Shown: one piece after another, positions 1-64,000 of the stretch | Position numbering within the stretch: position 1 is the stretch's first letter | Layout of the letters: every line of letters begins with the position of its first letter | From: Octopus vulgaris | Lineage: Eukaryota | DNA length: 64,000 nt | Assembly: GCA_951406725.2 (NCBI GenBank) | Contig: OX597817.1 | Span: 48,050,001-48,114,000, forward strand | Direction of reading: 5' to 3' | The notes under the pieces: generated by a model | The model's database searches: none | The model's input: only the letters and a program-made list of their open reading frames with translations | What the model was told of the DNA's origin: nothing | Program-made: the position numbers and the translations under genes

Positions 1-40
1 TGCAAAGGGAAGTCATCCTTCCCGTCTTCAACTTATGATA

Positions 41-85
41 CACACGGACTCGAGTTTCGAGGTATTGACCTCTCGTCAGCGTGTG
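41..85 (-). ncRNA. Minimal type I hammerhead ribozyme (352-bp family, copy 1)
   Basis: Minus strand reads CACACG-CUGACGA-GAGGU caau ACCUC-GAAAC UCGA GUC^CGUGUG. Confidence 0.88.
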
Positions 86-392
86 ACAATCATAGTTGTC
101 GGCGAGAATTAGATTCCTTCACAAATACTTATACTTTTTCCAGCGTCCACTGTCGCTGATATTGAAAAAGTGAAATCAAACAATGATAAATATCAAAGTG
201 AGTTATATACAGTAGCGGTAACACATCGTGACGTATTTTTGCCATTTCAATATGGCTAACCCCTAAGGGTGGATGCTACTGTAGTTTTTAGCCCCAGGAG
301 GACACACTCCTCCAGCTGGCCATAGACACACTTTCTGTGTCCTGTCAGTATTTGCAAAGGGAAGTCATCCTTCCCGTCTTCAACTTATGATA

Positions 393-437
393 CACACGGA
401 CTCGAGTTTCGAGGTATTGACCTCTCGTCAGCGTGTG
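393..437 (-). ncRNA. Minimal type I hammerhead ribozyme (352-bp family, copy 2)
   Basis: Same motif as 41-85, exactly 352 bp away. Confidence 0.88.
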
Positions 438-865
438 ACAATCATAGTTGTCGGCGAGAATTAGATTCCTTCACAAATACTTATACTTTTTCCAGCGTCC
501 ACTGTCGCTGATATTGAAAATGTGAAATCACAATGATAAATATCAAAGTGAGTTATATACAGTAGCGGTAACACATCGTGACGTATTTTTCCCATTTCAA
601 TATGGCTAACCCCTAGTTAGTGTGTCTATGGCCAGCTGGAGGAGTGTGTCCTCCTGGGGCTAAGAACTACAGTAGCATCCACCCTTAGGAGTTAGCCATA
701 TTGAAATGGCAAAAATACGTCACGATGTGTTACCGCTACTGTATATAACTCACTTTGATATTTATCATTGTTTGATTTCACTTTTTCAATATCAGCGACA
801 GTGGACGCTGGAAAAAGTATAAGTATTTGTGAAGGAATCTAATTCTCGCCGACAACTATGATTGT

Positions 866-910
866 CACACGCTGACGAGAGGTCAATACCTCGAAACTCG
901 AGTCCGTGTG
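866..910 (+). ncRNA. Minimal type I hammerhead ribozyme (352-bp family, inverted copy)
   Basis: Stem I CACACG(866-871)/CGTGTG(905-910); core CTGACGA 872-878; stem II GAGGT/ACCTC; GAAA 893-896; C-TCGA-G; GTC cleavage triplet 902-904. Confidence 0.9.
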
Positions 911-1137
911 TATCATAAGTTGAAGACGGGAAGGATGACTTCCCTTTGCAAATACTGACAGGACACAGAAAGTGTGTCTATGGCCAGCTGGAGGAGTGTG
1001 TCCTCCTGGGGCTAAAAACTACAGTAGCATCCACCCTTAGGGGTTAGCCATATTGAAATGGCAAAAATACGTCACGATGTGTTACCGCTACTGTATATAA
1101 CTCACTTTGATATTTATCATTATATATATATATATAG

Positions 1138-2728
1138 TCTCCTGAAGGAATGTAGACACCAACTTGCAGTCCCTCTGACCAACCTCTGGAGAAATTCATT
1201 AGACGCAGGTTATATACCGAAACAGTTTCTATCCCAGTCGGTCATCCCGGTTTTCAAACAGGGAAACAGATCCCTCGCATTCAACTATCGCCCAATCTCA
1301 CTCACCTCCCACATCATTAAAGTGTTGGAAAGAGTGTTAAGATCAAGGATAGCTGACTTCCTGGAGACCCACAAACTCCTAAATGCAAATCAGCATGGCT
1401 TTCGCTGTGGCAGGGACTGTTTAACACAGCTCTTACACCACATTGAAGATGTACTCAAAGCCTTGGGAACAGGTTCGAACTCTGACGTCATATATCTTGA
1501 CTTCAGTAAAGCGTTCGACAGGGTAGACCATAATATCCTACTCTCAAAATTGGCAAATGTTGGAATCCGTGGAAAAGTTCTACACTGGATTAAGTATTTC
1601 CTGGCGAATAGAACACAACATGTTGTAGTTGATGGAGTCCACTCAAGCCCAGCAAAAGTCACCAGCGGTGTTCCCCAGGGGACTGTTTTGGGTCCGCTAC
1701 TCTTCATAATTTACATAAACGACCTTTCCAGTGTTGTACATTACTGCAAAGTGAAAATATTTGCTGATGACACTAAGCTCCAGCAAATCGTCAATGAAGA
1801 AGCAGACCGAACTCAACTCCAGTCTGATCTATATGCTGTGAGTCAATGGGCAGACAGAAACAAAATGCAACTGAATGAGGGAAAATTTGAGCTGATGCAT
1901 TTTGGAAGAAATTCCTCACTAAAACAACCATACTCTCTTCCTTCAGGGGAACCGCTCACAGCCTCTAACAATATCAGAGACCTGGGTGTAATTGTTGATG
2001 ACGATCTCAGTTGGAGTGCACACATCAACAAGAAGGTCGATATAGCTCGTAGGATGAGTTCCTGGATCTTAAGAACTTTCCGGTCCAGAGAACAAGGTGT
2101 CATCATACCACTTTTTTCTTCCTTTGTACGGCCACACCTTGAATACTGCTGCCCACTGTGGTCTCCCCATACAAGACAAAACATCTCCAGAATTGAGTCA
2201 CCCCAGAGGGTACTCACTAAACGAATTGAAGGTATGGCTGCTCTCGATTATTGGGATCGCCTTAAAGCCTTGAAACTTTACTCCCTCCAGCGTCGCCGTG
2301 AGCGGTACATCATTAGTACGATGTGGAGAATATACCTCCAACTTTGCCCAAACGACCTTAACATTAGCTTCAAGGTTCATCCAAGACTGGGACCACGGGC
2401 CATACGTCCCCTGCCCAATTCAAGATCACAACATACATGTACACTGCAACATAATTTCTTTTCCTCAACAGGCCCTGCCCTATTTAACATTATCCCGAGA
2501 GAGATCAAAGAGGAAAAGGATCCCATCAACTTTAAACGGAGTCTGGATAGATTCCTTCAAAGAATACCAGATAAGACACCCATAATTGGATACAACTCAC
2601 CCAACAAGAACTCACTACTTGAACAAAACTTGACTTAAACAGGATTCGAATAATCCTATCAGGTGGTGCTATTAAGTTAGATTGGCCTGGACCAATCTTT
2701 GGTCGAAACATATCTAAGTTTATCTAAG

Positions 2729-2732
<4 letters not shown>
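1138..2732 (+). mobile_element. 5'-truncated CR1-like LINE with open reverse transcriptase frame (ORF ends 2638)
   Basis: Motifs YRPISL, QHGFR, DFSKAFD, GVPQGTVLGPLLF, FADD, RPHLEYC, SLQRRRER. No APE domain. The 3' UTR has a hairpin (GACCA..TGGTC) and a terminal atctaagttt x2. Flanked by (TA)n. The first ~27 aa of ORF 1058..2638 come from the upstream repeat and TA tract. Confidence 0.92.
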
Positions 2733-2814
<82 letters not shown>

Positions 2815-2815
<1 letters not shown>

Positions 2816-3180
2816 CAATAATAAATCTCTGAACGAGATGTAAACAGTGACTGCACGACAATGTAAGGTATACTAGCCATCTCAATATGGCTAACCACTA
2901 AGGGTGGGTGTTACTATAACTTGTAGCCCCAAGAGATCATCGTCTCCAGCTGGCTTTAGGCACACCTTATGGTATTTGCAGGCAAATACCTAGAAACTGC
3001 AGTCCGTGCGTATCACTTAGGTTGACGAGAGAGGGATGACCTCCCTTTGCAAATACCATAAGGGCACAGAAAGTGTGCCTAAAGCCAGCTGGAGACGATG
3101 ATCTCCTGGGGCTACAAGCTACAGTAACACCTACCCTTAGTGGTTAGCCATATTGAGATGGCTAGTATACCTTACATTAT
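2815..3180. repeat. Fold-back remnant of a family related to the 352-bp unit, with the 3' half of a hammerhead
   Basis: Arms ~2860-2966 and ~3073-3178. Centre has GAAAC-TGCA-GTC-CGTGCG at 2993-3010. Clear similarity to 893-1060. Confidence 0.8.
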
Positions 3181-3246
3181 ATATATATATATTATTTATA
3201 TTGTTATATGATTGAACGCCACGCATCCTCTTCGAAATTTTGTCTA

Positions 3247-3322
<76 letters not shown>

Positions 3323-3324
<2 letters not shown>

Positions 3325-3486
3325 CGTTGGAGTGGGTGTGTGGTAAGTAGAATGCGTACCAACCACATGGTTCCGGGTTCCGTACAATTGCGTGGCACCT
3401 TGGGCAACTGTCTTCTACTATAGCCTCAGGCCGACCAATCCTTGTGAGTGGATTTGGTAGACGGAAACTGAAAGAAGCCCGTCGTA

Positions 3487-3580
<94 letters not shown>

Positions 3581-3828
3581 CGCGTGTGCGTGTGCGTGTG
3601 TGCGTGTGTGTGCGCGCGCATGTGTGTGTGTGTTTGTCTGTCTGTGTTTGTCCCCCCCCCAACATCGCTTGACAATCGATGCTGGTGTGTTTACGTCCTC
3701 GTAACTTAGCGGTTCGGCAAAAGAGACCGATAGAATAAGTACTAGGCTTACAAAAAATAAGTGCTGGAGTGCTGCTCCAGCATGGCCACAGTCAAATGAC
3801 TGAAACAAGTAAAAGACAGTAAAAAGAG

Positions 3829-3830
<2 letters not shown>
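3323..3830 (+). mobile_element. tRNA-derived SINE family A with internal (TA)n(TG)n tract
   Basis: A/B-box-like head (tgtggtaag..ggttc), ccttgggcaa core, aaaagag tail. Other copies or pieces at ~6201-6610, 7459-7930, 10363-10776(-), 12208-12360, 26133-26520, 39395-39665(-), 52666-53082(-), 54943-55333, 59292-59650. Confidence 0.85.
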
Positions 3831-3903
<73 letters not shown>

Positions 3904-4387
3904 GTGTATATATATATATATATGTGTGTGTATATATATATATCTATATATCTATATATCTAGAGTCGATGTGATATCGACTAGTTCTCTTCCACCAAAT
4001 TTCAGGCCTTGTGCCTATATTAGAAAGGACTATTGGAAACAGTTGGTCTTTCTGATTGATACCTCCTACGAAAAAAAAATAAGAAGACAAAAAAAGACAA
4101 GGAAAAACGACGTGACCGTTTTTGAAGTTGTTAAGCAACCTTTTCCATTTTTGGAACACGATATCTGGTACATATGTCTTTCATGCTCACGTTGCGTTGC
4201 TGCTTTTTACGAAATTTGCAAAGCCGGCAATACCACATATGCAAGTCATGAATGCCTTTGTCTTCCAACCTGCAATCAGGTTGAACATATACACATGCAG
4301 CGCGTAGCTACTTTAACGTTTGGTCGTTTAGTCTATGCTAATTGGTTGATTAGAAAGACACGTTTTATGCATGAATGTATGTATGTA

Positions 4388-5328
4388 CAGGGGTTAGACA
4401 AAATAATGGAAATACCTAGCATCATAGTATCATAATTTTGAAATATCTATAAAACCGTCAAATGCTTGTTTATTTTTATATTTTTTGATTTATTATTAGT
4501 GTTGCTTAATATGGTTTGCTAAAATTGCTGTTTCTTTCAGGTTTCATCAGAAAAAGGTAATTAAAATTCATTAAAATGACGGATCTGTCGGACTTTCAAA
4601 GAGGTCAAATTGTTGGTGCTTGTAATGCAGGCGCCAGCGTAATGAAAACAGCTGAAATGTTTGGTGTATCAAGAAGTGCTGTCTCGAAAGTAATCACAGC
4701 CTTTGAGCAAGAGGGAAAACCTCCTCGTCGAAACAAAACTCCAGAAGGAAACCAAAACTTTCAGATAGGGGCCACTGAACTCTTACACGAATTGTTAGAA
4801 AGAATCACAAAAGTACACCTCCCAAAATTACCGTAGAGCTTAATGACCACCACGAGAACCCAGTTTCCGCAAAACCTGTTCGCCAGGAGCTGCACAAAGC
4901 CCGATTTTACGGGAGGGCTGCAATCAGAAAACCACTACTTTCAAAAACAAACGCTGCAAAGCGTTTTTTGAGTGAAGTGAAAACCTACCGAATTTGTCCC
5001 TAGAGCAGTGGAAGAATATTATTTTCTCGGACGGGTCATCCTTTACCTTTTTTCCGACTACCGGCCGAATATACTTGTGGAGACAGCTAAAAGAAGCATT
5101 TGACCCAGACTGCCATCTTCCAACTGTTAAACATGGAGGGAGATCTGTGATGATCTGGGTGGGGGTGGGGTTATATATTCGAAATCCTGCGGGCCAATGG
5201 TTTCTTTTCATGGCAGAATTGATAGCCAAGACTATTTAAGCATTTTATCTGATCAAATTCATTCTATGGTTGCGGAACCGTTTCCGGAGCGGAACGCAGT
5301 CTTTCAGGATGATAATGCAACAATTCAC
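4388..5328 (+). mobile_element. Degenerate, truncated Tc1-type transposon
   Basis: TA-CAGGGG terminus. Frameshifted transposase pieces MTDLSDFQRGQIVGA, IIFSDGSSF, VKHGGRSVMIW, FQDDNATIH. The continuation is found inverted at 6800-6888. Confidence 0.85.
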
Positions 5329-5550
5329 TGAAAGAAACCCGTCGTGTATATATATATATATACACGACGGGTTTCTTTCAGTTTCCGTCTACTTAATCCA
5401 CTCACAAGACTTTGGTGAGCCCAAGGCTATAGTAGAAGACACTTGCCCAAGGTGGCACGCAGTGGAACTGAACCCAGAGCCATGTGGTTGGTAAGCAAGC
5501 TACTTACCACACAGCCACTTCTGCGTCTATATATACATATATTTATATAC

Positions 5551-5597
<47 letters not shown>

Positions 5598-5607
5598 TAC
5601 ATACATG

Positions 5608-5648
<41 letters not shown>

Positions 5649-6626
5649 ATAATAACAATGAACCTTGGCTGGATTTTATAAATATTCTAATGCATCGCTA
5701 CGCGCGTTTCCACAAATCATTTGTCTCTTAAGATCACAGTCTATACTCCTGGGATGATTACAGTAATATCCGTGGACAGCAGGTAGATCATCTTCATGGA
5801 TTGATTTCTTTAGGTGATATAACATTACCGGATGTTTAACTGAGGGTTGTTTATCCCTTTTGGCCAGTATAAAGGTTGTTTTTGGTTATACCAGTAGAGC
5901 TCGATGCCATCCAAAACAAAAAAAAACTGGATCACCGGCCAGCATCATTGAACTGTGGCCGACATTATAGAATAGGATCTTTATTTGCATATTCAAAACG
6001 TTTCTCGTAAACAAATTTACAACCGAAAGGCAGAACTATAAACGTCACTAAAGCGACTAAGTGCCCTAGTGTGGACCAACATTGCTAGAAATAAGAGTCG
6101 AAACAACTCTTAATCACGATGAGGCACTTATCTTATGACTGACAAGAGAGGCAAACATCTGAGGCATAGCCAGATCATCAAGGATTTCGCATTTGATTAA
6201 GGCGCATGCGTGGATGTGTGGTAAGAAGCTTTTCCAACCACACGGTTCCCGGTTCAGTCCCACTGCGCGGCACCTAGAGCAAGTGTCTTCTACTATAGCC
6301 TCGGTCCGACCAAAGTCTTATGAGTGGATTTGGTAGACGGAAACTGAAAGAAGCCCGTCGTATCTATCTACCTATGTGTGTGTGTTTGTCTTTGTGTCTG
6401 TGTTTGTCCCCACTCTTAACCGCTTGAGAACCGGTGATGGTATGTTTACGTCCCCGTAATTAATGGTTCGACAAAAGGGACCAATAGAATAAGTACTAGG
6501 CTTTAAAAAATTATAGTTCATGGGGTCGATCTGTTCGACTAAAAACCCTTCGAGGCGGTGCCCCTGCATGGCCGCAACCAAGTGACTGAAACAAGTGAAA
6601 TAATAAAAGAACAGACAGACAGATAC

Positions 6627-6721
<95 letters not shown>

Positions 6722-6883
6722 TGCAGACAGACAGACAGATTGATAGTTAGAAAGATAGACGGACAGATATATATACATACATACATGCATATATATATGT
6801 TCAACTTCACTAAAATGTTCCTAAGCTATTCAGTAACAACTTTAGCCGTGTGAATTGTTGCATTATCATCCTGAAAGACTGCG

Positions 6884-6937
<54 letters not shown>

Positions 6938-7169
6938 TGTATGTTTGTATGTCTCTGCTTGTCCTCCCAACATCGCTTGACAACCGATGGTGGTGTTTTT
7001 ATGTCCCCGTAACTTAGCGGTTCGGCAAAAGAGACCGATAGAATAAGTACTAGGCTTACAAAGAATAAGTTCTGGGGTCGATTTGCCCGACTAAAGGTGG
7101 TGCTCCAGCATGGCCACAGTCAAATGACTGAAACAAGTAAAAGAGTAAAAGAGTAAATATATACGATTC

Positions 7170-8830
<1,661 letters not shown>

Positions 8831-9390
8831 TTTGAACTCTAAGACCAGTCCCAGAAACCACTGAACCATGACAGATTAGTCGAGAAACAAAACCATCCTT
8901 TTGATTCCACAATGCTCTCCCCCACCAACCAATCACCCACACTATTCTTAAAAATAGCAAACATTTCTTATACACACACTACAAGACAGGAGATGAAGGA
9001 TGGAAACGTTGGTCATTCCCCTAAAACCCTGCATAAATACTTAAATATGATTCCTTCTGTATATATGCTTCTATATAACCATGATTTATTGATGAACGTA
9101 AAAAAAATATAAATTTATTTTACTACCCATTTTGAACACTTTCATGTAAACGGTTTAAACAAAAAATCCCTTTTAAAATTTTCTTATCATTGTCAAAGAT
9201 TCTATTTTTTAACATTTTCTTGTCATTATCAAAGACTGTATAACTGTATCTTAATACAATTATGATAACCATTTTTTAAACACAACAAAGCTTATACAAA
9301 GCTCTACATTTTACTTTTAATAATCTTTTTTAAAAAAAAGTTAAACCAGTCAAGTCAATAAACATCTTTAAATGACCACTGCATTTTCAC

Positions 9391-9481
<91 letters not shown>

Positions 9482-9574
9482 TTTATAGAAAAGCAAAAGA
9501 CGAAGACTATATATTTATATATATAATATATATACACACATATGTATACATACATACACGCTCATATATATATA

Positions 9575-9640
<66 letters not shown>

Positions 9641-9641
<1 letters not shown>

Positions 9642-9791
9642 TTTATTATTAAAGCTTCAAAATACATCACAAAAATATCACAAAAACTGCTACTCAGAGT
9701 TTCACAGTCCCTTTCGTCAGACAGCTGTGATTAAGAATGGAACAAGAATTAAGGTTAACCTTGTGATGTTTTTGAAAATTTGATAATAAAG
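9641..9791 (-). mobile_element. PLE-type fold-back remnant with partly decayed hammerhead (9685-9726)
   Basis: ~32-bp inverted ends. Minus strand reads AGCUGU-CUGACGA-aagggacugu-GAAAC UCUGA GUA-GCAGUU. Related copy at ~61262-61310. Confidence 0.6.
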
Positions 9792-9861
9792 CACACTACT
9801 CTACCTCCAGCATTCGAGCACTATATTTTCTCACCTTATTTTATATTTGTGTGGTGAGTCT

Positions 9862-9908
<47 letters not shown>

Positions 9909-10230
9909 CAGTTTTGTGCAATGAACAGAGGTGTAACAAGTTTCTTATCATATATCAGGAAATTATACCCATCTTATTATGGATTAATCATGGATAGATG
10001 CATCGTCCGTGAGTATGAAATATCTCCTCATATCTCCGGTAATTTGTACCTACATTATGGATGGATTCACCTTCTCTGTGAAGCTAACAAGCTTTTTTAA
10101 AACCTGTTATAAGACTGTGCACCATCATTAGAGAACTTTGCTTACAACCTAAATTTGCTTTTTATAGAACTATCTCCGATACTTCATGAGTGTAGCCTCA
10201 CCCACTAGGATGCTTGGAGAACTCATATGT

Positions 10231-10325
10231 GTTTTGGCTGATGAGTACGGGACACTTGTATTTGCTGCAAAATTTGCAGCTTTTAGTAAAGCTTGTCTTC
10301 GTATGAAACAATTGTACTGAAAAAC
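10231..10325 (+). ncRNA. Type I hammerhead with branched stem II insertion
   Basis: CTGATGA 10238-10244; GTACG..CGTAT stem II with internal hairpins; GAAA 10305-10308; C-AATT-G; GTA 10314-10316; stem I ttttgg/ctgaaa (with G-U pairs). Confidence 0.75.
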
Positions 10326-10580
10326 TAATCCATTCTTGTTGCTTTTTTATCGTATATATATACTCTTTACTCTTTTTACTCTTTTACTTGTTTCAGTCAT
10401 TTGACTGCGGCCATGCTGGAGCACCGCCTTTTAGTCGAGCAAATCGACCCCGGGACTTATTCTTTGTAAGCCCAGTACTTATTCTATCGGTCTCTTTTGC
10501 CGAACCGCTAAGTGACGGGGACGTAAACACACCAACATCGGTTGTCAAGCAATATTAGGAGGACAAACACAGACACACAA

Positions 10581-10614
<34 letters not shown>

Positions 10615-10776
10615 GACAGGCTTCTTTCAGTTTCCGTCTACCAAATCCACTCACAAGGCATTGGTCGGCCCGGGGCTATAGCAGAAGACACGTGCCCAAG
10701 ATGCCACGCAGTGGGACTGAACCCGGAACCATGTGGTTGGTTAGCAAGCTACTTACCACACAGCCACTCCTGCGCC

Positions 10777-10865
<89 letters not shown>

Positions 10866-10942
10866 ATAATAATATTAGGGAATATAATTCCAAACTTACA
10901 GGGAAAAATTCAATTTAGAAATACTAAATCAAATTTCACAAA

Positions 10943-10990
<48 letters not shown>

Positions 10991-11096
10991 ATGAAATGGA
11001 TAAATGAATTATCTTGTTACGGATTATTCAAAATTTAACCGATACCTGTGTAGGAATTTTGTAGAATCTTCGTTCGGCTCCATTTCTTCCCTTCAC

Positions 11097-11151
<55 letters not shown>

Positions 11152-11153
<2 letters not shown>

Positions 11154-11386
11154 TAGAGAAAAAACACCTTTTATCAATTCAACAATGAAAAATTTAATTA
11201 TACCATATGGAAAAAAATCCTATAAAAAAAATTAAATATAAGATAAAAACATATACCAATGATTTAAGTAATGTACAAAATAATATCGTATATTTAAATT
11301 TTTCTTTAGGATGTAATTTTTTTTCTATATAGTATAATTAAATGTTTACATTGTTGAATTTATAAAAGGTGTGTTTTTTTCTAATT
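11152..11386. repeat. AT-rich fold-back between (TA)n tracts
   Basis: aaaacaccttttatcaattcaacaatg is mirrored by cattgttgaatttataaaaggtgtgtttt. Confidence 0.7.
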
Positions 11387-11643
11387 TATATACATACATA
11401 TATATATATATATGTATGTATGTATGTCTGACCATTCTGTCCGAGTCAGACGCCATGATAGATCGTTAGCCACTACACACATTTTTTTCTCTCCTTGTTT
11501 TTTTCTGTGTCCGTTTCTGTAGAAGAGCGTAGGCTCGAAACGTAAAAGACCTTTTCTATTCCTGAGCGCTATACTAATACATCTGTTTGTTTTGTACACC
11601 ACCTGTCTTCGCTTTTTGTTTTTTCCGTGAACTCTCCCCCCCC

Positions 11644-11691
<48 letters not shown>

Positions 11692-12384
11692 CCATCCAAT
11701 TTACTGGGAGATTACATTGATGTAATAATGTGAAACACGAACTGTACTCGACGACAGTAGCAAAAGCAAATGGGCTACAGGAGATGCACATATCGACAGG
11801 AAGATGGCAAATTCGATAAGGTGTAAGAAACACCTCAGTAGAAATGGCTAGAATTAGACGTCTTCATCGAACTGTTGGATGCTTACGATTCAGTTGAATT
11901 CGGATTTGTTAAACAAGGTATTGTATTAGATATATTCGCAAGAAGACGAAATGCAAAACTGGGATTGTTCTGGCAGCATTTTCTATCTGTAATGAGTTCA
12001 CCAGTTCACTCTCCTTGAATTTTATGAAATAATACCATTCAACACAATGCAGGTCATGGACATTATCCGGAATACACGAAACAATGTATTGCAACCCGGA
12101 TATAACTCATCAAATCACCCACTATTATTGTTGAGACTTTTTTCAATTTATTTCTAAGTGGAAGTGTTCTCAGACAACCTTCACGCCCCGGACGCTATTA
12201 GTTATTTGATGTGGTTGTGTGGTAAGAAGCTTGCTTCCCAACCACATTGTCCCGGGTTCAGTTCTCACTGCGTGGAACCTTGTGTCTTCTAGTATAGCCT
12301 CGGTCCGATCAAGGTCCCCTGAGGGAGCTTGGTTGACGGAAATTGAAAGACGACCGTCGTGTTTTCACACACACACATACACAC

Positions 12385-12431
<47 letters not shown>

Positions 12432-12534
12432 CACGCATACACACACATGTATATATATATATGTACATTCGTGTGCGTGAGTGCGCAGCTTGTGTGTATG
12501 TGTGTGTATATGTATATGTGAATGTATGTGCATG

Positions 12535-12583
<49 letters not shown>

Positions 12584-12694
12584 GCATGTATATATACATA
12601 TATATGTAGGTATGTACATATATGTATGTATTTATGCATACATTTATATATTATTTATATTATATATTGGTGCCTTTTACCATTTATCTACTTT

Positions 12695-12737
<43 letters not shown>

Positions 12738-12738
<1 letters not shown>

Positions 12739-12990
12739 GAGGCGCGTGGCTTAGTGGTTAGGGTGTTGGACTCCTGATCGTAAGGTTGTGGTTTCGATTC
12801 CTGGACCGGGTGACGCGTTGTGTTCTTGAGCAAAACACTTCATTTCACGTTGTTCCAGTCCACTCAGCTGGCAAAAATGAGTAACGCTGTGATGGACCGG
12901 CTTCCCGTCCAGGTGGGGAATTTCTACGCCACTGAAACCTGGAAACCGGCCCTTAAGAGCCTGGAATGGCTCGAGAGGGAACATTTATTT
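12738..12990 (+). mobile_element. tRNA-derived SINE family D
   Basis: ggcgcgtggcttagtggttag..ggtttcgattcc head and ttgagcaaaacacttc core. Copies at ~31520-31770 and 32610-32852(-). Confidence 0.8.
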
Positions 12991-12992
12991 AT

Positions 12993-13084
<92 letters not shown>

Positions 13085-13087
13085 GTA

Positions 13088-13350
13088 TAATAATAATATT
13101 AGGGAGTATAACTCCAAACTTACAGTGAAAACTTCAATTTAGTATTAAATCAAATTTCACAGTATAAATATATAAAATATGAATTAGAGATAAAACTACT
13201 ATTATGCAACTCAAACAGTGATAGACATAAACCAATAGATAAATAACAAATAATATATATAATTGATAATACCCTCTAGGAAAGAATATATTTTGAAACT
13301 TAATAATATTATTATGTTTATCATTCATTTTATACTTTTTGAAAAAAAAG

Positions 13351-13411
<61 letters not shown>

Positions 13412-13786
13412 TATATATTATATTAATTATATATATTATTTGTTATTTATGTATTGGTTTATGTCTATCACTGTTTTAGTTGTATAATAGTGGTTTTATC
13501 TCTAATTCATATTTTATATATTTATACTGTGAAATTTGATTTAATACTAAATAGAATTTTCCCCTGTAAGTTTGGAGTTATACTTCCTAATATTATTATT
13601 ATTATTGATAGCTTACGTTTATTGAGTGTATTTAATCTTAATTTCGTATGTTATGGAACTTACAGGTAAGATGGAACCGGTATTTTGGAATTCATCTCTG
13701 AAGGATATTCCAATACCCTCTAGGAAAGAATATATTTTGAAACTCATTAATAATATTATTATATTTATCATTCATTTTATACTTTT

Positions 13787-13849
<63 letters not shown>

Positions 13850-14030
13850 TATATATACTATATTATATATTATATTAATTATATATATTATTTGTTATTT
13901 ATGTATTGGTTTATGTCTATCACTGTTTGAGTTGCCTAATAGTGGTTTTATCTCTAATTCATATTTTATAAACACATATATATATAATATATACAATAAT
14001 AATATATATAATTGATAATACCCTCTATAA
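13088..14030. mobile_element. Rearranged Penelope-like 5'/pLTR remnant with inverted duplication
   Basis: 13088-13260 is inverted against 13435-13605 and partly duplicated at 13860-13970. 13671-13760 encodes MEPVFWNSSLKDIPIPSRKEYILKLI, resembling the SLKNIPIPS..Y..LI N-terminus of some PLE ORFs. Confidence 0.6.
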
Positions 14031-14037
14031 TATTAGT

Positions 14038-14372
14038 GGAGGCGCAATGGCCCAGTGGTTAGGACAGCGGACTCGCGGTCGTAGGATCGCGGTTTCGATT
14101 CCCAGACTGGGCGTTGTGAGTGTTTATTGAGCGAAAACACCTAAATGTTCCACGAGGCTCCGGCAGGGGATGGTGGTGATCCCTGCTGTACTCTTTCACC
14201 ACAACTTTCTCTCACTCTTACTTCCTGTTTCTGTTGTACCTGTATTTCAAAGGGCCGACCTTGTCACTCTCTGTGTCACGCTGAATATCCCCGAGATATT
14301 TCACGAGCAGGCTGTTCCATTGATTCGGATCAACCGGAACCCTCGTCGTCGGAACCGACGGAGTGCTTCCAC
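14038..14372 (+). mobile_element. tRNA-derived SINE family C
   Basis: ggcgcaatggcccagtggttag..ggtttcgattcc head. Longer copies at 32194-32577 and 33397-33740. Confidence 0.82.
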
Positions 14373-14727
14373 TACAATAATAAGAAAATGGAGGGGATGA
14401 AGCGGTGATATTCACCAACTTTTAGACATATGTCTATATATTTTATAAAAAGGCAATTATATCAGTAAACTCTTTTGGAATTATTATATATATATATTTG
14501 GTATACGGAAACTGAAAGAAGCCCGTCGTTTACATATATATGTATTTGTATATATATATATGTATGTGTGTGTGTGGAGGGGCTATGTGTGCGTGTGTGT
14601 GGTATATGTATGCGTGCGTGTGCGCGCGCGCATCTTTGTGCCTGTTTCTTCACAACCAGTGCTGGTGCGTTTACGTCCCCGTAACTTAGCCCTCCAATTC
14701 AACATTGCAGGCGTCGTGCGCAAACTA

Positions 14728-15294
14728 TTGGGCTGTCCGGAAAGTTCGTGCCGATTTATAGTAGCTTACCTTTCGACTTATTTTAGAAAATTGTTGAGTC
14801 CATAAAATAGGATTTGATTACACCTCCTTTTAGAGTACAGTTTAAGCTATCTTTTTGTGGAAGTAGGTTTATGTTCCTATAACCTATGTTAATTCTGTAA
14901 CCCTTTAAAATGGAAGATGAGAAAGTTCATTTTCAGCACTTGATGCTTTGGGAACAAGACAAAAATTGCTGCAGCTCGGCTGGGATGTGTTACCCCCACC
15001 CTTCATATTCACCCGATATTGCTCCTTCGGATTTCCACATATTCAGGTCTCTGCAGAAAAGTCTTAATGGTAAAAATTTTAATTCCTTGGATGACGTAAA
15101 AAGATACCTTGATGAATTCTTTGCCTTGAAACCACCTCAATTCTGGGAAATGGGTATTTTCAAGTTAAAGGAAAGATAGAGACGCATTGTGCAACAAAAT
15201 GGTTCATATTTGGCTGATCAAAAATGTAATGGTAAGTATTTATTGACGTTTTTCTTTCCTTTAAAAATCGGCACGAACTTTCCGGACAAGCCAA
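14728..15294 (+). mobile_element. Internally deleted mariner (non-autonomous)
   Basis: TIRs ttgggctgtccggaaagttcgtgccgattt / aaatcggcacgaactttccggacaagccaa; TA on both sides; HPSYSPDIAPSDFHIFRSL motif. Confidence 0.9.
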
Positions 15295-15854
15295 TAGAAA
15301 TGGTTGTCACAACCAGGCTGGCAGAATCGATAGAATGTCGGAAGGGATATATAATGGACTTATTGTATACAGTGCTCAAGTTCATTGCTTTACTGTATTT
15401 CTTCCCGTTGTTTATGTTCTTAAAAGCTCTATGAGTAAAGACATAACAAGCTGGGCACTTCCTGACGTAATTTAACTGTAAGCCATCTGTTTCTGCGTAG
15501 TTACGATTCATCAGTTTGGCCCACCGATTCATACACACACATACACGTGTAGCTTTTTATCTTTTACTTGTCTCTGTCACTGGACTGCAGCCCTGTCAGG
15601 GAACCGTAGTGAGGGATTGAGTAAAAAAAATCGACATCCAGTAATTATTTTAAAACCATATACTTATTTTATCGGTCTAATTTGCCGAACCGCTAAGTGA
15701 CAGGGACGTAAAAAAAACAACGCCGGTTGTCAAGCGATGGTAGGGGACAAACACAAACACACCGGGGCGGGTGATCCGATCTCTTGAGGAACCTCTGGAT
15801 TACAGAGACTTCTGGGTTTTGCTTCCTTTTCTTTTCCATCCTTATTAGCCTTGC

Positions 15855-15932
<78 letters not shown>

Positions 15933-16295
15933 TATATATATATATGAACTTTACATATTCTTTTATTCTTTTAATCTTTTATTCTTTTATTTGTTTCAGT
16001 CATATGACGGCGATCATACTGAACAAATCGACCCCAGGATATACTCTTTGTAAGCCTAGTACTTATTCTATCGTTCTCTTTTCCCGAACAGTTAAGTGAT
16101 TCTTCCTGTCGAAGGTCCCAGATGAACCTACTTCGCGGCAGGAGGCCCAAGTGGGGGAAGCGACATCAAACTCCCTTATCCACCAAATGCCACATATCAC
16201 AGGAGGCTCTCAATAACAGTGTAGCAAAACGGCGGTGCTCCAGCATAGACACAGCTTTTAGCTGAACCAATAAAAGATATAAGTATACATATACA

Positions 16296-16841
16296 CAGTA
16301 AGGCCTCGATATACGAGCTAATTTGTTCTCAGAGACTGCTCGTAAAGCGAAAACTCGTAAAGCAGAGGAATAATTTCCCATGGTATCAATGTTATAAATA
16401 CTAATTCGTTCCCAGAAATTTTTTTTACCTATAAAATTTATAATACTCGTAAATGAATCGCAATAAAACAGTAGAATGTAAAGAATATTTCATATGAAAT
16501 AAAAAGAATATCAGGATCACTTATAATGACAAATATTATTATTATAATCGTTTTCTGAATCACTTTCATTCGCACTAGACTTGCACACACCATCGCGATC
16601 GCCGATTCACAAGCACTCGTAGACGGACTTATAGATTTCTTTTTAATAAACAAGTCTAGAGTTGCTTGTGTAGAAGCTTCTTTTCGCTCTCTATAAATTT
16701 CTCGGTAACGCACAGAAGCATTTGTTATGGCAATATAAATTTTTGCTCTTCGTTCAATACTTGGATCGTGTGCTTGAAAAATAAAACTCGTAAACCCAGG
16801 GTCACGTGAAACGGGTCCTTGTAAAGTGAAGTATTACTCTG
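16296..16841. mobile_element. Probable pogo/Tigger-like MITE
   Basis: cagtaaggcctcgatatacgag left end; degenerate cttgtaaagtgaagtattactctg right end; repeated ctcgtaa motifs. Confidence 0.5.
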
Positions 16842-16909
16842 TATGTATGTATGTATGTATGTATGTATGTATGTATGTATGTATGTATGTATGTATGTAT
16901 GTATGTATG

Positions 16910-16948
<39 letters not shown>

Positions 16949-17166
16949 TCAATATAGGGTGGCAAAAAATTTCGTAGAATTTATTTGCCACCAGCGGCCT
17001 AATGGGAAAAAATTAAATAGTCATAGACCATTTATAAGTTCAACATCACAATCAAGGAATGGCCATAATAGGCCATTCACCCACTAGAAATAACAGCCAA
17101 AGCTTCAACCGCAAAATAACATTAATTCCGCAAACCAGGAGAAAATTAAAAACATTTACCCTGTAA

Positions 17167-17271
17167 TTTCTTATACGATGCACCGTTTCATCTATTGTTT
17201 AATGGTAAACTAACCTGATTAAATTAAATCAAGCCAATCTTCCATAGGCCGATAGATTCGTCAGTAAGAAA
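17167..17271 (-). ncRNA. Type I hammerhead with large stem II (482-bp family, copy 1)
   Basis: UUUCUUA-CUGACGA-AUCUAU..AUAGAU-GAAAC GG UGCA UC GUA^UAAGAAA. Confidence 0.82.
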
Positions 17272-17648
17272 CAGCCAGATCCAAGCAGATATTATCACGA
17301 GGCACCTCTATCCCTGCCTCGGCAATATCTGACCTAAAATTTTCAAATCATCGCACTCGCGCCAAATTTATCGGCAGCAAATATAAGCCGCCGATTCCAT
17401 TACGGAATTAACCAGAAAATTCATAATTAATCAATATAGGGTGGCAAAAAATTTCGTAGAATTTATTTGCCACCAGCGGCCTAGTGGGAAAAAATTAAAT
17501 AGTCATAGACCATTTATAAGTTCAACATCACAATCAAGGAATGGCCATAATAGGCCATTCACCCACTAGAAATAACAGCCAAAGCTTCAACCGCAAAATA
17601 ACATTAATTCCGCAAACCAGGAGAAAATTAAAAACATTTACCCTGTAA

Positions 17649-17753
17649 TTTCTTATACGATGCACCGTTTCATCTATTGTTTAATGGTAAACTAACCTGA
17701 TTAAATTAAATCAAGCCAATCTTCCATAGGCCGATAGATTCGTCAGTAAGAAA
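17649..17753 (-). ncRNA. Type I hammerhead (482-bp family, copy 2)
   Basis: Same motif, 482 bp from copy 1. Confidence 0.82.
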
Positions 17754-18129
17754 CAGCCAGATCCGAGCAGATATTATCACGAGGCACCTCTATCCCTGCC
17801 TCGGCAATATCTGACCTAAAATTTTCAAATCATCGCACTCGCGCCAAATTTATCGGCAGCAAATATAAGCCGCCGATTCCATTACGGAATTAACCAGAAA
17901 ATTCATAATTAATCAATATAGGGTGGCAAAAATTTCGTAGAATTTATTTGCCACCAGCGGCCTAGTGGGAAAAAATTAAATAGTCATAGACCATTTATAA
18001 GTTCAACATCACAATCAAGGAATGGCCATAATAGGCCATTCACCCACTAGAAATAACAGCCAAAGCTTCAACCGCAAAATAACATTAATTCCGCAAACCA
18101 GGAGAAAATTAAAAACATTTACCCTGTAA

Positions 18130-18234
18130 TTTCTTATACGATGCACCGTTTCATCTACTGTTTAATGGTAAACTAACCTGATTAAATTAAATCAAGCCAA
18201 TCTTCCATAGGCCGATAGATTCGTCAGTAAGAAA
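18130..18234 (-). ncRNA. Type I hammerhead (482-bp family, copy 3)
   Basis: Same motif; one A>G change turns a stem II U-A pair into U-G. Confidence 0.82.
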
Positions 18235-18294
18235 CAGCCAGATCCGAGGCAGGGATAGAGGTGCCTCGTGATAATATCTGCTCGGATCTGGCTG

Positions 18295-18399
18295 TTTCTT
18301 ACTGACGAATCTATCGGCCTATGGAAGATTGGCTTGATTTAATTTAATCAGGTTAGTTTACCATTAAACAGTAGATGAAACGGTGCATCGTATAAGAAA
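18295..18399 (+). ncRNA. Type I hammerhead (482-bp family, inverted copy)
   Basis: TTTCTTA 18295-18301; CTGACGA 18302-18308; ATCTA 18309-18313 / TAGAT 18372-18376; GAAA 18377-18380; GTA 18390-18392; TAAGAAA 18393-18399. Confidence 0.85.
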
Positions 18400-18516
18400 T
18401 TACAGGGTAAATGTTTTTAATTTTCTCCTGGTTTGCGGAATTAATGTTATTTTGCGGTTGAAGCTTTGGCTGTTATTTCTAGTGGGTGAATGGCCTATTA
18501 TGGCCATTCCTTGATT

Positions 18517-18581
<65 letters not shown>

Positions 18582-18597
18582 ATATATATATATATAT

Positions 18598-18915
18598 AAA
18601 GTATCCAACATTGGTGTCTCTGGAAATTTACTACAATTGATCAAGTGTTTCCTGAGAGACAGAACCCAATATGTTGTAGTCGAAGGAGTAAAATCAAGCC
18701 CAGCCAAAGTCAGTAGTGGTGTTCCACAAGGCACTGTGTTGGTCACACTTCTTTTCATCATCTATATCAATGGAATTACTGACAACATCAAGCACAGTAA
18801 CATAAGACTCTTTGCAGATGATTCTAAGATCCAGAAGGTCATCAATGAAGTGGGTGACCGGACATGCCTTCAGTCAAATCTACAGGCTGTCTTCCAATGG
18901 ACAGAAAAGAATTGA
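18598..18915 (+). mobile_element. CR1-like LINE RT fragment
   Basis: RTQYVVVEGVKSSPAKVSSGVPQGTVL..FADDSK; closely similar to the RT at 1550-1860. Confidence 0.88.
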
Positions 18916-19478
18916 TTAAACTGATTAAATTTCTACCTCCCTCCTCCTCTTTCTGTGATTCTTGAAAATTTCATTAACAACCTGAACCACTGCAATATAA
19001 GACTGTCATTTTGCTTCTCATTCGGATTCCCTGATATTTTCGCATGATTGTACCCTAAATCTCTCCACAAAACTGGATTATGAACTATAAGGACATACAC
19101 AAATTTTGTAAGTTCAAGACTTTTTCATCGGATCTCCAAAAGATCGAACTTATCTGCGATTCTTGTAAATTTCAATAACAATCTGTTCCTCTACACGATA
19201 TGACAGTCACTATGCTTTTACTCAGACTTTCCTCTACATGATATGGCAGTCACTTTGCCTCTTACTCGGATTTTCAGAAATTTTGCATGACTGTATCCGA
19301 AAATTTCTTCACACAACTTGATCAAATATTCAATATGAGCTATATGTAGACATGCATAAATTCTATAGGTTTAAAACCTTTCATCGGATCTCCATGAATC
19401 GAACTTTCTTCAATGCAGTTAATCTTACAACCTCTTTTGTATCTACCCCTTTTGATGTTTGGGAATTCTCTGATGTTT

Positions 19479-19566
19479 TTTCGGCTGACGAGTACGGGCC
19501 ATCTGTATTCACTGCATTTTTTGTAGCTTATTAAAGATGTCCTCGTACGAAACGATCGTACCGAGA
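19479..19566 (+). ncRNA. Type I hammerhead with extended stem II (paralogue of 10231-10325)
   Basis: TTTCGG/CCGAGA stem I; CTGACGA 19485-19491; GTACG/CGTAC stem II extended by CATCT/AGATG; GAAA 19549-19552; C-GATC-G; GTA 19558-19560. Confidence 0.85.
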
Positions 19567-19920
19567 TTTTAATCCATTCTTGTTGCTTTTTTCCTATTTG
19601 TAATCACCCCACTTGTCGTATGGTTAACACCATATAGATTTCCGGTGCATCCTAGTTAAGGACCATATTCATGTGAATTCTTTAGAATTCACTAGAATCT
19701 AAATTACTTAACCGAATATATATATATATACAAGTAGTTGAATGAATTATCTTAGTATGGATAATTCGGTTAACCGATACCTGGGTAGCAAATTCAAGTT
19801 AGAAAAACACGGTTGAAGCTACATGCCAAGGGCAGAGATCACGTGCTTTCGTGTGGAAATTTGTGTGTTTTTTTAATACAAATAAATGAAAGAATGGAGT
19901 TGAACGACGATTTAACAAAA

Positions 19921-20019
19921 TTCCTTTATTCTCGACATATGTTTCGAAGGCTGCATATTCCTAATTTTGAAGGAATAAGGGGTGCATTATACCGCCTTCT
20001 CATCAGGAAAAACAAGGAA
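19921..20019 (-). ncRNA. Type I hammerhead with branched stem II in a PLE pLTR
   Basis: Minus strand reads UUUUC-CUGAUGA-GAAGGC..GCCUUC-GAAAC AUAU GUC^GAGAA. Stem I extends through uuccuu/aaggaa. Confidence 0.85.
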
Positions 20020-20544
20020 CTTATGTCAGCATCAAGATGAACAAAAACTTTTAGATGACTGCCCACACGGAGCTCATAGCGATAATGAGTGTTTCTTTAA
20101 AATATTCCGTTATAAGCAGTGACGTCAAAATGGTTGAATGCAGAAGATTCTAGAAGGTTCAATGGTTCAAACAAGGTAGGAGGAGAGAGGTCTAAGAATA
20201 GGAAGGTGACAGGGTGCAAGTCATATGAATGGTGATTTGTTGTTGTTTTCTTTTGTGATTGAATGTCTATGTGTGTGTATGTATATAATTGCATTCATGT
20301 CTATGTGTGTGTATGTGTGTGCGTGAGTGTGTGTGTGTGGTTGGATAGATGCCAAAAACAAACAGTGGTGAAGTGACAGGTTTGTGTCTGTGTGTTTGAT
20401 TGTGCTTACGATAGAGAGAGGGAAAGAGAGAGAGAGGAGGTCGAGGTAGAGAGACAAAGGTAAAACCTAAAAAATTTGTCTATTGGGGTGATGTATAAAA
20501 GGAACCAAATTATTAAAATTCAGGGAGGTTATCTATATTAATCA

Positions 20545-20976
20545 TTATTCATATGAGTGAAAGGTGTGTTTCTGCCAGTGCATGCACCTATAGGATTTTT
20601 CAATCATTGTATTTATTAAAGGGAATTTGGCGAACAATGTATGGAAAAGTTCGGAATTACAGACGTCACAAAATTTTCTGCCCTTATCAAACGGAAAGGA
20701 TACAGACAATATGGACCATTCCAGCTTGAAAGTTGTATTGCTGTCCTTAAGACGCCAAACTAATTTACTTAGTCCAGTGCTTTGTTGTTTTCTCTTATCT
20801 CGGAAAGTTGAATAATGATTGGAGATCCTGTGGGTTAATTTAGAAGTAGTTGCCCCAATGTAGAAGAAGACATCGGTACCGGAAGAAATTTTACACTGGT
20901 AAATGGAATTTTTAATTTTGGAATTGCTGGAAAAGAACTTTAATCTGTTAGGGTTTACCTCCGAGACTAAGACTTT
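20545..20976 (-). CDS. GIY-YIG endonuclease domain of a 5'-truncated Penelope-like element (no start codon; missed by the ORF track)
   Basis: Hand translation: ..[121 protein letters not shown]. Contains SIY..YIG, catalytic-type R, E and N, plus CxxC and CxH. Confidence 0.85.
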
Positions 20977-21057
20977 TTATTGTTATGATTGCTAGGAATT
21001 GTTGGAATAGTATTGTGGTCAATGGTAGCAATAATATTAACAGCATATATATATATT

Positions 21058-21196
<139 letters not shown>

Positions 21197-21315
21197 CTTT
21201 TACCTTTTGCTTGTTTCAGTCATAAGACTGTGGCCATGCTGTCGCACCGCCTTGATAACTTTTTAGTCTAATGAATCGACCCCAGTACTTAATATTTTAA
21301 ACCTAGTATTTAACA

Positions 21316-21550
21316 AGGCGGCAAGCTGGCAGAATCGTTAGCACGTCGGGCAAAATGCGTAGCCATATTTCGTCTGCCGTTACGTTCTGAGTTCAAATTC
21401 CTCCGAGGTCGACTTTGCCTTTCATCCTTTCGGGGTCGATAAATTAAGTACCAGTCACGCACTGGGGTCGATATAATTGACTTAATCCGTTTGTCTGTCC
21501 TTGTTTGTCCTCTCTGTGTTTAGCCCCTTGTGGACAGTAAAGAAATAGGT
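21316..21550 (+). mobile_element. tRNA-derived SINE family B (Nin/Deu-like central domain)
   Basis: ggcggcaagctggcagaa..gagttcaaattcc head and gcctttcatcctttcggggtcgataaa domain. Copies at ~23415-23635, 31171-31402(-), 35920-36142, 39740-39927(-), 58437-58671(-), 62235-62465(-). Confidence 0.82.
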
Positions 21551-22164
21551 ATTTATTCTATCGGTCCCTTTGACAAGTACTTCAATTTATTACTTTCTCT
21601 CCCCAACCCATCCAGTCATCAAAAGCCGAATGTCAATGCTGAATGGGAAAGTAACACGATTTGAAATCAAAGAAGTCATTTTGAATACAAGGATTTGAAA
21701 TCTGTAGAAGGACAGATACAATAACTGTGGGACGCTTTTCCCGTTGCCGTAATGAGCTCATCAGTTCACCGTCCTTGAAGTTTGTCAAATAATATGAATC
21801 AACACAAAGCAGATCGTAAACACAAACGTAATACACAAAATAATACATTGAAGCCCGGATATGGCGCATAAAACCACCCACGCACATGGTTGAGCTTTTC
21901 TTTTAGAACAGGTTTTGAGCAGGACGTGCAACACAACTTTCAATGAGGTAATACTTTGGAAATTTCGCAAGGTATATAAAACGTAATATCCGGCTATTTT
22001 ACTGCATGTATATACAGAATCTAGCTGTTATTCAATGTATTGTATGTTCATTATAAGCTGCAATCTATACATCCTATAATACCATTCTCTATAGTATAAA
22101 CAATACACCCACACACAAACACAAAAACTAACTGTACACTATAATATATAACATTGTACATATA

Positions 22165-22272
<108 letters not shown>

Positions 22273-22275
22273 GAC

Positions 22276-22379
<104 letters not shown>

Positions 22380-22609
22380 GTTCCTTTTTTTTTCCTCTTC
22401 CCCTTTTTTTCCCCTTTTTCTTCTTTTTTCATTTCTCTTTTCTTTTGTTCCTTTTCCCTTTCTTTTTTTCTTTTATTCTTTTTATTTTTTATTCTATTTT
22501 TTATTTTTTTTTCATTTTTTATTTTTTTTTGTTCTTTTCTTCCCTTTTACGATCCCTCTTGATCGAAAACCTACGCCACCCCCTTTTTTTCATCCCACCA
22601 TATTATTAT

Positions 22610-23230
22610 TGGTGGCCAGTCTCTCTCAGAAATGGTCCAAGAGGAAATTATTCTTGAAAGGTCGAGCAGAGATGGCGAATGCGCACATCACCTCTTTAAT
22701 AACTTGTCAGGTGACCGTTGTACCTTGCCCCAGTCCACGTTTGGCCGAACTGAAGCATTTTCTTCTCCTCTTCCAGTGGAAAGGGCGCGTTCAATTGGTC
22801 AGGCAGTTTATCTATTGCCAGTGTCCCCTGAATTGCGGGCTTGGCATGCTATGGTCGCTAATGCGGAGACCCACGTTGTGAATACACCACTTACCAGATT
22901 TTCCTGGATAGTGAGTCGATATAGTCTCCGTTCGTAAGATACACTTTTCACTAGCTTATCTCTTTAAAAGAGCTGCAATTTTGGGGTCAAGAAAAGATCA
23001 TGATCAGGTGCCTGGCATCTGAAATATCGTCAAACGCGCACTGCTCTCTACCAGTCGGGCAATACGGCCAGTGGAAGTTCTACGGTAGCTATATAGAAAT
23101 CTAGCTGTGGGTAAGGGCGATGGTGTTCTCCGAGAAACTCAAGACTTCGACGAAAATGAACTAGTTTGTCTATTTCGGAGGACTTACGAGTCCGGTACTA
23201 CCATGAATAATTTCCAGAAATCCCTGCCTA
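22610..23230 (+). mobile_element. Decayed Tx1/L1-like LINE ORF2 fragment (post-RT region)
   Basis: WSKRKLFLKGRAEMANAHITS..FQWKG..CGLG, followed later by MNNFQKSL. Confidence 0.7.
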
Positions 23231-24045
23231 ATATTTTTTTTGGCGAGTAGCTTAATCGATTAGATCAACCCCAGTATTTGACCCCAGAGTATTTGAAATG
23301 CAAAGTCGGCTTCAACGGTATATGAACTCAGAAGAAATACCAGATTGCTGTTTAAAAGAGTTGTTTCTGTTTCTAGCTGGTAATTTTGAGGTGATAATAA
23401 GTTGATACTATCTGACAGAATCGTTAGCACGCCGGGCGAAATGCATAGCCGTATTTCGTCTGCCGTTACGTTCTGGGTTCAACTTCCGCCGAGGCCGACT
23501 TTGTCTGTCATCCTTTCGGGGTCGATAAATGAAGTACTAGTTACGCACTGGGTCGATGTAATCGACTTAATCCGTTTGTCTGTCCTTGTTTGTCCTCTTT
23601 GTGTTTAGCCCCTTGTGGGTAATAAAGAAATAGGTTTCAGAATTTCATTTTGTTTACTCCAAGTAGAACAAAAAAATGCTGAAAATTAAGATTACTTGTA
23701 GAAAGATTTGAACTCAGATAACAGACATTTACAACAAATTCCAGAGAGTAATTCTCCACCGACTGTGCTAGTTACCACTTCTCTAAATCTAGCTAAAAAT
23801 ATCAGCATTGTCTAAAGAAAACGTAGATACTAACCGCAACAACCAAAATAACTTATGTAGAGCAATGTGACACATCGAAACACCTGCAGCGATGATCAAA
23901 ATATTTTTTAGAACAGGTTTCATGCTTTATTTACATAAGGAGTGGAACGCAATTTCCTATGGTCTTTGGAAATTTCCCAAGATAATAACCGCCTACCCTA
24001 CAGCATATATGTACGGTACATATGCATGCACCTGTAATCAACTGT

Positions 24046-24093
<48 letters not shown>

Positions 24094-24202
24094 GTAAATA
24101 TATATACATATATATGTATATATGAACACACACACATACACACATGCACACATACACACACACATATATATACGCACACACATATACATATATGTATATA
24201 TA

Positions 24203-24383
24203 CAGGGTGTCCCAGAAGTTGCACACCACCCCTGTTTTTTTTTTTTAAAGAATACACCCCTATTCATTTCAAAAACACTTTATTGAGCACCCTCTACAAT
24301 AAAACGTGCCGAAAAAATATGATAAAATGTTTTAATTATATTAAATGAAAACCAGAATGGTGCGCGACTTCTGGGACACCCTG
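24203..24383. mobile_element. Tc1/mariner MITE
   Basis: TIRs cagggtgtcccagaagttgcacacca / tggtgcgcgacttctgggacaccctg, with TA on both sides. Confidence 0.88.
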
Positions 24384-24479
<96 letters not shown>

Positions 24480-24815
24480 TATATACATATACATATACAT
24501 ATATATATATATATTGATAAAAACGGTAGCAAAAGAAAGAAAGAGAACTCGATATTATGTAAATAGGAGAATTTATCTGTAAATGTAATATGTGACAATT
24601 ATTCGGTAGCCAGGATAAAACTATTGGAAATCCTTACGGCTCTCGAAAGGATGAAAGGCAATGTGGATCTCGGTGGAATTTGAACAGAGAACGGAAAGAA
24701 GGACGGATTGCTGTTAAGCATTTTGCTCGGAGTGGTGGCAATTCTATCAGCTCGCTTGCAGCTTTCAACACACACATACACAAACACACACACACACACA
24801 CACGCATATAGACAC

Positions 24816-24847
<32 letters not shown>

Positions 24848-24851
24848 GTAT

Positions 24852-25450
24852 AGGGACGGAGAATGCGGCCTTCCGCCTGTTGAGTCGAAAGGGTCGGGGA
24901 TAGAGTTTGCAATCATGCCCATGAAAACCTCTATCCGACGCAGGGGTGAAAAACTCCGCAAATGGTAGGTTTACGTTCCCGTTGAAGATGTTCAAAGCCA
25001 GGAAGAGACCCCCCCCCCCGCATTCTCCGTCGTTCGAGTGAAGGTAATGCCAGCAGTGGGAGATGTTCCTCATACGTAAGCTTAGACAAGCTCGTGACCA
25101 TTCGGGTGGTTAAATGTTGAACCCGTTCCAGGTGCTGAATGTCTTTCTAGAGTTATAAGTCTGAGGCCTGGATGGGCCCAACTAGACTGACGTTTAACTG
25201 CCGAAAGACGTCCATTGAAAGGTTGGCAAAGGACCGGCGGATGAGGAAATGATTCCTTCTGGCTTTGTTCGCTGTCTCGATACACTGCGGTGTTGGTATG
25301 AAAGTAGTATCGATCATTATGCCGAGATCCTTTTCTTCAGTGACCATCTTAAGATGCTAGTAGTTAGGTTCTATTCAGGTAAGAACGTCGTAGGGAACAG
25401 TATAAAGCTCGTCCACCTTCTGATTTCACCCGATGCTATCCAGCTGTAGT
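24852..25450 (-). mobile_element. Decayed CR1-like LINE C-terminal fragment
   Basis: EEKDLGIMID..ANKARR..IRRSF and RGFHGHDCKLYPRPFRLNRRKAAFSV. Confidence 0.75.
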
Positions 25451-25889
25451 ATTATGCGTATTGTCAGATTTCCGAATCAGCCTTTCGATCACGACACACC
25501 TTTTGATACATTGAATGATTACCTCAACTTCGCAAACCGCGGCACGCAGAAAGAATGAGCTAGAAGCCAAGAATTTGAGTTTACGGAGCACAGAAGCAAT
25601 ATCTATTATATATCACTTGAGGAAACACAAGATCTCATAATGTAGGGAAACAGTTACATAACCAAATATTGATACTTGCGAGTCTGGAGAACTACGTTGC
25701 GTGGAAACAATTGTTATGATTACAAATAAATGTTTTTCTGTACTCTTTCTTGTTGACACCAAATTATTCAATTATATAATATATATAGTTAATCCAAACA
25801 TGAAAACACAAAGAGAAAACACAACAACGCGAGGACGTGGAACAAGTATAGTGTTATTGGACGCTCAGGAAAGGAAAGAAAGAAGGAGG

Positions 25890-25924
25890 ATTTAACGTTT
25901 CGAGCGGATCTCTTCGTCAGAAAC
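25890..25924 (-). ncRNA. Ultra-minimal hammerhead-like motif in a PLE-type repeat (25787-25995)
   Basis: GUUU-CUGACGA-A-GAG aucc g CUC-GAAACGUU-AAAU; stem I is weak. Confidence 0.5.
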
Positions 25925-25999
25925 ATAGGAAAAGGAAAGATCCAAAGAAGGGAAGACGGAGGAAAAAAATCGCCAACGATACACACGCGGTCACATATG

Positions 26000-26061
<62 letters not shown>

Positions 26062-26065
26062 CGTG

Positions 26066-26114
<49 letters not shown>

Positions 26115-26547
26115 CGTGTATATATATATATAGGCGCAGGAGTGGGTGTACGGTTAGTAGCTTGTTTACCAACTACACAGTTTCGGGTTCAGCCCCACTT
26201 CGTGGCACCTTGGACAGACCAAAGCCTTGTGAGTGGATTTGGTAAACGGAAACTGAAAGAAGCCAGTCGTATATATACATATATACATGTGTGTGTGTGT
26301 GTGTGTTTGTATATGTTTGTATCTGTGTTAGTCCCCCCACCATCATCGCTTGACAACTGATGTTAGTGTGTTTAAGTCCCCGTAACTTAGCGGTTCTGCA
26401 GAAGGGATCGATAGAACATGTACTAGATTTACAAAGAATAAGTCTTGGAGTCGATTTGTTCGACTAAAGGCGGTGCTCCAGCATGGCCACACTCAAATGA
26501 CTGAAAGAAATAAAAGAATATACATACATACATACATACATACATAT

Positions 26548-27410
26548 GTATTATCTACCGATGAGACATGACGTTGTAGCTAGGACACTGTATAATGAAA
26601 TCTGTCGGAAGGATAATCCCGAGGACAAAGAAATAAGAACCCACAATATGGTAGAAGCCATAGCTACTCATAATGAAAAGGAATGTTGGTGAAATGCACC
26701 AGTGAAGACTTCAATAAAATGTAAGCACAACAGACCTGGTATAATGATTTGGGACAGAGAAGAGAAACTGTGCACAGTTGTGGAAATTAGCTGCCCAGCA
26801 GATGTTAACATAAAGCTGAAGATCAGTGAAAAAGAGAATACCTATGCTGAACTATTGAGAAATCTGCAGTTACTGTATCCAGATTACAAGTTCAGGTTTA
26901 TATCTGTAATTATTGGGGCCCTGGGATATGTAACACACTGCCTAAATACCAATCTTGAGAAACTAGGCTTCTCAAAACCAGGAAAGGGAAAGCTAATTCG
27001 AAGATTATAGATCCAATCCATCACTGGAACTGTAAAAATCTATAAAACTTTCCAGAAGTTTATCATTTAAATATATACGAGCATGTCTAGATATGCAACT
27101 ATATGCATGAGAATACATACATAAAACATACAAATCTGCACATACATACATACATACATACATACATACATACATACATACATACATACATACATACATA
27201 CAAAATACCCTGTTTATTATCTTGAAATAAACCGAATAATGACATACATCCACACATACAATAAAACTCTGTTGTTGATGTTCAAATCCCAATGAGAGAG
27301 CCTTGAATCTAGGTTAGAAACCGGTTCTTTCTCTATTGACAAGAAATTTTGAAATAAAACTGAATAATGACATAAATACAACAACATACATAAAACATAC
27401 AAATCTGCCC
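26548..27410 (+). mobile_element. R4/Dong-like LINE 3' fragment (restriction-like endonuclease domain and 3' UTR) in (TACA)n
   Basis: RHDVVARTLYNEI, KHNRPGIMIWD..VVEISCP..K..EK..Y. The 3' UTR is partly duplicated. Confidence 0.8.
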
Positions 27411-27462
27411 ATACATACATACATACATACATACATACATACATACATACATACATACATAC

Positions 27463-27995
27463 ATGGTGGATGCCCCCTCGTTATCGAGTATGGCCATTCC
27501 ACAAAGCTTAATCAATGGTGTTATCGTGCAATGCCTGTGCAAGAAGATTTTTTTTTTAAAGTGAGGAAAGGCTGTACACTGAGTCAATCCCACTCACTAA
27601 GCAATAGCAGCCATAATCCGAAATGAAGAACAAGTCAACATCATCGGTAACCACTGAGCCACAGGTTTTATGTCGGAGTTATCCCAGTTACCTGAGTTAC
27701 ATTCTCCTAGAAGGATGCCCTAACAAAGGCTAGGAGTCCTTCACTCCCAATGGTTTAACCGCGCGATCGGGTATTCAGTCCGATTATTTCTATGTCCCCG
27801 TTGATGGCCGTTGACTCTCAAGAGTTCCTATGCCCTTTGACGGGTTTTGTTTTTCATCCTGCAGGGTGTCCAATAAACGCCCTCTTCACCAAGCAAGCTT
27901 GGTGGGGTTGCCGGTTTAGTCGCCGACGACCCGACCATGCAACAGGTTGTACTGGGTTACATGTTACCAGTAGCACTCGAAAGTGACCTGACTTT
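27463..27995 (-). mobile_element. Probable non-autonomous RTE-related retroposon in (TACA)n
   Basis: Non-coding and more GC-rich than its flanks, bounded by (TACA)n on both sides, with a structured end at 27943-27990. RTE affinity is by resemblance only. Confidence 0.4.
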
Positions 27996-28387
27996 ACATA
28001 CATACATATATACATACATACATACATACATACATACATACATACATACACACACACATACATACGCACATATGTTAGTCTGTACATTTGATAGCTTGCA
28101 TAGTCAAATACCGTAGAGTGTAAGTTATGTATATATTCTTCAGAATAATTCTATATACATTCTTGACTATATTTGGTAGAATCAGTGGTTATTACACCTT
28201 GGGAATTTTCCAAATATGTTTATTCAGACGGTATACCTTCCGCCCATTGCTATTGACGTAGGAGCAAACCTGTTCTAAAATCTTAATTGTGGAAGCAGGT
28301 GTCTCGAAGCCTCCTACTGCGGTTGCATATATTATTTTTGTGATTAATGATTATTGTCTATTTTGTCTTATTATTAGAAAGATTTGG

Positions 28388-29128
28388 GGGCGACGAGCTG
28401 ACAGAATGGTTACCACCCTGGATGAAATTCTTAGCGGTATATCGCTCGTTGCTACGTTCTAAGTTCAAATTCCGCCGAGGTTGACTTTACCGTTCATCCT
28501 TTCGGGGTCCGTAAATTAAGTACAAAACACTGGGATCGATGTAATCGATTCGCCCCTCCTCCCAAATTTCGGGCCTTCTGACTATAGTCGAAAGGATTAT
28601 TATTATTATTAATGCGGTGAGCTGGCAGAAACGTTAGCGCGCCGGGCGAAAGGCTTAGCGGTATTTCGTCTGCCGCTACGTTCTGAGTTCAAATTCCGCC
28701 GAGGTCGACTTTGCCTTTCATCCTTTCGGGGTCGATTAAATAAGTACCAGTTACGCACTGGGGTCGATATAATCGACTTAATCTGTTTGTCTGTCCTTGT
28801 TTGTCCTCTCTGTGTTTAGCCCCCTGTGGGTAGTAAAGAAATAGGTATTTCGCCCGTTGCTACATTCTGAGTTCAAATTCCGCCGAGGTCGACTTTGCCT
28901 TTCATCCTTTCGGGGTCGATTAAATAAGTACCAGCTACGCACTGTGAGTAGTAAGAAATAGGTATTTCGCCCGTTGCTACGTTCTGAGTTCAAATTCCGC
29001 CGAGGCCGACTTTACCGTTCATCCTTACGGGGTCCGTAAATTAAGTACCAGTGAAACACCAATATCGAAGTAATCGACTAGTCCCTCCCCCCCAAAAAAA
29101 TTCAGACCTTCTGACTATAGTAGAAATG

Positions 29129-29200
<72 letters not shown>

Positions 29201-29970
29201 ACGGTAAGGTGGCGGAATCGTTAGCACGCTGGACGAAATGCTTAGCAGTATTTCGCCCGTTGCTACGTTCTGAGTTCAAATTCCACCTAGGTTGACTTTG
29301 CCGTTCATCTTTACGGGGTCTATAAGTTAAGTACAAGTTAACGTACTGGGTCGATCTAATCGGCTGGTTCCTTCCCTAAAAATTTCGAGGATTATCATTA
29401 TTATCAATGCGGCGAAAAGGCGGTGAGCTGGCAGAAACGTTAGCACGCCGGGCGAAATGCTTAGCGGTATTTCGTCTGCGTTACGTTGTGAGTTCAAATT
29501 CCGCCGAGGTCGACTTTGCCTTTCATCCTTTCGGGGTCGATAAATTAAGTACCAGTTATGCACTGGAGTCGATGTAATCGACTTAATACCTATGTCTGTC
29601 CTTGTTTGTCCCCTCTGTGTTTAGCCCCTTGTGGGTAATAAAGAAATAGGTATTTCGTCTGCCGCTACGTTCTGAGTTCAAATTCCGCCGAGGTCGACTT
29701 TGCCTTTCATCCTTTCGGGGTCGATAAATTAAGTACCAGTTACGCACTGGGGTCGATATAATCGACTTAATCCGTTTGTCTCCTCTGTGGGCAGTAAAGA
29801 AATAGGTATTTCGTCTGCTGTTACGTTGTGAGTTCAAATTCCACCGAGGTCGACTTTGCCTTTCATCCTATCGAAGTCGATAAATTAAGTACCAGTTACG
29901 TACTGGGGTTGATCTAATTGACTATCCCCCTCCCCAAAAGTTTCGGGCCTTGTACCTAGAATAGAAGAGA
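28388..29970 (+). mobile_element. Head-to-tail cluster of SINE family B copies
   Basis: About eight repeats of gttcaaattccgccgaggtcgactttgcc, several lacking the 5' head. Confidence 0.85.
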
Positions 29971-32883
29971 ATATTTATACTTAAACCATGGGAATCGACT
30001 TAGCTACGACCAATCAGTGTATCGAGTGAGGTATCTGCATTTGTTTGGCGCTTGTTTCTCTGTTTCAATATCTATTGTCCAAGAATACTATTGATTCATT
30101 TTCCTTCGTTCTATTTGGTCGAATTTGGATTCAACACAGTTGACAATTTGCTGGAAGCCGAGTGAAGCCGGCTTGAAATTACAAAACGTGGCGATATACG
30201 GCTGAAGTTAACGAAATTGTTTCGTCAAATCAAGGATCTGTGCCGTATGCACCAGGCAAGGGTTCTCACTAAATGAGTCGAGGTATCCGTCAGCCAGGTA
30301 ATTGAATTAAAAATCGTGTTTCTATATTAAAAAAAAAAAGAAAACCGTTGATGGGCGCCAGATTTTTTGTTATTAAAAAGCGGGGCACTAGAAAATAGGT
30401 TGGGAAACACTGCTCTAGAGTGAAAACAGGACAATCAAACCCCATGATTGATCGTTAACCACTACACACATTTTTTTCTCTCCTTGTTTCTCTCCTTTTT
30501 TCTCTCCTTGTTTTTTCTGTGTCCCTTTCTGTAGAAGAGTGTAGGCTGGAAACGTAAAAGACTTTTTCTATTCCTGAGCGCTATACTAATACATCTATTT
30601 GTTTTGTACACCACCTGTCTTCGTCTTTTGCTTTTTTTTCGTAAACTCTCCCTCAATCAAACTCCAACCAAACAGTAGTTGAACTCATGATATAAAGCGA
30701 TGGAATTGAGTATCGCAAATCGTTCTATCAGACGCGTAATCGATTCTTGCACATCAGCGTTATCAGATGTTTAACAATAAGCATCTAAAGCAAAACATCC
30801 GCTTATTTGTCATCAAGTCTCAAACCAAACAACAATACAAAAATTCTTGCATACTTCCTTGTTGTTCTGGAATCTCCTTTGAATTTCCGGCAATCCTTAA
30901 AGGAAACTTGTTTCCCTATTATCAACATGAAACATGCCAATGCATGTCTACTGATACGATTATTTGTTTACATTTGTTTTTCCAGAAACAATGCAGAAAA
31001 GAAGGATGGGTTGATGGAAGTATTTTATCCTTATTCGCCAAAGTTGCAAGTTCAAGAACTACTAAAGATTGAATATATTTCCTTGATTACTCCACGGGGC
31101 TGAGTTTAAATATCGCACAGATTGACTTTGCCTTTTAAACCTTTTAAGCTTTCGAATCGATAAAATAAATACCTATTTCTTTACTACCCATAAGGGGCTA
31201 AACACAGAGGGGACAAACAAGAACAGACAACCGGATTAAGTCGATTACATCGATCCCTGTACATAACAGGTACTTAATTTATCGACCCCGAAAGGATGAA
31301 AGGCAAAGTCGACCTCGGCGGAATTTGAACTCAGAACGTAATGGCAGACGAAATACGGCTACGCATTTCGCCCGGCGTGCTAACGTTTCTGCCAGCTCGC
31401 CGCTTTGATAAAATAAATACCAGTTCGACACAGGGGTCACTATAATCGGCTTACCCCTTCCTCCTAAAATTGCTGGCCTTTTGTGAAAAAAAGAAAGAAT
31501 AATCACCCCAAGATGTGAAGCTGAATGGCTTAGTGGTTAGGGTGTTGCATTCACAATCACAAGTTCATTGTTTCGATTCCCTGATTGGGTGACACGTTAT
31601 GATCTTGGGCAAAACACTTCATTTTACGTTGTTCCAGTCCACTCAGCTGTAGATGAGTAACCCTGCAACAGACTGGCGTCGCATCCAGGGGGAATATTCT
31701 GGTTTCGGTCACTTATATGTTATGGAAGCCGGGTGACCGGCCTATGAGTTCTAAGAGTCGAGACAATGCTTAATTACTCCAGGGTCAAGCAGCTAGCTGG
31801 CAGAATCGTTAGAGTAACGAAAAAACGCTTTCTGGTATTTGCTCCGACTCATTACGTTCTGAGTTCAAATCTCTCTGAGGTCAGATTTGCCTTTCATCTC
31901 TGCGGGGTCGATAAAATAAAATAGCAGTCAAGTACTGGGGTCTCAAAATTGTTGGGTCTCGCGCCTAAAACAGAAATCATGTTTCTCCAGAGCGGGGTTT
32001 AGACAACGGTCGAGGGCAATTAGATCAATAACAGCCGCGTGTCAAATGTTTTTCCTAATAAATTAACCTTATGTTCTAGTTAATTTTTTGTTTTTTCGTT
32101 TAACCTCAGACTGCTTCGGATTGAGCAAACCCTTTATGTGTTTTCATTTCCAGGAATAGTTTATCTCGAGCTATATCATACAATTTATAAAGTGGAGGCG
32201 CAATGGCCCAGTGGTTAGGGCAGCGGACTCGCGGTCTCAGGATCGCGGTTTCGATTCCCAGACCGGGCGTTGTGAGTGTTTATTGAGTGAAAACACCTAA
32301 AGCTCCACGAAGCTCCGGCAGGGAAGGTGGTGATCCCTGCTGTACTCTTTCACCACGACTTTCTCTCACTCTTACTTCCTGTTTCTGTTGTACCTGTATT
32401 TCAAAGGGCCGGCCTTGTCACTCTCTGTATCACGCTGAATATCCCCGAGAACTACGTTAAGGGTGCACGTGTCTGTGGAGTGCTCAGCCACTTACACGTT
32501 AATTTCACGAGCAGGCTGTTCCGTTGATTCGGATCAACCGGAACCCTCGTCGTCGTAACCGACGGAGTGCTTCCACAAGTTATAAATATAACATAAATTA
32601 ATAATAATAAATATAATAAATGCGCCCTTTTAAAGCCTAACCAGACTCATGGGCCCGGTTTCCCGGTTTCAATGGCGTACGTGTTCCCCAGCTGGACGGG
32701 ACGCCAGTCCATCGCTGCCAGCTGAGTGGACTGGAGCAACGTGAAATGAAGTATTTTGCTAAAGAACACAACACGTCGCCCGATCCAGGAATCGAAACCA
32801 CAATCTTACGATCATGATGCTGACACCCTAACCACTAAGCCACGCGCCTCCACAGCATATAAATTAAAATATATAAATTACAA

Positions 32884-34085
32884 GGCGGCAAGCTGGCGGA
32901 ATAGTTACCACGTCTGACAGAATGTTTAGAGGTATTTTGTCCGTCTTTACGTTCTGAGATCAAATTCTTCCGACGTCGATTTACCTTTCAGCCTTTCGGG
33001 AGTTCATAAATTAAGTACCAGTGAAATACTGGAGTCGACGTGATTGCCTAGTCTCCTACCCCAAAATTTCAGGCCTTTAGTAGAAAGGATTATTAAGGCG
33101 GCGAGCTGGCAGAAACGTTAGCACGCCGGGCGAAATGCTTAGCGGTATTTCGTCTGCCGCTACGTTCTGAATTCAAATTCCGCCGAGGTCGACTTTGCCT
33201 TTCATCCTTTCGGGGTCAATTAAATAAGTACCAGTTACGCACTGGGGTCGATGTAATCGACTTAATCCGTTTGTCTGTCCTTGTTTGTCCCCTCTATGTT
33301 TAGCCCCTTGTGGGCAATAAAGAAATAAGAAACGTTAGCACGCCGGGCGAAATGCTTAGCGGTATGTCGTCTGCCGCTACGTTCTGAGTTCAAACATAGG
33401 GCAGCGGATTCGCGGTCATAGGATCGGGGTTTCGATGTCCAGACCGGGCGTTGTGAGTGTTTATTGAGCGAAAACACCTAAAGCTCCACGAGGCTTCGGC
33501 AGGGGATGATGGTGATCCCTGCTGTACTCTTTCACCGCAACTTTCTCTCACTCTTATTTCCTGTTTTTGTTGTACCTGTATTTCAAAGGGCCGGCCTTGT
33601 CACTCTCTGTGTCACGCTGAATATCCCCGAGCACTACGTTAAGGGTACACGTGTCTGTGGAGTGCTCAGCCACTTACACGTTAATTTCCGTTGATTCGGA
33701 TCAACCGGAACCCTCGTCGTCGTAACCGACGGAGTGCTCCCTCCTCCTCTGAGTTCAAATTCTGCCGAGGTCGACTTTGCCTTTCATCCTTTCAGGGTCG
33801 ATAAATTAAGTACCAGTTACGCACTGGGGTCGATATAATCGACTTAATTCTTCTGTCTGTCCTTGTTTGTCTCCTCTGTGTTTAGTCCCTTGTAGGTAGT
33901 AAAAAATAGGTATTTCGTCTGCCGTTACGTCCTGAGTTCAAATTCCGCCGAGGTTGTCTTAATATTTCATCGTTGCGAGTCGATAAAATTAAGTTCCAAT
34001 CGAACACTGGGGTCACTCTGCAATCGATTAGCCCTCCTAACCCCAAAATTTCAGGTCTCGTGCTTATAGTAGGAAGGGCTATTAT
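32884..34085 (+). mobile_element. SINE family B cluster with nested family C SINE (33397-33745)
   Basis: The nested copy is flanked by a 12-bp duplication tctgagttcaaa (33383-33394, 33748-33759). Confidence 0.85.
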
Positions 34086-34449
34086 TATTTGGATTTGTTG
34101 ATTTCGTTTCGTTTGGCGATTCGGTTTTAGGTTTTATTTGTGAAGCATGTTTTACTGTTTTTGTTTACCTGAAACTGTTTCAAGCAGAAGTTCGTGTTAA
34201 ATGTCCTGTTTTCTCATTCACATTGGTGTGGAGTGATGTGAGGTGGAGTGAGGTAAAATAAGGGATTTTTGTTTTTTGTCATTTAAAACATTTCTGGCTG
34301 GGATAACATTTTTAAAAAATGCAACACACAGTGTTTTCCATGATGTTAGGGGGAAGAGAATCTTACGGTTGAGACCGTAGCCTTGCGTAAATAAACGATT
34401 GTAAAGAAAACACTCCTTCATTCAATAAAAAAAAATTATAAAGAAAATG

Positions 34450-35305
34450 AACAAAAGAGTAAAATAAGAGTTTGAAAAGAAGATAAAGAAAAAAGTCAAC
34501 TTGAGAAATGTCGATTGTGACAACACTAGAGTTACAAAAAAAATTACATGATCTCTTTCACTGCTAACGAAATAAATAATAGCGCAGCAACGGAAAACTT
34601 GGCAATCGTTGATCACACACAAATCAAAACAAAAGCGTTTTTTGCCGGCGTAACTGGGAACAAGAGGAAACTAGATTTAATGTCTTTCAAGGTAGGCCTT
34701 GAAAGACAAGGATTCTTGGGTAGATGAGTTTGTCGAGAAGAGGGGAAAGGAACAGAGAAGTAGTTTTGTTTCTCATTGAAAATTAATCGGGACTGCAACA
34801 TGCCCACGGAAAGGAAATTTGAAAAAGTTCAAGCCGATGTGGTAGAAAGCCTGTTACGTAGGTTAGAGCCAAGGTTTCGGTACCATAAACCTGGAAATGA
34901 AAATAACAGAGGTTTATGCTTGTTGAACATATTTAGAACAACCCCAATCCCATGTAATACATTGTGGAGAGGGTCATGTTTAAACCTGGGTTTGATGTGG
35001 TGCCCCACGTGACGTAAGCATTCGACATAGTTCCACATGCCAGCAACGATCAGGTACTGGACGAATGCGTGCAGAACAATTTTGTCAATCTGATAGCATC
35101 TCGGACGGACCTGGTCAACGGTTCTTCCTTGCCTATATAGTTTGTCTCGAATAGGCAGTGTTTCTCGCTAGCACTGCCGGGTAAGGGATTTCTGGAAATT
35201 ATCCATGGGCTCAAGTCCAAAAATCCCCATGGGAAAGACTATCCGGGTGATTTTCGTCGACGCCTAGATTTCTCCGAGAACGACATCTTTCTTACCCACC
35301 ACTAA
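34450..35305 (-). mobile_element. Decayed Tx1/L1-like LINE 3' part
   Basis: Minus strand gives MDNFQKSL..LPIRDKLYRQG..RPRC..VLHAFVQ..MWNYVE (zf-RVT-like). Confidence 0.7.
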
Positions 35306-35309
35306 TCGC

Positions 35310-35679
35310 TCTATATATAAACGGCAAAATGTCTGTCTCTGTGTGTGTCCTTTATACAAATCCACAATTTTTCAGTTAGAGGGCTCGCACTTTCTATGGT
35401 CATTTAAAACCGTCTAAGGGTGGTCGTGCATATAAAGATGTGCACATTTTCCCAGTCACCCTGCAAAGCCCTTAAAAAATTAATAGAAGTGACATTTTTG
35501 TGAATTTTCTATCCAAAACCCAATCGAAATGCCCGCAACTTGATACGCCAATTGAATGCCAGCTAGCTGTATGTGATTAGTCGTAGATATGGACAGTACT
35601 CGCGTGTATGTGTGCATGCACGCAGCTGTATAAGCATGCACTAGCACTATGACCCGGCGTTGCCAGGTCATAGTGCTAG
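35310..35679 (+). mobile_element. Non-autonomous Helitron-like element
   Basis: 5' TCTATATATAAA; GC-rich 3' hairpin; terminal CTAG followed by T. Confidence 0.7.
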
Positions 35680-37043
35680 TTTTCTATATAACGCCAACGT
35701 GGATTCTCCATCTGAATAAAGGGCTGTAAGCGTTTGACGTCATTACAAAATAATAATACGTGATTTCAGTTTCGGATTTGACAAAGATTGACAAGTACCT
35801 TTCAGCTTTTGCCAACGGTGTTTTGAGTAGGAAAGGAACGAATAACGCAATTGAGTCACACCGAAAAAAAAAAGCTAACGTCAATATATCACAATTAGGA
35901 GCAGGCATTCCAACCAAAAGGCGGCGAGCTGGCAGAAACGTTAGCACACCGGGCAAAATGCCTACCGGTATTTCGTCCAAGTTCAAATTCCGCCGAGGTC
36001 GACTTTGCCTTTCATCCTTTCGGGGTCGATTAAATAAGTACCAGTTACGCACTGGGGTCGATATGATCGACTTAATCCGTTTGTCTCTCCTTGTTTGTCC
36101 CCTCTGTGTTCAGCCCCCTGTGCGTACTAAAGAAATAGGTATTCCAACCAAATTGATAGTATGAATATTGTAGTTTACAAAAACAAGTTCACTGTTTTTC
36201 TTCTTTATTTCTTTATTTCTTTATTGAACGCCATTTTGTAACCAGTTATGACTACGGCATTGTTATAGCGTTGAGATTGACAGTTTTATAAAACCCATCG
36301 TACATATATCTATGTATTCATTTATGTGTGTGTATCTTTGAACTTGTCTCCCCTTCTCCCGCTTGACATCTGGTGTTTGTTTGTTTACGGCCGTGGTGCG
36401 GTTAAAAAAAAGCAACGATAGAATAAGCTTAGACAAAAAAAAAAAAATAAATAGAAAATAAAAAATAAGAAGTATTGGTGTCAATTTATTCGACTAAACC
36501 CTTCAAAGTGATGTCCCAGTATGACCAAAGTATCGTGACCGAAAAAGGTAAAAGATAACAGACACTGTTGAAAGCCTGAAAACTTCAGTATTCGTCTTAA
36601 GAAAACATCTCTTATAGACACAGTGTTGAAAGTGAAGGCGCATGGCTCAGTGGTTAGAGTGTTGAGCTTACGATCATAGCATAAATCCACCATCCTCAGG
36701 TAAAATTTTAAACAGGTATAAGCAAGTGAGATGAAACTTTGATGACAAATCCAACACCATATTGGATAAATGGTATTTTTAAATTTGAATCTTTAGGGAA
36801 ATCAGATGTATAGCGGGCACGCAAGAAGCAAAGAGATAAAACAGCCTTTTTATTTGAAAGAGTTATTTTAGTTAATAGCCATGGCTTGCTATGAGGAAGG
36901 GCAAGAAGCTTAGACAAGCTGTGGCCGATTTATGTCTTTGAGGTCATTGAAACGAGAAATATATCTTGCTTGGCAAATGAGGTGAAAGAAAGCAAATCTC
37001 AAGGCAGCAGAAAGTCATAAAACTTCAATCACTTTCTCAAGCT

Positions 37044-37134
<91 letters not shown>

Positions 37135-37217
37135 CATATACAGTTGCGGCCAAAATGTTCAGAACGGCATTGTTTTCGTCAGAAAAGTAGATATAATTTT
37201 TTATCAAAGTTGTTTTA

Positions 37218-37612
37218 TTTTTATATATAAAAGTCAAGTTGTGTGTCTGTCTCCTACGATTTAGATTCCTAACTACTCCCACATTTTGCGGTGCATTTTA
37301 ACCAAAACCGGGTATCTTATAGTCGTGATTCATATCGAGCCCTTCTGGGTATTAGTGCGCGTCTACGATGAGTCTACGATTTAAAAAAAATTTACCATCA
37401 TTTTTTCCATTTTAATGCATTTTTTCGCTAGTAAAAAAGGGAAGTAACTCTCTAAAAATGTCTACGATGAGTCAACGATTTAAAAAAAAATTTACCATAA
37501 TTTTTTTCCATTTTTAATGCATTTTTTTGCTATTTTTTGGCTATAACTCTCTAAAAATGCTTATATAGTTATTTCCCTTACAAACCCGAGCAACGCCGGG
37601 CGATACTGCTAG
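37218..37612 (+). mobile_element. Non-autonomous Helitron-like element inserted in the left Tc1 TIR
   Basis: Absent from the right TIR; inserted at A|T with no TSD; ends cccgagcaacgccggg..CTAG. Confidence 0.82.
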
Positions 37613-37876
37613 TATTCTATAATTTTCACAGACAATAAATACGATATTATTTATTATTGCGTGAGATTTTAGTGTAATTTGAGAGGATAATACAAAAGTT
37701 ATGGATGATTTAGTGATTTACTGCAAAACCCATGGCGGCCAAAATGATCAGAACGGTTGCTTTTACTCCGTGTTTTAGTATATTTAACCGGCGAACTCTA
37801 ATGTTTTGAATTTGTTTACGTGACGGTTCGTTTACTAACATTAGTAAGAATATTTGCAGTGTACTTTGTTAATATA

Positions 37877-38892
37877 ATGCCATTTACTCCGTTACCAATT
37901 CGTCAGCAGATTATTAAGCTTCGAAGGAAGGATAATTTAAGTATTGGATCTATGGCAAAGATTGTTAACAAGTCAAAAAGTGTTGTACGCGGTATTCTTA
38001 AGGTCTACGATGATTGTGGTTCGTGTGAAGCAAGAAAGTTTACAGGTAGGCCAAGAAAACGACCAAGAAGGAAGATCGTGCTATGGTGAAGTTGGTTAAA
38101 AAGGACAGATTTAAAACTGCTGCTGCTGTTTCTCGGAAAATGAGCATTGTATTGAAGAAAACTTTATCTCGAAAAACTGTGTCTCGTCGTTTAGTTGAAC
38201 ATGACCTACAAGCAAGAGCACCTGCAGTGAAGCCACTGATCAGCTCCAAGAATAAAAAGTGTCGTCTTACCTTTGCAACCGAACATGTGTTGTGGTCTCA
38301 AGAAAAATGGCAAACGGTGCATTTCAGTGATGAATCTAAGTTTATGCTATTTGGCTCAGATGGGAAAAGGTACGTTCGTAGAAAAGTAGGTGAAAAATTG
38401 TTGCCTAAATGCCTTAAGACTAGTGTTAAGTTCGGTGGAGGAAGTGTCATGGTTTGGGGAATGATATCTGGAGATGGTGTGGGCCCTTTGGTGCGATTAC
38501 ATGGAAAGTTAAATGCAGGAGTTTATAAACAAGTTGTAAAAGATCATGTCTTGCCTGTGCTGAGAAATTCAACTAAGCGACCACCCATATTCATGCAGGA
38601 CAATGCCCCATGTCACAAGGCTAAGGTGGTCATGAACTTTCTCAAGGCTGAAAAGGTTATTGTTATGGATTGGCCAGCTCAAAGCCCAGATCTCAATCCT
38701 ATTGAAAATGTGTGGAATATTCTAGGAGAACGTTCGAAAGCCAGAAATCCTAAAACAACTGAGCAATTATGGAATGCCCTTCAGGAAGAATGGAATAAGA
38801 TCACCCAGCAAGAAATTGAAAATTTAATTTCCTCATGCAGTCGAAGATGTCAGAGTGTGATTGAAGCTAAACGGCTTCACACTAAATATTAA
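37877..38892 (+). pseudogene. Tc1 DD34E transposase, split by one frameshift near 38060
   Basis: HTH region to GRPRK in one frame; FSDESKF, QDNAPCH and SPDLNPIENVW in the next; 34 residues between the second D and E. Confidence 0.92.
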
Positions 38893-39934
38893 ATAATTCC
38901 AGTTTTCTCTGTCATTTTTGATTATTTTGTTATTTTTTTCAATCGTTCTGATCATTTTGGCCGCCATGGGTTTTGCAATAAATCATTAAATCATCCATAA
39001 CTTTTGTATTATCCTCTCAAATTACACCAAAATCTCAGTCAATAACAATTAATATTGTATTTATTGTTTGTAAAAATTATAGAATATAAAACAACTTTGA
39101 TAAAAACTTATACCTACTTTTCTGACGAAAACAATGCCGTTCTGAACATTTTGGCCGCAACTGTACATAGATGTCCCTTGCATTTGAAAACTATGAAAAT
39201 ATTTAAAAAACATTTCATTTAATTTTTTCACAATTTAATTGCCTTTCATGCTTTACTCTAAGTTGAAAAAGTCTTGAAGATTGAAACCGGTACCAAAATG
39301 TTCTTCACGATAAAATCATTTTAACATTTTCTACCTTGTTTTATTTTTCTGATATATATATATATATATATAAATACATATCTTTTCTTTTTTCTTTCAC
39401 TTGACTGCGGCCACGCTGGGTCACAACCGTGAAGGACTTATATTTTTGAAACCTAGTATTGTATTCTGTCACTATCTTTTGCCGAACCACTAAGTTACGG
39501 AGACATAGACACAGAACACCGGTTGTCAAGCAGTGATGGTGGATAAATACAGAATAAACACACACGCACACACACACACACACATAACAGGATTCTTTCA
39601 GTTTCCGTCACCCAAATCAATTCACAAGACTTTGGTCGGCGCAATGTTGTAGCAGAAGACACTTATAAACACGCAGAAACACCCACATCCACACCAACCC
39701 CCCCAGATATATGTATATAGTTATATTTATTTCTTTATAGGGGGACAAACAAAGGATTTAAGTCGATTAAACCAACCCCAGTACGTAACTGGTACTTATT
39801 TAATCGACCCCGAAAGGACGAAAGGCAAAGTCGATCTCGGCGGAATTTGAACTCAGAACGTAGCAGCAGGCGAAATACCGCTAAGCATTTCACCCGGCGT
39901 GCTGACGTTTCTGCCAGCTCAGCGCCTTATGTAT

Positions 39935-40232
39935 ATATTAGAGAGTACACAAAGCACCAGCTCGCTAGAAAGTGGAAGTAAAACCCTCCAAGTTAACCAC
40001 CAATCTCACTGAAAATATGCAACGGACCAACAGAAATCGAGCAAGTGAGAGGAATTAAAAATACTATTTCAACTAAAAAGCCGTAGAATGAGGTAACAGA
40101 CGGCATTTTAGCTGAGATAATATGTTAAATGCCGCTCTTTTGCCCGATTTCTGTTGCTTCGTTGCATATTTTCAGTGAGATTGGTCGTAAAGTTGGAAGT
40201 TTTTACTGGTACTTCGTATACCCTCTAATATA
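39935..40232. mobile_element. Fold-back / MITE-like element
   Basis: accaatctcactgaaaatatgcaacg mirrored by cgttgcatattttcagtgagattggt; tattagag..ctctaata ends. Confidence 0.65.
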
Positions 40233-40374
40233 TTTATGTATTGATTGTATAGTTGTTTAAAACGAATACCGTATGCTGCTACTAATGTTATTATTGTTGT
40301 TATCAATTAATTAAATTTGCTGCATATTAAAATAACAACAACAACAACAACAATAATAATAATAATAATAATAA

Positions 40375-40947
40375 AATGCCCTGATGCAGTACCAGGCAGT
40401 GGCTCTCATGGCTTCTGATCTTAACTGATTGGAAGTGTTATCATGTACATTGTTTTGTCTTGGTATAAAAGATGGGCTACAGCAAATATTCTGCTCAATA
40501 CCACAGATTTGCTTGTCAGTTGTTTGACCTTAACCAGTTGAGCATGTCCCCTAGTGGCTGACGATATGTGCATCTCTGATCACGAGCAGAAGTAGTGGGG
40601 GAGCATCATAGCCATGTGTTGAGAGGGATGCTTTGGGGTTTGAATAGTTCACCTCTGGAAACATGGGTGGTTCTTTCAACATCCTTAAACAACCCTTATT
40701 CGGGGACCGTTTGAGCGGGATGGGCTACTCAACCTGAAGAAAATTCAAACTGGGCCCCACCTGCAAGGTCATGTGCTGTTTATCTTGATATGAGATCACC
40801 ATGTCGCGCACATATGGTTGTGATGCATGTGCCTGGTGTACCTTTATCAGACGGGTAGTCATGATGGGTATATTGGGCTTCGTATATTTTACCCCAGTGT
40901 CACTTTGATGGCATGAACTGCTCTCTCACTCAATAATAATAATAATA

Positions 40948-40984
<37 letters not shown>

Positions 40985-41560
40985 CGACGACGATGATGAT
41001 GATAATAATGCAGTACCCGACAGTGGCTCTCATGGCTTCTGATTTTAACTGATTGGAAGTGTTATCATGTACATTGTTTTGTCTTGGAATAAAAGATGGG
41101 CTACAGCAAATATTCTGCTCAATACCACAGATTTGCTTGTCAGTTGTTAGACCTTAACCAGTTGACCATGTCCCTTAGTGGCTGACGATATGTGCATCTC
41201 TGACCACGCGCAGAAGTAGTGGGGGAGCATCATAGCCATGTGTTGAGAGGGATTCTTTGGGGAATGACAAATTCACCTCTGGAAACAAGGGTGGTTCGTT
41301 CAACATCCTTAAACAATCCTTATTCAGGGATCTTTTGGGTGGGATTGGCTACCCGACCAGAAAAAAATTCTAACTGGCCCCCACCTGCGAGGTCATGCGC
41401 TGTTTATCTTGATATGAGATCACCATGTCGCGCACATATGGTTGTGATGCATGTGCCTGGTGTACCCTTATCAGCCAGGCAGTCATGATGGTTATACTGG
41501 ACTTCGTATATTTTACCCCAGTGTCACTTTGATGGCATGCACTGCTCTCTCACTCAATAA
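40375..41560. repeat. Two diverged ~555-bp non-coding elements in tandem within (AAT)n/(GAT)n
   Basis: 40385-40935 and 41008-41560 align end to end (atgcagtacc...ctctctcactcaataat). Confidence 0.85.
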
Positions 41561-41842
41561 TTGTTTTTCTCTCTGTCTTTCTTCCCCCTTTTTTCTATCA
41601 CATGACTTTGTAAGTGAACAATCTGGTGTGATTATTTTAATGGCCTACAAATGTATACAGTGCGTGTCTCTGCCATAGGTGTCAGGAAGGTACTCGGCAA
41701 GAAAAGGAAATAGAATTGAAAGAAGATGATAATGAGAGTGAACAACAACAACAACAACAACAACAACAACTACAACAACAACAACTACAACAACAACACC
41801 ACCACCACCACCAAAAACAAAAACAGCAGCAGCAGCAGCAGC

Positions 41843-41876
<34 letters not shown>

Positions 41877-42404
41877 ATAATAATTAACGGAACCAAGCAA
41901 AAGAACGGCGGACGGATAATCATAAATACTATAAAATAGTTGATTTAGAAGTTACACACATACGCACACTACTATGCAACACCCCTTCAAAAACATACAA
42001 GCATAAACTCATTCTGTAAATATCCAACAAAATGAACAAAACCCAAAACATATGCCATAGAGGGCCGATACCTTACAGAAGAACACAACTTGCGCTACAC
42101 AAACAATACACAAGATAAAACAAGAAATGACTCAAAGAAAACCCCATAACAAAACTTACTGATGCAATATGCGGATCACACCATCCTACTAGCACAAAGG
42201 TGCAACAAATGAGGTAATAGAAAGTCGCTTGAAACTTGAAACTTTCAGATGTCGAGAAATAATAATGGTGATGAAGATTGTGACGAACGTTACTTTACTT
42301 CAGGTTATGAGAAATAGGAGTTTCCGAAGAACACTGGTTGTAACAGCGAAAGTGAAGCTGGACCTTTAAAGCAAGGCCTTTCGGTCGACAGTGGATAAGT
42401 AAAG

Positions 42405-42941
42405 ATGCAGATTGATCACGGCTGTTATCCTAATAGAGTATCAGCAGATAATAGAATAAGAAGGAGGAAATGGACCAGCGAAGAAAACAGGATAATGATG
42501 CAGTGCTACTTAGAAAGTGGACCTAAAAGAGGAGGCTATAGAAAACGGATGTTAATACTTTGGGTAGAGAAGGGTATGTTTAAAGTGACTGAGCAGAGAT
42601 TAGTTGATCAAGCTAATGCTATTAGAAGAGAGTGCACGACAGAATTGGAGGTAGAGGAGATCACAAGAGAACTGGAAAAGAAAGACCAGGCAATGGGAAA
42701 GACAAACAACATTAGAAATATATCTCAAACCAAAGAACCTCAGGAAAAAAAAAATAATAATAGAGCTACCGATAAGGGAAGGACAACTGGCACCAACGAC
42801 TTAAGTGATTTGAGTGAGGAAGATCAAAAGATTTTAGATGAGTTGCAGGAAGTAATGAGTAAAGAAGTAAGAAAAAGATTGCCAGCATTAAAAAATGTCA
42901 ACAGAAGGAAGTTGCTAGAAATGACAAAGAAATTAGGTTAG
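42405..42941 (+). mobile_element. R4/Dong-like LINE N-terminal fragment
   Basis: RRKWTSEENRIMMQCYLES..GYRKRM..W..EQRLVDQANAI motif. Confidence 0.75.
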
Positions 42942-43743
42942 ACGAATAAATCAATTAATTTTTGGGGTTGAGTCAGTTGAAATAAAAAGAAGCGAGAGAG
43001 TTGATGAGTCATCTTCGCATTTATTCTTGGTGAAGGAATTAAAAATTTTAATCTTGGATTTAGCTAAAATAGTATGTGAACCATGTATTCCCATGCGTTT
43101 CGAGAACACAGCCTGTAACACTTGGCCGTCAACACGTATGTTGATTCTGTTGTAGAACCTTTGTAGTATCTTAATTTAAAGTAATATTTTGGCTGCAATC
43201 GTTATCGAGCTGCATGTTGTAAATTATGATACAAAATATTTTATACTCACCAATTGGCAACGACTGAGAAAATGCGCTGAGAAGCACCAGAAAAAAGTGA
43301 ATGTTGTGTTCCATCATTCTCATCGAAGACTTCTTCAAATCAGACGGATACGAGCGTACGTGCTGAAGAAAAAAAGCAAGTAAATTAATCTATTTTATAT
43401 AGTTTGAGAACGTATATATACGTTATGAAAACAATGCGTATATATACGCATTGGATGTGATTATTTCTTACAAGTTTTAAGAGCTTTTATCTGTTAGACA
43501 TTATTTGTTAGATGTCTTGTATTAGTTACGCAAGAATCGGTTATATCCGGGATAGCATGAATGCTTAAGTTATTTACATAATTCAACAGCTCACAATATG
43601 TATTTGCTTATTAGCAGAATGGCAGAGGATATGAGATGGGGATGGGGATAATTTCTTATCTTAATGTTTGCTAAATAAAATTAACACTACAACAGCCGTG
43701 ACTGCGAATGCTATTTCTGTTTTCTAAAACCCTACCCCAAAAG

Positions 43744-43968
43744 ATATTGGATCTTTACCTTTTGACCAACAAATTTAAAAAATAATTTTTTGTAACTAAA
43801 CACTTTCAAACTTCGGACACTGGTAGACCGTGTCAGATAAAACATCTTTTAGTGTTAGCATTTTTGAGAAAAACTTATATTCACGAAGTTATTTTACGTT
43901 AACCAATCAATGACGTGTATTCAGCTGAATAAAATTACTGTAGGTCAAAAGGTAAAGATTCAAGATAT
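43744..43968. mobile_element. MITE
   Basis: atctttaccttttgacc / ggtcaaaaggtaaagat inverted ends. Confidence 0.7.
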
Positions 43969-44029
43969 TTAATACATTCGTCTAATAACTTCCTGGGCGC
44001 CAACCATCTGAAATATTGTCATATACCCA

Positions 44030-44640
44030 CCACTTTCTGCCTGTCTGCCAACGTGGTCAGCACAGGTTACACGTTAACAATCACTAGAAAACTGGTAGCG
44101 GGCAAGAGAAAGATCTGGTCGTTAAAGGAAATGCACCGTTCAGTCTATTTCGGAGGTATTTTTGGCCGGGGAAATGGATAACTTCCATAAACCCTTGACC
44201 AGGTAGTGAAACCGAATGACATTAAAGGTTAGAAATAAATTCTATAGACACGAAAGGGCTGTCAGTCAAACCGGTTCGAGATGCGCGGGAAGCGATGAAA
44301 CCGTTCTGCACCTACAGCTCGCAAGGTGTTTTCGCGTGAAGAACGGATCTATTAATCGAGTCCAACATATAGATTACCCAATCATCTTTCTGTAACCTTG
44401 AAAGCCAGGTTGTTTCTCTTACTTTGGTGGCTGTGACAAAAGAGGTTGTATGGTAGACAAAGCTGTATAATGGACAAATGGCTGAAGATTGTCATTTTCC
44501 ACTCCAGTCAAACACTCATTGACAAGTTCAACTTTGAAAGGATGATACAGGTGCAGAGAGAACCACTCTCTCTGAGAAACTTGTTAAAAGGTGGGTGGTA
44601 GTAGAGAAAGCAAAAGTCACCTGAGCGAATGAGTCTACTG
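44030..44640 (+). mobile_element. Decayed Tx1/L1-like LINE fragment (a further piece at ~45262-45410)
   Basis: MDNFHKPL..VRNKFYRHE..RCAGSDETVLH; second piece RCIQGDETVRHAVSQCP. Confidence 0.68.
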
Positions 44641-45657
44641 TCAACATGCACCTATAGGTCTGAGAAGAAACGCTGGGAAAGAGCTTTTTTCTTTGTTGTC
44701 AGGCTGATCTTGGATCTGCGGAGTTCTCTGACTTGTCCTAGCCAGAGATCCTTTTGTAAGAGGAGAGCTGTGTTATCACTTATTTATATATTATACAGTG
44801 TTTTACTCCATTCGATTTCTGTGTAAACTTTATATAACTTATTCATTTGACGCCTTTATGCTGCCAACATCCACTCAGTCGTGGTCTCTGGATTACTGTC
44901 GCTGATTATGCGCCGGATAGCACTGAGAATTATGGATACGAAGAAATATCCTGAATACTGCGACAGTGACGCCGGTAACATAAAACAAGGGCGCACAATC
45001 ATTGATCAAGTGTAGATCAACGTTTGGCGTGTTGTAGCTCGAACGGTGTCTGGCATTCACAAGTATTGTATCAGCCGGACAACTCTCGTATTCTACAAAA
45101 AGTTATTGGATGGTATGAGTGATGATTGCAAGAAATCGAATCTGGGCGCCGACTCAGATGTCCGAACAGTCTTATCTGGAGTACTTTCGAGTAAGTTATT
45201 ATGGAATGCTTTTGAAAGTCCTTGGTATTGGCAATGCTATATATAGTTGCATGGGACAATCTCTACAGACAAGATAGTACTAAAAGCCAAATCTGCTGAG
45301 ATGCATACAGGGTGACGAAACCGTCCGGCATGCCGTCTCTCAGTGCCCATGCATTACTAATTTGTGGGCTTGTATCGAATGACTGTCGTCGCGTGAAGAC
45401 GAACTCGAGTCTCTTTTTTTAGCTGAACTCTTTTATTCTTATATACTTTGCTTTTGTTGACCTCTTCTCTCTCTCTCTTTCTATTCCAAAGCCAGAACAA
45501 ACTTGGGACTCTGTGCTACCCAAAATATCTGAACACTCAAACTGGAGTATCGCAACCGGATGCAGTTCTTACCCGAAACAAACTCTCTTTTTACTAGATG
45601 TAAATCCCTCTACCGTTTGTTTGCATTTCATTATTGTGTTGTGGCCAATAAAAAGTA

Positions 45658-45737
<80 letters not shown>

Positions 45738-45767
45738 TATTATTATTATTATTATTACTATTATTAT

Positions 45768-47678
45768 TTTATGTTTGACTTTTGCTTTACATTTGTACAA
45801 GTTGGTTCCAAGTCTCACCCAGAGACCTCAAGAGACAACAAGCTGGAAGTTCATGCTGGTGTTATACCTAGGGTGCCATATATTTGGTTTTGCAGTGTTG
45901 ATCTAGAGAATGTTTAAGAAACCATAAGAAAATTATGTTTGTTTTAAAACTTGAGATTACATAGAGAGTATTTTGCGTAGGATATGAGCAGTTCCCATGA
46001 GCACTATCTTTTGAATTTCTGCCATTTTGGGGTTTCCTGGTATCTGAGTTAGGTAGCAATCAGCCCCTTTCGCTATCATTCCCAGGGCACCTATGACAAC
46101 AGGTATTGTTTTAGTCTTAAGGTTCCACATCTTGCTGATTTCTATTTCAAGATCTTTATATTTGCTCAGTTTTTTGTAGGTCTTGACAGATACGTTTATA
46201 TCGATTGGGACACTCATATCAATGAGGAGGCATGTTCTTTGTCTGAAGTCTTTCAATATGATGTCTGGCCTGTTTGCATCTATCTTTCTGTCAGTTTGAA
46301 TGGTGAAGTTCCAGAGGGGTGAGATGTGGTCATTTTCAAGCACTGGAGGTGGATTGTGTTCCCACCAGTTCTTTTCATGGGGCAAATCCAGGTTTTTGCA
46401 AATTACCCAGTGAATATATTGTGCAGCTCTGTCATGCCTGTTGAGGTACTCTGTAGGTGCTAGAAGACTGCACTTGGAGACAACATGATCAATGGTCTCA
46501 TTTTGTTGTCGACATCAACAACATGTTGGGCTACTGCCGTTCTTTAATATGTTGGCCTGGTAGTTTCTTATTGGTAGACATTGATCTTGAGCTGCTATGA
46601 TAAACCCTTCTGTTTCAGATTTTAGCCAGAGGCCATTAGCCATTGATGGGTCAGGGATTTGTCAATATCTGCATTATTCGCTCTCTTTGGGTATTTGCCA
46701 TAGAGAGGTTTTTCTTGCCATTTATTATTCAGAATATCTAAGGCCGCAGTTTTAGCTCGGGTTTTCATGCGCTTAGCTTTTTCTGTGCTTGTTTCTTGTA
46801 TGACTATCTCTAATTCCGAAATTTGTTGTATTCGGAATTCACATAGATATTCCTTTGCCTGTTTTGTTACTGAGTATGATGCTTTCTTGTTTTCATGTTT
46901 TGAGACAAGTTTTAACATCCAGTCCTCAGACTTTTTCAGGTAGGTGTCTAGGTCAATTGTAGCAATCTTCATTGTTATTGCCAGTTGTAAAAGACCACGG
47001 CCTCCCTCTTTTCTTGGCAGATAAAGTCGTTCTGTATCTGCCTTAGGGTGGTGTATTCTATGCATTGTCAACAGTTTTCGTATTTTTCTGTCAAGCTGAC
47101 ATATTTCAGTAATTGACCAGTTAACGATATTGAAACTGTAAGTCACGACTGGTATGGCTAATGCATTGATCGCTTCGATCCTGTTTCTTGCCTTCAGCTC
47201 TGTCTTGAGTATTGCTCTCACTCTTCGATAACATTCTCTCCTGACCCTTTCCTTCATCTCTGAATGCCTTATTCCGTCCCCTTCAATTACCCCTAGGTAC
47301 TTGTAGCTCTCCGCTGGGTCTAGTTCTTTTATGACATTCTGCTGGTCAATGTTAACGTTAGATGTTTCTGTCATTTTTCCTTTGATAAAGGTAGCTTTTG
47401 CACATTTATCGAGGCCAAATTGCATTCCGATGTCGTCACTGAATTGTTTGACTATCGCTAGTAAACCCTTGAGTTGTTGGTCATTTTTTGCAAAAAGCTT
47501 TAAATCGTCCATGTAAATGAGATGATTTATATTTTTATCAAACATTTTATACCCGTACTGCGCGTCATTGAGCAGTTTTGAGAGAGGTATTAAGGCTAAA
47601 CAAAATAGGAGTGGTGTCAGTGAGTCACCCTGGAAAATGCCACATGAAATTTTTACATCACCAGCATTTAGGAATTCA
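45768..47678 (-). mobile_element. 5'-truncated R4/Dong-like LINE (RT + CCHC + RLE) in (TAA)n
   Basis: GIFQGDSL, YMDDLKLF, YKYLG, GGRGL; one frameshift near 46622; then AQDQ, CC..HVVSKC, RHD, RPDIIL..D..K..KY. (TAA)n on both sides. Confidence 0.92.
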
Positions 47679-47681
47679 TTG

Positions 47682-47737
<56 letters not shown>

Positions 47738-48547
47738 ATTATTATTATTATTAATATTATTATTATTAATATTATTATTGTTGTTGTTGTTGTTGTTGTT
47801 ATTTCTCGTCTTGTCAAGACCGGTTTTACCTGCCACGCCTATATTTGAATTTTGCTTTTCGACAATTGGATGCTTTTGTGGGTGTTGTATTGCATAGAAA
47901 CAAGATAAGAAAAAGCGAGTAACTTAGTCTGGGTCTTGATCTACTTGCTTTTAACAAAACATGTTTACAAAGTAATGGCCCTCAAAGGAAAATATTGACA
48001 ACTGCATTGCAAGCAAAATAAGAAAGAACACGAACACGAATACTTTGCTGTCAAGACAGATACGATTTAACTGGGAGGAAATGAGGGGAATGAGAATGGT
48101 TGCTTGGTTAAGTTGTTTCCTACGCCACCAGGTGGATTGAGGTGCCGTCCTGTTGTGAGACATTTGGGGCAAGAGTCTCTTATTACGACCCGGTGTTGAC
48201 CAATGTCATAATAGGTGAAATTGGCTAACATAAGCTGGACGGAAGCCTGTCATAAGAATGAAATGGTGCTATTCACAGACTAGAATTTTCAAGATCTTCA
48301 TAATAAGATGGACGAAAAAAAAATGTGTATTCTACGCCGCTTTTCCCTTATGTTTTTATTTCAAACTCAAACTTCTAATCGTCCCGAATATTATGAAGAA
48401 ACCCCTTTGGTGTTATATATATATATATATAAATTTAAAAATAATAAGGGTGAAAAATTGAATATTAATTTGATTAATATCAATTTAAAACCAGTGGTCT
48501 AGCATATAGAAACATCTGAAGATTCAGAAAAAATATATTACATACCT

Positions 48548-48720
48548 ATAAGAGGGATGACAACTAAGTGGACATCCATTATGCTAGAAGTCGACTCCCT
48601 ATGGTCTTACCTTCTGGTGTTTGCTAAATTTTCTTGAGAACAGTCCTTTCTTCGTAGTAAGACCGTAGGGGATCGACTTCTAGCATAATGGATGTTCACT
48701 TAGTGGTCATACCTCTTATA
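48548..48720. repeat. Fold-back, ~62-bp arms
   Basis: catccattatgctagaagtcga mirrored by tcgacttctagcataatggatg. Confidence 0.8.
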
Positions 48721-49497
48721 TGTATATATATATATATATATACATATATATAATTATACAATGCATTTCAAATTATGAACAAAGTAACATTATTTATAAA
48801 CTACTCGTTGGGATTCAACGAAATTTTCACAGAATGATGGCAACAGGTATATGCGCATGGTGTCTAAAAACTCGAGGTTCTGTAAAACAACACAGAAAAT
48901 ACGACCATTTAGCAAATGTATGTAAACTTTCACTGTTTCAAATTATTAGCGAGGTGTAATTAAAACTTATGCAACAGGAAAACATCAATTTAATTCTTTG
49001 ATGTACATACTGAAATGAACACGTACAGTCATAAACATGGAAGAAAAAGAAATAAGCAAATAAACAGCATCCAAAAATGATATGTGAGTCGGTTAGTAAG
49101 GAATATATGAACGTTTGTTTGAAATAAGTTTTGAAAAGTCGACCTTCATTTTTGTTTTTAATGTCTTGTTCTCACTGTCCTGTTCTTGTTACCACTTTTA
49201 CCCTTTGCAAGAAATCTCAAATTTTAGTTAATTTGCTTTGCGGGAAGGATTGTTTCAACGAAGTCGCGTATTGTCCTTACTTTCGAAACGCGGAGTAGAT
49301 GAAACAGGGACAATTGATGACGGGGAATATTCTTTATGTTGCATGTCTCTTTTCTTTGTTTGTTTGTTTCGTTGTTCGAAAAAAAGTTCGTTTTCTATGT
49401 TTTTGTTTTTATGTTTTCGTTTCTCATTGTGTTCAAAGTTTTTTTGATGTCATGTATCTATAAAAGCATGTATATATACATATATTTACATATTACT

Positions 49498-49544
<47 letters not shown>

Positions 49545-50739
49545 GTATATATATATATATATATACACACTCACACACTCACACACACACACACACACAT
49601 ATATACACATATATGTATATATAAATAATATGTATGTATGCATATAGCTACCCACACCTATATAATGTGTGTCTGTGTGCGTGCGGGCCCGTGTGTATGT
49701 TTACGTGTCTGGCTCTGTGTCAGTTTTCATGTTGCTCTTGTGTATCATTTCTTTTCAGTTTGGCAGACAGAAAGAGGTTTAAACTATGTTCGGCATGATC
49801 AGCGAAAGTTTCTCAAGGTCGTACTCCAACATGACTGCTGTGCAATGACCGAAACAAGAAACTAAATGAACAATGGCAGCGTTGAGAATAAGTTTAGAAA
49901 CTTACTTAACAACAATAACAAGTCATAGCTTTGTAGAGAGGAGTGAACTTTTTTCTTTTCTTTCATGTACGATGTGTGGAAAGATAAAGTGTCCATGCAT
50001 AAAAGTAAGACATTATGTTGTTCCTTCCCGATTCTTAAGGCTGCCATAGAGGCTAAACTTCAAGCATAGATAACGCGATACATAACATATGTGCGGGTAG
50101 ATATTGTACTATCTTACTATCGCAATAACTCAATAAGACCAGGTGGTAATGCGGAGGTGGTGAGAGATTGATAATTAGTCGGGAATGGTTAACATGAATT
50201 TGCAAGTCCTGAAGGGTAAAGAGAACCATTTCAGAACTGTATATCGTTATAGGTGCAGCAACAAAAACCCAATGTTACACTTTCTGTTGTAAGATCCACT
50301 CGTGGGCCTTCTGCGCCGAAGAGCGAAAAAGTCAGAAAGAGAGCGGTAAAGAGGGGCAGAACCAAACACAACGATAGCAGATCCCTGAATCTGTTGTTTC
50401 TATAACCATCGCTAGTTGAAGCTGAAGAAATGGTGAAGGATATGGCTCAGTTCTTGATTTTATAAGTGAGGGATGCTGAAGCACTCACTTCTATTGTGGT
50501 GGTGGTGGTGGGGAGAGGAGGGCAGGTGAAGGTTGGGGCGATGCAGAAACAAAGGAAAAAAACCCCAAGGGAAAGAAAATAAAAACCTCGGTGGTTTATA
50601 AGCGCGGGCGTGGGTTTGTGTTACGAAGTTTGATTCCCAAACATATGGTTCCGAGTTCAGTCCTACTCTGTGGCACTACAGACTCGGACGAACGAAGCCT
50701 TGTGAGCGGATTTCGTAGACGGAAACTGAAAGAAGCCAT

Positions 50740-51102
<363 letters not shown>

Positions 51103-51145
51103 ATCTTTAGAGTGTTTTGGAAATTCCTTGATACAGTTATATTAT

Positions 51146-51358
51146 TTGGAGAGAAGATTTTTTTTTATCAAAGATTTAAGATTGAGAAAAGAACCTTTTT
51201 AGAAAGACGAAAGACACTAACCTTTGGGAAGGGGTTTCACAAAACGTGTGTAGGCTTTGCTTTTGTGAAATATCTTCCCAAAGGTTAGTGTCTTTCGACT
51301 TTCTAAAAAGGTTCTGTTCTCAATCTTAACTCCTTGATAAAAAAATCTTCTCTCCAAA
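51146..51358. repeat. Fold-back, ~100-bp arms
   Basis: gaaagacactaacctttgggaag mirrored by cttcccaaaggttagtgtctttc. Confidence 0.85.
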
Positions 51359-51640
51359 TATATATATAAAACCAAGAAAGGGAACTGATTTTAATGGTCA
51401 GTGTTTATATTCACTCAATTTATTTCAAAGCTTTGGAATACTCCACAATATACATAGGTCTTGTATGAGCAGGTATATGTTAAATAAAAATGCGTCAACA
51501 AAGCCAAGGCAGTATGGAATTTTCAGGACATTTCTCTTTATAAAAGTCCTGAAAAGTCCACACAAACTTGGCTTTGTTGTCTCATTTTATCTAATACACA
51601 CACACACACACACACACACATACACACACACACACACACG

Positions 51641-51692
<52 letters not shown>

Positions 51693-51989
51693 TTATGGCT
51701 GTGTATTAAGTACTAGGCTTACAAAGAATAAGTCCTGGGATCGATTTGCTCGACTAAAGGCGGTGCTCCAGCATGGCCGCAGCCAAATGACTGAAACAAG
51801 TAAAAGAGAGATATAAAAATACATAAATGTACTTGCGACACACACACACGCACATATATATCTCAGAACTTATTTTATTTTTGCTAAGCCCTGTACCTAT
51901 TCTATCTAATCGCTAATTTACGGAGACGTGAACAAACCAGCATCGGTTGTCAAGCTGTGATGGAACACAAACACAAAGACACATACACA

Positions 51990-52069
<80 letters not shown>

Positions 52070-52510
52070 CACACTCGACGGGCTTCTAGATTTTGGGTAT
52101 CAAATCTACTCAGAATCTGAAGAGATTTGGTCGAGAAGTGGACTAAACCTTGAACAATGTCATTTGTAAACAAACTTAGTACACAGCCATAACTCTGTGT
52201 GTGTGTGTGTATTAGATAAAATAAGACAACAAAGCCAAAGTTGTGTGGACTTTTCAGGACATTTATAAAGAGAAATGTCCTGAAAATTCCATACAGCCTT
52301 GGCTTTGTTGACGCATTTTTATTTAACGTATACCTGCTCATACAAGACCCGCTTTAGACTCCTCACTCGTATTATTATCGAACCGAAAGTTTAACTACGG
52401 TCCTTCCATAGCACTTACGTAACGTTATCTGTCACCTTCGGTCTTCTGGATATCAATACCTTTCATAACTTATACACACATACACACATTTATGTATGTA
52501 TATATATATA

Positions 52511-53103
52511 TGAACAACTTATAAATAAGGGCAAACGAAAAAATATTTCTAATGCCAAATATGCCGAAATTAGACACATAGTCCATAACCATATAATTAT
52601 ATGGTTATGGACTATGTGTCTAATTTCGGCATATTGGCATTAGAAAATATTTTTCGTTTGCCCTTCTTTTACTCTTTTACTCTTTTACTTGTTTCAGTCA
52701 TTTGACTGTAGCCATGCTGGAGCACCGCCTTTAGTCGAGCAAATCGACCCCAGACTTATTCTTTGTAAGCCTAGTACTTATTTTGTCGGTCTCTTTTGCC
52801 GAACCTCTAAGTTACGGGGACGTAAACACACCAGCATCGGTTGTCAAGCGATGTTGGGGGGACAAATACAGACACACAAACATATACACACACATGCATA
52901 TATATATATACATATACATATATACGACGGGCTTCTTTCAGTTTCCATCTACCAAATCCACTCACAAGGCTTTGGTCAGCCCGAGGCTATAGTAGAAGAC
53001 ACTTGCCCAAGGTGCCGCGTAGCAGGACTGAACCCAGAACCATGTGGTTGGTAAGCAAGCTACTTACCACGCAGCCACTCCTACTTATTTATAAGTTGTT
53101 TAT
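52511..53103. repeat. Near-perfect palindrome whose right arm is interrupted by SINE A (52666-53082)
   Basis: Centre accatataattatatggt at ~52597; the outer arm aacaacttataaataag resumes as cttatttataagttgtt after the SINE. Confidence 0.85.
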
Positions 53104-53251
53104 AAATTTAACCGTTAAAGGTACTTTTTGATATGCTGGCCATTAATAAAATTTTTTTTTCGAAAAAATTTTATCCTACATTAAATATATACATAAATAG
53201 AAATATTAATATTTCTAAGTCTCTCTGAAGGAGACTACGATAGCAGTACTA

Positions 53252-53300
<49 letters not shown>

Positions 53301-54139
53301 GCATGAACATGCTCATAACTAGCGGAAAAATTTAAACAAATGCAGTCTTAAGGAAGCATATAAGGAAATGTTATTTTGAAATATGAAGATATCTTTTACT
53401 GGCAGAGCGACATGCAGCTAATATCCGGATATCCTGTTGCCTTTCCTTGTGTATTCAAAATTACTTTCAACGTCGCGATAAAGCAAGGTGTGTTTATTGA
53501 CATTAAAACTATGATGCATTACTCCATAATTGCAGATTTCTTTACCATTGGTGTTGTTTTATCTCCAGCTATATTTAGTTGATCTCTCGTTAAACTTTTA
53601 ATGTTACACATTAATCATTGTTATACGTGGGGATGGGTTTCGTTTTGCCAATTAAACAGACGCACTATTTATTTGATCCTCTCTTTACTTTCGAATTATT
53701 TTCAGTTTACTACATTTTGTGAAAGTTCTTTCGTCACATATTCTGTGGCCCCATTAGTGTGACCCTCTATTCCCTGTGTCTCCTCTTGTCCTGCTTATTC
53801 ACTTTTGTTCTCCTGCGTTTTTAGTAGAGGACAGTCATGATTTATTCTTGCGTTTTTTTATTTTTCAAATAAAATATAACTGGCGCCGGCATAGCTGTAT
53901 TGTCAAGAAGCTCGCTTTACAAACACATAATTTCAGGTGTAACCTCGAAATAGTCTCTTCTACTACAGCTTCAGGTCAACCAGTGCTTTGTGAATGATGA
54001 ATTTAGTTCACATTAGAAATCTGTAGAAATCCGTCTTATATATATATATATATATATATATATGCGAGTACATACGTTTATGAATTATATATATATACAT
54101 ATACATACATACATATATATGTATGTATATCTATATCTA

Positions 54140-54237
<98 letters not shown>

Positions 54238-54323
54238 AACGTTTATGAATTTGTTTTGCAAGACTCCTGATATGAAATCGTGTGTTGAAACAGATATTGT
54301 TGTATTTCGGGACGGTCTTTTCT

Positions 54324-54592
54324 TTTTTGCTAAATAAACACACTGACTATATATTCGTTCTTCACTCGTTTATTACTGTTCTTTTTCTAACTCATTTCCA
54401 CTGTCCGGAAATCTTAGCAGAACAGAATGAAATAAGTGGAGCAAGAGAACACACTAAGACGGGAAGTGTTGCTGAAGAGTTCACAGATGTGTGACAAAAG
54501 AATTCCGGACAATGGGTCTGAGAAAGGATAAATACTGTAATAAAATAGTGAAGAACGGATATATAGTGCATGAGTTTATTTGGCAAAAAAAA
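54324..54592. repeat. Diverged fold-back with a decayed hammerhead-like centre
   Basis: Arms ~54324-54415 and ~54498-54592; centre CTGAAGA-GTtCACA gatg TGTGAC-aAAA. Confidence 0.65.
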
Positions 54593-55384
54593 TTACCCTC
54601 TCGAAATACAAAAATATAGGTACATATATATATTTACACACACTCACACACACACACATACACACACAGACAAATATATATGTGTATACACACATAATAT
54701 GTGCTGCTAACTACCTAGAATCCACAGAAGTAAAAAAAAAAAGAGACAGAGACAGACAGAAAAAAGGAAAATGTCCCTTGCATTTGAAACCCATGGAAAT
54801 ATTTGAAAAAAACATTTCATTTTTCCACAATTTAATTGTTTTTCATGCTTTACTCTAAGTCGAAAAAGTCGCAAAGACTTAAACCAGTACTAAAATGTTC
54901 TTCCTGATAAGATTGTTTTAGCATTTTCTACCTGGTCTTATTGGCTGTGTGGTAAGTAGCTTGCTTACGAACCACATGGCTCCAGGTTCAGTCCCACTCA
55001 GTGGCACCTTGGGCAAGTGTCTTCTACTATAGTCTCGGGCCGACCAAAGCCTTGTGAGTGGATTTGGTAGATGGAAACTGAAAGAAGCCCGTCGTATATA
55101 TGTATATATATATACATATATGTATGTGTGTGTGTGTATATATTTGTGTGTCTGTGTTTGCTCCCCCCAACATCACTTGACAACCGATGTTGGTGCGTTT
55201 ACGTCCCCGTAACTTAGCGGTTCGGCAAAAGAGACCGATAGAATAACTACTAGGCTTACAAAGTATAAGTCCTGGGGTCAATTTGCTCGACTAAAGGCGG
55301 TGCTTCAGCATGGCCGCAGTCAAATGACTGAAACAGGTAAAAGACTAAAAGAGTATATCAACTTATGTGTTCCTTTTCAACATT

Positions 55385-55458
<74 letters not shown>

Positions 55459-55496
55459 TACACAGACACACATAGACACATAGACACACAGACACA

Positions 55497-55578
<82 letters not shown>

Positions 55579-55739
55579 GTTGAAATTTACAGAAATCAAG
55601 ACGAAGGCAGGTGTATAAACAACAAACAGGTGTTTTAGTTTAAGGATCGGGAAGGCGAGAAAATATTTTAGGTTTCGAGCCTATGCTCTTCAGCAGAAGG
55701 GACAGGTTGAAATAAACAAGAGAGAATATATATATATAT

Positions 55740-55821
<82 letters not shown>

Positions 55822-56170
55822 TTTTATTCTTTTCTTTTATTCTTTTACTTGTTCCATTATTTCAGCCATTTGACTGCGGCCATGCTGGAGCGCCGTCTTA
55901 AAAGCTTTTTAGTCGAAGTAATTGACCCCAGAACTTATTCTATCGGTGACTTTTGCCGAAACGCTAAGTTAACGGGACCGTCAGCACACCAACATATAGA
56001 TAAATAAATAAATAACTAAATAAATAAATGAAAATAAATTCATGCACAGGGCCTGAAACTATTGTAGAAGACACTTGCCGAGGTTGCTATACAGTGGGAC
56101 AGAACCCGGAACCATGTGGTTGGGAAGCAAGCCTCTTACCATGCAGCCACGCCTGCGCCTATAAATATAT

Positions 56171-56568
56171 CTATGTATATAAAACTGAAATTGTCTGTGT
56201 GTGTGTGTGTATGTGGCAGGTTTGGTAGCCTTCAACCAACACTATCCCCTATGAGTCTCTGCGGCGCAAGTTGACTAAAATTAAGAGTATGATAGAAGAA
56301 GGCTTGCTCTTCATTCCGTAGAAGAAAAAAATTCAAATCGGACCATGTTAAGACCAAAAATTATTTACATCAAAAAGGTGCTTTTTTTCTATGAAAATCC
56401 CTATTTTTTACGATTTTTTTACTGCCGTATCGCCATTTTTCAAACAGAAAAATATCCACTTAAAGAGAATAACAAGCTACATAATGCAAAATTTTTACTT
56501 TTCAAAAATTCCTATCCTAAAGGGTCGAAAAGAAAACAAACCCGAGCAACGCCGGGCTATACTGCTAG
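56171..56568 (+). mobile_element. Non-autonomous Helitron-like element
   Basis: 5' tctatgtatataaaa; 3' cccgagcaacgccggg..ctgCTAG-T, the same 3' end as 37218-37612 but a different body. Confidence 0.75.
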
Positions 56569-56607
56569 TATATATATATATATATATATAGATACACAGA
56601 CACACAC

Positions 56608-56684
<77 letters not shown>

Positions 56685-57482
56685 AATTTGGATGTGTGTG
56701 TGTCTTTGTGCTTCTGCTCGCATCTCTCTATCGCTTAACAACGGGCACTGGTTTGTTTTTGTCCTTGTAAATTAGTGATTCGGCAAAATATTCAAGGCGG
56801 TGCCCAAACAAGGCTTCAGTACAATGACTGAAACAAGTAAAAGATAAAAAAAAAGAAAGATAAACAAGGCACAATATTTGTGCTTCAATACATTTTCAAG
56901 TAAACCTTTAACTGAATTATAATATGAATAAAACATAGTGTTATCGTTGACCGATGACGTATGAAGATATTATCTTATTTCACTTAAGACGGCGAGCTGG
57001 CAGAATCGTTAGCACGCCGGGCGAAATGCGTAGCGGTATTTTGCCCATCGCTACGTTCTGAGTTCAAATTCCGCAGAGGTCGACTTTGCCTTTCATCCTT
57101 TCAGGTTCGATAAATTAAGTACCAGTTACGCACTGGGGTCGATATAATCGACTTAATCCGTTTCTCTGTCCTTGTTTGTCCTCTCTGTGTTTAGTCCCTT
57201 GTGGGTAGTAAAGAAATAGGTATTTCGTCTGTCTTTACTTTGTGAGTTCAAATTCCACCGGGGTCGACTTTGCCTCTCATCCTTTCGGGGTCGATAAATT
57301 AAGTACCAGTTACACACTGGGGTCGATGTAATCGACTTAATACCTATGTCTGTCCTTGCTTGTCTCCTCTATGTTTAGCCCCTTGTGGGTAATAAAGAAA
57401 TAGGTATTTCGCCACGTTCTGAGTTGAAATTCCGCCGAGTTCCACTTTGCTTTTCGTCCGTTCGGGATCGATGAATTGAGTA

Positions 57483-58048
57483 TTGGGTTGTCTGGAAAGT
57501 TCGTGCCGATTTTGAAAGGAAAGAAAATGGTCAATAAATACTTGCCATTATATTTTTAATCAACCAAATATGAACCGTTTTGTTGCACAATGCGTATCCA
57601 TCTTTCCTTTAACTTGAAAATGCCCTCTTCCCAGAATTGAGGTGGATTCATGGCAAAGAATTCATCAAGGTATCTTTTTACGTCATCCAAGGAATTGAAA
57701 TTTTTACCATTAAGACTATTCTGCAGAGACCTGAATAAGTGGAAATCCGAAGGAGCAATATCTGGTTAATATGGAGGGTGGGGTAACACATCCCAGCCGA
57801 GCTGCAGCAATTTTTGTCTGGTTCCCAAAGCATCAAGTACCGAAAATGAACTTTCTTATCTTCCATTTTAAAGGGTTAGAGAATTAACACAGGTTATAGG
57901 AACATAAATCTTCTTCCACGAAAAGATAGCTTAAACTGCGCTCTAAATGGAAGTGTAGTCAAATCCTATTTTATGGACTCAGCCATGTTCTAAATTAAGT
58001 CGAAATGTAAGCTACTATACATCGATACGAACTTTCCGGACAACCCAA
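57483..58048 (-). mobile_element. Second internally deleted mariner copy, inserted in a SINE B
   Basis: Same TIRs and same internal deletion as 14728-15294; TA duplicated; the SINE resumes as ctagttacgcactgggg. Confidence 0.9.
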
Positions 58049-59034
58049 TACTAGTTACGCACTGGGGTCGATGTAATCGACTAGCCCCCTTTATCACAAT
58101 TTCAGGCCTTGTGCCTACAGTAGAAAAGATGATCTAATTTCGTTATATAACTTTTCTTTTGTAACTTCCATAGTGATTAAACATTGAGAGCATCGGTTCG
58201 TGAAAATATCTAAAAGGAAGTACATTCCGGATGGATTGCGTATGAGTCTTTGATAATAAACCAATGAGAAAAATTAGCTTTGTTTCCTTCAAAATATAGC
58301 TGCTCCCAACCCGACATATTTTTTACATTTTACGTCATTAGACTGCGCCATGCGCGTAATTTGTTTTTAAAGCGGATACTTACTCTGTCATTCTCTTTTA
58401 TCGAACCGCTAGTACAGGGAGAGGTAAACACAGCAATACCTATTTCTTTATTACCCACAAGAGGCTAGACACTGAGGGGACAAACAAGGACATACATAGG
58501 TATTAAGTCGATTACATCGACACCAGTGCGTAACTGGTACTTAATTTATCGACACCGAAAGGATGAAAGGCAGAGTCGACTTCGGCGGAATTTGAACTCA
58601 CAACGTAATGCAGACGAAATACCGCTAGGCATTTCGCCCGGTGTGCTAACGTTTCTGCCGGCTCGCCGCCTTAAACACAGCAATACCGGTTACCAAGTGG
58701 TGGTGGTTGTGGTGGTTGGCGACAAACAGGGATACAAAACACACACACACACACGTACAACAGGATTCCTTCAGTTTCCGTCTACTAAACACATTCACAA
58801 GTTTCTAGTCGACCCGAGGTTATAGTAGAAAAAACCTTTTCAAGGTGCCACGGAGTGAAACTGAACCTGGAACCATGTGGTTGGAGAGCAAACTTTTCAC
58901 CACAGAGTCACGTCTGCACCTATACATATATACATACATGCATACATACATACATACATACGTACATACATACATACATACATATATACATATATACATA
59001 CATATATACATACATACATACATACATACATACA

Positions 59035-59066
<32 letters not shown>

Positions 59067-59068
59067 CA

Positions 59069-59107
<39 letters not shown>

Positions 59108-59196
59108 TATATATATATAAACATCTTTAAAATTGCATTTTCAAACCTTCTTTCGTATATAATTCCACTCGTGCGGTACCCTACAACTCCACTTTG

Positions 59197-59269
<73 letters not shown>

Positions 59270-59649
59270 AATATATATATATATATAGCAAATGGTTCCG
59301 GGTTCAGTCCCACAGCGTGGCACATTGGGTAAGTCTCTTCTACTACAGCCTCTGGCCGACTAAAGCCTTGTGAGTGGATTTGGTAGACGGAAACTGAAAG
59401 AAGCCTGTCGTATATATATATATATATATAAATATATGTTTGTGTGCTTGTCTTTGTCCCCCGCCCCATCACTTGACAATCGATGTTGGTGAGTTTACGT
59501 CCCCGTAACTTAGCAGTTCGGCAAAAAGTGACCGATAGAATAAGTACTAGGCTTACAGAGAATAAGTCCTGGAATCGATTTGTTCGACTAAAGGCCGTGC
59601 TCCAGAATAGCCGCAGTCAAATGACTGAATCAAGTAAAAGAATAAAAGA

Positions 59650-59740
<91 letters not shown>

Positions 59741-59744
<4 letters not shown>

Positions 59745-60525
59745 AAAACAGGATAAAATCTTAATAAGAAAGCTTAACAAGAAATTATCGAGTAGTTAGC
59801 GTGAAAAACCTCATAAGAGAAAAAACAGTAATTTTTTTTTCTTTAAAATTGTATAGAGGGCATTATTACACGTAAATGCCACACGCTAGGAGGGACTTTT
59901 AAAGTCATAACTACCAAATATAAACACAACTACCAAATATAAACATAACTACCTAATATAAATATGACTCGCTTTGGGAGTTGCATTCGGTGCAATGTGT
60001 TTATATTTGGTAGTTATTACTTTAAGAGTCCCTCCTAGCGTGTGGCATTTATAATTAAATATTTTCAAAGAAAAAAATTTACAGTTTTTTTCTCTTATGA
60101 GGTTTTTCACGCTAACTACTCGATAATTTCTTGTTAAGATTTCTTATTAAGATTTTATCCTATTTTTAAAATTTGTTCCGAAAAAGCACGTTGTCTCCCG
60201 AAATGCAATTCAAAAGAGCCAGCCATTTACATAAATGTATGATGGGTAAACATTTCCTTATGCTACGATGGCGGCGACGGTTGTCCACGTCGTGTGATGC
60301 TTTTGTTTATTTATGATATATTTTGGATTCGCTTCACTGAAGAGCAAGGGACGCGTATAACGTGTAAATTGCAAAATCACAGGTGATATGGAGCTAAATT
60401 CTGTTTTTATATGACTCGCTTTGGGAGTTGCATTCGGTGCAATGTGCTTATATTTGGTAGTTATGACTTTAAGAGTCCCTCCTAGCGTGTGGCATTTATG
60501 TGTAATAATGCCCTCTATACAATAT
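59741..60525. mobile_element. PLE-type inverted plus direct repeat structure
   Basis: 59741-59850 is inverted at 60061-60170; 59961-60051 is repeated directly at 60409-60498 and inverted at 59873-59927. Flanked by (TA)n. Confidence 0.7.
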
Positions 60526-60540
60526 AATAATGATAATAAT

Positions 60541-60598
<58 letters not shown>

Positions 60599-61057
60599 GT
60601 ATGTAGGAAATGAATATAGACAGCAGCCTGCAATGTTTTACCAAAACGGAAAACTATGAGTGTCACTAAATATGACTAGGGTGCTAAAGAAACCGACATT
60701 GCTAGAAATAAGAGCTAAAATGCTCTAATGATGTAGTCAAAGAACATAAATGCATACATATACACCAGTGTTTTCGGGCGATTACAGTCCTTGTCAGTAT
60801 ATATATATATACATATAATTAGAAATATTGAATTTCTAAATGTCTGAACGAGAGTGAGCGGTGGTGGAGCGACAGGAAGCGTCGATGCTTCCTAGGGCTA
60901 TATAGCGGTGGTGTAATTCCCTCTACGGGACTGTCACGTTATGTTGACTTTATACAACCACTCTCTCTCTCTCTCTATATATATATATTGATAGAAATAG
61001 TAAGACGATAAAAGAATGAAAGATACCTCGATATTATGTAAATAGAGGAATTCATCT

Positions 61058-61157
61058 GTAAATATAATGTGAGTATTATTCGGTTTCAAGTGAGAGTGGA
61101 TGAGTATACTCATCCACCCTCACTTGAAACCGAATAATTGTCACATATTATATTTAC
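61058..61157. repeat. Palindrome centred on gagtatactc; family also at ~24515-24620
   Basis: ttcggtttcaagtgag..ctcacttgaaaccgaa. Confidence 0.8.
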
Positions 61158-61519
61158 ACACACACACACACACATACACTCACACAAACACACACATACA
61201 CTCACACAAACACACACATACACATATATACTTTATTAATAAAAAACAGCAAAGATATCACAAAAACTGTTACTGAGAGTTTCACATTCCCGTTCGTCGG
61301 GCAGTTTTGTTTAGAATGGAGCAAGATAAAGTTATACGCAGAAATACAATCACTTTGAAAGATACACATTTGAAAATGGTTTTGTTTCATTGGTCCTTTC
61401 AACTAACGGTCTTTTCAATAACCGGTTGTATGAAATTACAAATTACGGTTTAAAATCATATAAAAATCGAAGGAAGTCAAATAATAGCTTATATATATGT
61501 ATATATATGTATATATATG

Positions 61520-61550
<31 letters not shown>

Positions 61551-61555
61551 GTGTA

Positions 61556-61609
<54 letters not shown>

Positions 61610-62165
61610 CATATATATATATGTATATATATTTATTTATATGTATGTATGTGTTAACAATGGAAGTGTTCTAGCGTCTAACATAGCTTGAAGGACTTTG
61701 AATATTTAAACAGCTGTAATAACTCGATAGAAATTTGCGCTACTTTTTTTCAAACATTTAGGCAAAATCAAGCTAATGAAATACTTGAGTTTGTTTTAAC
61801 ATATGTAATGAAGTGGCCATTGAAAAGCTGACATGAAGTGATTGTGAAATGAGTAAAAGCGCCATATTATTGGTCAATGATAGTGACATCTCAACGATTT
61901 GACTACTTGTGGTTCTATTAACGATTAGAATGAGCAATATCTTTCAATTTTGTATGTTTTATTTGTTTTAGTCATTGTTACGGCCATGCTGGGGGCCTAG
62001 CTTAAACGGTTTAAGGAAACAAATCAACTCCAGTAGATGTATTTTTTTAAAGTCTGGTATAAACTTATCAGTCTCTTTTGTTGAGCCGCTAATTACGGAG
62101 ATGTAAAAAAATATAGCAACGTTGGTTGTCGGGCAGTGGTGGTGGAGGTGAGACAAAAACAAGAG

Positions 62166-62208
<43 letters not shown>

Positions 62209-62784
62209 TATACGATGGGCTTCTTCAGAGTTTCTTATTTCTTTACTACCCTCAAGGGGCTAAACACAAAGAGGACAAACAAGGGGAGACAAACGGATGA
62301 AGTCGATTATATCGACCCCAGTGCGTAACTGGTACTTAATTTATCAACCCCAAAAGGATGAAAGGCAAAGTCGACCTCGGCAGAATTTGAACTCCGAACG
62401 TAACGACAGACGAAATACGGCTACGCATTTCGCCCAGCGTGCTAACGATTCTGCCAGCTTGCCTCCAGAGTTTCTGTCTACAGGATTCTCGCATGAGGCA
62501 TTTGGTCAGCACGGGGCTATAATGAGATTCTTAAGCACACAGCCATACCTGAGCCAATGAGAACATTATCTGCGTTAGAAGCCATTTTAAGGTCGAAGAA
62601 TTATATTTATTAATTCATCACTATAGCATTGTACTAGATTAGGGTTCTCAACCCTCACTCCCCAATCACATGGTCCTTGGGTCAGTTCCACTGTTGGCAC
62701 CTTGGGCCAGTGTCTTCTACTATAGTCCCAGGCCATCAAAACCTTGTGAGTGGACTTGTTGACAGAAACTGAAAGAAACACGTA

Positions 62785-62789
62785 GTGTA

Positions 62790-62887
<98 letters not shown>

Positions 62888-62908
62888 GCTAGCTAGCTAT
62901 CTGTCTGG

Positions 62909-62975
<67 letters not shown>

Positions 62976-63103
62976 ACTATCTATCTATACATACATACAT
63001 ATATTATATAGTTGCATGTACATATATTATATTTATATATATGTATGTTGTACGTACGTATGTATATATATATTTATCTATATATCTATATATCTATATC
63101 TGG

Positions 63104-63195
<92 letters not shown>

Positions 63196-63610
63196 ACAGA
63201 CATACATATATTATATAGTTGCATGTACATATATTATATATATATGTATGTTGTACGTACGTATGTATATATGTATGTACATACGTATATATATATATAT
63301 ATATATCTATCTATCTATCTATACATACATACATACATATATTATATAGTTGCATGTACATATATTATATATATATGTATGTTGTATGTACGTATGTATA
63401 TATGTATGTACATATGTATATATATATCTATCAATCTATCTATCTATACATACATACATACATATATACATACATATATTATATAGTTGCATGTACATAT
63501 ATTATATATATATATGTATGTTGTACGTACGTATGTATATATGTATGTACATATGTATACGTACGTATGTATATATGTATGTACATATATATATATATAT
63601 ATATATATCT
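62785..63610. repeat. (TATC)n and compound ~130-bp minisatellite
   Basis: tattatatagttgcatgtacatatatt recurs four times (~63002, 63209, 63340, 63477). Confidence 0.85.
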
Positions 63611-63804
63611 ATAAGCAAAACATTCAAACACTAAGACTTGAAATAAGATGTCTCTACTGTTAATATCATCTGAGGATAAAATATTCAAATTAGTGATATC
63701 ACCAGCAGAGACATAGGTGGATTACAAGCACAAAAGCATTATATAGCTATGAATTATAAATTTGCACGAAGCATAATGATGCTTAAAAAGCATTCACCTG
63801 CTGC

Positions 63805-63883
<79 letters not shown>

Positions 63884-64000
63884 GGATGTCTGATAAGACT
63901 ATTCCGCACATACAAATGTCGGCCATACCAATAATCCAACATACTTCCATCATCAGATGCCCTGCGGATATCACAATGGTTTCGACATATATATGTATAT

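Follow-up and report, generated by a model that had tools for sequence, protein, structure and literature searches.

The window analysed here is a stretch of 64,000 nucleotides from the Octopus vulgaris genome (assembly GCA_951406725.2, contig OX597817.1, positions 48,050,001 to 48,114,000 of the forward strand) and contains an array of a 482-bp unit with hammerhead motifs carrying a long stem II. The locus raises the question of what kind of element this array represents and how it could be copied to new places. Our analysis makes it very probable that it is a young, dispersed, non-coding tandem retroelement of the animal non-LTR retrozyme class, predicted to cut its own RNA, to form circles and to be copied by a Penelope-like element (PLE) into (AT)n. 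The array's family is termed F1, and unit positions are counted on the ribozyme strand with position 1 as the first base 3′ of the predicted cut; S1 and S2 denote two fixed 3′ end sites. The element and its borders consist of the following parts.

16840..16940, no strand: (TA)n/(TACA)n microsatellite at the S2 end, likely target site
16941..18248, minus strand: main arm, 2.7 tandem copies of the 482-bp unit, from repeat finding
18244..18521, plus strand: inverted partial copy (unit positions 334-482, then 1-129) with its 3′ end at S1
18520..18598, no strand: (AT)n microsatellite at the S1 end, likely target site

Near-identical 482-bp tandem units without an ORF had been described in a first-pass annotation of this DNA, and for 16941-18248 this holds: Tandem Repeats Finder gave a period of 482 with 2.7 copies and 99% matches, and no ATG ORF longer than 35 aa lies wholly within the element. 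The array is not tandem throughout to 18521, as had been supposed, since its last 278 bp (18244-18521) are an inverted partial copy which shares a 5-base overlap (18244-18248) with the main arm. The main arm is 5′ truncated at unit position 371 and ends 3′ at unit position 233, which is site S2, and AT microsatellites adjoin both outer ends of the element. The inverted arm and the two fixed ends were absent from the earlier reading; together they are the strongest mechanistic clue. The array was also correctly called unrelated to a first, short-loop array at 1-1110, to which BLAST found no similarity.

Each F1 unit is non-coding, tandemly arranged and below 50% GC, and carries one type I hammerhead. 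A motif scan of the array located four of them.

18129..18235, minus strand: type I hammerhead, copy 1, predicted cut 18137/18136
17648..17754, minus strand: type I hammerhead, copy 2, predicted cut 17656/17655
17166..17272, minus strand: type I hammerhead, copy 3, predicted cut 17174/17173
18294..18400, plus strand: fourth hammerhead, in the inverted arm, predicted cut 18392/18393

The three minus-strand copies with cuts at 18137, 17656 and 17174, and the resulting predicted monomers of 481 and 482 nt, agree with what had been proposed for this locus, while the fourth, on the plus strand with a cut after 18392, had been missed. The elements named then (stem I UUUCUUA/UAAGAAA, CUGACGA, AUCUA/UAGAU, GAAA, ACGG-UGCA-UCGU and GUA) are present in each copy, and the core CUGANGA, GAAA and NUH is intact in all four. 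Stems I, II and III comprise 8, 6 and 4 bp (with A15.1-U16.1 counted), and stem I is open. The 10.1-11.1 pair is A-U in F1, compared with the usual G-C, which is found in the sister family F3; variants of this pair are on record, and the usual G10.1-C11.1 together with a short loop II is typical of, not required for, type I hammerheads. The first-pass annotation had made its reading depend on a core conserved among dispersed copies, and this was found: among 88 context-distinct copies N7 was the sole variable base of CUGANGA (67 C, 10 G, 6 U, 5 A), in a count for which GAAA and GUA were partly fixed by the locus-finding procedure. The expected escape from standard descriptors was likewise seen. 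Rfam gave no hammerhead at gathering score in the window, nor at E<=10 in 16900-20200, thereby missing the array and both long-stem-II neighbours that were scanned, and one published core descriptor permits 7-17 nt from CUGANGA to GAAA where F1 has 68.

The family is dispersed. A 26-nt ribozyme segment had 716 exact genomic matches and its reversed control had 0, and a query with the unit returned 1769 candidates, 40 of which were scored and yielded 202 matches, with 93-100% identity among the matches listed. A hammerhead scan of 400 kb of reversed or complemented sequence found 0 hammerheads. Anatomy, dispersal and conserved core thus support the proposed retrozyme-like family. F1 has non-coding sisters, namely F2 (473 bp, 71% identity over unit 139-316) and F3 (about 77% identical to F1), and F4 (about 400 bp) is similar in anatomy with a weak sequence link to F1. 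F2 and F3 were reached from the 71% match (L050) and one loose contig end, and both of these, considered as candidates for a coding partner, were rejected as they lead to non-coding families. Core variants occur family-wide (L111-L140, L141-L170), with UUGANGA and an extra A in F2 and CCGAUGA in F3 and most of F4.

The most telling evidence on mobility comes from the insertion ends. From 40 fetched loci, a non-random set of best-scoring hits and first-listed places on two chromosomes, we obtained 49 clusters with 83 outer 3′ ends. Forty of these ends lie at S1 (120-137, around 129), 36 at S2 (224-240, around 233) and 7 elsewhere, and (AT)n adjoins 77 of the 83. Both ends were seen in 34 head-to-head insertions: 27 of these pair one S1 with one S2 end, none has S1 with S1 or S2 with S2, and 7 have one odd end. 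The S1-S2 tail is about 100 nt in F1 and the 5′ ends are variable; F2 and F3 end at positions matching S1 and S2, and fold prediction places a hairpin directly 5′ of S1 and of S2 alike. As the ends lie within (AT)n, target-site duplications, which in animal non-LTR retrozymes exceed 4 bp where they occur, are unreadable. According to the accessible text of PMC8557442, PLE insertions have an inverted 5′-truncated copy, a tail of 30-40 bp at one end and a (TA)n bias, and in that of PMC11167929 the tail is delimited by two internal reverse transcription start sites and the protein is predicted to be dimeric. F1 insertions carry this Penelope-like tail signature, with paired fixed ends, an inverted 5′-truncated copy and a (TA)n target. 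As far as PMC8557442, PMC11167929 and PMC4209133 are accessible, the likeness to PLE pseudo-LTRs comprises a hammerhead upstream of two fixed ends, the inverted 5′-truncated copy, the tail at one end only, the (TA)n targets and a palindromic loop III; in contrast to these, F1 is without an ORF and its tail is about 100 nt instead of 30-40. An insertion might accordingly be built as follows. A dimeric PLE protein would nick both strands of an AT microsatellite and start two cDNAs, one at S1 and one at S2, immediately 3′ of the respective hairpin. The cDNAs would vary in length, often exceeding one unit, and would be joined to each other at short overlaps.

A search for coding partners with GIY-YIG-region queries retrieved two families. 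Family A has ORFs of up to 833 aa, a hammerhead with a loop II of at least 42 nt about 570 nt past the stop in 20 of 30 loci, and fixed ends about 125 nt apart. Family D is young and encodes 717 aa; its hammerhead has a 31-nt spacer, its ends are about 70 nt apart and its inverted pairs have one end of each kind. In both families the two fixed ends lie at (AT)n downstream of the hammerhead. Pfam and PDB searches gave no recognition of the family A or D proteins, and the atlas look-alikes of the family D protein carry HTH_animal, GIY-YIG and RVT_1. We take both families to be PLEs, an assumption made on motifs known from such proteins besides the anatomy and these look-alikes. A comparison of F1 with families A and D (two PLE families, with three variants of one) gave no sequence match, with z from -1.4 to 3.2. 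The family A proteins (L091-L094) have a long Asn/Ser-rich stretch between reverse transcriptase and nuclease, where D has a cysteine linker. The window itself holds a family A remnant at 20976-19850 on the minus strand, with a GIY-YIG-like end, a 3′ region and a long-loop hammerhead at 20011-19929; a query with this remnant had 17258 candidates genome-wide.

What template such an enzyme would copy can be approached through the divergence between units, which is 0.55% within an arm, 0.74% between the arms and 3.2% between insertions. The two arms therefore come from one near-homogeneous template; of 143 within-arm variants 119 are private. The predicted circular monomer is strongly folded (-151.5 kcal/mol, z of -7.8 against 60 shuffles, 61% paired; opposite strand -111.6). 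We propose that the hammerheads would cut the RNA into 481-482-nt monomers, which likely circularise, and that the PLE enzyme likely copies the circularised RNA back into (AT)n DNA. The circular RNA is an inference: it would explain the homogeneous units simply, and a linear multimer from a homogeneous source array fits these too. In some long arrays variants recur with a period of 4 (L110), 3 (L073-L079), 3 (L016/L018) or 2 (L101) units, which may reflect either later local duplication or the copying of multimeric circles.

The best surviving alternative keeps the same element and PLE partner and takes an uncleaved linear multimer as the template, with a hammerhead that is slow or protein-dependent and no need for a circle. 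It gains from the PLE of an anole, for which the accessible text of PMC11167929 reports that hammerhead mutants had no effect on insertion in vitro, that unprocessed RNA was the main substrate and that cleavage required protein. An active fold that differs from the minimum-energy fold and the period-2, -3 or -4 variant patterns of some arrays would also suit it. However, arrays can be as long as about 9 units and most of their variants are private, the two arms are far closer to each other than to other insertions, and the core and stems are under selection across families; moreover, circles are formed by coral, mussel and axolotl retrozymes, as stated in the accessible part of PMC7229834. We regard the linear template as rather unlikely, and prefer the circular one.

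The second question concerns how a hammerhead with such a stem II might remain functional. The relevant parts of copy 3 are listed below.

17190..17257, minus strand: stem II region of copy 3, 68 nt
17273..17276, minus strand: 5′ pseudoknot strand GGCU, directly upstream of stem I, predicted
17247..17250, minus strand: 3′ pseudoknot strand GGCC, 5′ side of the stem II internal loop, predicted

Counted from the core, stem II begins with a stem of 5-6 bp, opens into an asymmetric internal loop and ends in an irregular hairpin without branches (17245-17202). The length of the insert had been put at about 57 nt, which is right, loop II measuring 56 nt if the stem is taken as 6 bp and 58 nt if it is taken as 5 bp, while its supposed branched shape was not retained. 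Folded as a single extended hairpin the 68 nt from CUGACGA to GAAA reach -22.8 kcal/mol against -10.5 for the two-hairpin reading, and the proposed second hairpin GUUUA/UAAAC has a pair probability of about 4e-7, so the arm is long and not branched; the pairing pattern in F3 also counted in rejecting the branched insert. In a comparison of F3 with F1 the distal hairpin has one-sided changes only and varies in length.

The long stem II is also not unique to this array, as had been assumed. About 12 other families with 31-77 nt between the core halves were met, several once only and autonomous Penelope-like elements among them, and three further long-stem motifs lie within the window. In 40 evenly placed 10-kb stretches 9 hammerheads occurred at 2 loci, 7 with a short and 2 with a long stem II. 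A long stem II is hence typical of the genome and not special to the array at 16941-18521.

The first-pass annotation had implied that the docking loop is lost. This is not borne out, as a covarying pseudoknot in four related families probably replaces it. The two strands listed above are fully paired in 47 of 53 F1, 9 of 11 F3, 13 of 22 F2 and 13 of 16 F4 distinct sequences, and five of the six F1 misses, all kept in the count, have a rearranged or deleted upstream segment. The letters differ between sequences (GGCU/GGCC, GGCU/AGCC, GGUU/AACC, GGCG/CGCC and AGGG/CCCU). Shuffling of the upstream strand gave P values of 0.08 (F1), 0.009 (F3), 0.014 (F2), 0.013 (F4) and 0.25 (F5), and at least 4 Watson-Crick pairs were formed by 6 of 16 family representatives natively compared with 17 of 240 cross pairs. 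Against the pseudoknot, a test with free register was not discriminating, with 55% of F1 shuffles passing, the F1 and F3 strands can be exchanged for one another, and the pairing is absent from most other long-stem families in the genome. Of the 379 cells that the named structure comprises in 11 F3 hammerheads, 98.7% are paired, a level that none of 500 shuffles equalled (kinship ignored), and 14 double changes are spread over stems I, II and III and the pseudoknot; cross-family MAFFT alignments misplaced stems and were left out of the pair counts. By these substitution patterns, core and stems are under selection across families. Because the sister families keep the fold, pseudoknot included, with compensatory changes, the docking contact is probably preserved, with a covarying pseudoknot of 4-5 bp in place of the canonical loop. 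Catalysis would then be maintained in spite of the long stem II, since this pseudoknot ties the internal loop, on its 5′ side, to the strand that precedes stem I; the AU-rich hairpin lies distal to the contact and would be an extension of variable length.

Pseudoknots of this kind are documented in PMC3088659, in the accessible text of which they are chiefly found in type II hammerheads, where the strand leaving stem II pairs with a strand 5′ of stem I and raises the cleavage rate by orders of magnitude; they are said to be present in all three types. By inspection, the pairing geometry in F1 is as in these type II hammerheads. The differences, as far as that text allows, are that F1 is type I, that a hairpin of 20-50 nt closes its stem II beyond the pseudoknot strand, and that the F1 contact is predicted from covariation only whereas that of PMC3088659 is experimental.

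An improbable alternative is that the upstream strand is a switch, which pairs with the GAAA/stem III strand and stops the circle from being cut again, the pseudoknot being incidental. In a model without pseudoknot energy the predicted minimum is 2-5 kcal/mol more stable than the active fold, which also counts against the main reading, and in the circle model, which ignores pseudoknots, the upstream strand pairs with GAAACGGU; for this copy the minimum-energy fold has GCUGUUUC paired with GAAACGGU and is favoured over the active fold by 5.3 kcal/mol in the circle. However, the blocking helix is mismatched in the GCUA subfamily and not evident in F3 (both by inspection), and in four families the pseudoknot persists although its letters change. 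Switch and pseudoknot could also both hold, in turn.

An ordinary satellite that owes its spread to recombination or a LINE, and its hammerhead to chance or to an origin as a relic, would fit the tandem organisation, the signs of local duplication in a few arrays and the LINE reverse transcriptase fragment beside the array, but is largely refuted and highly improbable in view of the one-of-each fixed ends in 27 of 34 inverted insertions, the (AT)n at 77 of 83 ends, the invariant core, the compensatory changes and the zero control matches.

The class of element is known. As far as PMC7229834 and Li, Clavereau & Pollet 2026 (bioRxiv 10.64898/2026.07.22.740005) are accessible, F1 resembles animal non-LTR retrozymes in its dispersed, non-coding tandem units of low GC with one type I hammerhead each, in the strongly self-paired predicted circle and in the proposed dependence on PLEs. 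The 482-bp unit is above the 150-450 bp given in PMC7229834 and inside the 51-972 bp of Li 2026. F1 differs from animal retrozymes in the 68 nt between its core halves and in a predicted pseudoknot for the canonical loop contact, and its paired fixed ends with inverted arms have no description in the accessible text of either source, nor has any cephalopod; the 35 species of Li 2026 include, in the same text, no mollusc. In Xenopus, only one of nine predicted retrozyme dimers was cleaved in vitro (Li 2026, accessible text). The giant squid genome paper (PMC6962438) mentions, in its accessible part, hammerheads solely as 235 Rfam hits. The literature covered, mostly outside subscription papers, yielded no cephalopod retrozyme and no long pseudoknotted stem II in one; related mollusc motifs may be among the mussel and other invertebrate hammerheads in the supplement of PMC7229834. 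Against this literature, F1 stands out by the long stem II with its predicted pseudoknot and by the documented paired ends.

A wider reading, which we advance tentatively as possible rather than probable, is that octopus retrozymes form a type I clan which docks by a type II-style pseudoknot, has an extendable stem II and is invisible to standard searches, and that the strict pairing of the ends records a dimeric Penelope enzyme which begins at two fixed hairpins of one ribozyme-made circle and rolls round it. Should the fold prove to cleave, cephalopod hammerheads are undercounted by Rfam and by descriptors with a size limit, and long inserts have a natural place in stem II. The paired S1 and S2 ends are more direct evidence for mobilisation by PLEs than the co-occurrence and pseudo-LTR similarity in the accessible published text. 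They also name exact reverse transcription start sites on the 482-nt RNA, which makes circular versus linear template testable with purified PLE protein.

Parts of the unit were present in assembled contigs of 19 runs (7 studies, four organism codes), none of which is recorded as RNA. Expression by depth was rejected: coverage of the unit is high, but two large, probably DNA, runs and the RNA-guessed runs have about the same unit-to-flank ratio, so depth says nothing on expression. One contig end from an RNA-guessed run (X1; window 17164-17193) spans the cut and has G at 9 of the 13 A positions of the ribozyme strand; it shows no other change (compared by eye) and has no genomic match at up to 2 mismatches. 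This single contig end looks like A-to-I hyper-editing of uncut or religated RNA; edits of this kind would abolish the GAAA and might thereby silence the element.

Several further observations were made on the unit and its neighbourhood. At unit positions 13-33 a GUAAAUG followed by a U-rich motif is kept 3′ of the cut in F1, F2, F3, F4 and one family A variant, and could be a splice donor, a promoter element or a protein site. The first array (1-1110) has a spacing of 352 bp, a short CAAUA loop II and a head-to-head arrangement and ends at (AT)n, and a 359-bp family related to it lies in L171. Two solo hammerheads at 10232-10322 and 19479-19566, both on the plus strand, belong to another family and have core halves separated by 57-60 nt. 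LINE-type reverse transcriptase fragments lie beyond the (AT)n of both arrays, at 18598-18915 and 1135-2635.
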